Assembly (NCBI GenBank): GCA_030550585.1
Contig: JAUQPB010000002.1
Location: forward strand, 128,001-192,000
Direction: 5' to 3'
DNA from: Thermoproteota archaeon
GTDB taxonomy: Archaea; Thermoproteota; Thermoprotei_A; Sulfolobales; Ignisphaeraceae
Length of the DNA stretch: 64,000 bases
This document shows, one piece after another, positions 1 through 64,000 of the stretch; within the stretch, counting starts at the first letter, position 1, and every line of letters begins with the position of its first letter. The notes beneath the pieces were generated by a model that did not search any database, was not told the origin of the DNA, and saw only the letters and a list, made by a program, of their open reading frames with translations. Both the position numbers and the translations under genes were made by a program.

Positions 1-2
1 GG

Positions 3-323
3 AATGTGTACTTCGGCTATCCATGGGGCAGTGGCTGGGTGTACATAGCCTTCTTCCCATCACAGCCTCTACAGAGGGGATCGATAGCTCTAGACATAAG
101 AGCGTTTATAGAGAAGGCTGCAGAGATAATAAACCAGCAAAGAGCTGATCTAGGAATCAACCCATCGACAATAGGAAACTTCTACGTGATGACAATAGAG
201 TTCGGCTCTGAAGTCTTCTACACACAGAATGTTGATGTTGATTGGGCTATCTTCAGATACTATCTAGCATTATATCCAATATCAGTGGACACAGTATCAG
301 CATTAACATCGCTTCCAAAATAA
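3..323 (+). CDS. C-terminal part of a GH12-family endo-beta-glucanase (5' end outside window)
   Basis: GWVYIAF and IEFGSEVF resemble the GW.Y.AF and EFGTE (acid/base Glu) motifs of archaeal/Thermotoga GH12 enzymes. Confidence 0.65.
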   Translation, partial: NVYFGYPWGSGWVYIAFFPSQPLQRGSIALDIRAFIEKAAEIINQQRADLGINPSTIGNFYVMTIEFGSEVFYTQNVDVDWAIFRYYLALYPISVDTVSALTSLPK

Positions 324-587
324 TTTAAAAAATAATTTAATTTTTAATAAAACTTTTCTATCCTATTGATTAGCTCCGATATTCTGGAAACCCACTAGAT
401 TGTATGTTTCGCCAACTAAAGCTTATACATATTGTGGCATATCATTTCTTGAGTTGTGGAATTTATTTACTGTTCTATTCATTTACATGTTCCATGAAGC
501 TAAAAAGATAAAAAGATTTATGAGGGCAGGTCTTAAGTCTATTTTCAAGTACTTTTTAAATATGTTTTCAATGATTGGGGAATTACC

Positions 588-2324
588 TTGCGTTCGTTTA
601 GGGGTGGCAAACTTGATGTAGGATATTTTATTGGTCTTGCAGTATCATTATTTGTTCTGGTTTCCGAAACTGTATTGTTGGTTCTTAACATAGATTTGGT
701 CAAGGTTAATTCAATTAGTGAGTTTATAAGCAATGCATTGAAATTTTCGCTTCTTTGTTCATATATAATGACGCTCTTTGGTATACCAGCGTTAATTTCT
801 TGGTCTAGCGATGCGGCGAGAAATATTGTTAATTTATATAGAAGGTATTCTATTATGAGTCTCACCTCATTGGATGAGAGTAAAATAAGAGTGGGAATAA
901 ACGTTCTCTTTGTAGTGATATCAATATCTCTTTTCATGGTGATACTATCAATAATTTATAGGACTCCCATATTGTCTATAGCATCTTTTGTACCGCTATT
1001 TGTATTTATATTCATTCTGATGAAACCGGTTATTGATGTTAAGCATCATAGTAGTTCTGTTGATGCAGAATTGAAGTGGTTTATGATTTTGCTTCTTGTT
1101 GTAGAGTATGTTGGAAGTGGAATAGATTTTCTTGTGAAAAAGATCTCCAGATCTAACCTTCTACGACATATTTCAAGAGAGTTGAGTGTTATTAAAAGAG
1201 ATGCTCTGCTATATTTCCAATCTTATGTCGAAGCAATTATTCAAAGAGCCAAGACAACGCCTAGTGAGAAGCTTAAGAGAATATTATTAGGGTATGCTAT
1301 GAGACTTAGAGAGGGTGGGGATGTTGTAGCATGGTTAAAAACAGTATTAGGAGAAGAGTTGATCAAATGGGAGTGGGAGACAAAGATATATTCTGAAAGA
1401 GTGGCACTCATAGTTCTTCAAATAGCTATTGCAGTATTTGTCTTGCTGCCAACATTAGTAGTTGCAATACCTATCATAAGTTGGAGAATAGCTATAATGG
1501 CGGTGATTTTGGCAACACCGCTGTTATGTATAATAGCTTATGCCACTAGGCCAAAATCGTTAAATAGAATTAGCAGTAGTATGTTGCTAACCCCGCTAAT
1601 TGTATTAGGTGTCACATCATCACTGTTGTTTATATATATTGGTAGCCAGGGCATAGTTTTGGGATGGATCATAGCATCTATAGCAAGTATAAACGTGAAT
1701 AAGCAGTTAAAGGAGATAGAAACTCTTGATAGAGAGTCTCTAGAGATTCTAAAAATGGCTGCTGAGCTTAAGAAACATGGTTATGAAATTCCTAGGGCAT
1801 TGAGCATCATAGCAAACAGCACATCAATTAGCGCAAAAACGTCTAGGCTTTTAAAGCATATAAATTCAATAGTTGAATCCGGACACGGTTTTGATGAAGC
1901 AATAGCTGTTGTCTCCTCACCTTCGTTTCAATTCAATTTTGTGTTGCTACTTCTAGGGTTAATGTATGAGAGTGGCGGAGGCGATGAAGAGGCGATACAA
2001 ACAGTGTATGAGTACTTGTATAGATACAAAGCATATGAAAGCAATATCAAGAAAGCCTCATATATATTTGAATTCTTTGCTGTAGCCAACCTAGCTATAA
2101 TCTTGTGGGTATGGAGGACACTACATCCAATGTTTGCTTCAAATATTCTTCAGTTTGTAGCTATAACATTATTGCCAAATAGTGCTATAGCACTTATAAT
2201 TGTGGTATCTTTAATCGGATACTCGTTAGTATCTTCAATTATTAGAAGTGGATTCCCAGTAATAGATGCTGTGAGAAGCATACCACTAGCATTACTCGCC
2301 TCGCTCGTAATTTCATTCCTATAA
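588..2324 (+). CDS. Type IV pilus/T2SS F-domain (TadC-like) membrane platform protein
   Basis: Two repeats of the TadC pattern (e.g. REGGDV, ESGGGD) with TM clusters; directly upstream of pilin genes; start uncertain. Confidence 0.75.
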   Translation: MRSFRGGKLDVGYFIGLAVSLFVLVSETVLLVLNIDLVKVNSISEFISNALKFSLLCSYIMTLFGIPALISWSSDAARNIVNLYRRYSIMSLTSLDESKIRVGINVLFVVISISLFMVILSIIYRTPILSIASFVPLFVFIFILMKPVIDVKHHSSSVDAELKWFMILLLVVEYVGSGIDFLVKKISRSNLLRHISRELSVIKRDALLYFQSYVEAIIQRAKTTPSEKLKRILLGYAMRLREGGDVVAWLKTVLGEELIKWEWETKIYSERVALIVLQIAIAVFVLLPTLVVAIPIISWRIAIMAVILATPLLCIIAYATRPKSLNRISSSMLLTPLIVLGVTSSLLFIYIGSQGIVLGWIIASIASINVNKQLKEIETLDRESLEILKMAAELKKHGYEIPRALSIIANSTSISAKTSRLLKHINSIVESGHGFDEAIAVVSSPSFQFNFVLLLLGLMYESGGGDEEAIQTVYEYLYRYKAYESNIKKASYIFEFFAVANLAIILWVWRTLHPMFASNILQFVAITLLPNSAIALIIVVSLIGYSLVSSIIRSGFPVIDAVRSIPLALLASLVISFL

Positions 2325-2361
2325 CATTTTATAAATCTTGCATCTAAACCCGGGGGAGCAG

Positions 2362-2853
2362 ATGAACAGTCAGATAAATAAAGGTATTAGTGAACTACTA
2401 GCAATAGTACTTGGCATTGTAATAACTATAGCAATCGGTATGGCACTGTTCACATTGATTCCTGGATACTTCAACTCATTGCAACAACAGCAAAGGATTG
2501 CAATAACTGGTTTCAATATAAATGCAGTAGATAATAAGGTAGCTATTGCAACAGTCAATATAAAGAACTTGGGCACAAAGGACATCAGCAACATAACTAT
2601 TTATATCAGTTCTTCGAGAAACGTAAGTTATATTCTATTACCTATAAACAAGATTGAGGGAGTATGCTATAATAATAGTGCTGCGGTGGTATGTTCTGTC
2701 TCCATAGCTCCAGGACAAGAAACGTCTATAGCTCTCCAGCTAAAATCCGCAGGCCCCTCTATTGTTATAGGCGATAAAGTTGTTGTAACGGTTGTTGCGA
2801 CATTTGTTGACAAAAGCATCTCAACAGGCTCTGCCACAGGATACATATACTAG
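2362..2853 (+). CDS. Archaeal type IV pilin
   Basis: Class III signal peptide NKG|ISELLAIVLGIVITIAIG, then beta-rich domain with IKNLG; ATG at 2362 preferred. Confidence 0.85.
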   Translation: MNSQINKGISELLAIVLGIVITIAIGMALFTLIPGYFNSLQQQQRIAITGFNINAVDNKVAIATVNIKNLGTKDISNITIYISSSRNVSYILLPINKIEGVCYNNSAAVVCSVSIAPGQETSIALQLKSAGPSIVIGDKVVVTVVATFVDKSISTGSATGYIY

Positions 2854-2869
2854 CTCTAAAATGAGATAG

Positions 2870-3325
2870 GTGTTTGAAGCAATGTACAAAACATCATCTT
2901 TTTACATACACATACATTTATACAAGGCTATAACAGGATTTGTCGCACTATTAATTCTTCTTTCAATAAGTGTGGTAATAGGTGTTGCCGTCTTCCTAAA
3001 TCTTAATAAAATGTATAACATATCTAACCCATTTATCAATGAGAGAGTAGAATTAAAGATTAGGTGTTTTCTGGTTACAGCCGACGGATATTTATGCATA
3101 GCTTCAAATCCGTTGGGCAGTCCAATCAACATTAGCCTGCATTTAGTCAATGGAAGCATCTATGAATTTGTTGTACAACCAAACACTGTTACTCCAGTAC
3201 CATGTACACCCTCTGGACTCTGTGGATATTTTCGAGATAAGATTATTTATGGAGAGGCTGCAGCTGTAGAAGGTATAGCCAACTCATTTAATGGAAAAAT
3301 TTATGTAGTTATCGACTATGGGTGA
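2870..3325 (+). CDS. Pilin-like protein (minor pilin)
   Basis: KA|ITGFVALLILLSISVVIGVAV class III-like signal; sits in pilin operon. Confidence 0.6.
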   Translation: MFEAMYKTSSFYIHIHLYKAITGFVALLILLSISVVIGVAVFLNLNKMYNISNPFINERVELKIRCFLVTADGYLCIASNPLGSPINISLHLVNGSIYEFVVQPNTVTPVPCTPSGLCGYFRDKIIYGEAAAVEGIANSFNGKIYVVIDYG

Positions 3326-3331
3326 GAAAAC

Positions 3332-4636
3332 ATGCTTGTAAGGGCACAAGGGGAGTATGTTTCAGCAATTATAATGATCATTATAATGGTTCTTTTCACG
3401 ATCTTAGCATCTGAGTGGGGTACATACATTACGCAACTAGGTTATAAAATGATTAATGATATGAAATCATCTAAAGAGAATTTGGATTTAGACCTTCAAT
3501 ATGAAGATAATGGATATAAACTATTTGTGGTGAACAAATGGAGTGGAACATCAATAATAAAGGGTCTTATCATTCTATACAACGACTCTATGGCGCAATA
3601 TATAAACATGTCTAGTATAATAGTGCCTGTAGGTAGTGCTACAACACTAAGCATTAATTTGTCTAATTATCCAAATGTAGATAGGGTTTGCATATACACA
3701 AGCAACTTAAACCTCTTCTGCCGCCCCCTTTCAAAATCTCATCAATTAACACTAAATGTAGAAGAAGGCTATTGGTATGCCATACCAAAAAGTATTCTTG
3801 GAAACTCGAGTGGCTATAAAATTATAGAATCTAGAACAGGAAAAGAAATACAAGCATATACATGGGATGCCAATAGAAGTTACATAATCTTCTATGCAGA
3901 CACCTCAACTACTTTTACTATTCAAAAAAGCGACGAGCAATTGCCAATATTAGATACAAAGTCGTGGTTTAAGCCAAATATTGTCGCACCTCTATTAGAA
4001 CTGGATGTGGTACACTCGTTTGATTGGACGATTAATAGCGTCTGTGGTGTAGGGCCTGTCTATGGCTGTGGATATGCATATCAATATGCATATACAGATA
4101 TCAAAGAAGAGTCTTTTTGGTTTGATGGCAAAGCTGTACACTATGTAGCAACAATAGAATACTCTTTCCCCAACCAAATTGAATTCTATTATTATGCAGG
4201 AGGAGAAATAACTAAGATTTCGCTTAAGCTATTCGGTACTGACAATATACCAGAATGGAGTGATTGGTCTTCAAAGATAAAAATAATTAACATCGAAATA
4301 GCAGCCAATTTAGGTGCCTATATAAATGGGGATGCCCGGATCATGAACAAGCAATTCACATCCCTCGGCAATCGATGTGTCCTCAGAAGCGATGTGGAAG
4401 GCGCATATTTTAGTTATGCGCCATCACAAGTAGAAATAACATCAAATACCACTGCAATTATAACCACGAGTAATAGTGAAGGAGCTATATGCGCATTCGA
4501 GCCATATAATATAGTAAAAGTTAAAGTCGAAAGCAACTTACCACTTGTATCTATACACATCAATAAGATTTATCAGAGCAGTCAACAAGGAATTATATTT
4601 GCTCCTAATGGAAATAAAATTAGAATAATTGGCTGA
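3332..4636 (+). CDS. Large pilin-like protein / putative adhesin
   Basis: RA|QGEYVSAIIMIIIMVLF class III signal; long beta- and aromatic-rich extracellular region. Confidence 0.6.
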   Translation: MLVRAQGEYVSAIIMIIIMVLFTILASEWGTYITQLGYKMINDMKSSKENLDLDLQYEDNGYKLFVVNKWSGTSIIKGLIILYNDSMAQYINMSSIIVPVGSATTLSINLSNYPNVDRVCIYTSNLNLFCRPLSKSHQLTLNVEEGYWYAIPKSILGNSSGYKIIESRTGKEIQAYTWDANRSYIIFYADTSTTFTIQKSDEQLPILDTKSWFKPNIVAPLLELDVVHSFDWTINSVCGVGPVYGCGYAYQYAYTDIKEESFWFDGKAVHYVATIEYSFPNQIEFYYYAGGEITKISLKLFGTDNIPEWSDWSSKIKIINIEIAANLGAYINGDARIMNKQFTSLGNRCVLRSDVEGAYFSYAPSQVEITSNTTAIITTSNSEGAICAFEPYNIVKVKVESNLPLVSIHINKIYQSSQQGIIFAPNGNKIRIIG

Positions 4637-4727
4637 TCTATTAACAAACTAAACTTTTTATCTTAATTATATATCTTCAGCATTGTATTTGTTTACCTAT
4701 CGATGCTTACATAAAGTAAAGCTTTAG

Positions 4728-4813
4728 TCCCGCCGGGGGGACTTGAACCCCCGACCACCCGGTATCCGCCCGCCTCACTACAGCCGGGCGCTCTGCCGCT
4801 GAGCTACGGCGGG
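4728..4813 (-). tRNA. tRNA-Tyr(GTA) with 14-nt intron at canonical 37/38 position (intron 4764-4777); CCA not encoded
   Basis: Reverse complement folds as a cloverleaf: CCCGCCG acceptor stem (C1:G72, archaeal Tyr), CCCGG-CTGTAG-[TGAGGCGGGCGGAT]-A-CCGGG, GGTTCAAGTCC T-loop. Confidence 0.95.
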
Positions 4814-4920
4814 TTTTGCCAATCAAGTTCTATATATTTTTAGCTTTATAAGGTTTTATTCTCATTATTCAGTATACTAAAATATAATAAAATAGTCAGC
4901 AAGTTTTTGGTGTTGATAAG

Positions 4921-4972
4921 ATGATGAGGGAGGTGATCTTATTTGATTGATGATAGAAGATCAACCGACTGA
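4921..4972 (+). ncRNA. C/D box sRNA; guides complementary to 16S rRNA 3' end and 5' end
   Basis: C ATGATGA, D' TTGA, C' TTGATGA, D CTGA; guides GGGAGGTGATCTTAT and TAGAAGATCAACCGA. Confidence 0.8.
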
Positions 4973-4980
4973 ATAGGTTT

Positions 4981-5029
4981 TCAGCCCATGAAAGTTGCAT
5001 CATCTTTCAGAATCTGCCGGAATCATCAT
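4981..5029 (-). ncRNA. C/D box sRNA
   Basis: Minus strand reads ATGATGA-TTCCGGCAGATT-CTGA-AAGATGA-TGCAACTTTCATGGG-CTGA. Confidence 0.85.
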
Positions 5030-5077
5030 GGCAAAACGAGTTCTTCTAAGCATTGTACTATTTATTAACTCGGTATT

Positions 5078-5950
5078 TTATGCTTTAGGTCTTTCTTTCA
5101 AGTAGTTGAGAATGGCAAGCACTATTAGTACAGCCTCCTCTGTTCTAATACTTTCAACACCTTGGCGTGGAACAAAATTGACTATATGGTTACAATAATC
5201 ATTTATGTTTATACCACTTTTTTGCGCTATTTCATCTACATCTAGTTTTGGCCCTCCGAATACCACATTGAGTTTGTTGTACATCTTCAGTTCTTTGCTA
5301 AGGATGTTTTCAACTTCATATATCATCTCACCCTTTTTTGATGCACATATCACTAGATATCCACAGCTTTTGAGAAACTGTAGAAGCTCTTTCATATCTT
5401 TGAAAATTTTTGTTGTGAACCCCCAATAAATATCAATGCTATTTCTATCTATAGGAATACCAATATAGCTATTGTCAAGCTCTTTCTTCAATACCACAGT
5501 TATCCGTTTTCCTATTGGCAAATGTTTATATACTATAACATGTTTTTTCATCCCAACATCAACAACGCTTTTTATATCATTAGATGATATGACAACGCCT
5601 TCTCTAATATTTGCTCCAAATGATTCTGGTACGTGATGAACACTTTTGAGTGGCTGTAGAAGGCCTGCAAGCCTCAACTTAGGATCTATTTTAATTATCT
5701 TTTTTCTCAAATAAGGTGGTGTTTCTTGATATTGCAACAAAGAGTTTATGTACTCGGCATTATCTTTAGAATCGTCTGCATATATCATAATCTCTTCAAC
5801 TCTAAATATTGCAGCGGCTCTTCCAACATAACCTATCTTTCTAACCTTCTCTCTATCGTCAAATACATCACTTATTAATGATGATGGGATTGAAAATGTA
5901 GTCAAAGGAAAGGTTCTCCAGGGCTTTGTCAGATCATCCATAGCGATCAT
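5078..5950 (-). CDS. SPOUT-family RNA methyltransferase (MTH1/DUF171 type)
   Basis: GRAAAIFRVEEI, YQETPPYLRK, VVFGGP, PRQGVESIRTEEA motifs. Confidence 0.85.
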   Translation of the reverse strand: MIAMDDLTKPWRTFPLTTFSIPSSLISDVFDDREKVRKIGYVGRAAAIFRVEEIMIYADDSKDNAEYINSLLQYQETPPYLRKKIIKIDPKLRLAGLLQPLKSVHHVPESFGANIREGVVISSNDIKSVVDVGMKKHVIVYKHLPIGKRITVVLKKELDNSYIGIPIDRNSIDIYWGFTTKIFKDMKELLQFLKSCGYLVICASKKGEMIYEVENILSKELKMYNKLNVVFGGPKLDVDEIAQKSGININDYCNHIVNFVPRQGVESIRTEEAVLIVLAILNYLKERPKA

Positions 5951-6074
5951 CTGCTTTGGTTGCTAAAAACAGATTTTAGGCTATCTACATCATCTCTCTG
6001 TAGCAACTTATTAAACGTAATATTGTGTAGCAACAGGATATGCCCTACATAGGGATTAGAGGTTGATTGATTTT

Positions 6075-6123
6075 TCAGTCCAGAAACCGTTCATCACAAA
6101 TCAGGTTATCTAGCCATCATCAC
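6075..6123 (-). ncRNA. C/D box sRNA directly downstream of translin gene
   Basis: GTGATGA-TGGCTAGATAAC-CTGA-TTT-GTGATGA-ACGGTTTCTGGA-CTGA; all four boxes match consensus. Confidence 0.9.
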
Positions 6124-6130
6124 AGATGCA

Positions 6131-6769
6131 TTACAATTTTACTTGGCCTGTCCTTGCGGATTCTATAGTTCTAACTAGTCTAATCCTAGATAAAAGGTCT
6201 ATCAGCAACTCTCTCCAGTCATCTAAGACTTTTCTATATACATCAATTTTCCTTTTTAAGCCTGGAACAACATTTTCTAAATGGCCCAATTCAGAGACTT
6301 CATTGAATATCTTCTCAGCAAGTTTAAAGATCTTCAAACTTTCATCATATTTATCTTTCTCGATAAGTTCAAGAGAATATCTCTTTAACTCGCCAATAAC
6401 ATCAAGAAGCCCTAAGATGTAAGATGCTGGGCGCACAATGTTTAACTCGTTAAATGTTTTGAATTTATTCTCGGCAACAATATGATAAAATGTTATAGCC
6501 TCAACATATTCTGCCTCTACCGAAGTATAGAAATTAGAGTAAAGCAATTCAGGATGCTGCATTACCTGCTTTCTGAATACTGAAAAAGCTTCTTCGAGCT
6601 TCTTAGCATATTCAGTATTGCAATCATTATATAAGCAACTTATTATTAAACGTCTACAATAAACTAAAATGTCTCTACTAAGCTTTATCGCATTTTCTTT
6701 GGCATTACTAAGGATCTCTAAATAGGTTTTCACATCATTTATTACGTGAACCTCATTTTCATTACTCAT
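6131..6769 (-). CDS. Translin/Trax (C3PO) family protein
   Basis: EYVEA, YILGLLDVIGELKR and LKRKIDV motifs; likely start MSNENE at 6769 rather than 6862. Confidence 0.85.
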   Translation of the reverse strand: MSNENEVHVINDVKTYLEILSNAKENAIKLSRDILVYCRRLIISCLYNDCNTEYAKKLEEAFSVFRKQVMQHPELLYSNFYTSVEAEYVEAITFYHIVAENKFKTFNELNIVRPASYILGLLDVIGELKRYSLELIEKDKYDESLKIFKLAEKIFNEVSELGHLENVVPGLKRKIDVYRKVLDDWRELLIDLLSRIRLVRTIESARTGQVKL

Positions 6770-6798
6770 CCAAACCCATCTCAAAATATTGTATACTA

Positions 6799-6857
6799 GG
6801 GGGCTCCCCCCACCACATACAACCCCATTATGCGGGGCGCAATTTGGTGGGGTACAA
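6799..6857 (-). other. GC-rich stem-loop upstream of translin (structured leader or small RNA)
   Basis: CCCCACCA/TGGTGGGG outer stem and CCCC/GGGG inner stem in AT-rich DNA; TTATAA boxes at about 6880-6896. Confidence 0.55.
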
Positions 6858-7003
6858 CACATATGATATACTATAGAGGTTATAAGACTTTATAATCAAC
6901 ACATCAAAAATTTGTAATGCTCGATTACCCATGAAGTAGATAAAGTTGCTTTGTTAGGTGCTATCATGATTTCTGTAGTATGAGTGATAAATTGAATGAA
7001 TAT

Positions 7004-7053
7004 TCAGTTTAGGACCACTACATCATGTGGTCAGGCGCTCGACGGATCATCAT
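7004..7053 (-). ncRNA. C/D box sRNA, probably targeting 23S rRNA domain V
   Basis: ATGATGA-TCCGTCGAGCGC-CTGA-CCAC-ATGATGT-AGTGGTCCTAAA-CTGA; D' guide complements CGCUC(A/G)ACGGA-like 23S sequence. Confidence 0.85.
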
Positions 7054-7412
7054 ATAGCTGCTTAGCCCGTCACATTCTTTTTAAATTATAGTGTAAACAT
7101 TACAGCTAGGACTAAGCTATTATATAACTACATTACTATAATCAAATTTATAAAGTTTTAATTATAGTATACAGTTCAGCTAAGATTAGTTAGAGAGTAG
7201 CTTGCATTTTCATATATGTGAAGGGATTCAATTGTAAGACCATCACTTATAATATTTAATCATTTCAGAGTTGGTAAATGAATGGTGTTGTATTGGTCTC
7301 CATTTAAATTTAATTCTGTAATGTTGGCTTGACATTTTTAAACATTTTAGGGATTCATTAAGACTTATTAATAAAGGTACATAAACAGCGTAGATCTTAA
7401 GCTAATGTCAAT

Positions 7413-8594
7413 ATGTGTCTGGTGGGCGATATGAGTGGAGATAGGAACAAGAAATGGCTTTATGTTTTTATTTTGCTGGGACTCGTTTCATTAACAGCAG
7501 ATATGGTATATGAAGGTGGTAGATCTGTTGGCGGCTCTTATATAGAATCTCTTGGCGGCTCTGCAATAGCTTCTGCCATTGCTGGCTCAGGCGATTTAAT
7601 TGGATATGGACTTCGATTTGTAAGTGGTTTTCTAGCTTCTCTCTTTGCTTCTTCAGCTATTTTCTGGGGCTTCACCATATTGGGATATGCGATAACTGTT
7701 TCAGCTATTCCTCTTCTATCTTATGCAAATTCGTGGGAATTGGCAACACTGTTGTATCTTCTAGAGAGAGTGGGGAAGGGGCTTAGAACTCCTACAAGAG
7801 ATGTTATATTGGCTGAGGTCACAGAAAATATTGGTAAGGGCAAGGGATTTGGCATACATGAGCTAATGGATCAAATAGGAGCTGTTGCAGGGCCGGTCTT
7901 AGTATCAATTGCGCTGGCTGTTTATGGATATAAAATAGCTTTTATGTTGCTTTTAGTACCTGGAGTAGCATCAATGCTATTTCTATTGGTTGCATATCTT
8001 CTTTACCCATCGGTAAAATCGGTGGAGGTTTCTGTACCTAAGATAAGCTTTAGTGGCATGGGAAAGAAGTTTTGGTTATACATAGCCTCCATGATAATGT
8101 TTTCATTAGGCTACATACATTGGATGGTTGTATCATATTATTTGAAATACTGGGGCGTACTTACAGATCCTGAAGTAGCTCTAGCATATACACTAGCAAT
8201 GTTAACTGATGCTGTTGTTGCTGTACCCATAGGCATTATTTATGACAAACTAAAGTTTAAGAGTCTCTATATAGCTCCTCTAGCAGCATTAGGAGCAACA
8301 CTAACCCTATTAGCAAACTTGCACAATCCCGTAAAAACCATGGCACACGCTTCATCAGCTTTCTGGGGTATTACAATGGGATGCTTTGAAACAATTATGA
8401 GAGCCTCCATAGCAGATATCTTACCTCCAGACAAAAGAGCTATGGGCTATGGCATCTTTGGCCTCATATATGGCATTTCATGGACACTTGGAGCATTTGT
8501 TTTCTCATATCTCTTACAGTTATCAGTTGTGGCCACAGCAGTTTACGCAATAGTGACGCAAATTACTTCAATAGCGTTAATAACGCTTATATGA
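7413..8594 (+). CDS. MFS transporter
   Basis: About 12 TM segments; ERVGKGLRTPTRD and GKGFGIHELMDQIGA motifs. Confidence 0.85.
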   Translation: MCLVGDMSGDRNKKWLYVFILLGLVSLTADMVYEGGRSVGGSYIESLGGSAIASAIAGSGDLIGYGLRFVSGFLASLFASSAIFWGFTILGYAITVSAIPLLSYANSWELATLLYLLERVGKGLRTPTRDVILAEVTENIGKGKGFGIHELMDQIGAVAGPVLVSIALAVYGYKIAFMLLLVPGVASMLFLLVAYLLYPSVKSVEVSVPKISFSGMGKKFWLYIASMIMFSLGYIHWMVVSYYLKYWGVLTDPEVALAYTLAMLTDAVVAVPIGIIYDKLKFKSLYIAPLAALGATLTLLANLHNPVKTMAHASSAFWGITMGCFETIMRASIADILPPDKRAMGYGIFGLIYGISWTLGAFVFSYLLQLSVVATAVYAIVTQITSIALITLI

Positions 8595-8726
8595 GAGAGA
8601 TATGGTGGCCAACTATCTGCGACTTAGAACCACATGTTTATTTAAACATATTAAAACTACTAATAATGGTTTATACATTATAAAAACTTTTATTCAGAGG
8701 CATGAGAATGTTTAACAAATCTTGTT

Positions 8727-9665
8727 GTGGTTGATAGTATGAGTGTTGAGGTAAAATGGCCCAAATACGCGTGGATTAATGGAAAAATAGTTGAGTGGGA
8801 CAATGCAAAAATCCATGTATTTTCCCACGGACTTCACTATGGTACCGGAGTATTCGAAGGTATAAGAGGATATTATGACAATGGCTACATAAAGATCTTT
8901 AGACTAGAAGACCATATGAAAAGGCTATTCAAATCCGCTAAAATTATTCATATGCAGATACCATACAAACTAGATGATTTGATTAAGGCTGTAATAGATG
9001 TTGTAAAGGCAAATGGATTTACTAATGACATATACATAAGGCCAATAGCTTTTAGAGGTCTTGGAAGCTTTGGCTTAAGAGCTCAAAACCCTGTTGATGT
9101 TGCTATAATAGCCGTTGAATTTGGTAAATACTTGAAGAAGACAGGGGTTAGATGTACTATATCTAGCTGGAGAAAACCCGCGGCCGATTCATTCCCAATA
9201 TATGCGAAGGTAACTGGAATGTATCTACTTTATCATTTGGCATCCCTCGAAGCCTCTATGAATGGATATGACGAGGCAATCTTGCTGGATTCAGATGGTT
9301 TCGTTGCAGAAGGATCTGGAGAGAATATATTCATAGTTAAGGACAATACGTTGATAACACCGCCAACATATGATGCAATCCTAGAGGGAATAACGAGAGA
9401 CACGGTAATCAAACTAGCTAGAGAAGAGCTTGGCCTGGTAGTCATCGAAAGAAGAATTAGAAGAGAAGAACTCTATACAGCTGATGAAGCTTTCTTTACC
9501 GGTACAGCCGCAGAGATAACACCCATAATTGAAGTTGATGGCAGACCTATTGGAAATGGGCAGGTGGGCACCATAACTGAAAAGATTGTTAAACTCTATA
9601 ATGATGTTGTACTTGGAAAAATAGAGAAGTATAGAAAGTGGATTACAGAAGTGAAAATAATATAA
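8727..9665 (+). CDS. ilvE: Branched-chain amino acid aminotransferase
   Basis: HGLHYGTGVFEGIR, AEGSGENIF, LEGITR, FTGTAAEITP. Confidence 0.95.
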   Translation: MVDSMSVEVKWPKYAWINGKIVEWDNAKIHVFSHGLHYGTGVFEGIRGYYDNGYIKIFRLEDHMKRLFKSAKIIHMQIPYKLDDLIKAVIDVVKANGFTNDIYIRPIAFRGLGSFGLRAQNPVDVAIIAVEFGKYLKKTGVRCTISSWRKPAADSFPIYAKVTGMYLLYHLASLEASMNGYDEAILLDSDGFVAEGSGENIFIVKDNTLITPPTYDAILEGITRDTVIKLAREELGLVVIERRIRREELYTADEAFFTGTAAEITPIIEVDGRPIGNGQVGTITEKIVKLYNDVVLGKIEKYRKWITEVKII

Positions 9666-9667
9666 AA

Positions 9668-9717
9668 TCAGAATTCCGCCGTCTAATCATCGCCTCATCC
9701 CCAATAGGCATCATCAC
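9668..9717 (-). ncRNA. C/D box sRNA
   Basis: GTGATGA-TGCCTATTGGGG-ATGA-G-GCGATGA-TTAGACGGCGGAATT-CTGA. Confidence 0.8.
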
Positions 9718-9762
9718 TTTTTATCTGCTTTAAAAAATACAGCTACACAGGTTTCTATTTTT

Positions 9763-10632
9763 ATGCTATTCTACGCCTATAAATATATTGATGGCGTAGT
9801 TTTAACGAAGTGGGATTTAGACGACATACTTAAAAACATTAAAAATGGTATTAAAGAATTTGAAATTGTGACAGATCTCGGCACAAAAACGCGGGTCGTG
9901 AGGACAACAAATAGTTCTGTTATAATAGATGAAGCAGAAATTTCGTTTGATGAGCTAACATCTCTAGAATATGGATTTGTATACAAGTATTTGAACGGAA
10001 AGCTTTATAGAATTGATCTATATGATAGTGGAAACTACTATAAACTTAAACCATTATCAAATAAAGATCCTCCGACGCTAGAGATAAACGGTATTCAAAT
10101 GCATAGAACTGTAGATGTTAATCCATGGAAAGACACTATTTTGAAAGTGTCTTCGCTCGGCTCTTTAAGAGGTAAAAGAGTTCTAGATATATGTACTGGC
10201 CTTGGATACTCTAGTATTGTTGAGGTTTTGAGAGGAGCTAAAGAGGTTATAAGTATAGAGAAGGATCCAAATGTTCTATATATAGCATCATTGAATCCCT
10301 GGTCTAAAGGACTTGAAAACAATAGAATTAAGATAATATTGGAAGATGCTACTATAGCTATAAAGAATTTTTTAGATGAAGAATTTGATGCAATATTTCA
10401 TGATCCTCCAAGATATAGCATTTCTGGAGACCTATATAGTCTAGAATTTTACAAGGAACTGTATAGAGTTTTGAAGAGAGGGGGTATGCTATTTCACTAT
10501 ACCGGTGAGCCAGGAAAACATTCAAATATGGGTATTGTTAGAGGTATTAAGAGGAGGTTAGAGCAAGCTGGATTTGAATATGTTATTTGGGTAGATAAGG
10601 CAAAGGGCTTCAAAGCAATAAAACTACATTAG
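9763..10632 (+). CDS. Archaeal SAM-dependent methyltransferase (COG2521-like)
   Basis: PTLEINGIQMH, VLDICTGLGY, HDPPR motifs. Confidence 0.8.
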   Translation: MLFYAYKYIDGVVLTKWDLDDILKNIKNGIKEFEIVTDLGTKTRVVRTTNSSVIIDEAEISFDELTSLEYGFVYKYLNGKLYRIDLYDSGNYYKLKPLSNKDPPTLEINGIQMHRTVDVNPWKDTILKVSSLGSLRGKRVLDICTGLGYSSIVEVLRGAKEVISIEKDPNVLYIASLNPWSKGLENNRIKIILEDATIAIKNFLDEEFDAIFHDPPRYSISGDLYSLEFYKELYRVLKRGGMLFHYTGEPGKHSNMGIVRGIKRRLEQAGFEYVIWVDKAKGFKAIKLH

Positions 10633-10639
10633 GATTTAT

Positions 10640-12256
10640 CTATACAGTTACAGCTCTGAAATATGCATATTGTCTTGCTTTCTCATAGCACGACTGCAGG
10701 AGTTTGGCTAGGTTATCTTCTCTAAAACTTCTGTTGATCCAGTTGACACAGTTCAATCTAATATTAATATTAGCATTTCTTTTAACTACCTCACGAGCCC
10801 AGCCACTCCTCAATCTATCAAATTCGCCTCTGTTACCAGAGTCTATTGCTTCAGTAAATTTTGTTATATCATCTATAGCCTCTCCAAATGCATAAACATC
10901 ATCTGGTGCAATAACAGTACCTGTGCCATTGGTGTAATCCCACTTCAAATCTATGACCGTTTCAGGAAGACCCCCAATTCCTGAGACAACCACTGGTGTG
11001 CCAATGGCCTGGGCCTCTATAGAAACCATGCCAAAGGGCTCATATCTAGATGGAACGACAAATGCATTTGAGGCGAATATAACAGCCTTCAATATTTTAT
11101 GATCAACAGCCTGTGTAAAGAGTAAGACTCTTCCCCAACGTTCGCTAATGAGCGTGGATAGGTAGTGTTCATAGCCAGAATCTCCAATGGGTAGCCCAAA
11201 TATGATTGAGCACACATCTTTTGATGTATAGTCCAATGACTTTATAAGGGTGTCAAAGCCCTTTGCAGATGTCAGCCTACCTGCAGCGGTAATTATATAT
11301 TTGCATTTATCATTCAGATACCCTATTTTTGACACATTTAGATTGTTTATCCACCCCCTAATAATGACCTCTCTAGCACTTTTTCTATTACTTGTTCCAA
11401 AGAGGGCTAGACTATAATTAGCCGCTTCATCTTCTTTCCAATCGGTAACGTTGTGAATTACAAAAGATTTTTCCTCTAGCCAATTTCCAAATCTTGATAA
11501 TAGCTCTCTTAAATAACCCCAGCTGTTAGTAGCCATAACATCTGCTTCAATAGAGGTAAAAGCGTCGACATCGCCTCTTACACCATCCCATAGCATTCTT
11601 GTGCAGGTGAAGATATGTTTGTTTGGAATCCAAATTCTGTGGCATGCGTCTGGGATGCCACACCACTCACAAGATGCATAGTGCCATGGAAATGATTTTC
11701 CGGATAGCAAGTGAATTGAATATACAAAAGGAATTGCATATCCCCTCAACTCATACAATATTTTAGCCATCGCTCCTGCCAAGGCAGAGGCCCAGTCATT
11801 AGCATGTATGAGGTCGGGTACGTCATTTGTAATCTCTATCCAATGTTGCAACCCTCTTGCAAATAAACACGCTTTTTCCTCAGCATAAGCATATATATAC
11901 CAATTATCAAGGAATTTGCCAGTTGCTATATCAAGGCCTTTAAACATAACAACTTTAATGCCATTCACGTTAGCCTCCTCAGCACCAATACAATAGTTAT
12001 ATGTGTTTCCGTCAAGCCCTTTTCTAGATCTGCATACCTTAAACCATTCAATTGGTTTGATATTAAAAATTTGTCTGTGCATAGGCGAGAGATGTCTGCC
12101 GTGGGATGGCATGAAAACTGTTACATTGTAGCCAAGTCTTTTCAGAGTTTTTGCATATAGCGTTACAGCTCTTCCTAGACCTCCCAATGATGCCAGTTCG
12201 TCAAATTCGAATGTTAATAGCCATACATTATTAACTTTTGTAGGTGCAACAATCAC
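10640..12256 (-). CDS. glgA: Glycogen/starch synthase (GT-B fold)
   Basis: GGLG, IHANDW, GRLTSAKG, VPSRYEPFGMVSIEA. Confidence 0.8.
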   Translation of the reverse strand: MIVAPTKVNNVWLLTFEFDELASLGGLGRAVTLYAKTLKRLGYNVTVFMPSHGRHLSPMHRQIFNIKPIEWFKVCRSRKGLDGNTYNYCIGAEEANVNGIKVVMFKGLDIATGKFLDNWYIYAYAEEKACLFARGLQHWIEITNDVPDLIHANDWASALAGAMAKILYELRGYAIPFVYSIHLLSGKSFPWHYASCEWCGIPDACHRIWIPNKHIFTCTRMLWDGVRGDVDAFTSIEADVMATNSWGYLRELLSRFGNWLEEKSFVIHNVTDWKEDEAANYSLALFGTSNRKSAREVIIRGWINNLNVSKIGYLNDKCKYIITAAGRLTSAKGFDTLIKSLDYTSKDVCSIIFGLPIGDSGYEHYLSTLISERWGRVLLFTQAVDHKILKAVIFASNAFVVPSRYEPFGMVSIEAQAIGTPVVVSGIGGLPETVIDLKWDYTNGTGTVIAPDDVYAFGEAIDDITKFTEAIDSGNRGEFDRLRSGWAREVVKRNANINIRLNCVNWINRSFREDNLAKLLQSCYEKARQYAYFRAVTV

Positions 12257-12332
12257 GGAGGTTTCCTAGTAGTTTTAGTGTACTCTAAGATTATAAGTCT
12301 AGCTAAGTAAAACATTTATTTGAGGAGCATTT

Positions 12333-13520
12333 ATGGAATCGGGTTTCGCAGAACTCATTTTACATGATGGCAAGGTTCCTCCACATCTTCTATACTATAT
12401 GAAGAGATTATCTCATGCAATACTTAGCTACATATACGAGGTTTTTGGACCCGATGAAATTGTGAAGAGGGTATCAGATCCTTACTGGTTTCAAGCATTT
12501 AATAATGTAATTGGGATGGACTGGGATAGTAGCGGGTCTACGACAGTTGTTATCTATATGCTAAAGAATTTTGCAGATGCAAGTTCTTTTAAAGATATTG
12601 GAATAGCTGTGCTAGGGGGTAAAGGCATTGATGCTAGAAATAGTGTTAATGAAGTAAAGAAACTTGGTGATAGCATCGATCCTAGTTATATTGAAACCAT
12701 TAGTAGGCTGGGCGCTAAAATAGATGGTGTTGCACTACAAGATGGCTACGCACTCTACATACACAGCATTGTAGTGAGTGAAAATGGCCTTTGGACAATA
12801 ATTCAGCAAGGGATGAACACAAATGCAAAACTTGCCAGAAGATATCATATTCATGGAAATTCGATGATAAGAATTGATGGGGATCCGCATAGCGGCATAG
12901 CATGTGACAATATCGGTTTAGCGTTAAATCTAATTGATCGCGAAGCGGAGCAAAGCAGGAAAACAATACTAGAAATAATATCATCAACTCCATATAATAG
13001 TTTGTTAAAGGATATAGCATATGCAAATAGGGTAATCAGAGGCGATAAAGGTCTTGAGCAATGGCTTTCAGATAAAGTCCAACCCAACTGGAAAAGCACA
13101 CAAGGTGTAGAAATAAAGGAAATTAGGCATAGAATCTATAGGCCAGTATTAAACATGGCAAGAATAGAACATATATTAAAAAAACTATATGAGTTAAAGC
13201 CTCATACATTTGAGGAACTTCTTCTACTAAAAGGCGTAGGGCCGGAGACTATTAGAGCGCTGGCCCTAGTAGCTGATGTAATATATCATTCGAGGCCTTC
13301 ATTTAAAGATCCTGTAACACACCCTCTCAACCCATTCATATATTCGTATGCCCATGGAGGAAAAGATGGAGTTCCATACCCAGTTAGAATAGATTTAATG
13401 AAGCAAACCATAAACTTTCTTGAAGAAGCCATTCAAGAGTCGAAGCTAGACATTAATACAAAGAGAAGAGCATTAGAAAAATTGCATAAAATGTTTAGAG
13501 AAATAGCAAATAGTGAGTAA
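12333..13520 (+). CDS. DUF763 family protein
   Basis: GMDWDSSGSTT, IQQGMN, GVGPETIRALAL, AHGGKDGVPYPV. Confidence 0.85.
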   Translation: MESGFAELILHDGKVPPHLLYYMKRLSHAILSYIYEVFGPDEIVKRVSDPYWFQAFNNVIGMDWDSSGSTTVVIYMLKNFADASSFKDIGIAVLGGKGIDARNSVNEVKKLGDSIDPSYIETISRLGAKIDGVALQDGYALYIHSIVVSENGLWTIIQQGMNTNAKLARRYHIHGNSMIRIDGDPHSGIACDNIGLALNLIDREAEQSRKTILEIISSTPYNSLLKDIAYANRVIRGDKGLEQWLSDKVQPNWKSTQGVEIKEIRHRIYRPVLNMARIEHILKKLYELKPHTFEELLLLKGVGPETIRALALVADVIYHSRPSFKDPVTHPLNPFIYSYAHGGKDGVPYPVRIDLMKQTINFLEEAIQESKLDINTKRRALEKLHKMFREIANSE

Positions 13521-13649
13521 ATAGAATTCAGCAAACGCAAGGCAAATCATATTGCAATACTATATTATAGCATGCAAAGAGCTCTATGATACATTTGTTT
13601 TCATGTTTTTAAGCTTGTTTTCTTCTTATTTCTTTTTTCGGTGGTTTGA

Positions 13650-13835
13650 ATGGCCTGTACAAAGCCTGTTAAGGTTAAGCTGCCTGATGGTGGGGAGAAG
13701 GAGCTGGTTCCAAAGAAGGTTTGGAGCCTATCTCCAAAGGGTAGGAAAGGAGTTAAGATAGGGCTGTTCCAAGACCCGGCATCAGGAAAGTACTTCAGAG
13801 CTAAGGTACCAGACGACTACCCAGAATGCAGCTAA
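13650..13835 (+). CDS. cren7: Chromatin protein Cren7
   Basis: [29 protein letters not shown] signature. Confidence 0.95.
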
Positions 13836-13863
13836 AAATATCTTCTTACTCTAACATATAAAA

Positions 13864-14559
13864 ATGGGTTTATCAGCTGTGGAGTTACTTAATCTACATG
13901 ATATTTTGTATGATATTCAAAAGAATAAGAAATTAGTGATATATTCACCTTATAGCAATTTTAATGCAGTCTTATCATTATGGTTCTTTAAATTGCTTGT
14001 TGAGGAAGGTAGAAAGCCTTGTATTCATACTGATGATGTGCATATTGAGTATGTAGTGAATGATCTATGTAGAGAAAAATACCCTGAAATCCATATTTGT
14101 GTGAATGCATTGAAATCTCATGATTGTGTAATCAACATAACTAACAGTTTTTCGAAGTGTGCTGGAGACATTGATGTTAATAACTGTTGTGTAATATGTA
14201 TAGCTAATGATTGGAGACCTGTTTATAATCGTATGCATGGAACTATTTACCAAATTAAAAGAGTTGGTTCAAATCTGTACAGGGTACTGAGGGTGGAGAA
14301 TGGCAAGGCAAAAGGCTATGCGCTACTAAAAATGCAGGTGTGTGAGGTTTTTCAATACGAAATGCCTTCGGATCTTAGAATCATTTACGAGGAGCTGAGT
14401 GAGATTGTTAATGAATTTGGATCTATAAAGGCAACAGATTTTCTCAAGTATATAACTAGGAAAAGGAATATGGATAGAGAACATGCTTTAAATATGATAA
14501 GGCTGGCTATATCTATGGGCATTATAAAGTATTCCAATGGTCATCTAACGATTTATTGA
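13864..14559 (+). CDS. Hypothetical Cys-rich protein with probable C-terminal winged helix
   Basis: 231 aa ORF filling the gap between cren7 and glmS; C-terminus LAISMGIIKYSNGHL looks like a wHTH. Confidence 0.55.
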   Translation: MGLSAVELLNLHDILYDIQKNKKLVIYSPYSNFNAVLSLWFFKLLVEEGRKPCIHTDDVHIEYVVNDLCREKYPEIHICVNALKSHDCVINITNSFSKCAGDIDVNNCCVICIANDWRPVYNRMHGTIYQIKRVGSNLYRVLRVENGKAKGYALLKMQVCEVFQYEMPSDLRIIYEELSEIVNEFGSIKATDFLKYITRKRNMDREHALNMIRLAISMGIIKYSNGHLTIY

Positions 14560-14609
14560 AAATTTAAATACTGATTGTGTTACTCGAAAATATAATGAGG
14601 GTTAATCCA

Positions 14610-16430
14610 ATGGGTGGGGTATTTGCTGTTTTATCCTTGAAAAAACTTAATGTTGTAGATATTGTTGTTAAAGGTCTTAAGCTCCTCGAGTTCAGAGGCT
14701 TTAATGGAAGTGGTGTAGCAGTTCTAAATAATGATAATGTTGCTGTGTACAAAGATGCTCAAAAAATAGATAATGTTTATGAAAAATACAAGCTAGACAA
14801 GGTTTCTTCATGGATCGCATTGGGGCATACAAGGTATGCAACTCATGGTAAGCCACATATAGATAATACCCATCCCCATGTTGATTGTAGTAATAGAATA
14901 GCAGTCGCTGGGGATGGAGCTATAGCTAATTATGAATCCTTGAAAGATGAAACTATTATGAGAGGGCATAGAGTTGTTTCTAGATCTGACTTTGAGGTTA
15001 TAGCTCATATTATTGAGGATCAAGTAGGCAAAGGTCTTGATCTTTTGTCCTCATTTAGAGAGGTTTTAAAAGATTTGGATGGATTTTACAATATAGTTGC
15101 CTTGGATTCTAAATGCAAATGTTTAGCGGCTTATGTACATGGCCCCCCTCTTTATGTAGGTGTATCCAGCGAATATATAGCAATTTCGTCAGGTAAGGGA
15201 GCATTATATGGTGTTTCAGATAGGTATTTCAGACTTGAAGATGGCGAAATCTTAGCGGTCAGCGAGAATGGGCTTGTTGTTGAGAATTTGAAAGGAGATA
15301 GAGTTGCTAAGGAGCTTAAGCCTATAGATATAGATCCTAGGTACATCGATAAAGATGGATATCAGCACAACATGCTAAGAGAAATTTACGAGATACCAGA
15401 AGCTCTTTTACGAACACTGTACTCTGTACAGGAAAAGTACTTGTCCTTTGCAGCTAAACTCGTTAATGACGCAGAAAAAATTTTTATAATAGGCAATGGA
15501 ACAAGCCTCCACGCAGCTTATATAGGCTCCTACTACCTCTCAGAACTAGCTGGCATAACATCTATTGTTGTAAGTGCTGCTGAATTTCCTCTATATCATG
15601 TAGATAATGTCGGCCCTGGAACAGTAGTTATAGCAATTTCCCAATCTGGTGAAACAGGGGATGTGCTCTCATCTGTGTTTGAGGCCAAGCTAAGGGGGGC
15701 AACAATTCTTGGGCTCACAAACTATATTGGCTCTAGACTAGCTAACCTCTCAAACCTCTATCTTCCAATTGGCGCAGGCCCAGAAGTGGCTATACCAGCC
15801 ACAAAAACATTTACATCTACATTGCTGCTCCTCTATTTAATTGCTTTAAGAGCTGGAAGAAATAATGGTAAGATCAGTAGCGATGAATATAAGGCTAGAA
15901 TAGAAGAGATTAAGAGATTAAGCAAAGATCTCAAAAATAATATTCCACTAATTGAAGGTGTTGCTGAAGTCGCGGCTAAGAAAATAGCTGAGTGTAGAAG
16001 TGGATACATAATATCAAGAGGAATCACATATCCACTAGCTTTAGAGGCAGCGCTAAAAATAAAGGAAGTAGCATACATGCATGCTGAAGGTGTTGAAGCA
16101 GGCGAATTTAAACATGGTCCACAGACAATAATTGAGAAAGGAATTTTCACAACGTTTATAATGCCTGTCGAAAAACAGGCTTTGCAGGCAACATATGAAC
16201 TTATAGCAATGGCCCAAGAAAAAGGTTCTTCAACAATCATTGTAGGATTTGAGTCAGACATTAAAATTAATGAGGTATCTAATGCTATAAGAATATTGAT
16301 TCCATATACATCAAGGTATTTAGCGCCAATAGCATTGATTATCCCACTGCAGTTGACAGCCTATAAACTGGGGCTAATCTTAAACAGACCTATAGACAAT
16401 CCGAGATATTTAACAAAAACAGTACACTAA
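14610..16430 (+). CDS. glmS: GlmS-like glutamine--fructose-6-phosphate aminotransferase (N-terminal Cys absent)
   Basis: GHTRYATHG, HPH, SQSGET, ATKTF, LEAALKIKE, EFKHGP; probable start MGGVFAV at 14610. Confidence 0.8.
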   Translation: MGGVFAVLSLKKLNVVDIVVKGLKLLEFRGFNGSGVAVLNNDNVAVYKDAQKIDNVYEKYKLDKVSSWIALGHTRYATHGKPHIDNTHPHVDCSNRIAVAGDGAIANYESLKDETIMRGHRVVSRSDFEVIAHIIEDQVGKGLDLLSSFREVLKDLDGFYNIVALDSKCKCLAAYVHGPPLYVGVSSEYIAISSGKGALYGVSDRYFRLEDGEILAVSENGLVVENLKGDRVAKELKPIDIDPRYIDKDGYQHNMLREIYEIPEALLRTLYSVQEKYLSFAAKLVNDAEKIFIIGNGTSLHAAYIGSYYLSELAGITSIVVSAAEFPLYHVDNVGPGTVVIAISQSGETGDVLSSVFEAKLRGATILGLTNYIGSRLANLSNLYLPIGAGPEVAIPATKTFTSTLLLLYLIALRAGRNNGKISSDEYKARIEEIKRLSKDLKNNIPLIEGVAEVAAKKIAECRSGYIISRGITYPLALEAALKIKEVAYMHAEGVEAGEFKHGPQTIIEKGIFTTFIMPVEKQALQATYELIAMAQEKGSSTIIVGFESDIKINEVSNAIRILIPYTSRYLAPIALIIPLQLTAYKLGLILNRPIDNPRYLTKTVH

Positions 16431-16533
16431 CACCAGCATCCCTACAAACAAAGCTATGAAGCCGCAACTTTAAATGAATTTCTATTACAACTACACTATT
16501 TGGATTATCTGATATAGGCAATGGTGGCAAACA

Positions 16534-17007
16534 GTGGTTGTCCTATCACCAGAAACTATAATGATGCTATTTGGTCTTAAAGAAGAAGATGTAGATTGTA
16601 GTGGAATTAAACTACATCTAGATAAGGTTTTTGTCTTCAAAGGAAAGGCGTTGATAGCTAAAAATTCTAGAAAGCTTGCAGAAGTCGAAGAAGTTGAAGC
16701 AGATAACGACGTATATCATCTGATGCCTGGGGCATACAAAATCAGATATAGGGAAATTGTGAAAGTGCCAAATAATGCAATAGCTCTTGCAATACCAAGG
16801 TCTACCCTACTAAGAAATGGCGCAACAATATACACGGCTGTGTGGGATCCAGGATATGAAGGGAGAGGAGAAGGGCTTCTAACAGTATTCAACTTGAATG
16901 GGATAGACATAGAAAAAGGAGCTCAAATAGCTCAACTTGTTTTCATAAGACTTGATAGGGAAACGAAATTTGTCTATAGAGGAATCTATCAAAGAGAAAA
17001 CATATAG
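16534..17007 (+). CDS. dut: dUTPase (dCTP deaminase/dUTPase family)
   Basis: PRSTLLRNG, AVWDPGYEGRG, IAQLVF, YRGIYQ. Confidence 0.8.
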   Translation: MVVLSPETIMMLFGLKEEDVDCSGIKLHLDKVFVFKGKALIAKNSRKLAEVEEVEADNDVYHLMPGAYKIRYREIVKVPNNAIALAIPRSTLLRNGATIYTAVWDPGYEGRGEGLLTVFNLNGIDIEKGAQIAQLVFIRLDRETKFVYRGIYQRENI

Positions 17008-17036
17008 TTTTGTATCGCCATATCAATGTATTAAAA

Positions 17037-17396
17037 TCACTTCTTTGATTCTATGCCAAGCTCTTTTAGCACTTGCTCTAGTATCCTTGATCGCAACTCC
17101 TGATCATTAACATTATTCATTAGTTGAACGAGGCTCAAAGTCTTCAAGCTTCTTCTGGTAACAGAAGCTAGCCCATCTACAGAGTCTCTGAGCTCTCTTA
17201 TACTCTGAATCACATGAATAAGAAGCTCTTGTATATGAGCTAACTGATGTGAGATCATGCCAAGATCTGCTGCAGGAGTAGCTTCATGCTCATGTTCATG
17301 CTCTTCTTCAGCACCTTCGCTTTTCATTATCTCCTCACTAATTTTCTGAATGTCCTCCTCACTTTTTGGAATATTCATTCTGCTAAATTTAGACAT
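17037..17396 (-). CDS. Hypothetical coiled-coil protein with His/Glu tract
   Basis: 119 aa ORF with GAGG SD upstream; contains EEEHEHEHE. Confidence 0.65.
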   Translation of the reverse strand: MSKFSRMNIPKSEEDIQKISEEIMKSEGAEEEHEHEHEATPAADLGMISHQLAHIQELLIHVIQSIRELRDSVDGLASVTRRSLKTLSLVQLMNNVNDQELRSRILEQVLKELGIESKK

Positions 17397-17543
17397 TTCA
17401 ATAACCTCACATAAGCCTACAAGTGCTATAACTAGAAGGTTTTGGCTAAAGACACTTATAAATTTAATTAGACATTATGATATGCTAACTCACGTTCATG
17501 GCTTCAGAAGTTGATTTAAAGAGGAGATAGTATGTGAATTATT

Positions 17544-18914
17544 CTATAGCACCTCTAAAAGCGCGTAGAAAAATCCGTAGGTTCCATGTCTATGAGGCCA
17601 TGCTCTCATGGTTCCTGGAATGAATCCTTGGTCGAATGGGCCATTGAGAGAAACCAATCTTAGTCTACCGCGATATTTTGTAAGGATTTTTTGGATGACA
17701 TCTTCATTTTCTTCTCTAAAGAGCGAGCATGTTGTATAAAGTATTCGACCACCTTTCTTGGCAAGTTTTATAGCGGTCTCTAGTAGCTCAAATTGAAGCT
17801 GTGTTAACTCATCTATTTTCTCTTGCGTAATTCTCCACCTTAGTTCCTGATTCTTCATTATAGTTCCACTAGATGAACAAGGAGCATCAAGCAGCACCTT
17901 ATCTGCTATTTCCTCGCCTAGGATATCCGGCGCTTTCCTAGCATCTTCCTTAAATATCTTCACGATTTTAATCCCTGTTCTACTTAAGAGTTCTTTCATT
18001 CTTTTTATCCTCAATTCGTCTATGTCAAAAGCATATATGACCCCCTCGTTATTCATTAATTCTCCCATATGCTCTGTTTTACCTCCTGGTGCTGCACATA
18101 AATCAACAACAGTTTCACCAGGTTTTGGACCTAGTACTATTGAGGCCATTGCCGATGCCTCTTCCTGAATAACTATTTTTCCTTCCTTGAAGAGACTAGA
18201 ATTGTCGAAGTCATAGGGACCTTTAAACTTGAGAATTGTTGGAACATATTTACCCCTCTCTGGTTTAACACCATTTTTTCTAAGCTCTTCTTCAACCTCC
18301 TCTACAGAGCTTTTCAGAATATTTACTCTGATGCTTATGGGATACACCTTGTTGAATTCTTTGAGAATTTTCCTAGTCTCATCAACTCCTACAAGATTCA
18401 GTAGCTTATTTATTATCAGCTGTGAAACCATGTATCTATACTCCCATTTCTCACTAAGGGTTTTCGGAATCCATTTGTATGCAGCTATCTTATCTACAAC
18501 CTCCCAGAAATAGGCCCCAACATAGGGGTGGGTGTTATCAGAGAGGACTTTAGCTATTCTTCTCTTAAAATATTTTACAAAAAGATCTTTAGAATCTCTA
18601 TACCTAGCTTCCTTAATAAATCTCTCAAAAACTAGAATCTCTATTGCAACTCTCAATGCCGCTCTTAGCCACGGATCTAGGATAGCTATATTGGGAATGT
18701 TCGTTATCTCAGAAGCTATCCTATCTATTATCCCTATTCTCCTCCAAATATCATAATATATCGCCGTAAGTATTCTATCTTTATAGGTTCCACTAATTCC
18801 ATATTCCTTAAACACATCTCTTTTTGCTTGTTGGCTTGGCTTAATTTCTTCCCCGAGTTTAACTGCTTTAACGAGGGCTTCAATATCCTTCTCTGTGAGT
18901 ACGATGAAGCTCAT
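17544..18914 (-). CDS. RsmB/NOP2 (Fmu) RNA m5C methyltransferase
   Basis: DLCAAPGGKT, LLDAPCSSSG, YTTCSL, ENE. Confidence 0.9.
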   Translation of the reverse strand: MSFIVLTEKDIEALVKAVKLGEEIKPSQQAKRDVFKEYGISGTYKDRILTAIYYDIWRRIGIIDRIASEITNIPNIAILDPWLRAALRVAIEILVFERFIKEARYRDSKDLFVKYFKRRIAKVLSDNTHPYVGAYFWEVVDKIAAYKWIPKTLSEKWEYRYMVSQLIINKLLNLVGVDETRKILKEFNKVYPISIRVNILKSSVEEVEEELRKNGVKPERGKYVPTILKFKGPYDFDNSSLFKEGKIVIQEEASAMASIVLGPKPGETVVDLCAAPGGKTEHMGELMNNEGVIYAFDIDELRIKRMKELLSRTGIKIVKIFKEDARKAPDILGEEIADKVLLDAPCSSSGTIMKNQELRWRITQEKIDELTQLQFELLETAIKLAKKGGRILYTTCSLFREENEDVIQKILTKYRGRLRLVSLNGPFDQGFIPGTMRAWPHRHGTYGFFYALLEVL

Positions 18915-19008
18915 CTATTGGCCCCTTTATTATATTTTTTGACAGAATTTGGTTACTGGTTATGAAGATTCAAATACCCCTATGCAAATTGTTAGCATTG
19001 TGTATTAA

Positions 19009-19716
19009 ATGCTAAAAACACTAAAAAGCGAAACTCCACATATATCTTTGATAGGACTTACTGTTGGACATATGAAGAAGTTAAAGAAGCTATTTAGAGA
19101 TAGCATTTTCTCAGAAAGGTATATAGTTTTCTATGGTTACTCAAAGTCTAAAATAATAGAAAAGGTGCCTACATTTTACATAGATCCACCTCTTATTAGA
19201 GGCTATGCCATGAGAAAAGCTATGGAAATTGCGCGCCAGCCACTAGTTGTATTGGTTAATGCTGATTCTAGGTGCGTTGACAGATCAACTATAAAGAGAG
19301 TTATTGAGGACATAGAGCTGGGCAAATACAAAATGTTTTTAGCCGCACCCCTCACATCCAAAGGCTTTGATAGACTATATAACAACATTGTCATTCCAAT
19401 ACTAAAAAGCGTCTTAGGTACGCAGGAACTAGCCTTTCCATCGTATTCCATTATTGTTGGACCTAGGAAGTACCTCGATGTCAATGAAAATACTCTATGG
19501 AGTTACGAGCATTTAGCGGCGTTGAACATTCTGATCAATGACAAGTCTAGCATTAGAATCGAGAATAACAACTGTATAGATACAGTTCCTGATATTTTTA
19601 ATGGAATGGAGGATCTGTTCATAAAATCTTTAGCAAGAAGCATTATAAGAGTTTCTACTAGATATGGGATTATTGAAAAAGATTTTGGAGAAAAGCTTGT
19701 AGAGGGTTTGCAGTAG
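19009..19716 (+). CDS. Hypothetical protein, possibly degenerate GT-A glycosyltransferase fold
   Basis: GYAMRKAMEIARQPLVVLVNAD resembles GT2 G.A...G...A..D.VVF.DAD. Confidence 0.5.
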   Translation: MLKTLKSETPHISLIGLTVGHMKKLKKLFRDSIFSERYIVFYGYSKSKIIEKVPTFYIDPPLIRGYAMRKAMEIARQPLVVLVNADSRCVDRSTIKRVIEDIELGKYKMFLAAPLTSKGFDRLYNNIVIPILKSVLGTQELAFPSYSIIVGPRKYLDVNENTLWSYEHLAALNILINDKSSIRIENNNCIDTVPDIFNGMEDLFIKSLARSIIRVSTRYGIIEKDFGEKLVEGLQ

Positions 19717-19717
19717 A

Positions 19718-20452
19718 TTGAAGGTGTTTATAGCAGTAAGCAAGAAGCATGCAAGACCTGTGCTGGATGTGGTTCATACGCTTAAACCAAGACCTAGGGT
19801 GCTGGTTGTAAGTTATGACGAAGAAGTAGAGGCTTTGAGTAAACATTATGGATACGAATTCAGATACCTAAGGGATAATCTAGAGCAGTTATCATCGATT
19901 CAAGAATTGCAAGAATATGATATGGCCATACTTGCACAAGACGAAGACTCTAAAAATGTGGCTATACTGAAAGCCATAAAACAGTTTGCAATACCAGTAA
20001 TAATTGTTTTGCTTCATAATACCAATAACAGAGATTTTCTAGCAAATGAAGGTGCTACATACATCATAAACGTTGATGAGTTTCTCTATAACAACTTATA
20101 TACACTCATATATCCAGATACATGGATTGAACTATCGCCTATAGCGGCTCTACCCAAATTTAGAATAGCCATGTATAGAGTACTTAGAAGAGCATTGTTT
20201 AACATACCTGTCAGCGAGATTATGAAAGTGACTGGGGAACACGAGCCAGGAGTTGCAGTGTTTTGTTTTAGCAGATTTGGAAATAGGATTTCCAATGATT
20301 CTGCACTTGAAACTGGTAGCTACATAGTTTTAGCAGGTTTTGAAGAAGATGTTGAAAAAGCTTTGAAGGAAATTGAAAAGCTTTTTAGAAAGTATGAAGA
20401 GGTTTATGCGAGAAGGTACTCAGACATAATTAGATTGAGAGAATATGGTTAG
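19718..20452 (+). CDS. TrkA/RCK-like domain protein
   Basis: DMAILAQDEDSKN...GATYIIN pattern of RCK-N; LETGSYIVLAG resembles RCK-C. Confidence 0.65.
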   Translation: MKVFIAVSKKHARPVLDVVHTLKPRPRVLVVSYDEEVEALSKHYGYEFRYLRDNLEQLSSIQELQEYDMAILAQDEDSKNVAILKAIKQFAIPVIIVLLHNTNNRDFLANEGATYIINVDEFLYNNLYTLIYPDTWIELSPIAALPKFRIAMYRVLRRALFNIPVSEIMKVTGEHEPGVAVFCFSRFGNRISNDSALETGSYIVLAGFEEDVEKALKEIEKLFRKYEEVYARRYSDIIRLREYG

Positions 20453-20459
20453 GTAAACC

Positions 20460-21212
20460 ATGAACGAATTACTCAACGCGCTATTACCACTAATCTACAG
20501 GATTATTGCAGCTACAATAGTAATTGTGGCTGTCTACGCCATCGCAAGATTCTTAACCAAACTACTACAAATGTTCTTTAAAGGGGCTGAGGCCGAATAT
20601 ATTGCTCGCCTTACCGAGCTTCTAAAACTATTTCTATACTTAGTTGCCGCAATAGTTGCTGCCAGTATAATTGCTCCAGAGATCCAAATATTTTCCGCAT
20701 TGCTTCTAGTAATAGGAATAGCAATAGTGGTTATGTTAAACGATGTGCTTAGAAACATTGGTGCAGAGATTTATGTAAGACACCATGGTGTTGTGCGAAG
20801 GGGTGATTGGATTGAGATAGAGGGGCAAAACATTCGTGTGCTAGACTTTGGCGCTCTTGGGATTTGGGGTGAAACAGCAAAATCTGAGAAGGTCTTTGTC
20901 CCATATTCAAAGATTTTGAATAGTATTGTAACAAATAGACTTACAATACTTGGGCTCTTAACAAGAATTCAAATACTGATACCATCATCATACAGTGTTG
21001 AATATGCGGAAAAGGTTGTTAGGCAAGCAATAGAGAAAATCAAAGAAGATTTGGTTACAGAACCAGAAATTAATTATGCTGGAACAGTAGGAGAGTCATC
21101 TGTGTTCCTAGTAGAGATTCGCATTATTAACTATAGAAAACTGGAAAAAATTATCGCATTGCTAGAAAAAGAAATTCAGACTAGAATTCCTGAGGTAAGA
21201 ATCAAGGCGTAA
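20460..21212 (+). CDS. MscS-family mechanosensitive channel
   Basis: 3 TM segments, then RRGDWIEI and VFVPYS beta domain. Confidence 0.8.
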   Translation: MNELLNALLPLIYRIIAATIVIVAVYAIARFLTKLLQMFFKGAEAEYIARLTELLKLFLYLVAAIVAASIIAPEIQIFSALLLVIGIAIVVMLNDVLRNIGAEIYVRHHGVVRRGDWIEIEGQNIRVLDFGALGIWGETAKSEKVFVPYSKILNSIVTNRLTILGLLTRIQILIPSSYSVEYAEKVVRQAIEKIKEDLVTEPEINYAGTVGESSVFLVEIRIINYRKLEKIIALLEKEIQTRIPEVRIKA

Positions 21213-21250
21213 AATAGCATTAATAAGAATTGTGATAGTGAGGATTTGAA

Positions 21251-22444
21251 TTGGATAGAGAGTGGATTAAATACTACAGAATTTGGGTTGTACACTCCAT
21301 CTTCTACAGTTTTTCAACAACAATTTCTATTACATATTACCAGCCATATGCAATAAAAGTTCTAGGATTTGATACCAACAGCTTAGGAAATATAACTTTG
21401 TTCAATCTGCTAATGGTTTCTCTAGGAAATGTTCTGGGATCATACATTGTTAATAAATTTAGAGCTCGAAGAGTAACCGTGTGGAAGATATTCACATCAA
21501 TGAACCTTCTTTTTTGGGCGTTAACAGGATTTTCTGATACCGTCAATGAGAATTTCATATATCTTTTCATCTCATTTGCACAGCTTGCAGGAGCCGTAGG
21601 CAATCTAGCATATGTTGACACCATTGGCGATATGATACCAGTGCAAGAAGCTGTCAAGACTTTTGGTAAAGTCAATTTCTATACACTAGCATCGTCCGTC
21701 TTAGCGCTGTCCATCTCTCTAGCTATATTCAATTTTTATGATATTCACCATGCATATAGAATTGCATATGCAATAGCCCTTATTACAGCAATAGTTTCAG
21801 CAACGTTCTTATTTCTCATGAAGGACTTGAGTAGGAAGGAAAACAAAAATTTGTCTATCTCTATACTATTTAGAGAATTCAAGGAGCTCCTTAACAGTGA
21901 TGCTATCAAAGGGTATATAGTATTCATGACCATCTTCACATTTTTTGTCAACCTGCCTAACGCTATATGGAACTTTTACATAATAAAAGTATTTAATGGC
22001 AACGAAAATTGGATATCCTTAAACACAATCTCAAGCACATTAGCTAATGCTCTAGGAAACTACATATTGGGTAGGGTATCGCATAAGATCTCTAGGAAGA
22101 AGGTAATAACATTCAGCACAATTCCAATTTCTCTTGTTCCAGCATTTTTCTTGGTATCATCGACTATGGATAAGCAAATTGCACTAAATATATTCTCAGG
22201 ATTTAGCTGGTCAGCTTTTAACCTCGTAACAGGCGTTTACAACATATACCTTGGTAGAGAACGTAGAATATTCATGGTTTCGTTACTTGGTATTTTAACA
22301 AACATTTCTGCAGGAATAGCATCAAAAGTTGGTGCCTCAGTTGCGTCAATAAGCCTCATGATGATGAACCTAGTGTTCATATTATCCTTCATTGGAAGAT
22401 TGGTCATGTACTTCTACGCTAAAAAGAATATAGTTGAACTTTAA
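21251..22444 (+). CDS. MFS transporter
   Basis: About 12 hydrophobic segments in two halves. Confidence 0.75.
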   Translation: MDREWIKYYRIWVVHSIFYSFSTTISITYYQPYAIKVLGFDTNSLGNITLFNLLMVSLGNVLGSYIVNKFRARRVTVWKIFTSMNLLFWALTGFSDTVNENFIYLFISFAQLAGAVGNLAYVDTIGDMIPVQEAVKTFGKVNFYTLASSVLALSISLAIFNFYDIHHAYRIAYAIALITAIVSATFLFLMKDLSRKENKNLSISILFREFKELLNSDAIKGYIVFMTIFTFFVNLPNAIWNFYIIKVFNGNENWISLNTISSTLANALGNYILGRVSHKISRKKVITFSTIPISLVPAFFLVSSTMDKQIALNIFSGFSWSAFNLVTGVYNIYLGRERRIFMVSLLGILTNISAGIASKVGASVASISLMMMNLVFILSFIGRLVMYFYAKKNIVEL

Positions 22445-22553
22445 AGCAATATGGTAATTGATGTACTTTACATTTTGAATTATTTTATGTGTCAAGCACC
22501 TTTTTACTATTTCACTATTATAATGCTAGAAAACATGAGAATGGGCTACAACA

Positions 22554-23720
22554 ATGATGTGGTACATCATATCGACAATAGCATACGGAATGCTATCTGC
22601 ATTAGACCCTCTTTTATTTATTTACATAGCATATTCTCTAAATGTTAACGGAGTCTATCTGGGCATTCTAAGTACTATGTGGAGTATTGCATACATAATT
22701 GCTAACAAAGCTTTAGACGCATTTGCTGATCGTGGATCAAATAGAATGCTCTGTGCATTAACACTGCTTTGCGTGTTTCTCATAACATACTTCTTCAATA
22801 ACATTAACTTCGTTATAGGCTTTCTTCTCTACATATTACATGCGGTTGCCATAGCTTCTTTAAATTTAGCCATAAGTGTTACAACATTGGAAAGTTTTGA
22901 CAGCGATTCATGGAACAGAATGACATTGTACAATAAAGTGATAAGTAATATTGCTAGAGGTTCAACCCTAATCATCGCATCCATGCTTAGTGTAGCATCT
23001 ATTATCAATCTATTTTATGTAGTTTTACTAAACATTGCAATAACAGCTATCTTAATGCCTTCACTGGTCATAGCATTTGAAAGGAGGTTCTTCAAATTGA
23101 ATAAAACATTAGATAGAATAGGATATTATATAAAAGCCTCTTCATCTCTGCTATATATAGATAGACCAAAGACTGCTATGGAAATATTTGCTAGGTTTTG
23201 GGATAGTGTTGAAAACATCTCACCTATAAGGGTATTGATCTCCATAACAGGGGGTGTTGCAGTAGGAGATTATGTATTTACTATAGTACCGTTGGTTGTA
23301 AAATCCAAGATTGTAGTAACCGATATGTGGAAGGTTTATGGGATAGCAGCCATAATATCTGCTTTAATAAGTTTTTTACTGAGGAATGCAGATTTCTCGA
23401 GTAGAATATTCGCATTTACAGTATCCCTTCTGCGCTTAGCAATTCTCACAATAGGTTTTGGTCTCATATCAAATGTGTTGTATCTGTTGTTATACATAGT
23501 GATTACATCAACGCTTTTCATGATGCTAGATATAACCCTTTACAACATTTACATATCTACACAGGCGGGTTATGGAACATCAGCATACTTTATATTTAGA
23601 GAAATAGGATCAGTCATAGGTTCGCTGATCGGAGGTTTTGCGATAGGTCTGGGTCAACACACATTCTTGTCAATAGCAATAGCAATTGGTTTGGCAACTG
23701 CAATTCCTCTTGTATTGTAA
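22554..23720 (+). CDS. Divergent MFS-like membrane protein
   Basis: About 12 TM segments; C-terminal REIGSVIGSLIGG. Confidence 0.65.
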   Translation: MMWYIISTIAYGMLSALDPLLFIYIAYSLNVNGVYLGILSTMWSIAYIIANKALDAFADRGSNRMLCALTLLCVFLITYFFNNINFVIGFLLYILHAVAIASLNLAISVTTLESFDSDSWNRMTLYNKVISNIARGSTLIIASMLSVASIINLFYVVLLNIAITAILMPSLVIAFERRFFKLNKTLDRIGYYIKASSSLLYIDRPKTAMEIFARFWDSVENISPIRVLISITGGVAVGDYVFTIVPLVVKSKIVVTDMWKVYGIAAIISALISFLLRNADFSSRIFAFTVSLLRLAILTIGFGLISNVLYLLLYIVITSTLFMMLDITLYNIYISTQAGYGTSAYFIFREIGSVIGSLIGGFAIGLGQHTFLSIAIAIGLATAIPLVL

Positions 23721-23730
23721 TATCTTGAGG

Positions 23731-24588
23731 CTAAGGTGGTGAAACATTATAAAACCTAGCAATATTGTCAACATTCAATCTCCACAAATAACTTTCATCG
23801 ACGACATTTTCATGTAATAGCTTCAACTGGTTTTCAACTATTTGCCACGGATACGAAGATACACCAGGCCTTTTTGGATCATCAATGAAATCGCTTTCAA
23901 CAATATAGTCTGGTGAAAGTCTTCTAAATGCTTCTTTTAAGACTTGGTATTTTCCAGGAATTGTAAAGATAAAGCCTCTTTTCAAAGCTTCTTCCGATGT
24001 TGGAATGTCGGAATGGTGAAGCACTATCTTATATCTGTTAATATTGTAATCCTTCACAATGCTCTCAATATCTAAGACTGTTAGATATCCTCCCTGCTCA
24101 AGATGAAGATGTACAAAACAATTTAGATCTCTGGCTAGGGCTAGTGCATATCTTAAAATAATTGAATTTGCTATGAAAGATTCTGGGATTGTCTTATAAT
24201 GCGGTCTTCCAATTTCTCCAATGCCATCTATTAAACCATTCTTGACGAGCTTGCCAATGTGGTTCAGTATATTTTGAGCCATGTCCAAGATCTTTTCTCC
24301 ACCTCTTGGATTCCTAACAATCAAGTCATCTATATCAGCAGGGTGTATACCCGATAAACAAATAACCTTTAACCCCTCTTCCCTAGCCGCTTCGCACTCC
24401 TTAAGCAGCACATCAATGCTTTTTACATATCCATCAAAATTCATATCAAAACCTAGATGCTTTGGCGACAGACCTACTAATACCATGAACCATCCATTAA
24501 CCTCTTTGAACTTCTTTGCAACGGTTCTAGCGCCCAGACCTTTAACAGGGTTTGTATGTAGGTGTCCATCTGCAAAAAGCATCTTCAA
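23731..24588 (-). CDS. TatD-related metallohydrolase
   Basis: DGHLH, GIHP, GIGEIGRPH, HLHLE, ESDFIDDPKRPG. Confidence 0.85.
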   Translation of the reverse strand: MKMLFADGHLHTNPVKGLGARTVAKKFKEVNGWFMVLVGLSPKHLGFDMNFDGYVKSIDVLLKECEAAREEGLKVICLSGIHPADIDDLIVRNPRGGEKILDMAQNILNHIGKLVKNGLIDGIGEIGRPHYKTIPESFIANSIILRYALALARDLNCFVHLHLEQGGYLTVLDIESIVKDYNINRYKIVLHHSDIPTSEEALKRGFIFTIPGKYQVLKEAFRRLSPDYIVESDFIDDPKRPGVSSYPWQIVENQLKLLHENVVDESYLWRLNVDNIARFYNVSPP

Positions 24589-24648
24589 GATATCACCATC
24601 TCAGAAAATTCATTTCATAGAAAATAAAAATATAATGTTTTGCTATAT

Positions 24649-24697
24649 TCAGCTGAGGATAATGCAATCATCGATCATGTCGGCTCTTCTTCATCAT
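24649..24697 (-). ncRNA. C/D box sRNA targeting the 23S peptidyl-transferase region
   Basis: ATGATGA-AGAAGAGCCGAC-ATGA-TCGATGA-TTGCATTATCCTCAG-CTGA; D' guide complements GUCGGCUCUUC. Confidence 0.9.
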
Positions 24698-24722
24698 TTT
24701 TCTAAGCTATAGCAGTAAAATT

Positions 24723-25013
24723 CTACTGTTTTCCAAGCTCTTCTTCAGTTTTCCTCCTCTTAACAGCTCTATCAAACAATATCCAGTTCCTATACCACTC
24801 TTCATTTTCTTTTCGTAGCAACTCTAAAATCATCTTGGTCAGATCTTTAGCGCTGACCTCATTAATATTTTGCTCCAAGAGTTTTGCCTCAACGATTTTA
24901 GCTATTTTTCTTGCAGCCTCTACCGTTGCGCCGGCCTTTAGGCAACTAACAACTATTTTCTCAGGTATAAACTCCTCTTTAGATCCATCCCTTTTCACAA
25001 CTATTATACCCAA
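24723..25013 (-). CDS. Stand-alone ATP-cone domain protein
   Basis: VVKRDGSKEEF..EKI ATP-cone motif, 96 aa. Confidence 0.85.
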   Translation of the reverse strand: MGIIVVKRDGSKEEFIPEKIVVSCLKAGATVEAARKIAKIVEAKLLEQNINEVSAKDLTKMILELLRKENEEWYRNWILFDRAVKRRKTEEELGKQ

Positions 25014-25081
25014 CTTTTCACCCCGAAGACACTTAGAGAATTTTTATAAGCATTATAAACTTTTCAAAAAATGGTGAGAAA

Positions 25082-25957
25082 TTGAACAATGCGAGCATAG
25101 CGTTGGTCTCTGGTCTTTTAACCTATGATTCGGGAAAGACATGGTTTGTAATAGGCTTAGCCAAGAGTATTATAGAGAAGGGTTATAGTGTAGCAGTTTT
25201 CAAGCCTGTTGCAGGCCACAATCTATGGAGCCAATACAAAGCCTTTCAATATAGTGTAAAGGCTGGGATGCTTCTAGGCGAAGACGTTGGCAAATACATA
25301 TCGTATTTAAAGCTAAGTGATCAGCCGCAGATTATGAACCCCATTGATATATTGTTGGCTCCTCCTGATCCAGTGAGATACATATCGAATAGAGATTTGA
25401 TCAGCTATCTAGAGGATCTGGAAAACCAGTTTAAGCAAATGGTACTGGCAAGATATAGCGATTGTGAACATAGTACATCAAAACACTATGTTTTCAGCTC
25501 TAACATAGCAAAGTTATCGCCTCACATCAAGAGAATTGTAGAAAAGCTTTCATTTGCTGTTGAGGCGGAGGATGCAAGTGCTGAAGACTTTATCGCAAGG
25601 TTGAAATCCGCTAGCGCCGAAGAGAATATTGATAAGTGTTTGTCAAAACTGATGCAGGGAAAGGATTTGGTCATAGTGGAATCTTTTAACGATGCTATAA
25701 CACCATACATTAGATTATTAGACAAGGTGGCAAACATCTTTGTTGTTATGCCAGCGGCTGTTGCTATTTATAGTGACATCGTAAAGGTGAAGAATGTTGT
25801 TATAGAAAATGTCAAGAGATTTGGTGAACTAGGTCTGAAAGCATATAATCTTCTCCAATATTTACCTCCTGATAACGTTATGAGTTTAATGCCTAGAACA
25901 AGCGAAATAGAGTATGATAGTGTATTCGAAGAATTGATAAAAATATTGTTTAGTTAG
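25082..25957 (+). CDS. P-loop NTPase (dethiobiotin synthase/CobQ-like fold, COG4028-like)
   Basis: YDSGKT, FKPVAGHN, NPID, IVESFND. Confidence 0.7.
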   Translation: MNNASIALVSGLLTYDSGKTWFVIGLAKSIIEKGYSVAVFKPVAGHNLWSQYKAFQYSVKAGMLLGEDVGKYISYLKLSDQPQIMNPIDILLAPPDPVRYISNRDLISYLEDLENQFKQMVLARYSDCEHSTSKHYVFSSNIAKLSPHIKRIVEKLSFAVEAEDASAEDFIARLKSASAEENIDKCLSKLMQGKDLVIVESFNDAITPYIRLLDKVANIFVVMPAAVAIYSDIVKVKNVVIENVKRFGELGLKAYNLLQYLPPDNVMSLMPRTSEIEYDSVFEELIKILFS

Positions 25958-25967
25958 TTTTCCACTA

Positions 25968-26594
25968 TCAATGGATTTCATGCAAAAATTTAACTAACTT
26001 GGATAGAAATTGAGCATATGCTAAATCCTCTAGAGATTCTACAATCATTTCAGCCTCGTATATGTCTCTTCCCATACCAATAACGCCATGCTTTTCAAGA
26101 ACTATTGCATTGCAACCAGTAGCGGCTTTCTCACCTACAAGCCTTGCAAGCGCTTCTGTACCTGGCTCCACATAGGGAATATATTCAATCCTTTTTATGA
26201 ATATCATGACTTCAGAAAGCAGAGATTCATCAAGTCTTAGACCAGCAATAGAATATGCCACAGTTATGGGGTTATGAGCATGGATAACAGCGTTTACATC
26301 AGGTCTAGCCTTGTATATGGCTACATGAAACCTCCACTCACTCGATGGTTTTCTAGAACCTTCAACAACATTTCCATTCAAATCGATTTTAACAAGATCA
26401 TCTACCTTAAGACCACCTTTGAACACCCCTGATGGAGTAATCCAGACATAGTTTGTCCCAGCAACTCTAATACTTGCATTGCCAGACAAGGCAGATACTA
26501 GACCCCTTCTATACAAATTTCTCATAACATTGACTATATCCTCCTTAATCTTCTCCTCACTATAGACAAGGCTTGACATAGATAGGACAACCAA
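25968..26594 (-). CDS. Class II aldolase/adducin family protein
   Basis: GNASIR, ITPSG, PSSEWRFH, VIHAH, HGV. Confidence 0.9.
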   Translation of the reverse strand: MVVLSMSSLVYSEEKIKEDIVNVMRNLYRRGLVSALSGNASIRVAGTNYVWITPSGVFKGGLKVDDLVKIDLNGNVVEGSRKPSSEWRFHVAIYKARPDVNAVIHAHNPITVAYSIAGLRLDESLLSEVMIFIKRIEYIPYVEPGTEALARLVGEKAATGCNAIVLEKHGVIGMGRDIYEAEMIVESLEDLAYAQFLSKLVKFLHEIH

Positions 26595-26828
26595 GATGAT
26601 AGGACTTTCCTAAAATATAAAAATTTTGGTATATAAAATTATTATCAAACACACTCTTACAACATATAAATATAGCAATTATTACAATAAACAACTTTAT
26701 TATTATTTGCCTATTATTTGGTTTAAGTTTTCAGAACGTATTATCGGGCTATTAGATACATTGAATTGCCTTGTGTAGAAAATGAAGCAACATCTCATTT
26801 AGCCTTGGAGAATCTTCGATAGGTGTCT

Positions 26829-26881
26829 TCAGATGGGTAACCGCTACATCACCTTTCATTGCTCCCCGAAAAGCTCATCAT
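26829..26881 (-). ncRNA. C/D box sRNA
   Basis: ATGATGA-GCTTTTCGGGGAGCA-ATGA-AAG-GTGATGT-AGCGGTTACCCAT-CTGA; D' guide fits a 23S CCCCGAAA-like site. Confidence 0.85.
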
Positions 26882-26941
26882 CGTAAAGATGTAGTAGAAG
26901 TAATATTGCATTATAAGCTTTTGCATTTAATTAGAGATTTT

Positions 26942-28204
26942 TTAGTAGGTGCCGGCTCTTTTCCTTTGTATAAGCGAAAGTCTTATTCCTGTTATCACTA
27001 TGTCACTGTTAAATATACGCGTTGTTATAGCAATAATAACAATACATGTTATTATCGAGGATGCAAGTGATGTTATCACAAGTTGTATTGCGTTAGACAG
27101 TTTCGCTATGGCAAGAACATATATCGTTGGCGCAACTAAAACTCCATATAAAATTGATGTTGCTATATTGAGTGGCATGGAAATGAATAGAGCTGCAATA
27201 CCAAATCCAAAATAGAGAAGCGTTATCGGCATTGCTAAAATACTAGCCGTTCTTTCATCAGATGATATAGAACCTATTAAGACTCCTACAGCGCCGCTGT
27301 ATATCAATCCTATGATAAGCGATGTTATTACGAAAACTATGAAATCAGGTGTGAATATTGTCAGGTTAAATGATGCTTCAACTAGATTTGGTTCGCTAGT
27401 CACGGGTTGTGAGATTTGGGCTATCATAAAGAACATTGCTAGGAAATATATAAAACCTGTTATAAAAGCCATGATGACAGAGCTAATGATTTTCGCGATT
27501 ACGATATCTCTTCTTGGGATTGGCTGAGAAAGAAGCATTTCAAATGCCTTTTCAACCTTCTCTATAGCTGTGATGCTGGTAGCAGAAGATGTTGTGAGTC
27601 CCATCATAAAAGACAGGATGAAAATTAGTGCTGTGACTACCTGGATATAGCTATTTAGTTGTTGCGAGTTCAGCACCTTCCCGAACGCAACCATATTTTG
27701 GTTTATGATAACAGGCCTTTCTTGGGGTATTGAAATATTGTTTAAAATGCTTATTGTTTGTGTAATAGTCTTTGACAATATTGATGCAATTGTTTGAAGG
27801 ACTCCGGTCTTTGTTTGTATGCTTATTTGAGAAAAATCATTTATTTTGGCATAGCCCCATATCATAGCAGGTCTTCCCACAGTTGCATTATCTGTGAAAC
27901 CTCTTGGAAGTACTATAACGTACAAACTCTTGTTCAATGCAAGGTCAATAGACGGGTAAACCTTAACACCGCCACCTAAAGACGTATTCAGCCTATTTAT
28001 TAGAAGTTTCACAAATTGGTTATTCTCCTCAGCCACAACCCCAACATCTAGTCTCATTGTTTCCTGCACAGCTTGCGAAATACCTGCTCTAGTAATCCCT
28101 CCAATGAATCCGTAAAAGAAGAATATGAATATTAACGATACTATAAAAGCAGGGTTTCTAATCATCGCCTTAACTTCTCTTATAATGAGTTGTCCAAGAG
28201 GCAT
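26942..28204 (-). CDS. ABC-2 type (NatB-like) permease
   Basis: EKVEKAFEMLLSQPIPRRDIVIAK; 1+5 TM topology with large extracellular loop. Confidence 0.85.
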   Translation of the reverse strand: MPLGQLIIREVKAMIRNPAFIVSLIFIFFFYGFIGGITRAGISQAVQETMRLDVGVVAEENNQFVKLLINRLNTSLGGGVKVYPSIDLALNKSLYVIVLPRGFTDNATVGRPAMIWGYAKINDFSQISIQTKTGVLQTIASILSKTITQTISILNNISIPQERPVIINQNMVAFGKVLNSQQLNSYIQVVTALIFILSFMMGLTTSSATSITAIEKVEKAFEMLLSQPIPRRDIVIAKIISSVIMAFITGFIYFLAMFFMIAQISQPVTSEPNLVEASFNLTIFTPDFIVFVITSLIIGLIYSGAVGVLIGSISSDERTASILAMPITLLYFGFGIAALFISMPLNIATSILYGVLVAPTIYVLAIAKLSNAIQLVITSLASSIITCIVIIAITTRIFNSDIVITGIRLSLIQRKRAGTY

Positions 28205-28333
28205 AAACCACTCCTTAGCGATACTAATCTATAGAATTATAAAATTGCTGGACTAATAAAATAAATCTATATGAGTTTTGTGAAGCTGTTCCTTATCGAA
28301 TAAAATGAATATAAAATTAATTAATTGAATATG

Positions 28334-29536
28334 TTATAGAGCTTTTTCTGAAACAATCTTTTCTATAGTTTCTATATAGTTTCTTACCTTTTCAGGCAAG
28401 CCACTTATATCTATGGTTGCAAACCCTCTTACCAATGCTGAAATAGCTTCGTCTCTAGAAAAACCTTTGCTAATCAGATAGTTTATCTCGTCTTCTGCAA
28501 GCCTCCCTATAGATGCTTCATGAGTTAAGATTACATCGGGGTGTTTAGCTATGAGCTCTGGGACTGTTTGTATAAGTGAGTTATTTGACATCATAAGACC
28601 TCTACAGTCAATATGGCCTTTGCCCATTCTTCCACCAGTGATTTGGGCCCTCATAACGATTTTTGACTCATCCCTTGCAATAGCTCTTGAAACAAGTTCT
28701 GCTGATGCTCCATCTCCCTCTATATATGCTGCACTACCAACATCTATATCAGAATCCTCCAAGCCAAGTATAATAGATGCTAAGAACGCCCTTGAATTGC
28801 TTGAGAGATAAACCTTTGGGTAGGTCTGAAGTGTTTTAACTTTTGATATATTGACATAGTATGAAACATACTCTCCCTCTTCATCAACACTAACAACAGT
28901 TCTTGGCCTTACATGCGCAACTTTATTCCATGAATGGACCATCACAAATCTGAGCTTGGCCTTTCTACCAACAAAGAATTCTGATATCCCAACATGGAGT
29001 CCTAGAACCTCTGGTGCAATTGTACAGCCAGTATAGACAGTTGCTTCAGCACCATCTTCAACAACAACTATGTTATGTGGTGCTTGAAGACCCTTATAGC
29101 TCATATACAAGCAAGCCATTATAGGCTCGTCAACTTTACTGCCTTTCTTAACTCTTATGAAATACCCTCCCCTACCTCTAAGATAAGCCAAAGCTGTAAA
29201 TTTATCTGTAGATGGGTCAATAAGCCTCCATGCAAATTCCATTGCCTCATCAGGTTTCTGCTCAATGAAATCCTCAATCCTATACACCTCAACGCCAGGG
29301 ATCCTACTCAAATACTTAAAGTAGCTTTGATCAACCTGTATGTACAAGGCATTCGCATTCAGGTTGACTCCAACTTCCTCGGCTTTAGATACATCAAGAA
29401 GACCCTTAGATCTATTCCCAACTTCCTCGGCTTCCAGATACTGAGATATATCTATGTCTAAACCATATGGAGATGGCTTATCCAGCGCCTTTACTGCCTT
29501 TTCTCTTAATTCGCTATGCCAATCCTTTAAACCCAT
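28334..29536 (-). CDS. sufB: SufB/SufD-family Fe-S assembly scaffold
   Basis: YTGCT, HVGISEF, CRGL, LTHEASIG, YLISKG. Confidence 0.85.
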   Translation of the reverse strand: MGLKDWHSELREKAVKALDKPSPYGLDIDISQYLEAEEVGNRSKGLLDVSKAEEVGVNLNANALYIQVDQSYFKYLSRIPGVEVYRIEDFIEQKPDEAMEFAWRLIDPSTDKFTALAYLRGRGGYFIRVKKGSKVDEPIMACLYMSYKGLQAPHNIVVVEDGAEATVYTGCTIAPEVLGLHVGISEFFVGRKAKLRFVMVHSWNKVAHVRPRTVVSVDEEGEYVSYYVNISKVKTLQTYPKVYLSSNSRAFLASIILGLEDSDIDVGSAAYIEGDGASAELVSRAIARDESKIVMRAQITGGRMGKGHIDCRGLMMSNNSLIQTVPELIAKHPDVILTHEASIGRLAEDEINYLISKGFSRDEAISALVRGFATIDISGLPEKVRNYIETIEKIVSEKAL

Positions 29537-30221
29537 ACTTCATCACCTTGTATAACAAGTTTTCATCTCCACAGGTAGAAATGGTTCCATTGATCATTAT
29601 GCACACCCTACTGGGCTCTATAAATCTGGTTATAAAGGCTGAGTGAGTGACTATAATAATTGATCTAAATGGAGACTCTTCAACCAATTTTTTCAAACCT
29701 TTTGCAATAATTTCTATAGAATCCACATCAACACCTGTGTCAGGCTCATCAACTAATGCAATCTTGGGCTTTTGTGCAAGAAGTGTGGCAATCTCAACTC
29801 TTTTTAACTCACCTCCAGAAAAGCCCTTACCAAATTCTCGATGAAGCAAATGCTCTATAGACATTTCCCTCGCTATTTCATATACATCGCATTTATTCTT
29901 CTTACAAAGCATTGATAACATATCGAAAACCTTTATCCCTAAGAGCTTTGGAGGTATCTGATGACCTATTGCAATACCCTTAGCAACCCTATACTCAATT
30001 GGCTTGTCAGTTAAATCTTCACTTTCGAAAATAATCTTACCAGAAGATATGTTGTATCCAGGATAGCCAACAACAGCCCTTAAAAAAGTTGTTTTTCCCG
30101 CGCCATTAGGACCTAAAAGAAATACTATGTCATTTTCATAGACATCTAAATTAGCACCTCTAACAACAAGCCTTCCTCCAGATACCACGTCCAAGTCTTT
30201 AACGCTAAGCACAATACTCAT
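29514..30221 (-). CDS. sufC: SufC-type ABC ATPase
   Basis: GPNGAGKT, GFSGGELKR, DEPDTGVD; adjacent to sufB. Confidence 0.85.
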   Translation of the reverse strand: MSIVLSVKDLDVVSGGRLVVRGANLDVYENDIVFLLGPNGAGKTTFLRAVVGYPGYNISSGKIIFESEDLTDKPIEYRVAKGIAIGHQIPPKLLGIKVFDMLSMLCKKNKCDVYEIAREMSIEHLLHREFGKGFSGGELKRVEIATLLAQKPKIALVDEPDTGVDVDSIEIIAKGLKKLVEESPFRSIIIVTHSAFITRFIEPSRVCIMINGTISTCGDENLLYKVMKYGFKGLA

Positions 30222-30508
30222 ATGATCACCTGCCTCTAGAGAGTGGTTGATACCTTAAATATGCATTTTATGGAAAAATTTAGCCATTCCGCACATGAAG
30301 TTATTTCTACGGAGTATAAATAAGCTCATCATAAAAATAGATTTAAACCAGAAAATGCTGGGCAACAGAAATCAATGATAATAAGAAACACTAGGAAGGT
30401 AAATCAAGGTGTTGTAGAATTAACAATATAAAAAATTTATTTTTGGGCTAGATATGCAAATAATGAATTAAAGGCTATGTTCAAAACATCTTGCTACATA
30501 GGTGGTAA

Positions 30509-30874
30509 TTGATGGCTACTGCAAAACAGGTTTATTTAGCTAAAAAACTTGAGGAAAAATATGGTGCTATAGGCAAAGTTGCAGGAAGGTACTTAGAAGC
30601 TGGGCTATCGATAGAGATAAACCATCCAACGAGATATGGGCCAATACATATCGTGGCTAGAGGAGGTAAAAATATTTATGCGATAGAAGTTGTGGATAAG
30701 CCGGGAAAGCTAAGTTTAGACGTAGTAAGAAATTTGGTTGAAAAGGCAAAGATAGTAAAAGCAAAGCCTATACTGGTCTTGTGCTCCAATGCTATTAGCG
30801 TTGGCGATGAGGTATACAAGTTCTGCATTGAGAATGGTGTAAAAATTAAATTGTTTAGAAGTGGTGAGAAATAG
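30509..30874 (+). CDS. PD-(D/E)XK nuclease-fold protein, apparently degenerate
   Basis: TRYGPIHIVA...YAIEVV matches the GEIDIVA...EVK pattern with the catalytic D and K replaced. Confidence 0.55.
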   Translation: MMATAKQVYLAKKLEEKYGAIGKVAGRYLEAGLSIEINHPTRYGPIHIVARGGKNIYAIEVVDKPGKLSLDVVRNLVEKAKIVKAKPILVLCSNAISVGDEVYKFCIENGVKIKLFRSGEK

Positions 30875-30888
30875 CAGGTGGCAAAACT

Positions 30889-31410
30889 ATGGCACATGGG
30901 ATCAATGATGGTCTAATTCGCGATTCTATACTAAATGTTGCAAATCTAATGGCGATATCTGCTATAACAGCTCCCAAGGCAAGAGGGGTAGACAATATTA
31001 TAGTCAAGGTTATAAGTGATGAGAAGGAGATTGAACAACTAGCTAAGAAAATGGAGGAGTTGTCTAAAGAATATGGCGAGTTCTTTTCAAGAGATGCGAA
31101 TAATGTTAGGAGAAGTGTGGCTGTGGTTTTGATAGGTTGTAAGAATGTTAAAATGGGGCTGAAAACGCCATTGAAATGGGCATTGGATGCAGATACTGTG
31201 TGTAGCTTGGTTAATCTTGGTATAGCCATAGGATCAGCTGTAAAAACAGCGTCTATGCTGAATGTTGATAATAGGATAATGTTTAGCGTTGGTGTCGCGG
31301 CTCAAGAGCTTGGTCTTATAGAGGCGGATTATGTGTTCGGGATACCACTTTCTGCATACTCAAAGAACATATATTTTGATAGAGTATGGCCCCAGCCAAA
31401 AAGCTCATAG
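30889..31410 (+). CDS. DUF2148-like / nitroreductase-fold conserved protein
   Basis: TAPKARG.D, LGIAIGSAVK.A, VDNRIM, KNIYFDR. Confidence 0.75.
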   Translation: MAHGINDGLIRDSILNVANLMAISAITAPKARGVDNIIVKVISDEKEIEQLAKKMEELSKEYGEFFSRDANNVRRSVAVVLIGCKNVKMGLKTPLKWALDADTVCSLVNLGIAIGSAVKTASMLNVDNRIMFSVGVAAQELGLIEADYVFGIPLSAYSKNIYFDRVWPQPKSS

Positions 31411-31421
31411 AGATAGGGAAA

Positions 31422-31931
31422 ATGGACTCCGCAACAATAATTCAATATGCTATGATATTTGTATTGTCTTTTCTACCCATATCTGAAGTGAGAGGGGGTA
31501 TACCATTAGCATTCTTTTATTTTCATGAAGACTTCGGCAAACTAGCACTTGGGATTGTAGTTTCAGTTATAGGAAATCTTCTTGTAGCCCCCTTTGTTCT
31601 ATATCTATTGAAATACATTGATAATTTTATCAGAAATTATAGATTAGTTCCAGAGAAGATCAGAAGGGCATACATATGGGTTATGGACTATGTCAAGAGG
31701 AAAAGCAAGAGCTTTGAAAAATATGAGATGTTGGGACTTGCAATATTTGTTGCCATACCCCTTCCAGCAACAGGTGCTTGGACAGCATCGCTCATAGCAT
31801 TCTTGATAGGAATGAATAGGAAAAAAGCCTTGATATCGATAGAAGCAGGGGTTATTGGGGCGTCAGCAATAGTGGCAATAGTGTGTTTATTGGGCTTAGA
31901 AATACTTAAAAAATTGTTTCTCATACAATAA
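31422..31931 (+). CDS. COG2426 small multi-drug export family membrane protein
   Basis: LPISEVRGGIP and FVAIPLPATGAWT. Confidence 0.85.
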   Translation: MDSATIIQYAMIFVLSFLPISEVRGGIPLAFFYFHEDFGKLALGIVVSVIGNLLVAPFVLYLLKYIDNFIRNYRLVPEKIRRAYIWVMDYVKRKSKSFEKYEMLGLAIFVAIPLPATGAWTASLIAFLIGMNRKKALISIEAGVIGASAIVAIVCLLGLEILKKLFLIQ

Positions 31932-31937
31932 AAATGG

Positions 31938-31986
31938 ATGATGAGTCCTAGACCAAGCCAAAAGGTGACGAATCTCCGTTTTCTGA
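31938..31986 (+). ncRNA. C/D box sRNA, probable tRNA D-loop guide
   Basis: ATGATGA-GTCCTAGACCAAG-CCAA-AAG-GTGACGA-ATCTCCGTTTT-CTGA. Confidence 0.75.
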
Positions 31987-32115
31987 TCAAGATACTGATT
32001 TCTTTTTATTCTCTATCTAAGTAAATTTAAGAAATCATGACGAGAATTTATTTGCTGTGTATAAATTCAATAGTTTAAACTTTAAATAGTGGAATAAAAT
32101 GAGGTATCTTAACTG

Positions 32116-32910
32116 GTGTTTTCAATGATTGAGGGCAAGATGTTTGAAGAAAGAATATCGAGAAGCATAATAAGGAATACAATGCTTGATCTGCTTAGAT
32201 TAACAAATGTTGATGTGGTGATTGTTGGTGCAGGCCCTTCCGGCATGGTTGCTGCAAAGTATATTGCTGATAAGGGTTACAAGGTGGTGGTTCTAGAACG
32301 AAGGCTTAGCTTTGGTGGTGGTATAGGTGGTGGGGGCATGCTATTCCATAAAATAGTTGTTGATGAGTCTGCTATTCCAATTCTAAAGGACTTTAATATT
32401 AGGTTTCAAAAAGATGAAGAAGAGAATCTATATGTTTTAGATTCATCAGAACTAATGGCTAAGCTGGCTACTGGTGCTATTGATGCTGGTGCAAAGATTA
32501 TTAATGGTGTGCATGTGGAGGACGTTATTTATAGGGAGAATCCTCTGAGGATAACCGGAGTTGTAATTCAATGGAGCGCAGTAGTGTTATCAGGTCTTCA
32601 TGTAGACCCTCTATTCATAAGATCGAAGGCTGTAGTTGATGCCACAGGACACGATGCTGAGGTTATTAAGATTGTGGCTAAGAAGATTCCCGAGTCTAAC
32701 ATTGTTCTACGTGGGGAGAAGTCAGCATATTCAGAGCTGTCGGAGAGAATAGTTGTTGAAAAGACGGGCGCAGTTTTGCCAGGGCTCTATGCAACAGGGA
32801 TGTCTGTAGCAGCGCTATATGGTTTGCCTAGGATGGGACCAGTATTCAGCTCAATGTTGTTGTCTGGCAAGAAGGTGGCCGAAATTATTGTAAGCGATCT
32901 AAAATCGTAA
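32116..32910 (+). CDS. thi4: Thiazole synthase Thi4 (non-Cys, sulfide-dependent type)
   Basis: [31 protein letters not shown]. Confidence 0.9.
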
Positions 32911-32957
32911 CATAGTAGAAAAGTAGAAAAATTTTTAGCGTATTTGTAACAGTGTCT

Positions 32958-33446
32958 CTAAACCTTTCTAATCTTTTTGAGGTACTCTATAATTCCACCT
33001 GACATTAGTATCTCTAGTGCCATTCCACTTAAACCTTTGCATGCAACTTTTTTAGAATTGTTTATTGTAACCTCGCCAGACACTAGATCGATTTTTATAG
33101 AATCCCCATCTCTAACCTCTTTTGATATTCCTGGGCATATGATGACTGGCAAACCATTGTTTATTGCATTTCTATAGAATATCCTTGCAAAGGACTCTGC
33201 TACAACAGCCTTTACACCTGCAGCCTTAATAGCTATGGCTGCCTGCTCCCTTGAAGACCCCATTCCAAATACCTTACCAGCAACTATTATAGCGCCATTG
33301 GCTTTCTTATAGAATTCGGGGTCTATAGACTCAAAGACGTGTTGTGCAAGGTATTGTGGATCTGTATACTTTAGATGTTTAGCTGGTATAATGACATCTG
33401 TGTCTATCTTATCGCCAAGTTTTATAACCCTTCCCTCGATTATCAC
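32958..33446 (-). CDS. leuD: 3-isopropylmalate dehydratase/homoaconitase small subunit
   Basis: [32 protein letters not shown]. Confidence 0.85.
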
Positions 33447-34693
33447 ATTACATCACCTGGTTCAACAATCTTGCCGCTCACAGCTGTTGTAGCAGCTATA
33501 GCAGGGCCTGAGAGATATATTTTTGCTTGGGGGCTACCCATTCTACCAACAAAATTCCTATTTGACGTTGAAACAACAACTTCGCCGGGAGCTGCAATAC
33601 CGAAGTGTCCTCCTATGCAAGGACCACATGTTCCATATGTTACTATACAACCTGCTTCCACAAGGGTTTGTATGTAGCCTAGCTCCATAGCTTTTCTAAA
33701 CACATTCCAAGATGCTGGAACGGCTATGCATCTTGACTTCACCTTTTTCCCTTTCATTATTTTTGCAGCTATCTCAAAATCTGATAGTCTGCCATTGGTG
33801 CAGGAGCCTATGAATACATAGTCAACCTCTGTACCCCACACATCTCTAACACTTTTAACATTATCAACGCTGTGTGGGGCGGCTACAAGGAAATCAACTT
33901 TATCGAGTTCTATAGTGTATTCATCTACGTACTCAGCATCTGGATCAGGGGTTATAGTTTTGGGTTCGAAACCTCTTTCTGTCTTCACATAGTTTACGGT
34001 TACAGAGTCTGGCACAAACATTAGTGTATCGGCATTCATCTCTATACCCATATTAGCTACAGTCACTCTATAGTCCATTGGAAAGCTCTGTGGGTTGTCG
34101 ACAAATACCTCTATCGACATACCATTGAAATAGTCGGCTTTGAAAACCCTCAGAATCTCTAGTGCCACCTCCTTGCCCGTGCGCCACTCTTTAAGAGCTC
34201 CTGTAAGCTTTATCTTGAATGGCTGCGGAACAGTAAGCCAGGTTCTACCAGTTAAGACAATCGCTGCAATATCGCTTGCCCCAAGGCCTTGGGCAAACGC
34301 CCCTAGTGCACCAGATGTTGTTGTGTGGCTATCAGCCGCCATAACAACTTGTCCAGGTAAAACATACCTTTCTATCAAAACCTGGTGAAGAATTCCAAAG
34401 CCTACGTCATGAAAGTTTTTAATCCCGTGTTTCCTAGCAAACAATCTTATGTGTTGCTGAATTTCAGCGCTTCTAACATCTGGTGGTGGAACAAGGTGGT
34501 CAAAAGCTATGACAAGCGAATCAATATTGTGTATTTTTACATTGCCTGTTTTTTCCATAACTTCTATAACATGATATCCTGTTAGATCATGAAAAGCTAC
34601 AACATCTACGGCAACCTCTATAACATCACCAGGAGATACTACTCTTCCTGATGCCCTCTCTAAGATTTTTTCTGTGAGGGTCTTACCCACCAT
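33443..34693 (-). CDS. leuC: 3-isopropylmalate dehydratase/homoaconitase large subunit
   Basis: [30 protein letters not shown]. Confidence 0.9.
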
Positions 34694-34897
34694 CTATGCA
34701 CCAAGCAAAGTATCTTGAACACAAAATAAAAGCTTAAAATATTATTGTACACAATAAACATTTTTAATCACATCCAAAATGACCAGAGACAATATTTAGA
34801 CGCATGCTGGCATGATAATGGTTTCTATAAGCAGAAAGCATGTTGAGACAAGAAAACTATATGCATCTCAGCATCTTCCTTATCGAAAATGCAAACT

Positions 34898-35899
34898 TCA
34901 CAGCCTGAACCTCTTTGGCTGTTTTAAACTCTTCTTTTCCCAGTCAACAGTGACTTTTCTCTTTGCACCTTTAACCATATTGACATAGTTTATTGCAGAT
35001 AATGCTGCTATAACTCCTGAGGCAGCAGATATTATGGCTTGCTTGTATGGGGTGTTGCTTGCAATGTCTCCCGCGGCGAAGAGACCAGGTGTTTTGGTCG
35101 CCCCTAGGCTATCCACAATAATCTCGCCTTTTTCTGTAATGTCTACATATTGCTTTAGGAAGTCTATTCTTGTTTCAAAGCCTATTTCAACGAATAGCGC
35201 ATCTACCAAGAGCTCTACTTTTTCAGCACCTCTTTTAATAACAACCTTTTCTAGTTTTTTATCACCGTTTATCTCCTCAACAGTGTAACCCTCAAAGACC
35301 TTTACGTTGCTAAACTTCTTTGCATAGTCTATGCTGTGGTCACTATGATAGGGCACAATGTAATACACCTCTCTAGCTAGTGGTGCAAGCAACCCAAGGT
35401 TTTCAACACCTTTCTCACCGAAGCTCACTAATGCAACGGTCTTTCCCTTATATAGTGGGGCATCACAGATAACACAGTAGCTCAGCCCCTTACCAACGAA
35501 AGAATCTTCTTTGCTTAGACCAAGCTTCCTGGGGGCCTTACCACATGCTGCGATAACAGCTATAGACCTTATGACCAAGCCTTTCTTGGTTCTCGCTACA
35601 AAGAACCCATTAGCTTTCTCTAAGCTGACAACCTCATCAACTATGATCTCGGCATTAAATGACATAGCTTGTTGCTGTATCTTCAGAACCAACTCTATGC
35701 CTGGGGCTGGATCGAAACCAGGGTAATTCTCTATTATACTTGCATATGAGAGCTGGCCGCCAATGTCAAGAGCGACAACAGTTACCTTCAAGTTTTGCCT
35801 AGCGATGTAAAGAGCGGCTGAAAGCCCCGCTACACCGCCGCCAATCACTAAAACATCTGTGTTTATTTCCCTCTCCTCAACACCGAAATCTCTTTCCAT
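34898..35899 (-). CDS. trxB: Thioredoxin reductase
   Basis: GGGVAG, IENYPG, SYCVICD, GLFAAGD. Confidence 0.85.
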   Translation of the reverse strand: MERDFGVEEREINTDVLVIGGGVAGLSAALYIARQNLKVTVVALDIGGQLSYASIIENYPGFDPAPGIELVLKIQQQAMSFNAEIIVDEVVSLEKANGFFVARTKKGLVIRSIAVIAACGKAPRKLGLSKEDSFVGKGLSYCVICDAPLYKGKTVALVSFGEKGVENLGLLAPLAREVYYIVPYHSDHSIDYAKKFSNVKVFEGYTVEEINGDKKLEKVVIKRGAEKVELLVDALFVEIGFETRIDFLKQYVDITEKGEIIVDSLGATKTPGLFAAGDIASNTPYKQAIISAASGVIAALSAINYVNMVKGAKRKVTVDWEKKSLKQPKRFRL

Positions 35900-36033
35900 A
35901 AACTACACCTGTGCTGAATCGACTAGATATTGCGGCAATGAGGCTTATAAGCATACCCATGTTTAAAGACAGCGTCAACCCCTCTTAATGTTCATAAAAA
36001 TTTATTTTAAGGCAAAGCACAATATATTTTAGA

Positions 36034-37947
36034 TTGGAAATGATTGGCATAATTCTTGCAGCTGGCTATGGAACTAGATTGCATCCTATAACACTCGAAA
36101 TGCCTAAGACGATGATTGAGTTGGAACCCGGTGTCTCTATTCTAGATTATATAGTAAGTGCATTTAAAGATGTTGAGATTTCTGAGATATATGTTGCTAC
36201 AAGAGAAGATGTTTCGCATTTCTTTTTGAAGAGAGGCGATGTAAAGGTTCTTGTTGTAGACGTTAAGGAGGGTGATGGAAATCTCTGGACACTCTACCAA
36301 GCAATTTCTAGTCTGAAGTCCATGGGCATAGAAGATGATGTTGTGCTTTCTATGTCTGATCATGTATATGAATACGCTATTATTAGAAAACTTGTTAAGG
36401 CAGCTAGAAACTCCTCAAAGCTCTATATATGCTTAGATAAGCTGATTCGTGGAAGAGATGCTGTTGAAGGCCTTAAAATAGTTGTTGATGGCAATACAGT
36501 TGTTTTATCAGGTAAAAATATACCGCCTTATAGCGGGATAGATACTGGGCTATTTTTTATACCTAAATCCATTTTTCCATATATAGAAAAGATTGTTTTG
36601 GAGAAGGGTAGAAAAGCATCGTTATCTGACATGATCAATGCTTTGGCTAAGGAGAACCTCGTTGGATATGTTGATGTCTCAGGCTATCTCTGGCAAGATG
36701 TAGACACTCTCGAAGATGTTGAAAGGGTTAGGAAACTCTATTGGAAGATACTGTCGAGAAACCTTGTAAAGGATAGTGACGGTGTTGTGTCAAGGTATAT
36801 CAACAGGAGGATATCTACAGCAATAAGTATCAGTATGTATAAAGCCAGGGTTTTCATACATCCAAACATATTAACAGTTATAGTGTTTATTATAGGTGTT
36901 GTGGCGTCGATATTGCTGTTTACTGGACATGATATTGTCGGAGCTCTTCTAGCTTTGCTATCATCTATACTGGATGGCGTGGATGGTGAAGTCGCTCGTT
37001 TATACAATGCTAAATCTAGATTTGGCGCAATGTTGGATACATTGCTTGATAGAATAGTTGATGTGTTGCTACTATCCGCGATATTTTATCAGATGGTGCA
37101 AGGCTCTATCCAGCTAGGCAACACAATACTTACTGTGTATGTACTATTGTATGCCTTGTCATTACTAGGCTCAATATATGTTAGCTATATCAGCAATGTC
37201 ATAGAAGATAAAGAGTATGTGGCTAGTCTTAGAAGTCAGTTCCCATGGGCAACAAGAGATGTAAGAATATTTGTTCTAGCACTTGCCACAGTTTTTAAAG
37301 CCTATGAATATGGCTTAATGTATATAGCTTTTTCGAGCTGGGTCTTCATAGCTAGGTCGTTAGCGCACAGTTTCAAAAGTGAAGCAAAGACAAGGTCAAA
37401 GCTGTTTACATTGCTCACTAGTAGACGTCAGATTAAGCCCTATATAGAGAAGCCATTTGCAGTATTAATTGAGGAAACAATATTCTATCTGTTGCTTCTA
37501 GCAATTCTGATACCCTTAACAAATACTGCTTTAGCCAAAATCAACAGCTATGTTGATCTTGATGTAAAAAGTCCATACCCTCTTCTATGGGAATTTATAG
37601 CATCTATAGAGATAGCTACAATAGTTTATCTATTCTACAGATTCATGAAAGGGTTTATCACAATTCTAACAACACTCAAAAATAAGGTGGTTGAGAAGTT
37701 ATGGATTACCCCAACTGTTTATCAAAGAATCATTAAAAGAGGTCTTATACTAGCTCTAATTATGTTATCTACATATCCGATAAACTACGTCATGGCATTA
37801 GCCGGTGTAGAAAAAGAGATCAAGGATCTTGGCAACTACATACTTATGATAATAACATTTGTTGCTATAGTAATGCTCTTACTAGATATTGCCAAAGCAT
37901 TTGAACATATAATTAGAGGCTATATTCTAAAGAAGAATAGAGATTGA
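36034..37947 (+). CDS. Bifunctional IPCT/DIPPS (di-myo-inositol phosphate synthesis) with extra C-terminal membrane region
   Basis: ILAAGYGTR nucleotidyltransferase, WQDVDT, DG.VSRYINR.IS, DGVDGEVAR...G...D...DR CDP-alcohol motif, TRDVR. Confidence 0.85.
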   Translation: MEMIGIILAAGYGTRLHPITLEMPKTMIELEPGVSILDYIVSAFKDVEISEIYVATREDVSHFFLKRGDVKVLVVDVKEGDGNLWTLYQAISSLKSMGIEDDVVLSMSDHVYEYAIIRKLVKAARNSSKLYICLDKLIRGRDAVEGLKIVVDGNTVVLSGKNIPPYSGIDTGLFFIPKSIFPYIEKIVLEKGRKASLSDMINALAKENLVGYVDVSGYLWQDVDTLEDVERVRKLYWKILSRNLVKDSDGVVSRYINRRISTAISISMYKARVFIHPNILTVIVFIIGVVASILLFTGHDIVGALLALLSSILDGVDGEVARLYNAKSRFGAMLDTLLDRIVDVLLLSAIFYQMVQGSIQLGNTILTVYVLLYALSLLGSIYVSYISNVIEDKEYVASLRSQFPWATRDVRIFVLALATVFKAYEYGLMYIAFSSWVFIARSLAHSFKSEAKTRSKLFTLLTSRRQIKPYIEKPFAVLIEETIFYLLLLAILIPLTNTALAKINSYVDLDVKSPYPLLWEFIASIEIATIVYLFYRFMKGFITILTTLKNKVVEKLWITPTVYQRIIKRGLILALIMLSTYPINYVMALAGVEKEIKDLGNYILMIITFVAIVMLLLDIAKAFEHIIRGYILKKNRD

Positions 37948-37983
37948 CTATATTTAACCTACATCCTTAATAAATTTGTTATT

Positions 37984-40900
37984 TTATGAGATAGGCACTG
38001 TTATGTCTTCTATGCTGCTCCAGAACATCTTCATATCTTTTATGTCGTTAATGTCTATAGAGAACTTTGATAGACTTTTGGCAAATTCTAGTCCAAGTCT
38101 GTGATCTAGTATGAGCGGTATGACTAGGTCTGCTGCATATCTTCTAATCCTATAGTCTTTTTCTGGTGCATAGCCTGTTGTTATCACCAAGTCGATTCTA
38201 TTGTTTATCATATATTCAATGACCGTGGACTCTGGAACTGTGTCAGCATTTTTAACAGGCATGGTATCTACTGTAATGGTTTTGTATCCCATATCACTAA
38301 AGATTTTAGCGGCATCTTCAAGTTCCTTAAACAGTTTTTGAAGCGGATTATATATCAAAACCATATTGCTTTTTGAGGGTAGCCTATTTCCAGATACGCT
38401 AAGCCAACTCAATATAAGCGCATTTTCAAAGTTTCTAGAAATTGTAGCAACTTCGCCAACACTTCTCATTTCAGGCCCCAAAAATGGGTATGCACCTCTT
38501 AGCCTCGCCCACGAGAATTGAGGAGATTTAACTCCAAACCATTTTGGCACGAGCAAATTGAACTTATTTTCATGTACAGCAGACTCGATTCTGCCTAGTA
38601 GAGACGCCTCAACAGCAGCTTTCATTAGGTTGTAGCCTGTGACCTTGCTTGTAAATGGCATTGATCTGCTTGCTCTCAAATTCAATTCGATTACATATAT
38701 GTTTCCATCTTTATAGAGCATCTGTAAATTGTATGGACCTTTAATATTTAGAACCTCGTTTAATCTCATAGCTATTTTACAAGCCTCTACAACAACGTTC
38801 TCAGGGAGCGTTCTATATGGTATAGACATTGTGGCGTCGCCACTATGAACACCAGCATATTCTACATGCTCTATAACAGTTCCTATAGCCGTCTTCCCAT
38901 CTCCGACAGCATCAACCTCAAATTCTATTGCACCATCTATAAACTTTGACACGACAACAGGGTATTTCGGCGATATCTTTGCAGCCCTTGTTATATAGTC
39001 TATAAGCTCCTTTCTATTCCATGCAATATTCATTGCAGATCCACTTAGCACGTAACTCGGCCTTACAAGAACCGGGTAGCCAACGTCCTCAGCAAACTTG
39101 ATAACCTCATTAACATTTGACGCCTCTATCCATGGAGGCTGCTTAATGTTCAGTTCATCAAGTAGCTTACTAAACAAGGCTCTATTCTCGGCTCTATGAA
39201 CACTATAGCCAGCTGTGCCAAGTAGTGGCAAACCTCTTTTCTCTAATTCCCATGCAATATTATTAGATATTTGCCCTCCTAGAAATGCTACAATACCCTT
39301 TGGCTTTTCAACATCATATATATCCATAACCCTTTCAACAGTTATTTCATCAAAGTATAGCTTTTCATTCATATCCCAGTCTGTTGAAACAGTCTCTGGG
39401 TTATAGTTAACCACTATAACCTCATAGCCAAGCTTTCTAGCCTCATCAGCATAAGATACGATACTCCAATCAAACTCGACACTAACACCTATCCTGAATC
39501 CTCCAGCACCGAGAACCATTATCTTAGGCTTTGAACTGTCAAATGAGATGTCGTGCTCCCATCCATTATACGTTACATACAGATAATTGGTCTGCGCAGG
39601 CCACTCAGCAGCGAGAGTGTCTATCTGTTTCACAACAGGTTCTACACCAAACATCTTTCTAAGCTTTCTAACCTCATCTAGATCCATATTCAATGCTTTT
39701 GCAAGTTGCTCGTCACTGAAGCCTAACCTCTTACCCTCTGCTATTATACTTGCAAGAGTTTTTTCGTTGATGTTAGACGAATTTCTAAGTTTCTTTAAAT
39801 TCTCGTAAAACTCTACAACAATTTTTATTTGCTTCAAGAAGTGTTTGTCTATTCCGGTCAGCTCATATATTGTATCGACATCAACGCCATGTTTAAATGC
39901 TTTTGCAACCCATATAGGCCAGTATGGCTCTCTCCTCCTAATTCTCTCCAATACATAGCTAAGCGATATAGTATCATCCTCGTATATCCTCCCACCAACA
40001 AGACCAGGCTCGCCGATGTCAAGCATTCTCAATGCTTTCTGCAATGCCTCTAGAAACGTTCTTCCAATTGACATAACCTCTCCAACGCTCTTCATTTCTG
40101 TTCCAAGCGACCTTTCCACATATGGAAACTTGTCCAAATCCCATCTCGGGATCTTTATCACAACATAGTCTAGGCTTGGCTCAAAACATGCCGAAGTCTT
40201 GCCTGTAACCTTGTTCAGAACCTCGTATAGTCTATATCCAAGTGCGAGTTTCGCGGCTATATATGCTAGTGGATACCCGGTTGCCTTGCTGGCTAGGGCA
40301 CTGCTCCTCGACATTCTTGGATTGGTTTCTATAACATAGGCTTCTTCACTGTTCCAAGGATTTAGAGCGACTTGAACATTCCCCTCGCCCACAAGCATAA
40401 TAGCCCTTTCAGTGGCTATAGATAGGTTTCTAGATAGCTGGTACTCAAAATCTGTGAGTGTTTGACAGGGTGCTACAACAATTGACTCTCCTGTGTGCAC
40501 ACCCATTGGATCGAGATTCTCTAGACACGCCACAGCAGCTACATTGTCATAAGCATCTCTAACAACCTCAAACTCGATTTCTTTCCAATGATGGAGATAC
40601 TTTTCAATAAGCACTTCACCGATTTCTGATTGTGCAAAAGCTGCTCTAAGTTTCTTCACAAGCTCTTCTTTTCTCCAGGCAACAAAGCTCCCGGCTCCTC
40701 CAAGATTGAAACTCACTCTAACCATGACTGGGTATCCCATCTCCTCCGCTATTTTTGTGGCCTCCTCTATGGATGTTGTAGCTTTGCTTGGTGGAACAGG
40801 TATGCCGTGTCTAAGCATGGTTTCTCTAAATAATGATCTAGACAAAGCTCTTCTAACACCCTCTATTGGGGTTCCCAAAACCTTCACGCCATATTTCTCG

Positions 40901-41214
40901 AGAACCCCATCATCATGCAGTTTTACGCCAATGCTCAGAGCTGTTTGGCCTCCAAAACCTATGAGAATTCCATCGGGTCTCTCAATCTCTATAACCTTTG
41001 CAACGTACTCTGGTTTTAGGGGGAGCAGATAAACCTTGTCAGCAAACTTATAGCTTGTCTGGATTGTTGCTATGTTTGGATTGATCAAGATGGTTTCTAT
41101 ACCCTCCTCTTTCAATGCCTTTAAAGCTTGGTTACCACTATAATCGAATTCAGCAGCCTCTGCAATCTTGATGGCGCCAGAGCCTATCACGAGAACCTTC
41201 TTAGCCACCTCCAT
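37984..41214 (-). CDS. carB: Carbamoyl-phosphate synthase large subunit
   Basis: [30 protein letters not shown], duplicated ATP-grasp. Confidence 0.97.
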
Positions 41215-42370
41215 GATTCAACACCATCTTTTTGAATTTTTCAAAAACCCATGTAGTGTCGTGGGGGCCTGGGCCACCCTCTGGATGAAACTGTGTTGCA
41301 ATTACAGGCAACTTCTTATGTATGACTCCCTCAACTGATTTGTCATCTATATTCTTGAACCATACAATCAAATCTGACTCTTCTAAGCTCTTCTCGTCAA
41401 CTGCATAGCCATGATTCTGCGTAGTTATATAACTTCTACCAGTTAGAACATCGACAACGCCTTTGTTTGGCCCTCTATGACCATATCTAAGCTTATATAT
41501 CTTAGCTCCGAGTGATAAGGATATGAGTTGAAGACCAAGGCATATTCCAAGAACAGGCTTACCAGATTCAACAAGTTCTCTAACAGTTTTGATCTGGTCA
41601 CTTAGAACAGCTGGGTTTCCAGGCCCATTACTAACAACAATTCCATCGGCATTGTCAAGCAATTCGTCTGCCTTGGACCAGCATGGATATCTAACAACCT
41701 TGAAGCCATATCTTAGCAACCATCTCAAAATACCATATTTTAAGCCACAGTCAAGAATGGCTATCTTTGCTACGGGTTTGGTAAGAGGCTCATACTCAAT
41801 TACTGTTTTGGGTGAAACAGCATAGGCAAAGTTCTTTATATCGTATCTTTCAGCTGTTTTCAGTTTTCTTTCTAGCTCCTCCCACGAAACCTCTTCGCCC
41901 TCTGGGAAAGTTGCTATAACACCCATCATAACACCCTGCTCTCTAATCTCCTTGACCAAGGCTCTTGTATCAACTTTGTACATGCCAGGGACACCGCTCT
42001 TCAAAAGCCATGTATGTAAATCGTATATGCTTAGATAGTGGTTTGGTGGAGGCAATTCAGAGACTATGAACCCCTCAACCTGTATTCTATCAGATTCGTA
42101 GTTTAGCGGAACACCGCAGTAGCTATGCGCTTTTGTTGGAACTCCATAGCATCCAACCATTGGATGTGTCCACAGAAGGATTTGCCCAGCATAGCTTGGA
42201 TCCGTCAAAGCCTCTACATAACCTGTCATGCTTGTTGAAAATACAACCTCTCCTACTCTAGTTTCTTCAGCACCAAAGCCACATCCTTCCACAGCATCAC
42301 CATTTTCAAGTAGCAAACGGCTACGTAGTCCTGTATCGCATTTCAGATGCTTAATTGTCTTAATCTGCAA
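41201..42370 (-). CDS. carA: Carbamoyl-phosphate synthase small subunit
   Basis: LTDPSY, SNGPGNP, GICLG, QNHGYAV, QFHPE. Confidence 0.97.
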
Positions 42371-42395
42371 TGACCCTCACCTACATTTTTCAAAA

Positions 42396-43802
42396 TTAGC
42401 TTAAAAGTGTTGAGGTACACTTCTCAATTGCTAGTGAAACGTTCTTAACATTACTTCTGTCTCTTTCAAGTCTTGTCCAAGCATCTTCAAGCACTCTCTT
42501 CATGTTTATTTCCATAGGCCTATTCTTAACCATGTTCCAAATATCTTCGGGCGTCAAGTTGAAATGTGATAGAACTTTTGATATGCATGCAGAGTCTATT
42601 GCTCCACAATCTTTAAACAATTTAGCGAGATTCAAATAAACTTCTCGTGCCGGTCTCCCGCTGGTTAAAGCAATGTATTCAACTAGATCACTGCTCCAAC
42701 AGGGCTTGTCCTCGATAAACTTCTGAACAAGGTTTTCGTCTATGGATAAACCATTTATAAAATCTTTGATAATATTCAATGTTTTTTGAACGATGTCGAT
42801 AGACTGCATCGCCACATTGTTTATTTCTTGAAGGTCTAGGTTATAGCCATAGGGAAGACCCTTGTATATCGACTGCGCTCCAAATGCCAGACCACAAACT
42901 TTTGCTGCGTTAGCTCTCACAATTTCCATTGTAACGAGATTTCTTTTGTGAGGCATAATGCTACTAGTTGCAATGTGTTCAACTGGAACCTTCAACGCGT
43001 TTGGTATAAGACTATTTAGAAATATCATATCCTCTGCCAACCTGCTCAACTCAAGCATTAGAAGCGATAGTGCGTTTAGATAATGGAGTATGAAAAGCCT
43101 TGATCCAGTTGAATAGTATGGCGGAATCGGGGAGGGATCGAGGCAGAGCATGGCTCCAACACTTTCCCTATCTAGGTTTATGATACTTCCACTGGCAGCG
43201 CCAGAGCCAAGTGGGTTTTCTCTCAACAGATCTAGACCTTGGTAAAGAAGCCTCCAGATATTGGCAAGGGTATGTTCATAAGATATGAAGTATGTGGAGG
43301 CCGAACCACATTGCGCGACCTGTCCATGGGTAAAGAAAGGTATTATAACATTTCTTAGCTCCGTCGCTTTACGTAGTAGAGACTCTCTAACATCTAAAAG
43401 CGTATTGAGAATCTCAATTATGGAATCTCTCAAATACATTCTTAGAACAGTTGCGATATGGTCGTTTCGGCTTCTACCAATAGCTATGTAACCGGCGTCA
43501 GCCTCCGCAAATTCGTAGAGATATGCTTCAAGAGCCTCAAAAGCATCTTCATACGAAGCTTTTGACTGCTCAATCCATTTGTATAACTGTTCTCCATCAG
43601 ATTTTGCCAAGTCCTTTAATATCCTAACAATCTCTTCGCCATGGCTCGTAGGGATTATACCTTGCCTCATTAGCGTTTTTACATGGGCTAACATGACCAT
43701 GATTATATATTTAACGATTCTTTTGTCGCTTTCTAAACTAGAAAAATACTTCTCAATAAAGTCTTTGGTTTGGCCAATAAAAATTCTGTATCGAAGAGTC
43801 AT
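42396..43802 (-). CDS. argH: Argininosuccinate lyase
   Basis: GRSRND, SSIMPHKRN, YNLDLQE. Confidence 0.93.
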   Translation of the reverse strand: MTLRYRIFIGQTKDFIEKYFSSLESDKRIVKYIIMVMLAHVKTLMRQGIIPTSHGEEIVRILKDLAKSDGEQLYKWIEQSKASYEDAFEALEAYLYEFAEADAGYIAIGRSRNDHIATVLRMYLRDSIIEILNTLLDVRESLLRKATELRNVIIPFFTHGQVAQCGSASTYFISYEHTLANIWRLLYQGLDLLRENPLGSGAASGSIINLDRESVGAMLCLDPSPIPPYYSTGSRLFILHYLNALSLLMLELSRLAEDMIFLNSLIPNALKVPVEHIATSSIMPHKRNLVTMEIVRANAAKVCGLAFGAQSIYKGLPYGYNLDLQEINNVAMQSIDIVQKTLNIIKDFINGLSIDENLVQKFIEDKPCWSSDLVEYIALTSGRPAREVYLNLAKLFKDCGAIDSACISKVLSHFNLTPEDIWNMVKNRPMEINMKRVLEDAWTRLERDRSNVKNVSLAIEKCTSTLLS

Positions 43803-43831
43803 ATCATCAAAACCTTATTAAAGGATGGTTT

Positions 43832-45034
43832 TCATTTAGAGTTTCGAACCTTGAGAGCAGTTAATGCATATAATCCATGGATTGTTATAAAACCTCTCGC
43901 CTCCTCATCTGTTGGATACCATCCAGTGTTATAGTCTATGACCTCTCTTGAGTATAGAGAGAATGGGCTATCTCTGCCGACTACTGCGAGACTGCCTTTA
44001 AATACCTTTAATCTGACGGTTCCACTAACGTATTTATTCATCGAATTTATGACAGACTCTAGATGTTTTTTCATGGGATCTATCCAAAGGCCTTGGTATA
44101 CAAGATCACTCCACATTTCGTCAACAAGTCTCTTGAATCTCAGCTCCTTTGGTGTTAGAACCATTCTCTCTAAATCTTGGTGGCTCTCTATCAATGCTAG
44201 TGCTGCTGGCGCCTCATACACTTCTCTGCTCTTTAAACCAACAACTCTACTCTCTATTAAATCTATTCTTCCAAATCCATGCGAGCCAAGTAGCTTGTTT
44301 AGATATTTTATCATATCAACAGAATTCATTTTCTCTCCATCTACCTTTACTGGGATCCCCTCCTCAAACTCTATTGTTATATATGCTGGCTTGTCAGGTG
44401 CCTTTTCAGGGGGTACAGTCCACGCAAACGCATCTTCAGGCGGCTCTTGATATGGGTTATCCAGTTCTCCCCCCTCTATACTCCTTGACCAGAGGTTCTC
44501 ATCTACACTATACTTTTTATGTGTCTCGGATACGCTGTAGCCATATTCATTCAAAATTTTTATATTCATACTTCTCGTAAGCTTCAATTCTCTTACAGGA
44601 GCCATTATCTTTATATTCGGCTTTAGAAAAGCCTTCAAGGTGATGTCGAATCTGACCTGGTCATTGCCCTTGCCTGTACATCCATGGGCAACAGCATCAG
44701 CGTTCTCTTCTATAGCTATCTCTGCAATTTTCTTCGCTATTAATGGTCTTGCTAATGCTGTTCCAAGTGGGTATTTACCCTCGTAGAGAGCATTAGCCTT
44801 AATCGCATTGAATACATACTCCTCTACAAATTCTTTCTTAGCATCTATCGTATAGTGTTTGATTGCCCCAAGCTCATATGCCCTCTCCTCTACACCTTTC
44901 ATATCATCCTCTTGACCAACATCAACAGTTACTGTAACTACATCAGCATTGTATTTTTTCCTCAATAGCACAAGGATTGTTGAGGTATCCAATCCACCTG
45001 AGTAGGCTAGCACTACCTTCATTTTGTTGAGCAC
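43832..45034 (-). CDS. argG: Argininosuccinate synthase
   Basis: AYSGGLDTS, HGCTGKGNDQVRF, KSREVYE. Confidence 0.97.
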   Translation of the reverse strand: MLNKMKVVLAYSGGLDTSTILVLLRKKYNADVVTVTVDVGQEDDMKGVEERAYELGAIKHYTIDAKKEFVEEYVFNAIKANALYEGKYPLGTALARPLIAKKIAEIAIEENADAVAHGCTGKGNDQVRFDITLKAFLKPNIKIMAPVRELKLTRSMNIKILNEYGYSVSETHKKYSVDENLWSRSIEGGELDNPYQEPPEDAFAWTVPPEKAPDKPAYITIEFEEGIPVKVDGEKMNSVDMIKYLNKLLGSHGFGRIDLIESRVVGLKSREVYEAPAALALIESHQDLERMVLTPKELRFKRLVDEMWSDLVYQGLWIDPMKKHLESVINSMNKYVSGTVRLKVFKGSLAVVGRDSPFSLYSREVIDYNTGWYPTDEEARGFITIHGLYALTALKVRNSK

Positions 45035-45133
45035 CTACAGCGATCAAATAGAAGAGAACTTGTTGGAACACATTTTTCCAGTTGGCGAAACATTTATAAC
45101 TAAGTGTACTAATAATTGTTCTGGGTAGAACAC

Positions 45134-45823
45134 ATGCCATCAATTTCAGATGTTGTTGCAGATGTAGTTTCAGGTGATCCTATAATTCAGCAGTGTATGG
45201 CAAGAGGCTTTATTAATTATAGTAAATTGGCGAAGAATATACAGCCGCTGGTATCGCAATTGCTTGGAAAAGAGGTTTCTACAGACTCGATAAAAATGGC
45301 GCTGATAAGATATTCAAATAAAATTGGTAGAGAGACTCAAATTAGAAGAGATGTGTTAGAGGTTTTAGCAAAGTCCTCTATCGAGATAAGAACAGATATA
45401 GTTATCATAACATTGAAGTTGCATGCCCTTAGCTACGTAGCAAGCCTTTTCAGCAAGGTTATGACCAAGGCAAGGTTTGTAGCTATAATGCAAAGTGTTA
45501 AAACAATAACCATTGTACTCGACAACGAGACCGCCAACGAGTATCTACCTATGTTGAAAAGCGAGGATATAGTTGATATCCAGAGAAACCAGGCGGCAAT
45601 AGTTATTGTAAGTCCTGTTGAGATTATGAGTACGCCAGGTGTCTTAGCTTACATCGCAAATGTTTTGGCTCAAAACAATGTGAACATCACACATATAGAG
45701 TCTTGCTACACAGACACAATAATTATTATCGCTAGAGAGGAACTAGAAAAGGCATTTACGGTTATAATGAGGCATATAGATAGTGCTAGAAAGAGATTGA
45801 ATAAAGAGCCTAAACATTTCTAG
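45134..45823 (+). CDS. ACT-domain protein with N-terminal HTH-like region (putative amino-acid-responsive regulator)
   Basis: INYSKLAK...SIKMALIRY N-terminus; TPGVLAYIANVLAQNNVNI ACT motif. Confidence 0.75.
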   Translation: MPSISDVVADVVSGDPIIQQCMARGFINYSKLAKNIQPLVSQLLGKEVSTDSIKMALIRYSNKIGRETQIRRDVLEVLAKSSIEIRTDIVIITLKLHALSYVASLFSKVMTKARFVAIMQSVKTITIVLDNETANEYLPMLKSEDIVDIQRNQAAIVIVSPVEIMSTPGVLAYIANVLAQNNVNITHIESCYTDTIIIIAREELEKAFTVIMRHIDSARKRLNKEPKHF

Positions 45824-45845
45824 CAAGGGGTAAGGCTGGTACATG

Positions 45846-46913
45846 CTATTGCTTTGCAGGTTGCAAAACCTCTTTTCTAATCTTTTCAAGCTCTTTTTTG
45901 GATATTGTTGCTACTGGCTTTTCTGGCAATAGACCCTGGGGTCTGAACAGCGTCAGCAATATTATTACCATGCCAATCAGTATATACTCTAGCCAGACAG
46001 GGTCAACGGGGATTACCTGTGAAATCTCGTATTTGTATACAGATATGATGCTCCTAGCACTAGACAGTATTAAGACTCCTAGGGCGACACCAAGATTGTT
46101 TCCAACCCCGCCAAGCATCATATAAGCCCACGGCAAGAACGTCCAGCTGTATCTTGTAAACACATCTGCTCTAACACTTTTTGTATATATTGAATATAGA
46201 GCGCCGGCCAATGCCGCCATAGCCGAACCTATCATAATTGCATATACTCTAACAATCATTATATCTCTTCCATAAACCTGCGAAGCGAGTTCAGAATCTC
46301 TAACAGCCTTCATAACCCTTCCCAACGGCGATCTGCTTATCCTCTCAGCAATGAAATAGCAGAACAAGGCCATCAAAAATATGAATGACAATGAGATGAT
46401 ATTTTCATAGGATCCTGCAAAGCCAAAGAATGACGGAGCGGCTATGCCTAATGTACCCCCAATCACATCTGGATAGTTATACATTATTGTTCTAAGGATT
46501 TCGCCAAAAGATAGTAGCGTTATACCCAAGTAAGATTCCCTCAGTCTTATTGCCGGCAATGCTGTGAGCAAACCTATTAAAGCACCTAGCAAGGCGGCTG
46601 TCAATATTGATAGTATTAGAAGGGCTATCGAAATAATTGCATGGGAAGATAAATAAGCATTTATCTGTGTTGTTATAGGGGCATTGTAGCTTATGAATTC
46701 GTTTCCTGTGGGGAGGCCGGCCAAGGCAGCAGCAACTCTTCCAATTATAGCGCCAACAGCTATAGAGCCTACTAAAGCCGCTGTTAGCCTACCAAATTCT
46801 GGGATCCCCGTAAAACCAACCTCTATATTCAAACTAAGCGTCAATATGAGGTATATGCCAAAGTTTAGCGCTATATTCAAGAGTATATATTGCAATCCTG
46901 TCTCTAGCGCCAT
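45846..46913 (-). CDS. livM: HAAT/branched-chain amino acid ABC permease
   Basis: RLRESYLGITLL, SPLGRVMKAVRD, LGGVGN. Confidence 0.85.
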   Translation of the reverse strand: MALETGLQYILLNIALNFGIYLILTLSLNIEVGFTGIPEFGRLTAALVGSIAVGAIIGRVAAALAGLPTGNEFISYNAPITTQINAYLSSHAIISIALLILSILTAALLGALIGLLTALPAIRLRESYLGITLLSFGEILRTIMYNYPDVIGGTLGIAAPSFFGFAGSYENIISLSFIFLMALFCYFIAERISRSPLGRVMKAVRDSELASQVYGRDIMIVRVYAIMIGSAMAALAGALYSIYTKSVRADVFTRYSWTFLPWAYMMLGGVGNNLGVALGVLILSSARSIISVYKYEISQVIPVDPVWLEYILIGMVIILLTLFRPQGLLPEKPVATISKKELEKIRKEVLQPAKQ

Positions 46914-47818
46914 CTCCTCTCCACCAGTCCTGCGAGACCTTTTGGATACAAAAGCAGTGTGGCTACAAGCATCACTAGGGGTATAGCAAATCTATAGGAG
47001 TAGATCCATGGAAAAACGGATGATAGATAGTATGGGATGAGCCTCTCACTCAAACCAACTAAAAGACCTCCAAATAATCCGCCAAGTATGCTTTGCAAAC
47101 CTCCAACTATTGACCCAGCAAAATAGAGTACAATTAGATCAGAGCCTATGGAGCTTGTTCCTTGCATTACCATGGTCAGCAACCCTCCTGAAAGGCCTGC
47201 TAGCGCTCCTCCTATCATCCAAGCTAGTGTATATATTTTATCGATATCTATACCTAGGATTGATGCGAGCTCAGGGTTCTCTATAGATGCTCTCATTGCT
47301 ATTCCGATATTTGTTTTATTCAAAAACATGTGAATGGAGACTAGAAAGAGAAGAGCTGTTAATGGTGCCACTATATGGACTCCTTTTATAGGTGTGTTAG
47401 CTACGGTGAGTATTGTAGGATCCGTTAAAACGATATTAACATTCTTTATATCCCATTTGTATACATTTGCAAAATAGTCTATGACCATATTTAGAAAAGC
47501 AAACAATATGAAATCAACACCTAAAGTGACCATCATCAACGTTATTTCGGATGCCTTGGCACGTATTAGCCTCCTTATTACAGACACATATATGGCAATA
47601 CCGATCAAACCGGTCGCTATTGTGGCTATGGGCATGAATAGATACGGCGATAGGCCAAACAATTTGTAAAATATGTAGGTTATGTAGAACCCCCAGCTGA
47701 CTAGAGAGGCGTGGGCAAAGTTAAATACGCGTGTAGATGCGTACCACAAGGTTATTGCAGCACAGCCGAGGGCTAGTATAGATGCATATGCTATCGATGT
47801 AAAAACTATTGTCAGCAT
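46904..47818 (-). CDS. livH: HAAT ABC permease
   Basis: VFNFAH, GIAMRASIENPELA, IVGGL. Confidence 0.85.
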   Translation of the reverse strand: MLTIVFTSIAYASILALGCAAITLWYASTRVFNFAHASLVSWGFYITYIFYKLFGLSPYLFMPIATIATGLIGIAIYVSVIRRLIRAKASEITLMMVTLGVDFILFAFLNMVIDYFANVYKWDIKNVNIVLTDPTILTVANTPIKGVHIVAPLTALLFLVSIHMFLNKTNIGIAMRASIENPELASILGIDIDKIYTLAWMIGGALAGLSGGLLTMVMQGTSSIGSDLIVLYFAGSIVGGLQSILGGLFGGLLVGLSERLIPYYLSSVFPWIYSYRFAIPLVMLVATLLLYPKGLAGLVERRWR

Positions 47819-48031
47819 TCATCTCACACCATTAGTTTTATTGTCGAGTAGTTGTATAGGCAATCGATTAGCTTTAGGTTGTTTATAGTATTTAGATATT
47901 TAGATTGTAGTATTAGCAGGGTATAAAATACTTTTATGTTTACTTTTATATTTGTAGGCTGAAAAGAGATTTATGGATTTTTAAGCGCGATATAAGTATT
48001 TATATCCCTATAGTTTGAAATAAGTAGATTT

Positions 48032-49351
48032 ATGGTGAGCCACATGAAAAATGTCTTGGCAATAGTGCTAGCCATAGTAATGCTGATTATAGGCTATGTC
48101 ATAGGCTATGCAACATATCCATTAATATCAAAGCAAGGTGCAGGAACAGTCCAAACAGTAACATATACACCTGGCTCTGCAACATCAGCACTCTCTGGCG
48201 ATATACCAATCGGTGCGCTTTTGCCATTGTCAGGTGCTCTCGCTACATATGGTGCACAATGCAAGGAAGCATTTCTCCTAGCTGTTGACGATGTTAATGC
48301 GTGGTTACAGCAACTTGGGAAGCCGTGGAGGTTAAAGGCATATGTTGAAGATACTGCTGTAGATCCTGCAACAGCTCTGAATAAGTTAATGGATCTTGCA
48401 GCAAGAGGTGTAAAAGTCGTTGTGGGGCCTATGGCTAGTAGCGAGGTCAAGAACATAAAGAGTTTTGCAGATTCAAACAAGATATTGATAATTTCTCAGA
48501 GCTCAACATCAATGGAGCTTGCTATACCCAATGACTACATATATAGGTTTGTACCTCCTGACAAGTACCAAGGGATTGCAATAGCACATATACTATGGGA
48601 AAGAGGAATAAGATATGTAGTGCCTATCTGGAGAGGGGACACATGGGGTGACGGATTAGTTAACTACGCAAAGACGGAGTTCATGAAAATATGCAATACT
48701 GTCGGCGGCGGAAACTGCGGTTTTGCAGATGGTGTAAGATATGATCCCAAGGCACAAGAATTTTCCACAGAAGTTGCAAAACTAAATGACATTGTCACAA
48801 GCTATGTGAATAAATATGGCAAGGACAAGGTTGGAGTGTTGGCAGTATCATTTGAGGAAATAGCAAACATATTTACAGAAGCTCTGAACTACCCCATATT
48901 ATCCGAGGTTAAGTGGCAGGGTTCGGACGGAACCTATGGCACAGCCAAGCTAGTTGAGAATAGAGAGCTGGCAGATTTTGCAGTAAAGGTAGGTTTCTGG
49001 AACACGATGGCGGCTCCCGGCCAATCACCTTTGAGGGATTCGGTTAGACAAAGACTTATCCAGAAATTGGGTCAGGAACCTATAGCATATGCTTACTTCA
49101 CATATGATGCTGTATGGGCTGTTGCACTAGCTATAGACCATGTCGGTAAATATGATGGAGAGGCAATCAAGAATGCCATTCCACTAGTGCTAAAAACATT
49201 CATCGGAGCGTCAGGCCACTTCGAGCTCGATGAAAATGGTGATAGAGCGACAACAGATTATAGCATTGGAGCTGTAGTTAAAGAGGGAGATACATACAAA
49301 TGGAAAGACATTGGAGGATTTATAAATGGTCAACTAGTATTATATAGCTAG
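48032..49351 (+). CDS. HAAT ABC substrate-binding protein, membrane anchored
   Basis: N-terminal TM plus Thr-rich linker, IGALLPLSG, YDAVW, GASGHFELDENGDR. Confidence 0.9.
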   Translation: MVSHMKNVLAIVLAIVMLIIGYVIGYATYPLISKQGAGTVQTVTYTPGSATSALSGDIPIGALLPLSGALATYGAQCKEAFLLAVDDVNAWLQQLGKPWRLKAYVEDTAVDPATALNKLMDLAARGVKVVVGPMASSEVKNIKSFADSNKILIISQSSTSMELAIPNDYIYRFVPPDKYQGIAIAHILWERGIRYVVPIWRGDTWGDGLVNYAKTEFMKICNTVGGGNCGFADGVRYDPKAQEFSTEVAKLNDIVTSYVNKYGKDKVGVLAVSFEEIANIFTEALNYPILSEVKWQGSDGTYGTAKLVENRELADFAVKVGFWNTMAAPGQSPLRDSVRQRLIQKLGQEPIAYAYFTYDAVWAVALAIDHVGKYDGEAIKNAIPLVLKTFIGASGHFELDENGDRATTDYSIGAVVKEGDTYKWKDIGGFINGQLVLYS

Positions 49352-49548
49352 AACCTAAAATAGACTAGCTATATAGAATAGACAATTTTTATTTTATATA
49401 ACAATTTTTTATAAATGCTTTGATTTAATTAATGTGTATAGTTGTGTATAAAACATGCATAAAATTCTTAAAAACAATAGCTTAACAATACAGAGAGTGT
49501 TGTTGTGTAATATTGTGTAATTGCACATATATAGCAGGTGTAAATGTC

Positions 49549-50319
49549 ATGGCTCAGACCAGCCTGAATGGAACAATATTGTTGACGAGAAACCTCACAA
49601 AGAGATTTGGTGGTGTTGTTGCATTAGATTCCGTGTCAATTGATGTGAAGAGAAATAGCATCACATTGTTGATAGGCCCTAATGGTGCTGGCAAAACAAC
49701 ATTTATAAATGTTTGTACAGGTGTTTTGAAACCAGATCATGGAAAGGTTATATTCGATTCGATAGACATCACAGGATGGCCTCCTTACAAAGTTTATAGC
49801 ATTGGATTTGCAAGAACATTTCAGATACCCCAGCCTTTCAGAAGCCTAACAGTTTTGGACAATGTTCTTGTGGCAATGAAGAGCAGAGGCGAGAATCCTA
49901 TAAGGGCTTTATTTAAGAGGAGCTGGATCAGAGAAGAGAAAGAAAATATAGAGAAGGCGTTTAAAATACTAGACCTAGTTGGACTTGACTCCTTCTGGGA
50001 TTGGGAGGCCTATAAGCTGGGGGCGGGGCAACTGAAAATGCTTGAGGTTGCAAGAGCTCTTGCATCTGGGGCAAAGCTTTTAGCACTCGATGAGCCAATT
50101 GGAGGCACAGACCCTGGCTATGCCTCAAGGATTTTCGAGAGACTGAGCAAGATTAGGAGTGCTTTAGATGTCTCGTTTATTGTCATAGAGCATAGAATAG
50201 ATATTGCATTAAAGTACGCAGATAAAGTATATGTTATGGATAGAGGAAGAATAGTTGCTAATGGAGCTCCATCTGAGATTTTGAAGAATCCAAAAGTGGC
50301 AGAAATCTATCTAGGGTAA
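49549..50319 (+). CDS. livG: HAAT ABC ATPase
   Basis: KRFGG, GPNGAGKTT, ARTFQ, LDEP. Confidence 0.88.
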   Translation: MAQTSLNGTILLTRNLTKRFGGVVALDSVSIDVKRNSITLLIGPNGAGKTTFINVCTGVLKPDHGKVIFDSIDITGWPPYKVYSIGFARTFQIPQPFRSLTVLDNVLVAMKSRGENPIRALFKRSWIREEKENIEKAFKILDLVGLDSFWDWEAYKLGAGQLKMLEVARALASGAKLLALDEPIGGTDPGYASRIFERLSKIRSALDVSFIVIEHRIDIALKYADKVYVMDRGRIVANGAPSEILKNPKVAEIYLG

Positions 50320-50325
50320 TCATGA

Positions 50326-51069
50326 TTGTCGCTATTATATGTTAAAAATCTGTACTCTGGTTATGGAAAGATAAGGGTTTTATTTAATGTGAATGTGGAA
50401 GTTGTAGAAGGATCCATAACAGCTATTATAGGCCCTAATGGTGCCGGCAAAACAACTCTTCTCAATAGCATATATGGTTTGGCTGATGTATACAGTGGCG
50501 AGGTTATATTCGATAAGCGTAACATTGTTGGCTTAAAGCCGCATCAGATCTCGGCGCTTGGAATAGGTTATGTTCCGCAATCAAATAATGTATTCTCCAG
50601 TTTGACAGTGTATGAGAATTTAAGATTGGCTTCAACTGGCTTATCCAAAACAGAGTTTGTTAAGAAAGTTAACGAGGTTTTGGAGATCTTTCCAAAACTA
50701 AAGGAGTTGTTGGACAGAAGAGCTGGTACACTGAGTGGTGGCGAGAGGAGGATGCTAGCCATAGCACTAGCGTTAATGAAGAAGCCAAGACTTCTTCTAT
50801 TAGATGAAATAACAACAGACTTGGCACCGATAATGGTTAAGAGAGTTTTGGAGAAGGTTGTCGAGCTAAAGAAAATGGGTATAACCATTCTACTTGTTGA
50901 ACAATATGCACACAGAGCATTAGAGATAGCGGATAGGGTCTATCTACTCGCTAGCGGAGAGATAAGATTTGCTGGCGAGCCCCAGGAACTTCTAAGTAAG
51001 AAAGAACTTCTCGAGATCTATTTAGGAGTTCAAAAAAGTTTTGGAGAAGGTTCTAGCCAATTATCTTAA
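50326..51069 (+). CDS. livF: HAAT ABC ATPase
   Basis: GPNGAGKTT, AGTLSGGE, LLVEQ. Confidence 0.88.
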   Translation: MSLLYVKNLYSGYGKIRVLFNVNVEVVEGSITAIIGPNGAGKTTLLNSIYGLADVYSGEVIFDKRNIVGLKPHQISALGIGYVPQSNNVFSSLTVYENLRLASTGLSKTEFVKKVNEVLEIFPKLKELLDRRAGTLSGGERRMLAIALALMKKPRLLLLDEITTDLAPIMVKRVLEKVVELKKMGITILLVEQYAHRALEIADRVYLLASGEIRFAGEPQELLSKKELLEIYLGVQKSFGEGSSQLS

Positions 51070-52141
51070 AGAATTCCTCAACTGTCTTCATATAAGTTTC
51101 AGCGCCTTGAACGACCTCATCTATGCTTATCTCTTCTTCATCTGTGTGCGAAAGCTCTGATCTGCCGGGTCCATACGCAACAATGTTGTTATTGTATGTA
51201 CAAACATAGAGTATATTCATGTCGCTTGTCCCAAGTTTGTAAACAAATCTTGGTTTGATACCCGATCTTATCAATGCTCTTGTCAAAGATCTTACAATTG
51301 TGTTGTTTACAGAGACTTTGATTGGCAATGTGAAATCTATGACTCTATAGCTGCATTTGCTATAGTTTCTAACTATGCCGGCTATATCTCTTTCGACAGC
51401 ATCTATGCTACCGTCTACAGAGACTCTGATGTCCAACAGAAGATTGCCTTGCGTTGGATAAACATTGTATCTTTCTCTCTTTCCGCAGCCTATGTACAGT
51501 ACCACAGCAGAGTTTGACTGTGCATTAAATGAGCTGTAACCATTTCTAATCCTTGTCCATATATCGACAATCTTGTCACATGCCGAAGGCTCTTGAGAAG
51601 GTGATGAGGTATGCCAAGGCTTTGATTCACATACTATCTCTATTTTCATACTTCCTCTATATCCTAATACAATAGAGTTGTTACTGGGCTCTCCAATTAC
51701 TATTCCATCAGCTTTAAAATTGTTTTTTATAAGTTCCTTAGCGCCTCTGCTATCCCCTTCCTCGCCAACAACCGCTACTGCAGCAACTCTATACTTATCC
51801 AAGTTTATGACCTTTTTTGCTAGAGAGGCTCCTACAAACATTGCAACGAGCGGGCCCTTAGCATCAACAGCGCCTCTACCTCTAACGCTATGTCCATTGA
51901 ACTCTACTGGAATCTCCCCAGGTACAGTATCTATATGTCCCACTAGAGCAATGCTCTTTTTTCCATATCCTATTTCCGCAATTAGATTGCCAACACCATC
52001 TATATTAATGTTGTCAAATCCAAGGCTTCTAGCATATTCATACAGTATCTTTGTAGCCCTTTCCTCAGAACCTGTAGGGCTATAAGCCTTGACAATGTCT
52101 AGAAGCATATCAGCTACTAGCTTCTTCAATGCATTTGCCAA
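51053..52141 (-). CDS. lysK: [LysW]-lysine/ornithine hydrolase (M20 family)
   Basis: GHIDTVPG, GRGAVDAKG, GEE, YGPG.S.LSHT. Confidence 0.88.
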   Translation of the reverse strand: MANALKKLVADMLLDIVKAYSPTGSEERATKILYEYARSLGFDNINIDGVGNLIAEIGYGKKSIALVGHIDTVPGEIPVEFNGHSVRGRGAVDAKGPLVAMFVGASLAKKVINLDKYRVAAVAVVGEEGDSRGAKELIKNNFKADGIVIGEPSNNSIVLGYRGSMKIEIVCESKPWHTSSPSQEPSACDKIVDIWTRIRNGYSSFNAQSNSAVVLYIGCGKRERYNVYPTQGNLLLDIRVSVDGSIDAVERDIAGIVRNYSKCSYRVIDFTLPIKVSVNNTIVRSLTRALIRSGIKPRFVYKLGTSDMNILYVCTYNNNIVAYGPGRSELSHTDEEEISIDEVVQGAETYMKTVEEFFKIIG

Positions 52142-53264
52142 TAGAGTTCACCGCATATACAATATCATCCCCGTTTATTACATATGGTGGCAGCAGCCTT
52201 AACACTGTTACACCTGCTTTTAAGGCAAGCAATCCACTGTTTTGCAAACATTTTATAATCTTCGTAGGCTCTATTCTAAGATCAATACCTATCATAAGAC
52301 CAGAGCCCCTAACCTCTCTGACAATTCTATATCCACTCAGTTTCTTTCTAAGCATATCAATCAGCTGAGACCCTTTTTCAGCAGCCTTCAATGGTACAGA
52401 ATCTTGGATAAGCACTTCTGTTGCAGCCTTTACAGCAGCGCAGGCTAGTGGGTTTCCTCCATATGTTGATCCATGGGTTCCCGACTCTAGTTTGGAGGTA
52501 ATATCAGATGGTAAAAACGCTACACTAACCGGAAATCCGCCACCAATTGCCTTGCCTGCCAACAGGATGTCGGGTACTATATTATATTGTTCAAATGTCC
52601 ATGTAGAGCCTGTTCTACCAAAACCGGTCTGGATCTCATCTACTATGAGAATAGAGCCTGTTTCAAGGGTTCTTCTCCTAACCTCTTTAGCGAATTCTTT
52701 TGATGCTATGTTTACTCCACCCTCTCCCTGAATTAGCTCAACTATTACAGCAGCAGTCTCATTATCTACAATCTTCTCTAGACCCTCTACATCATTAAAC
52801 TTAGCCTGTACAGCATCTGCAAGTAACGGCTCTACACCTCTCCTATACTTAGCATTTGATGTAACTGACAACGCGCCGAATGTCCTTCCATGAAACGAGT
52901 TAGTGAAATAAACAATCTTTTTTCTTCCAGTAGCCTTTCTAGCGACTTTTAACGAAAAGTCTACGATCTCGCTACCACTATTCAGTAGATAGACATACTC
53001 AAATTTTTCTGGAACAATCTTTGATAGGACATCGAGCATCTCATCTCTTATCTTTATTCTAAAGGAAGTTGATAGGGTGTAGACCTTGTTTAACTGTTCT
53101 ATCAATGCATTGACTATATGTGGATTTCTATGCCCTAGAAACGCCACGCCATGCCCTGTATGCATATCTAGATATCTCTTGCCATTGACATCCCATAGGT
53201 ATTGGCCCTCTGCATAGGCTATTTCCAAGCCTCTATCTTCATAGAACATAAGGTATTTTAGCAA
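52110..53264 (-). CDS. lysJ: [LysW]-aminoadipate/glutamate semialdehyde transaminase
   Basis: FHGRT, DEIQTGFGRTG, GKAIGGG, HGSTYGGNP. Confidence 0.9.
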   Translation of the reverse strand: MLKYLMFYEDRGLEIAYAEGQYLWDVNGKRYLDMHTGHGVAFLGHRNPHIVNALIEQLNKVYTLSTSFRIKIRDEMLDVLSKIVPEKFEYVYLLNSGSEIVDFSLKVARKATGRKKIVYFTNSFHGRTFGALSVTSNAKYRRGVEPLLADAVQAKFNDVEGLEKIVDNETAAVIVELIQGEGGVNIASKEFAKEVRRRTLETGSILIVDEIQTGFGRTGSTWTFEQYNIVPDILLAGKAIGGGFPVSVAFLPSDITSKLESGTHGSTYGGNPLACAAVKAATEVLIQDSVPLKAAEKGSQLIDMLRKKLSGYRIVREVRGSGLMIGIDLRIEPTKIIKCLQNSGLLALKAGVTVLRLLPPYVINGDDIVYAVNSIGKCIEEASS

Positions 53265-53302
53265 CTAGCTTTCACCATATCATTTCATAGTTTATAATTG
53301 CC

Positions 53303-54175
53303 TCACTTCTTTAACTGGCTTTTAACATATTCCATGATCTTCAAATGTAGTTTATAGCCAGTGGCGGCCACAGTATTCTTGAATTCTGGCACAGCATTAA
53401 TTTCATTGACTATGTAGCCTCTGTCCCTATCCTCAAAAACGTCTATACCAGCAATCTCTATACCAATGAGTTTGGCTACTTTCAAAACAAGCTCCCGGAG
53501 CTCATCATCTATCTTAGCAGGCTCTGCTTTGCCACCTCTCGCAGTATTTGTTATCCAGTGGCTACTCACTCTATAAATAGCTACGGGAACCTCATCACCA
53601 ACGACAAAAACTCTTATATCTCTATTGGGTTTATTAACAAATTCTTGTAGCATGTGAACCTTCATCGACGGGTTGGGTATGTAGCTCCTATGCTCAAGTA
53701 TTGCTCTAAGCTCTTCCTCATCTCTTGCCATAGCTATTAATCTTCCCCAACTACCGTCAATGGGCTTTAAAACTATTGGATATCCTAGTATCTGAGCATA
53801 CTTAAAACATGCTTCATCGCTAAACGCAACCAAAGTTCTTGGTGTTTTTATCCCGTATCTAGAGAGAATTGACAGTGTCCACAGTTTATTCATTGCAATG
53901 GACGTTGACATGGAGTTGTTTATCACTCTAACCCCGAGGGATTCTAGAGCAATAGTAGAGTTTAATGCAATTGTATGGCTTATAGCTCTTTGTAATGCAA
54001 TTTCAGCATTTGTTTTTAGAACATCTTTTAGTCCGTTAGATCCAACTTGAATAGCTGTGCTATATAAGTGAACGGGCTCCACATCCAAATCAATTTCTTT
54101 GGCTACATCAAGAAGGGCTTTTTCTTCCCACCTAATAACTTCATAAACTAGTAGAACTCTGGCAATAAACCCCAC
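53303..54175 (-). CDS. lysX: LysX/ArgX ATP-grasp LysW ligase
   Basis: KPIDGSWGR, AIYR...WITNTARGG, EFKN. Confidence 0.9.
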   Translation of the reverse strand: MGFIARVLLVYEVIRWEEKALLDVAKEIDLDVEPVHLYSTAIQVGSNGLKDVLKTNAEIALQRAISHTIALNSTIALESLGVRVINNSMSTSIAMNKLWTLSILSRYGIKTPRTLVAFSDEACFKYAQILGYPIVLKPIDGSWGRLIAMARDEEELRAILEHRSYIPNPSMKVHMLQEFVNKPNRDIRVFVVGDEVPVAIYRVSSHWITNTARGGKAEPAKIDDELRELVLKVAKLIGIEIAGIDVFEDRDRGYIVNEINAVPEFKNTVAATGYKLHLKIMEYVKSQLKK

Positions 54176-54180
54176 CCTTG

Positions 54181-54363
54181 TTACTCTCCCCAGTCCTCAC
54201 CTACGCCTTCTAAAGGCTTCACTTTTATAGTTTCTCCGTCTTTGACAACCTCTAAAGTCACTCCGCAGTCGTGTTCTACAACCTCGCCGGGCATAACGTC
54301 GTCTGGCAAGGTTACTTCACCACCGCATACAGGACATTTTGCTTTTATCATGTTTTTAACCAC
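54181..54363 (-). CDS. lysW: Amino-group carrier protein LysW
   Basis: CPVCG zinc ribbon and C-terminal EDWGE. Confidence 0.95.
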   Translation of the reverse strand: MVKNMIKAKCPVCGGEVTLPDDVMPGEVVEHDCGVTLEVVKDGETIKVKPLEGVGEDWGE

Positions 54364-54383
54364 CTATCAAATATTTTTGCTGA

Positions 54384-54470
54384 AACCCAGCTTATGGGTT
54401 GCAGGGAATATATACAGTATGCTAATGTCTATGTGCGGACTCATATAAAGATCTATTTTAGGGTCCGCAC
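54384..54470. promoter_or_regulatory. Inverted repeats in the divergent lysW/lysY promoter region
   Basis: AACCCA-N5-TGGGTT (54384-54400) and GTGCGGAC-N22-GTCCGCAC (54433-54470). Confidence 0.4.
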
Positions 54471-54559
54471 TTACATCATATCTTAACAGTATAAAAACTG
54501 CTCTACAAAGATAAGTTAGCAGGTTCAATATTATGTAATGCAATGTGGGTTGATAAGCA

Positions 54560-55624
54560 ATGTCGTCAAATAAAAAGAGGGTATGTGTAATAGGTGCGTC
54601 AGGATATACTGGTGGGGAGCTGCTAAGGCTGCTAGCATATCATCCAAATGTAGAGGTAACTATGGCAACATCTAGAGAGTATGTGGGTAAGCCTGTTCAC
54701 TATGTTCACTTTAATCTAAGAGGTATCTATAGAAATCTGAAATTTGTTGAACTCAATCTCGATTTGGTGTCGAAAAACTGTGATGCAGTATTTCTCTCTC
54801 TTCCACATGGGGTATCGCTAAACTATGTACCAAAGATATTGGAAATGGGGATAACAGTCATTGATTTGAGTGCTGACTTTAGGTTGAAGAATCCTGAGCT
54901 ATACAAGATTTGGTATGGTTTTGAGCATCCATATCCAGATCTGCTTAACAAAGCTGTTTATGGTTTGCCAGAGATTCATAGAGATGAGCTTAGAAATGCA
55001 AAGCTTGTGGCTTCTCCTGGATGCAATGCAACGGCAGGGATACTATCTCTATTGCCACTAGTCAAAAACAATATAATATTTTTGGATAGGATAGTTATAG
55101 ACGTTAAAGTTGGTAGTAGTGAGGCTGGTTCAAAACCATCTATATCTGATCATCATCCAGAAAGAGAAGGATGTATAAGACCGTACGACGCAGATGGGCA
55201 TAGACACGCTGCTGAGGTTGAGCAAGAGCTTTCATTAGTGTCCAACAAACGTGTGGTTGTTTCAATGGTTCCACATGCCGTGGGAAGCATAAGAGGTGCA
55301 CTAGCCTCTTCCCATGCTTGGCTTACACAAAACCTAGATGATATGGAGTTGTTGAAGGTTTATGTAGCTACGTACAGAAATGAACCATTCATTAGAATAG
55401 TCTACAAGGTGCCGCCAGGCTATCCCGATCCAAAGTATGTTATAGGTAGTAACTATGCTGATGTAGGATTTGCTGTAGAGAGAAGGGTTGGAAGAATAAC
55501 ATCGTTTGCAGCAATAGATAACCTTGTTAAGGGTGCAGCAGGCCAGGCTATACAAGCATTTAACATCGCTATGGGATTTGAAGAAACAGCTGGATTGCTT
55601 ATAGTGCCACCAAAGCCCGCTTAG
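54560..55624 (+). CDS. lysY: [LysW]-phosphate reductase (ArgC family)
   Basis: GASGYTGGEL, DLSADFRL, PGCNAT, IDNLVKGAAGQA. Confidence 0.93.
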   Translation: MSSNKKRVCVIGASGYTGGELLRLLAYHPNVEVTMATSREYVGKPVHYVHFNLRGIYRNLKFVELNLDLVSKNCDAVFLSLPHGVSLNYVPKILEMGITVIDLSADFRLKNPELYKIWYGFEHPYPDLLNKAVYGLPEIHRDELRNAKLVASPGCNATAGILSLLPLVKNNIIFLDRIVIDVKVGSSEAGSKPSISDHHPEREGCIRPYDADGHRHAAEVEQELSLVSNKRVVVSMVPHAVGSIRGALASSHAWLTQNLDDMELLKVYVATYRNEPFIRIVYKVPPGYPDPKYVIGSNYADVGFAVERRVGRITSFAAIDNLVKGAAGQAIQAFNIAMGFEETAGLLIVPPKPA

Positions 55625-55628
55625 GTGA

Positions 55629-56438
55629 ATGCCGATGGTCATAGTAGTCAAAGTTGGTGGCAGAGCCCTCAATAAAAATCTAGATGGGATTGTCAAGGAT
55701 TTGGCAGAGGTGAGTAAGAAGGAAAAGGTGGTCTTTGTTCATGGAGGTGGGGATATAGTTACAGAATACAGTAAGAGGCTTGGAATAGAGCCAAAGTTTG
55801 TTATATCTCCAGAGGGGATTAGAAGCAGGTATACGGATGAGAAGGAGCTCGAGGTATACGTAATGGTTATGGCGGGAAAAATAAACAAGACTATAGTGTC
55901 AAAATTGCAAGCTTTAAACGTTTCAGCAATAGGTATAACAGGAGCTGATGGACCGACGTTAATAGCGGAGAGAAAGAAAAGGATAATAATCGTTGATGAA
56001 CGGGGTAGGAAAAGGGTTATAGATGGAGGATATACAGGGAGGATAATAAGAGCCGAGACAAAGCTTCTGCAAACACTATTGGATAGTGGATTCACGGTAG
56101 TTGTGGCGCCAATAGCTATAGACAATGAGGGCACACTTCTAAATGTAGATGGAGATCAAGCTGCATATGCTATTGCAACAGCTTTAAAGGCCACGGATTT
56201 GATCATTCTATCAGATGTCGAGGGCGTAATAATAGACAACAATGTTGTAAAGGAGATAAAATCTTCTCTTGTAGAGAAGATTATTGAGAAAATAGGTCCT
56301 GGAATGAATAGAAAGGTTATGCTAGCTGGCAAAGCTGTAGATGAGGGAGTTGGAAGAGCAATAATAGCCTCTGGCGTCGTCGAGAACCCAATAGTAAATG
56401 CGTTGAATGGGGGAGGGACTGTGATAATTAAGGGATAA
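55629..56438 (+). CDS. lysZ: [LysW]-aminoadipate/glutamate kinase (ArgB family)
   Basis: VVKVGG, VHGGG, SRYTD, GGYTG, LNVDGD. Confidence 0.92.
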   Translation: MPMVIVVKVGGRALNKNLDGIVKDLAEVSKKEKVVFVHGGGDIVTEYSKRLGIEPKFVISPEGIRSRYTDEKELEVYVMVMAGKINKTIVSKLQALNVSAIGITGADGPTLIAERKKRIIIVDERGRKRVIDGGYTGRIIRAETKLLQTLLDSGFTVVVAPIAIDNEGTLLNVDGDQAAYAIATALKATDLIILSDVEGVIIDNNVVKEIKSSLVEKIIEKIGPGMNRKVMLAGKAVDEGVGRAIIASGVVENPIVNALNGGGTVIIKG

Positions 56439-56443
56439 AATAG

Positions 56444-56863
56444 ATGCCTCTAGATGAACTAGATCTAAAGCTATTAAGACTACTTAAAGAAAATGCACGT
56501 ACACCATATTCAAAACTAGCAAAAGAACTTGGAATAAGCGAGTCGGCTGTTAGAAAAAGAATTTCGAGACTTATAAAAACCGGTATAATAAAAAAGATGA
56601 CTATTGAATACGAGCTTGAAAACGAGGTTAAAGCAATTATTTTAGTGAAGACCCAGCCTCCAATCCCAGTGCCCGAAGTGTCAAAAAATATTCTGAAAAT
56701 ACCTGGGGTCGAGGCTGTATATGAACTAACAGGCGAATATGATATTCTTGCTATAATTAGAGCCTCAGGTGTAGATATGATCAACAAGTTCATAGACGAA
56801 ATCCGCACCATTCCAGGAGTCATAAGCACGTATACAATGATAGTATTACGTACATGGGTCTAG
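56444..56863 (+). CDS. lysM: Lrp/AsnC regulator LysM
   Basis: LDELD...NAR.PYS.LA.ELGISESAVRKR HTH; lysYZM gene order as in Sulfolobales. Confidence 0.85.
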   Translation: MPLDELDLKLLRLLKENARTPYSKLAKELGISESAVRKRISRLIKTGIIKKMTIEYELENEVKAIILVKTQPPIPVPEVSKNILKIPGVEAVYELTGEYDILAIIRASGVDMINKFIDEIRTIPGVISTYTMIVLRTWV

Positions 56864-57309
56864 ACCGCCCCAGCTTCCATAAAGCTTTTAAACTTGTACA
56901 AACAGATTTAAGACAAGCTTTACACCCGATCAACATAAAGTTAGGGGTGTTATGATGCGCCAAACAGGTTAGTATTTTATGAAGCAATGGATTTGGATAT
57001 CAGATCAGATTGTAGAGAATTGAGTATATGGGGGAATAGAAAGAAGCTCTTATTCTCCTCCTGTCTAAATTGGGTTAAACGCATATATGCGCTACCACAT
57101 ACCAATATTGTTTTAGATAACTATTTAAGAAAGTTAGAAAAGGTTTTGCTAACAAAAGATAGTGTGCGGAGGTGGGGCAAGATGTTACCATTGAGAACGC
57201 TGACAAATATGTTATTACATAGAGAAAAGACATTTTATTTACAAGCTTGGTGTAAGCCCATCTTTCATTTATTGATGTTTGAAATAGGAGGTTGGTAGGG
57301 GGTGAGATT

Positions 57310-58344
57310 ATGAGAAATGTGAATGTTGTTGTTATGGGTTTTGGTAATGTGGGAAGAGCATTTGTTAAAGTAGTGTCTCTAAAGAGGAAGATGATTGCTG
57401 AAAAGTATGGGATAAACATAAATATTGTGGCTGTTGGTGATTCGAAGGGTGTTGCGATAAAGAAGGAGGGGTTTGATGAATATGAGCTACTTAAGATGAG
57501 TGAATTGCCGAGATCCAGTCTCCATATGTTTGCTCCCTATGGTAGGCAAGAAGTGGATATTAAAGAAGTTTACAGGGAGACAGAACCGCATATACATGTC
57601 GAGCTGACACCTGCAAACTATCTTACTGGAGAACCCGGCTATTCAAACATATTATTTGCATTGAGAAACAATGCACATGTCGTGACAGCCAACAAGGCAC
57701 CTCTGGTGCTTCACTATAGCGAAATTATGAATGAGGCTAGGTCTAGGGGATTATCAGTAAGGTTTAGAGCGACTGTTATGGGTGGGACACCCTTCTTAGA
57801 AATGTTAAGCAGTATGAAGAGTCATGATATTGAAAGGGTTGAGGGGATATTAAATGCAACCACAAACTACATATTAACGGAGATGCACGAGAATCTGGTA
57901 GACTTTGAACAAGCTCTTAAAAAGGCTCAGGCAATAGGTGTGGCTGAAGCTGATCCAACACTAGATATCGAAGGATTTGATGCAGCAGCAAAGCTGTGCA
58001 TAATCTCTCATGTCATAGGCAAGCCAATCAATATGAATAGTGTATATAGAGAAAGCTTGTCGAAAGTTACATTAAAAGATGTATTGGATGCTGTTAGGCA
58101 AGGGCAAGTCATCAAATATGTTGCACTTCTTGATACACAAAATAAAGTGGCTTCGGTAAAAATTGTGCGGTTGCCTAAAGACAATATACTGGCTCAGGTT
58201 GGTGGAGTTCTAAATGCAGTAAGGGTGAAAACTGATGCCACAGAGCTATTCTTTGTTGGTAAAGGTGGAGGAAGGATTGAGACAGCACACTCTGTTTTCG
58301 ACGATGTGTTATCAATAGTTCTGGAGAAGGTGATTGGCAAATGA
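57310..58344 (+). CDS. hom: Homoserine dehydrogenase
   Basis: GFGNVG, VVTANK, GILNATTNYIL, AEADP..DIEGFDAAAK. Confidence 0.93.
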   Translation: MRNVNVVVMGFGNVGRAFVKVVSLKRKMIAEKYGININIVAVGDSKGVAIKKEGFDEYELLKMSELPRSSLHMFAPYGRQEVDIKEVYRETEPHIHVELTPANYLTGEPGYSNILFALRNNAHVVTANKAPLVLHYSEIMNEARSRGLSVRFRATVMGGTPFLEMLSSMKSHDIERVEGILNATTNYILTEMHENLVDFEQALKKAQAIGVAEADPTLDIEGFDAAAKLCIISHVIGKPINMNSVYRESLSKVTLKDVLDAVRQGQVIKYVALLDTQNKVASVKIVRLPKDNILAQVGGVLNAVRVKTDATELFFVGKGGGRIETAHSVFDDVLSIVLEKVIGK

Positions 58345-59480
58345 AAGAGAGAAGAAGCTTATGTGTTGTTAAAGTTGGTGGGTCGCTACTTAGGGATGGA
58401 AGATCATACATAGAATCAGCTGAAAACATTAAAAAGACATTCGTCGACGCAGATAGGTTGCCCATAGTAGTTGTTAGTGCTGCTAAGGGTGTTACAGATC
58501 TTTTAATTGAGGTTGCAAAAGGCTCTAAGAAGCATCTAGAGGCTGTAACCGAAAAATACTTATCCATTGCAAGCGAATTTTCATCCCCCAAATTGTCTAG
58601 GCGTGTTCACGAGGAGCTTGAACATTTGAAAAGAGTGGCTAATACCATATCTGGAAGCTTCGATGCCGCATTACAAGACCTTATAGTCTCTTTCGGTGAG
58701 AGGATCAGTAAAATACTCATGGTGGAGGCTCTTGAACATGTCAACGTTAGGGCAGTAGAGTTGAATGCGAGGGAACTTATAATAACAAATAATATTCATG
58801 GAGATGCATCCATAGATTATGTTGCAACAGCAAACAATTTAGAGAAAATAGTTAAACCAATCTTAGAAACCTCGGCAACGCCTGTCATAGAGGGTTTCAT
58901 AGGGGCTACCGAAGATGGTGCAGTAACTACTCTAGGCAGGGGAGGATCCGACTATACAGCAACGGCAATAGCATCTCTTCTAGGCATAGACGATGTTTAC
59001 CTGGTTACAGAGGTTGACGGCATTATGACGGCTGATCCAGCGCTAATACCGTCTGCCAAAATAATTAAGGTGCTGAGTTATAGAGAGGCTATGGAGGCAG
59101 CGTTACACGGTGCAAAAAGAATCAATCCAAAGGCTTTCGAACCTCTTGAAAAGTTCTATGGTTCAACGGTTTTCATAGGGAGCTGGAGAACATTTGGTAC
59201 AAAAATCCAACGGGAGTTGCCCGCGGATTTAGCAGGGCCCAAACTGGTTATGCATAAAACTTCTGGCGATATACCATACATTGCTATTATTGGCGAAGGT
59301 GTTGGAAACACAAAGTTTTTGAAGATGATAATCGATATATTCTATGAAAAGGCTTTTAGCATTCTCGGTATACAGTCATACTATTATAGACCATCTATAT
59401 TGGTATATGTGCAAAAAACCGAGGAACTAAAAATTTTAAGAGAGCTTCACAAAAGTTTGTTTGAGGGAGCCAAACCATGA
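58341..59480 (+). CDS. lysC: Aspartate kinase
   Basis: VKVGGS, VVVSA, SFGE, TTLGRGGSDYTA. Confidence 0.92.
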   Translation: MKERRSLCVVKVGGSLLRDGRSYIESAENIKKTFVDADRLPIVVVSAAKGVTDLLIEVAKGSKKHLEAVTEKYLSIASEFSSPKLSRRVHEELEHLKRVANTISGSFDAALQDLIVSFGERISKILMVEALEHVNVRAVELNARELIITNNIHGDASIDYVATANNLEKIVKPILETSATPVIEGFIGATEDGAVTTLGRGGSDYTATAIASLLGIDDVYLVTEVDGIMTADPALIPSAKIIKVLSYREAMEAALHGAKRINPKAFEPLEKFYGSTVFIGSWRTFGTKIQRELPADLAGPKLVMHKTSGDIPYIAIIGEGVGNTKFLKMIIDIFYEKAFSILGIQSYYYRPSILVYVQKTEELKILRELHKSLFEGAKP

Positions 59481-60541
59481 AGAGGAGGGTAGCCGTTTTA
59501 GGAGCCACAGGCATTGTTGGGCAAAGATTTGTTCAATTGCTAGCTGAACATCCATGGTTTGACCTCGAACTCTTAATGGCTTCAGAGAGAAGTGCGGGTA
59601 AGAGGTATGCAGAGGCTGTTCACTGGGTCTTGGAAAAGCCTATGCCAAGGATAGCATACGAATTGCAATTGCATCCAATCGATATAGAGATGCTAAGCAA
59701 GGAGAAGATAGACATTGTTTTTACAGCGCTTCCAGCTGACGTTGCAAGAGATTTAGAGCCTCAGATTGCTAGAAAAGGAATTGTTGTGGTGTCTAATGCA
59801 AGTTCAATGAGGCTTGAGCCAGACATTCCACTTCTGAATCCAGAAGTTAATGCTGATCATGTTGAGGTCTTAGAGGCCCAGAAAAGGGTTAGGGGGTGGA
59901 GCGGGGTAATAGCGAAGGTGCCAAATTGTACTACAGCAATACTCACACTAACGCTCAAACCATTGGTAGACGAATTTGGGATCAGAAGAGTTGTGGTTTC
60001 GACAATGCAGGCACTTTCTGGCGCTGGATTGACAGGAGTACCATCTATGTTCATTTTAGATAATCTAATTCCATATATAGAAGGTGAGGAAGAAAAGGTT
60101 GAAAATGAGTCTAAAAAGATTTTGGGATCTGTAAAAAGTGGTAGAATAGAGTTTAACAATAATGTAGAGGTTACAGCCAGTTGCCACAGGGTGATGGTTC
60201 TAGATGGCCATACAGAGGCCGTGTTTGTTGAACTGAATAGAAAAGCATCTGTAGATGAGGTGGCAAAGGCTTTGGAGGAATTCAAAGGGAACAAGATCCG
60301 CGGTCTAGATCTTCCAACAGCACCTTCGAAACCTGTTGTAGTGAGAAAAGAAGTTGATAGGCCACAGCCAAGACTGGACAGAATGGAGGGAAATGGCATG
60401 AGTGTTGTTGTCGGTAGAATAAGAGAGGATAAAGTATTAAATGGGGTAAAATATGTTGTTGTTGGCAACAATACGATTAGAGGGGCTGCAGGCAACGGCG
60501 TTCTAATCGCAGAACTTTTAGTGAGGAAGGGATACGCGTAA
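59477..60541 (+). CDS. asd: Aspartate-semialdehyde dehydrogenase
   Basis: LGATGIVGQ, PNCTT, QALSGAG, RPQPRLDR, NTIRGAAG. Confidence 0.95.
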   Translation: MKRRVAVLGATGIVGQRFVQLLAEHPWFDLELLMASERSAGKRYAEAVHWVLEKPMPRIAYELQLHPIDIEMLSKEKIDIVFTALPADVARDLEPQIARKGIVVVSNASSMRLEPDIPLLNPEVNADHVEVLEAQKRVRGWSGVIAKVPNCTTAILTLTLKPLVDEFGIRRVVVSTMQALSGAGLTGVPSMFILDNLIPYIEGEEEKVENESKKILGSVKSGRIEFNNNVEVTASCHRVMVLDGHTEAVFVELNRKASVDEVAKALEEFKGNKIRGLDLPTAPSKPVVVRKEVDRPQPRLDRMEGNGMSVVVGRIREDKVLNGVKYVVVGNNTIRGAAGNGVLIAELLVRKGYA

Positions 60542-60560
60542 ATAGCAATAGCAAGTGTAT

Positions 60561-61346
60561 TTACTGTTTCTCTTCAATGCTCTTCAAACTCTTTTGAATG
60601 GATGGTAATAATTGGCTTAGCTGATGTAACTGCACATTCAAGTTTTTCAATGTTTCAGCAATTTTGCGACTTTCTTCAATTGCATGAATCATGGTTTGCC
60701 TATGGACAATCATTTGAGCGATTCTTTTTATTGATGCGAATTTTTTGGCCCACTTGGGTATTACACCAGCCCCCCTCATTTCATCTAAACGCCTGGCAAG
60801 GGTATTGACATCGATGCCCAGCTTCTCACATGCTTCGTCAATTGTCTGTGAATTTGCTATAGCTTTTAAAACCTCGAGCCACTCTTGCTTAATGTTTATA
60901 GGCATTGTGAAGAGCAGCTCTAGAAAATCTGCAAAAGCGTTTTCAATAACCTCTCTAACAATTGTTTCTAGCTCTTCGCTATCGACTAAAAATACATCTG
61001 ACAACTCGATAACCTTGATCCCCAGTTTCTCAGCCAGCTCTTTTGCAGCATCGTCAGCAAAGCCTTTGCATACAACCATTGGTTTAACATTTTCAATAAT
61101 CGAATTCACGTAAACCTGTCTAATCCCACTAACATCAATTCTGCCAGCCTTTATTTCAACACCCCATTTATCGCCATTGGAATCCTCCACTATGGCATCG
61201 ATCTCTCCAACTTCAATACCGTTCACCAAAACCTTTTTCCTTGTCTCCAATATTCTAAACCCCAGCTCCTCGAGAACTCTCAGAGCGATTCTTTCACTGC
61301 TTAGCCATTTCCTCGATGGTGAAAGGGCTCCTCCTTTGTTACTCAA
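60561..61346 (-). CDS. RecB/restriction-endonuclease-like PD-(D/E)XK protein with C-terminal helical region
   Basis: SE...LEELGF, GEIDAI, VEIKAG, RQ.Y. Confidence 0.75.
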   Translation of the reverse strand: MSNKGGALSPSRKWLSSERIALRVLEELGFRILETRKKVLVNGIEVGEIDAIVEDSNGDKWGVEIKAGRIDVSGIRQVYVNSIIENVKPMVVCKGFADDAAKELAEKLGIKVIELSDVFLVDSEELETIVREVIENAFADFLELLFTMPINIKQEWLEVLKAIANSQTIDEACEKLGIDVNTLARRLDEMRGAGVIPKWAKKFASIKRIAQMIVHRQTMIHAIEESRKIAETLKNLNVQLHQLSQLLPSIQKSLKSIEEKQ

Positions 61347-61416
61347 CGCAACATCCCTTTGCTCTACCTTTTTGCTTTGCTCTATCTAATTAATAAGTGT
61401 TTGAGTATAAATATAG

Positions 61417-62352
61417 CTACCTTTGTGTATAGTCAAGATAGTACCAGCAACGAACAATTGATCCATTAAGTGCTGTGGGTGGCGGCATATGCTTTTTGCA
61501 TATATCTCTTGCCCATGGACATATTGGATTTATGGGACATCCAATTGTAGAGTACATCGGCTCTGCCACGGATTTGAATTTAGAGCTCTCAACAAGGATT
61601 TTTGTATATGGATGCAAGGGTTTTTCAACAATATTTTTTGTTGGCCCCTCTTCTATGAGGTAGCCGTTTAGCAGAACACCTATCCTATTGGAGATATACG
61701 AAACAACATTTAAATCATGAGAAACCATTATATAGGAGTACCCGAACATCTCCTTTAAATCCTTTAAAAGAGCCAGTATCTCAGACTGTGTAACTACATC
61801 TAGGTGAGATGTTGGCTCATCTAACAGCATAAGCCTAGGCTTTGTTATCAAAGCTCTTGCTATGGCAACTCTTTGCAACATTCCTCCGCTGAGTTGATGA
61901 GGATACTTGTTTGCAATCTGTTTATCTAGTCGAACCAATTCGAGTACATTTTCAACAGCTTGCTGAACAACTCTTTTAGATAAACCTTTTATTATAAGAG
62001 GCTCGCCGATTATATCCATTATCTTCATTCGTGGATCGACAGATGAAAAGGGGTCTTGAGGAACAAAACCGATTTTCCTAAGTACATCAACCTTTATCTT
62101 CCCATCATAATATAATTTTTCACCTTCAATATAGATTTCTCCTCTAAACGGTTTTACCAATCCTAGCAAGGCCTTCAATATAGTTGTCTTCCCGGAACCA
62201 CTAGCTCCGATCAATCCAAAGGACTCATTTCGATTAACACTAAATGAAACACCTTTAACTACAACATGTTTTGTTTTTCCCAAAAAACCAAACAGGCTTT
62301 CCTCATACGATACCCACAAATCTTCTACACGTACAATTTCTCTGCCCTCCAA
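61417..62352 (-). CDS. Opp/Dpp ABC ATPase (OppF-like)
   Basis: GASGSGKT, YPHQLSGG, HPYT, C-terminal Cys cluster. Confidence 0.9.
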   Translation of the reverse strand: MEGREIVRVEDLWVSYEESLFGFLGKTKHVVVKGVSFSVNRNESFGLIGASGSGKTTILKALLGLVKPFRGEIYIEGEKLYYDGKIKVDVLRKIGFVPQDPFSSVDPRMKIMDIIGEPLIIKGLSKRVVQQAVENVLELVRLDKQIANKYPHQLSGGMLQRVAIARALITKPRLMLLDEPTSHLDVVTQSEILALLKDLKEMFGYSYIMVSHDLNVVSYISNRIGVLLNGYLIEEGPTKNIVEKPLHPYTKILVESSKFKSVAEPMYSTIGCPINPICPWARDICKKHMPPPTALNGSIVRCWYYLDYTQR

Positions 62353-63290
62353 CAGGCAACACCATGACCATTCTTAATAAACACAATGTTTGGCTCTTCA
62401 TAGCATTTGCTGAAGGCAAACGGACATCTATTGATATATACACATCCTTTACTGGAAGAGTGTGTGGCTATAGAGGCCTTTTTCGGTCCATTGCCTTTCT
62501 GAAGTGTTGCAGCCTCTATAAGCTCTATGGTATATGGATGAATAGGATTTGATAAAATATCCTCAACTCTACCAATTTCAATAATCTTGCCTCTATACAT
62601 TACAGCGATATTCCTACAGACATGAGATGCGAATAAAATGTCGTGTGTTATCACAATGAGTGTAATACCGCTGTTTACAAGCTCCCTCAATATGTTTCCT
62701 ATTGCGCCACGTAGATACGCATCCAAGTTGCTTGTAGGCTCATCGGCTACTATAATCTTAGGGTTAATCGAAAGAGATAGTGCTATGGCAACTCTCTGAG
62801 CCATTCCCCCAGATAGTTGGTGGGGATACATATTGAGAACATCTTCAGGAAGGTTAACCATTTGCAAGTATTTCCTTATGAGTTCTACGGCCTGCTCTTT
62901 GTTTATTCTGTTATAAGCGTTTCTAACAACATCCATAAACAAATCAGATATTTTCGTATATGGACTGAGAGCAGCTGATGGATTTTGAGGTATTCTTACA
63001 ACGGTGCCTCTAACAGATCTAAAGTCTGTTTTATCTTCATTTACCACATACTTGTTGTTAACAATAAGGACGCCTTTTGTTATAGAATACGGTGGAAGAA
63101 GCCCTGAAATGGCGTTTCCGATAGATGTTTTTCCAGAGCCGCTTTCGCCAACTAAACAAAAAGATGTTTTCTCAATAACATCGAAGGAAACTCCCTTAAC
63201 AGCCCAGACAACACCATCATCTGTTTCATATCCTATTTTCAAATTCTTCGCTGTAATAATGAATCGGTTGCTCATATCCATGGCTTCCAT
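62325..63290 (-). CDS. Opp/Dpp ABC ATPase (OppD-like)
   Basis: GESGSGKT, YPHQLSGGMAQR, ADEPT, C-terminal Cys cluster. Confidence 0.9.
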   Translation of the reverse strand: MEAMDMSNRFIITAKNLKIGYETDDGVVWAVKGVSFDVIEKTSFCLVGESGSGKTSIGNAISGLLPPYSITKGVLIVNNKYVVNEDKTDFRSVRGTVVRIPQNPSAALSPYTKISDLFMDVVRNAYNRINKEQAVELIRKYLQMVNLPEDVLNMYPHQLSGGMAQRVAIALSLSINPKIIVADEPTSNLDAYLRGAIGNILRELVNSGITLIVITHDILFASHVCRNIAVMYRGKIIEIGRVEDILSNPIHPYTIELIEAATLQKGNGPKKASIATHSSSKGCVYINRCPFAFSKCYEEPNIVFIKNGHGVACWRAEKLYV

Positions 63291-64000
63291 CTCCTCCTTA
63301 TAACAGGGCTAAGATACTCGTTGAGTCCATCGCCAAGCAGGACCAGGCCCAGGGTTGTAGCCAGTAGAAAGATGCCTGGATAAACTACTATCCACCAATA
63401 GGTTCTAATGTATCTGAGACCAAAACCTATTATCATTCCCCAATCAGGCAAATCTATGGATTGCATGGATGCTGTACCAATTAGGAAATTTATTGATGAA
63501 ATTTCTATAAGTATAGACCCAGCATCTGTGATGGCTTGAACCAATACTATTGGAAAGGTGTTGGGTATCAGATGCCTCATTATAACGTACATTCTAGAGG
63601 CTCCCATAACTCTACAAAGCTTAACGAAATCAAGTTCTCTCAGCTCTCTAACGACAACATAAGCTGTTCTAGCGTACCACGGCCACCAAGTAGCTATTAT
63701 TGCAATAACAACTGATGTGAGGCCCCTGCCAAAGACTATTACAAGTGCTGCTGCCAAAACAAATGAGGGTATGATTAAGAACACCTCAGTCAAGTAGCCC
63801 AATAATCTTTCCAAGACAGGGCCACCATAACCAGTAAAAACGCCTATGAGAAGACCTAGAAAGAGGCTTGCCAGCAATGTAATAGATATTTGGAGCAGTG
63901 CGATATGGGCACCTATAAGAACTCTGCTTAGAAGATCTCTCCCCATTTCATCGGTTCCAAATGGGTGGTATATAGATGGGCAGGAAAACGGCAAGCATGG
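63272..64000 (-). CDS. Opp/Dpp ABC permease (OppC-like), 5' end outside window
   Basis: HPFGTDEMGRDLLSR, EAA-like loop GAS...IMRHLIPN, PDWG. Confidence 0.9.
   Translation of the reverse strand, partial: PCLPFSCPSIYHPFGTDEMGRDLLSRVLIGAHIALLQISITLLASLFLGLLIGVFTGYGGPVLERLLGYLTEVFLIIPSFVLAAALVIVFGRGLTSVVIAIIATWWPWYARTAYVVVRELRELDFVKLCRVMGASRMYVIMRHLIPNTFPIVLVQAITDAGSILIEISSINFLIGTASMQSIDLPDWGMIIGFGLRYIRTYWWIVVYPGIFLLATTLGLVLLGDGLNEYLSPVIRRRWKPWI

Follow-up and report, generated by a model that had tools for sequence, protein, structure and literature searches.

Among the box C/D RNAs, vertebrate U13 and yeast snR45 have complementarity to the 3'-terminal part of the small-subunit (SSU) rRNA, and they guide acetylation in helix 45 via bipartite pairing. 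It has been reported that boxes A'/A of U3 pair with nts 6–22 of yeast 18S rRNA and that this pairing is mutually exclusive with the central pseudoknot (Sardana et al. 2015, PMC4340053). In archaea, the accessible text of Dennis et al. 2015 (PMC4644070) describes double guides with distant targets, for which a chaperone role was proposed, and takes at least 9 consecutive Watson–Crick pairs to rRNA, including the N+5 nucleotide, as the criterion for a guide target; the sRNAs sR155 and sR305 of I. hospitalis are listed there without a predicted target (NP). According to excerpts of two reviews (PMC3608112, PMC8339473), archaea have no known assembly sRNP that resembles U3 or acts independently of modification.

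The window analysed here is the whole stretch of 64,000 nt, G000:C7:128001–192000, where G000 is the code of the host genome and C7 its contig 7; this archaeal genome is 1.76 Mb in size, with a G+C content of about 41% and a hot-spring metagenome origin. Judged by its boxes, guides and relatives, the element at 4921–4972 on the plus strand is a genuine, conserved archaeal box C/D sRNA of the long-range double-guide type. The boxes described in the original prediction were confirmed; the C box and the D box are both retained in 55/55 relatives, and the first C-box base, a position that the search pattern left free, is A or G in every one of the 55 family members. As listed in Table 1, the C box is followed towards the 3' end by a 15-nt D' spacer, TTGA, TTGATGATAG, AAGATCAACCGA and CTGA. 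The internal D' and C' boxes contain GA dinucleotides, and their register is ambiguous between two parses; the preferred and most economical one would comprise a 15-nt D' spacer, TTGA, a 3-nt loop, ATGATAG and a 12-nt D spacer, and the A at position 6 of the C' box may pair with the T at position 1 of the D' TTGA. The same unusual D'/C' module, in which TTGA is directly followed by T/GTGATGA, is seen in three other candidate sRNAs of the host genome (two on contig 4, one on contig 7), and two parses of it are possible: one has no loop between the boxes and a D spacer of 15 nt, the other a loop of 3 nt, a C' box that is degenerate and a spacer of 12 nt. Among the other candidate C/D sRNAs of this genome, 12/12 spacing is dominant (13/34 parses), and the D spacer is 12 nt in 26/34. 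Genes for fibrillarin and Nop5 are adjacent on contig 4 (PF01269, 350.8 bits; PF01798, 258.2 bits), and two PF01248 matches represent L7Ae-family genes. With the curated Rfam families, only tRNA passes the gathering threshold in the window and none does so for the sRNA; its best Rfam C/D match, sR49, scores 17.4 bits where the threshold is 50.

Table 1. Features of the sRNA locus and its surroundings, in window coordinates.
Feature	Position	Strand	Basis or remark
434-aa ORF without Pfam match	3332-4636	+	Pfam
Intron-containing tRNA, 86-87 nt, divergent neighbour of the sRNA	4727..4813	-	ARAGORN; intron apparent
Putative archaeal promoter: A/T-rich TATA-like box, ~30 nt 5' of the C box	4880..4892	+	Inferred from sequence and position
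C box ATGATGA	4921..4927	+	Read from the sequence; TGATGA core required by the search pattern
D' spacer, 15 nt; core GGAGGTGATC at 4929-4938	4928..4942	+	G.U pairs at 4928 and 4939
D' box TTGA, GA kept, 3 nt off the canonical register	4943..4946	+	Comparison of relatives
D'-C' loop TTG, 3 nt (preferred parse)	4947..4949	+	Module recurrence in the genome
Alternative C' box TTGATGA, zero loop, 15-nt spacer	4947..4953	+	Second parse
C' box ATGATAG in the preferred parse, with a D spacer of 12 nt	4950..4956	+	RTGATAG common to G000, G007, G008 and G003
D guide AAGATCAACCGA; core GATCAACCG at 4959-4967	4957..4968	+	Pairs with 16S
D box CTGA	4969..4972	+	Read from the sequence
Possible archaeal terminator: T4 run, 6 nt 3' of the D box	4978..4981	+	Inferred from sequence only
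Second C/D box sRNA, fully canonical, convergent with the first, 8 nt away	4981..5029	-	Box layout
Putative SPOUT RNA methyltransferase, 290 aa, PF02598, 198 bits	5078-5950	-	Pfam
Translin-family protein, PF01997, 40 bits	6131-6862	-	Pfam

One 16S rRNA gene was detected in the host genome, at C7:16349-17857; it starts with ATACCGGTTGATCCTGCC (ATACCGGTTGATCC in the longer form) and ends with GGCTGGATCACCTCCT. When this 16S was aligned with the guides, the proposed match to both of its ends was recovered: the D' guide forms 10 Watson–Crick bp with nt 1499–1508, the anti-Shine–Dalgarno (anti-SD) sequence, which a G.U pair at each end extends to nt 1498–1509, and the D guide forms 9 bp with nt 5–13, where its N+5 nucleotide A4964 pairs with U8 inside the duplex. 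For both guides, the run of at least 9 consecutive Watson–Crick pairs includes N+5. Such runs were attained by 302/20000 shuffles for the D' guide and 627/20000 for the D guide with 15-nt spacers, and by 269/20000 and 353/20000, respectively, with the 12-nt spacer versions; each guide match alone is modestly unlikely, while the two together at the 16S termini are clearly non-random, and it was conservation in relatives that settled their acceptance as such. Better targets elsewhere, a possibility raised together with the original prediction, did not appear: in the rRNA operon and its flanks, the top match of either guide is a 16S terminus, and complementarity to the 51 tRNAs examined reaches at most 6–7 nt. 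Elsewhere in the operon, the D guide also matches the 16S-23S spacer by 8 bp and the 23S trailer by 8+3 bp; these matches were set aside as chance-level for 8-mers, and the family consensus D guide pairs by just 5+3 bp at the trailer site.

Two traits of the D guide tell against a methylation guide: its duplex measures just 8–9 bp in most members, and its position 11 (window 4958) is A in every GATCAACC-class member read, a mismatch with 16S C14. Two further words were observed around the 16S gene. In the 16S-23S spacer, GGGGTTGATCCCCTGATGAGC (C7:17971-17995, about 50 nt upstream of the 23S) repeats 8 nt of the 16S 5'-end word, with a TGATGA resembling a C box after them; in the leader, about 162 nt upstream of the 16S on G000:C7, the 9-nt word TCCAGCCGC is complementary to 16S nt 1492–1500, a complementarity that is borderline against chance (about 0.05 expected by our own rough estimate).

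The target word of the D' guide, 10 nt long, occurs three times in the genome when both strands are counted, namely at the 16S end, in the antisense of the sRNA itself and at one other site. This rarity, together with the fact that the D' guide is a perfect Shine–Dalgarno sequence, would suit an RNA whose GGAGGUGAUC binds the anti-SD of the finished 30S subunit and modulates initiation or hibernation; such mimicry is nevertheless highly improbable, given that the element occupies precisely the place of a guide, in a C/D sRNA family with canonical D' boxes, and that nothing points to a regulatory context. It had also been considered that the same element could merely serve as the Shine–Dalgarno sequence of a 9-codon TTG ORF at 4943–4972; the frame does exist, but it is trivial.

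A BLAST search of 40 relatives recovered homologues of the sRNA, full or partial. The C box together with the D' guide word is present in 55/325 genomes of the order, in one copy each, and the reversed control gave 0; the family was collected partly by exact guide match, so the invariance of the guide looks inflated. By GTDB family, it occurs in 16/25 genomes of f1 plus the host genome, 35/52 of f3, 1/1 of f4 and 2/14 of f6, and in 0/67 of f8, 0/63 of f10, 0/47 of f13 and 0/29 of f2. Four more f1 genomes carry the sRNA with the D' variant GGAGGTGAAC, which has one mismatch and still forms 8 contiguous bp including N+5; the mismatch faces an unchanged 16S end, as read in G010. In-register pairing of the D guide with 16S nt 5–14, with a Watson–Crick pair at N+5, is seen in 22/55 members, and its CAACCG core is kept in 10/55, while 23/55 have other D guides. 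In the variants GATTAACC (G012) and GGGATTAATCGT (G027), a G-C pair becomes G.U, with the host 16S as proxy, and pairing is preserved; the own 16S 5' end of G012 was read and is unchanged, and the 16S of G027 was not recovered. No compensatory 16S changes are possible among the genomes compared: CCGGTTGATCC is identical in G010, G012, G017, G220, G380, G403, G452, G454 and G536. Where the 16S 3' end is assembled (G010, G012, G380, G403, G454 and G536), it reads GGATCACCTCC. As for the 16S genes of G012, the match at C10:76876-78570 spans 1695 nt against a 1478-position model and may hold an insertion or intron, and a second, fragmented copy lies on another contig (C2:404859-406112).

The D guide alone, GATCAACCNNCTGA, is found in 116/325 genomes of the order, against about 40 matches of the reversed control, and is concentrated in f10 (49/63), f7 (7/8) and f1 (20/25); outside the sRNA family, it serves as a normal D guide, spaced 12 nt from a C' box, beside other D' guides. 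Of about 337 genomes of the phylum sampled outside the order, 9 have the C box plus D' guide word, with canonical D' boxes and unrelated D guides. A constant coupling of the anti-SD guide to the 5'-end guide was therefore rejected, the partner guides there matching other sites. When public genome contigs were scanned with the C box plus D' pattern, the listed matches were mostly a bacterial stop codon followed by a Shine–Dalgarno sequence, and among those listed there were two useful Thermoproteota MAG loci (L059, L062).

The predicted modification sites follow from the spacing of the boxes. In 44/55 members, an nnGA D' box (CGGA, CTGA, CAGA, TAGA, CCGA, AGGA or GGGA) comes directly after a 12-nt spacer, which places N+5 on the C of GAUC-ACC (C1502 in the host 16S), well inside the duplex. 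A 15–16-nt D' spacer is limited to the host genome and three close relatives (G007, G008 and G003); the canonical D' position, which in the host lies at 4940–4943 and reads TATT, is TATT, TATA or TATG in these four, and TTGA or GTGA is found 3–4 nt further. Further genus members appear to have 13-nt D' spacers (CATGA, CAGGA, CAAGA). With the D' box of the host at TTGA, the N+5 nucleotide C4938 pairs with G1499 in the last Watson–Crick pair; the position is indeed at the edge of the anti-SD duplex, as had been pointed out, and a terminal-pair N+5 is poor methylation geometry. The D' register thus drifts within the genus (12, 13, 15 or 16 nt) with constant D' pairing, so that the pairing is conserved and the D' methylation site is not, which fits selection on pairing over a specific methyl group. 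The geometry of the D guide is canonical in all members (CTGA after a spacer of 12 nt, in the host on the preferred parse), and this guide most likely directs 2'-O-methylation of 16S U8. Read from the box spacing, both guides obey the N+5 rule at the family level. By alignment, U8 would be the equivalent of E. coli U13, a helix 1 nucleotide beside the central pseudoknot, and C1502 that of E. coli C1533.

The drift of the D' register is also the main ground for regarding the sRNA as an assembly factor that acts by pairing only, an analogue of U3 (and U13) without a need to methylate. Such an RNA would sequester 16S nt 5–13 and delay helix 1 and the central pseudoknot, keep both the anti-SD tail and the site of 3' cleavage masked up to a late stage of assembly, and clamp the ends of pre-16S or circular pre-16S. 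The 5' site lies in the segment that matches the U3-bound nts 6–22 of yeast 18S, where, as far as the consulted part of PMC4340053 describes it, U3 excludes the pseudoknot, and the D' guide is perfect in the host and its three relatives despite a displaced D' box and unalignable flanks. In addition, the 16S ends can pair mutually and the guides would out-compete this end-to-end helix, the leader has no cis U3-like complement of at least 7 nt to 16S nt 5–13, and according to the review excerpts cited at the outset (PMC3608112, PMC8339473), archaea are not known to possess such an RNP. Against this stand the canonical methylation geometry, seen at D' in 44/55 and at D in all members, and the use of standard guide positions; neither a 5' extension nor a box A/B-like element is seen, and no stretch of at least 9 bp complementary to the 400-nt leader was found. 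Furthermore, the D guide recurs as an ordinary guide in many unrelated sRNAs, and beyond the order, the D' guide stands beside D guides without a target at the 5' end. The non-methylating U3/U13-like RNA of the original prediction is left unsupported by the prevalence of the 12-nt D' spacer and by the ordinary D guide in 116 of the 325 genomes, and we regard a pairing-only role as unlikely; such weight as it keeps is due mainly to the register drift.

The degenerate canonical D' position may also be read in the opposite direction, as half of a decaying guide: in the host, only the D guide on U8 would be functional, the D' and C' boxes would be degenerating, and the D' guide would be a recent relic. 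This would account for TATT, TATA and TATG at that position in the four-genome subclade and for CATG, CAAG and CAGG elsewhere in the genus, and a D' guide mismatch is already present in four f1 genomes. However, the 10-nt guide core is intact although the flanks and the D'-C' linker are unalignable among G000, G008 and G003; the GA-containing D' box (TTGA/GTGA) at +3/+4 is accompanied by a matching C' box; and at least one further candidate sRNA of the host genome combines a D' spacer of 15 nt with a target duplex of 12 bp that includes N+5. Decay of the D' half is, in view of these features, quite improbable.

The two target sites are themselves related. Co-folding of the 16S flanks gives a processing stem between about -80 to -20 upstream and +10 to +70 downstream, and the 16S ends can pair in a 3+5+4 bp helix of nt ~6–19 with ~1492–1504. 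Since the guides complement two mutually pairing 16S strands, they resemble those strands and can pair together. Guide–guide pairing, which the original prediction had described as unusual, does exist (6 bp plus 2–3 bp across a bulge), but its stability is ordinary: the sRNA hairpin of -10.9 kcal/mol has a z of -1.48 and is equalled by 18/200 shuffles. A switch between a closed hairpin and a target-bound state was accordingly dropped, the hairpin being no stabler than shuffles and explained by the complementarity of the 16S ends. At 75 °C, the calculated duplexes are -9.0 kcal/mol for the D' guide with the 16S 3' end, -5.6 kcal/mol for the D guide with the 16S 5' end, -7.2 kcal/mol for the 16S 5' end with the 16S 3' end and -1.8 kcal/mol for the D' guide with the D guide; the two guide duplexes summed exceed the 16S end-to-end helix, and by these energies the sRNP could swap that helix for two guide helices.

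Taken as a whole, the sRNA probably guides methylation at both 16S termini and, for a short time, bridges them. It would be expressed from its own promoter as an RNA of about 52–65 nt and assemble with L7Ae, Nop5 and fibrillarin. The D guide on 16S nt 5–13 would lead to 2'-O-methylation at U8; the D' guide would bind the last 10–12 nt of the 16S, the anti-SD tail, and in most members direct methylation to the C1502 equivalent, while in the host and its three relatives, the D' methylation would either move to G1499, on the edge of the duplex, or disappear, with the guide kept perfectly. The pre-16S processing stem would have both target sites at its base, where they are able to pair mutually, and one sRNP on both sites may hold the ends together transiently and keep them from pairing with each other. 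Bridging of this kind would correspond to the 'chaperone' behaviour of long-range double guides proposed earlier for other archaeal sRNAs.

The neighbourhood of the sRNA contains a second C/D sRNA. The adjacent sRNA consists of ATGATGA, 12 nt, CTGA, 3 nt, ATGATGC, 12 nt and CTGA. Its D' guide forms 8 bp with 16S nt 14–21 in the host and, in 7/10 relatives, 10 bp over nt 12–21 with N+5 at U15; its D guide pairs with the 16S around U52 by 10 bp including one G.U. It adjoins the first sRNA in six genomes (G000, G007, G008, G003, G018 and G021) and lies elsewhere in the genome in four g2 genomes. The two sRNAs jointly would cover 16S nt 5–21, and the adjacency is consistent with the 16S 5' end being a modification hotspot. 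The second sRNA lies 48 nt downstream of the stop codon of the SPOUT gene. In 9 genus-g1 genomes, the host among them, a PF02598 homologue lies no more than about 1.5 kb from the sRNA, while the loci of other genera have none there; this synteny, limited to the genus, was set aside as functional evidence. On the other side, ARAGORN assigns the tRNA at 4727–4813 as Thr(AGT) here and the syntenic gene in L006 as Tyr(GTA), and the gene is probably an intron-containing tRNA-Tyr; its synteny with the sRNA was seen at 8/15 loci scanned, all of genus g1. With low probability, the sRNA family and the adjacent sRNA could together be the archaeal counterpart of U3 function: sRNPs on 16S nt 5–21 and on the anti-SD/3'-cleavage region would invade the end-to-end helix and time central-pseudoknot formation and 3' maturation, with methylation secondary, or dispensable as in the subclade with 15–16-nt spacers. 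Whatever the balance, the D' methylation geometry is intact in some natural variants and not in others, and pairing and methylation are therefore separable experimentally, while the ordinary guide reading predicts two unreported 2'-O-methylations at the extremes of the 16S.

In comparison with described systems, a literature search, with most subscription journals outside its scope, found no published C/D sRNA that pairs with both 16S ends; neither guide occurs in the Pyrobaculum supplement (PMC6009581), a pair of terminal 16S sites is absent from Table 3 of PMC4644070, and searches of the supplement of that article gave no site predicted within the final ~25 nt of a crenarchaeal 16S. Among the closest systems are the long-range double guides of the sR15 and sR17 type of N. 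equitans, which likewise have C/D/C'/D' boxes (PMC4644070); in the accessible text of that source, their rRNA sites are distant in sequence and near in secondary structure, and chaperoning is proposed together with methylation. The present sRNA differs from them in that its sites are the extreme 16S ends, which the base of the processing stem brings together.

The likeness to U3 is that of a box C/D RNA pairing with the 5'-terminal SSU segment that later forms the central pseudoknot, as excerpts of PMC4340053 describe it; by position, the D-guide site at 16S nt 5–13 lies within the segment matching nts 6–22 of yeast 18S. U3 itself is distinguished by a 5' domain that pairs (boxes A'/A) outside the C/D core, by 5' ETS binding, by U3-specific proteins and by the lack of methylation; none of these distinguishing features is seen in the sRNA, which pairs via a standard D-guide position. 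Unlike U13 and snR45, it uses a standard 12–15-nt guide against the very last 16S nucleotides. A further parallel is the Tetrahymena TtnuCD24 (RF02300), whose consensus has the guide GGAUCAACCAC followed by CUGA in the same register against the SSU 5' end, with N+5 on an apparently homologous U; it is eukaryotic, however, its other guide is unrelated, the match reaches 16.2 bits against a threshold of 75, and the literature search found no paper naming it.

Counterparts of the two guides are found in I. hospitalis. In supplement 1 of PMC4644070, as far as consulted, the RNA-seq-detected sR155 has the D guide GGGATCAACCGG followed by CTGA, matching the D guide of the sRNA, and the likewise detected sR305 has GGGAGGTGATCA, matching its D' guide; the D-guide genome match G188:C1:1192261 coincides with the listed position of sR155, and position 11 of the sR155 guide is G. 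The arrangement is different in that the two guides reside on two separate sRNAs and that the C box of sR305 is degenerate (PMC4644070). The lack of a predicted rRNA target for either sRNA in that listing counts against the methylation-guide reading. On that reading, the two 16S termini would be plausible targets for sR155 and sR305. Set against the statement in the excerpted reviews that no U3-like archaeal sRNP is known (PMC3608112, PMC8339473), the family offers a concrete, conserved candidate, in which one small RNA combines complementarity to the U3-site-equivalent 5' segment of the SSU rRNA with complementarity to its anti-Shine–Dalgarno tail.
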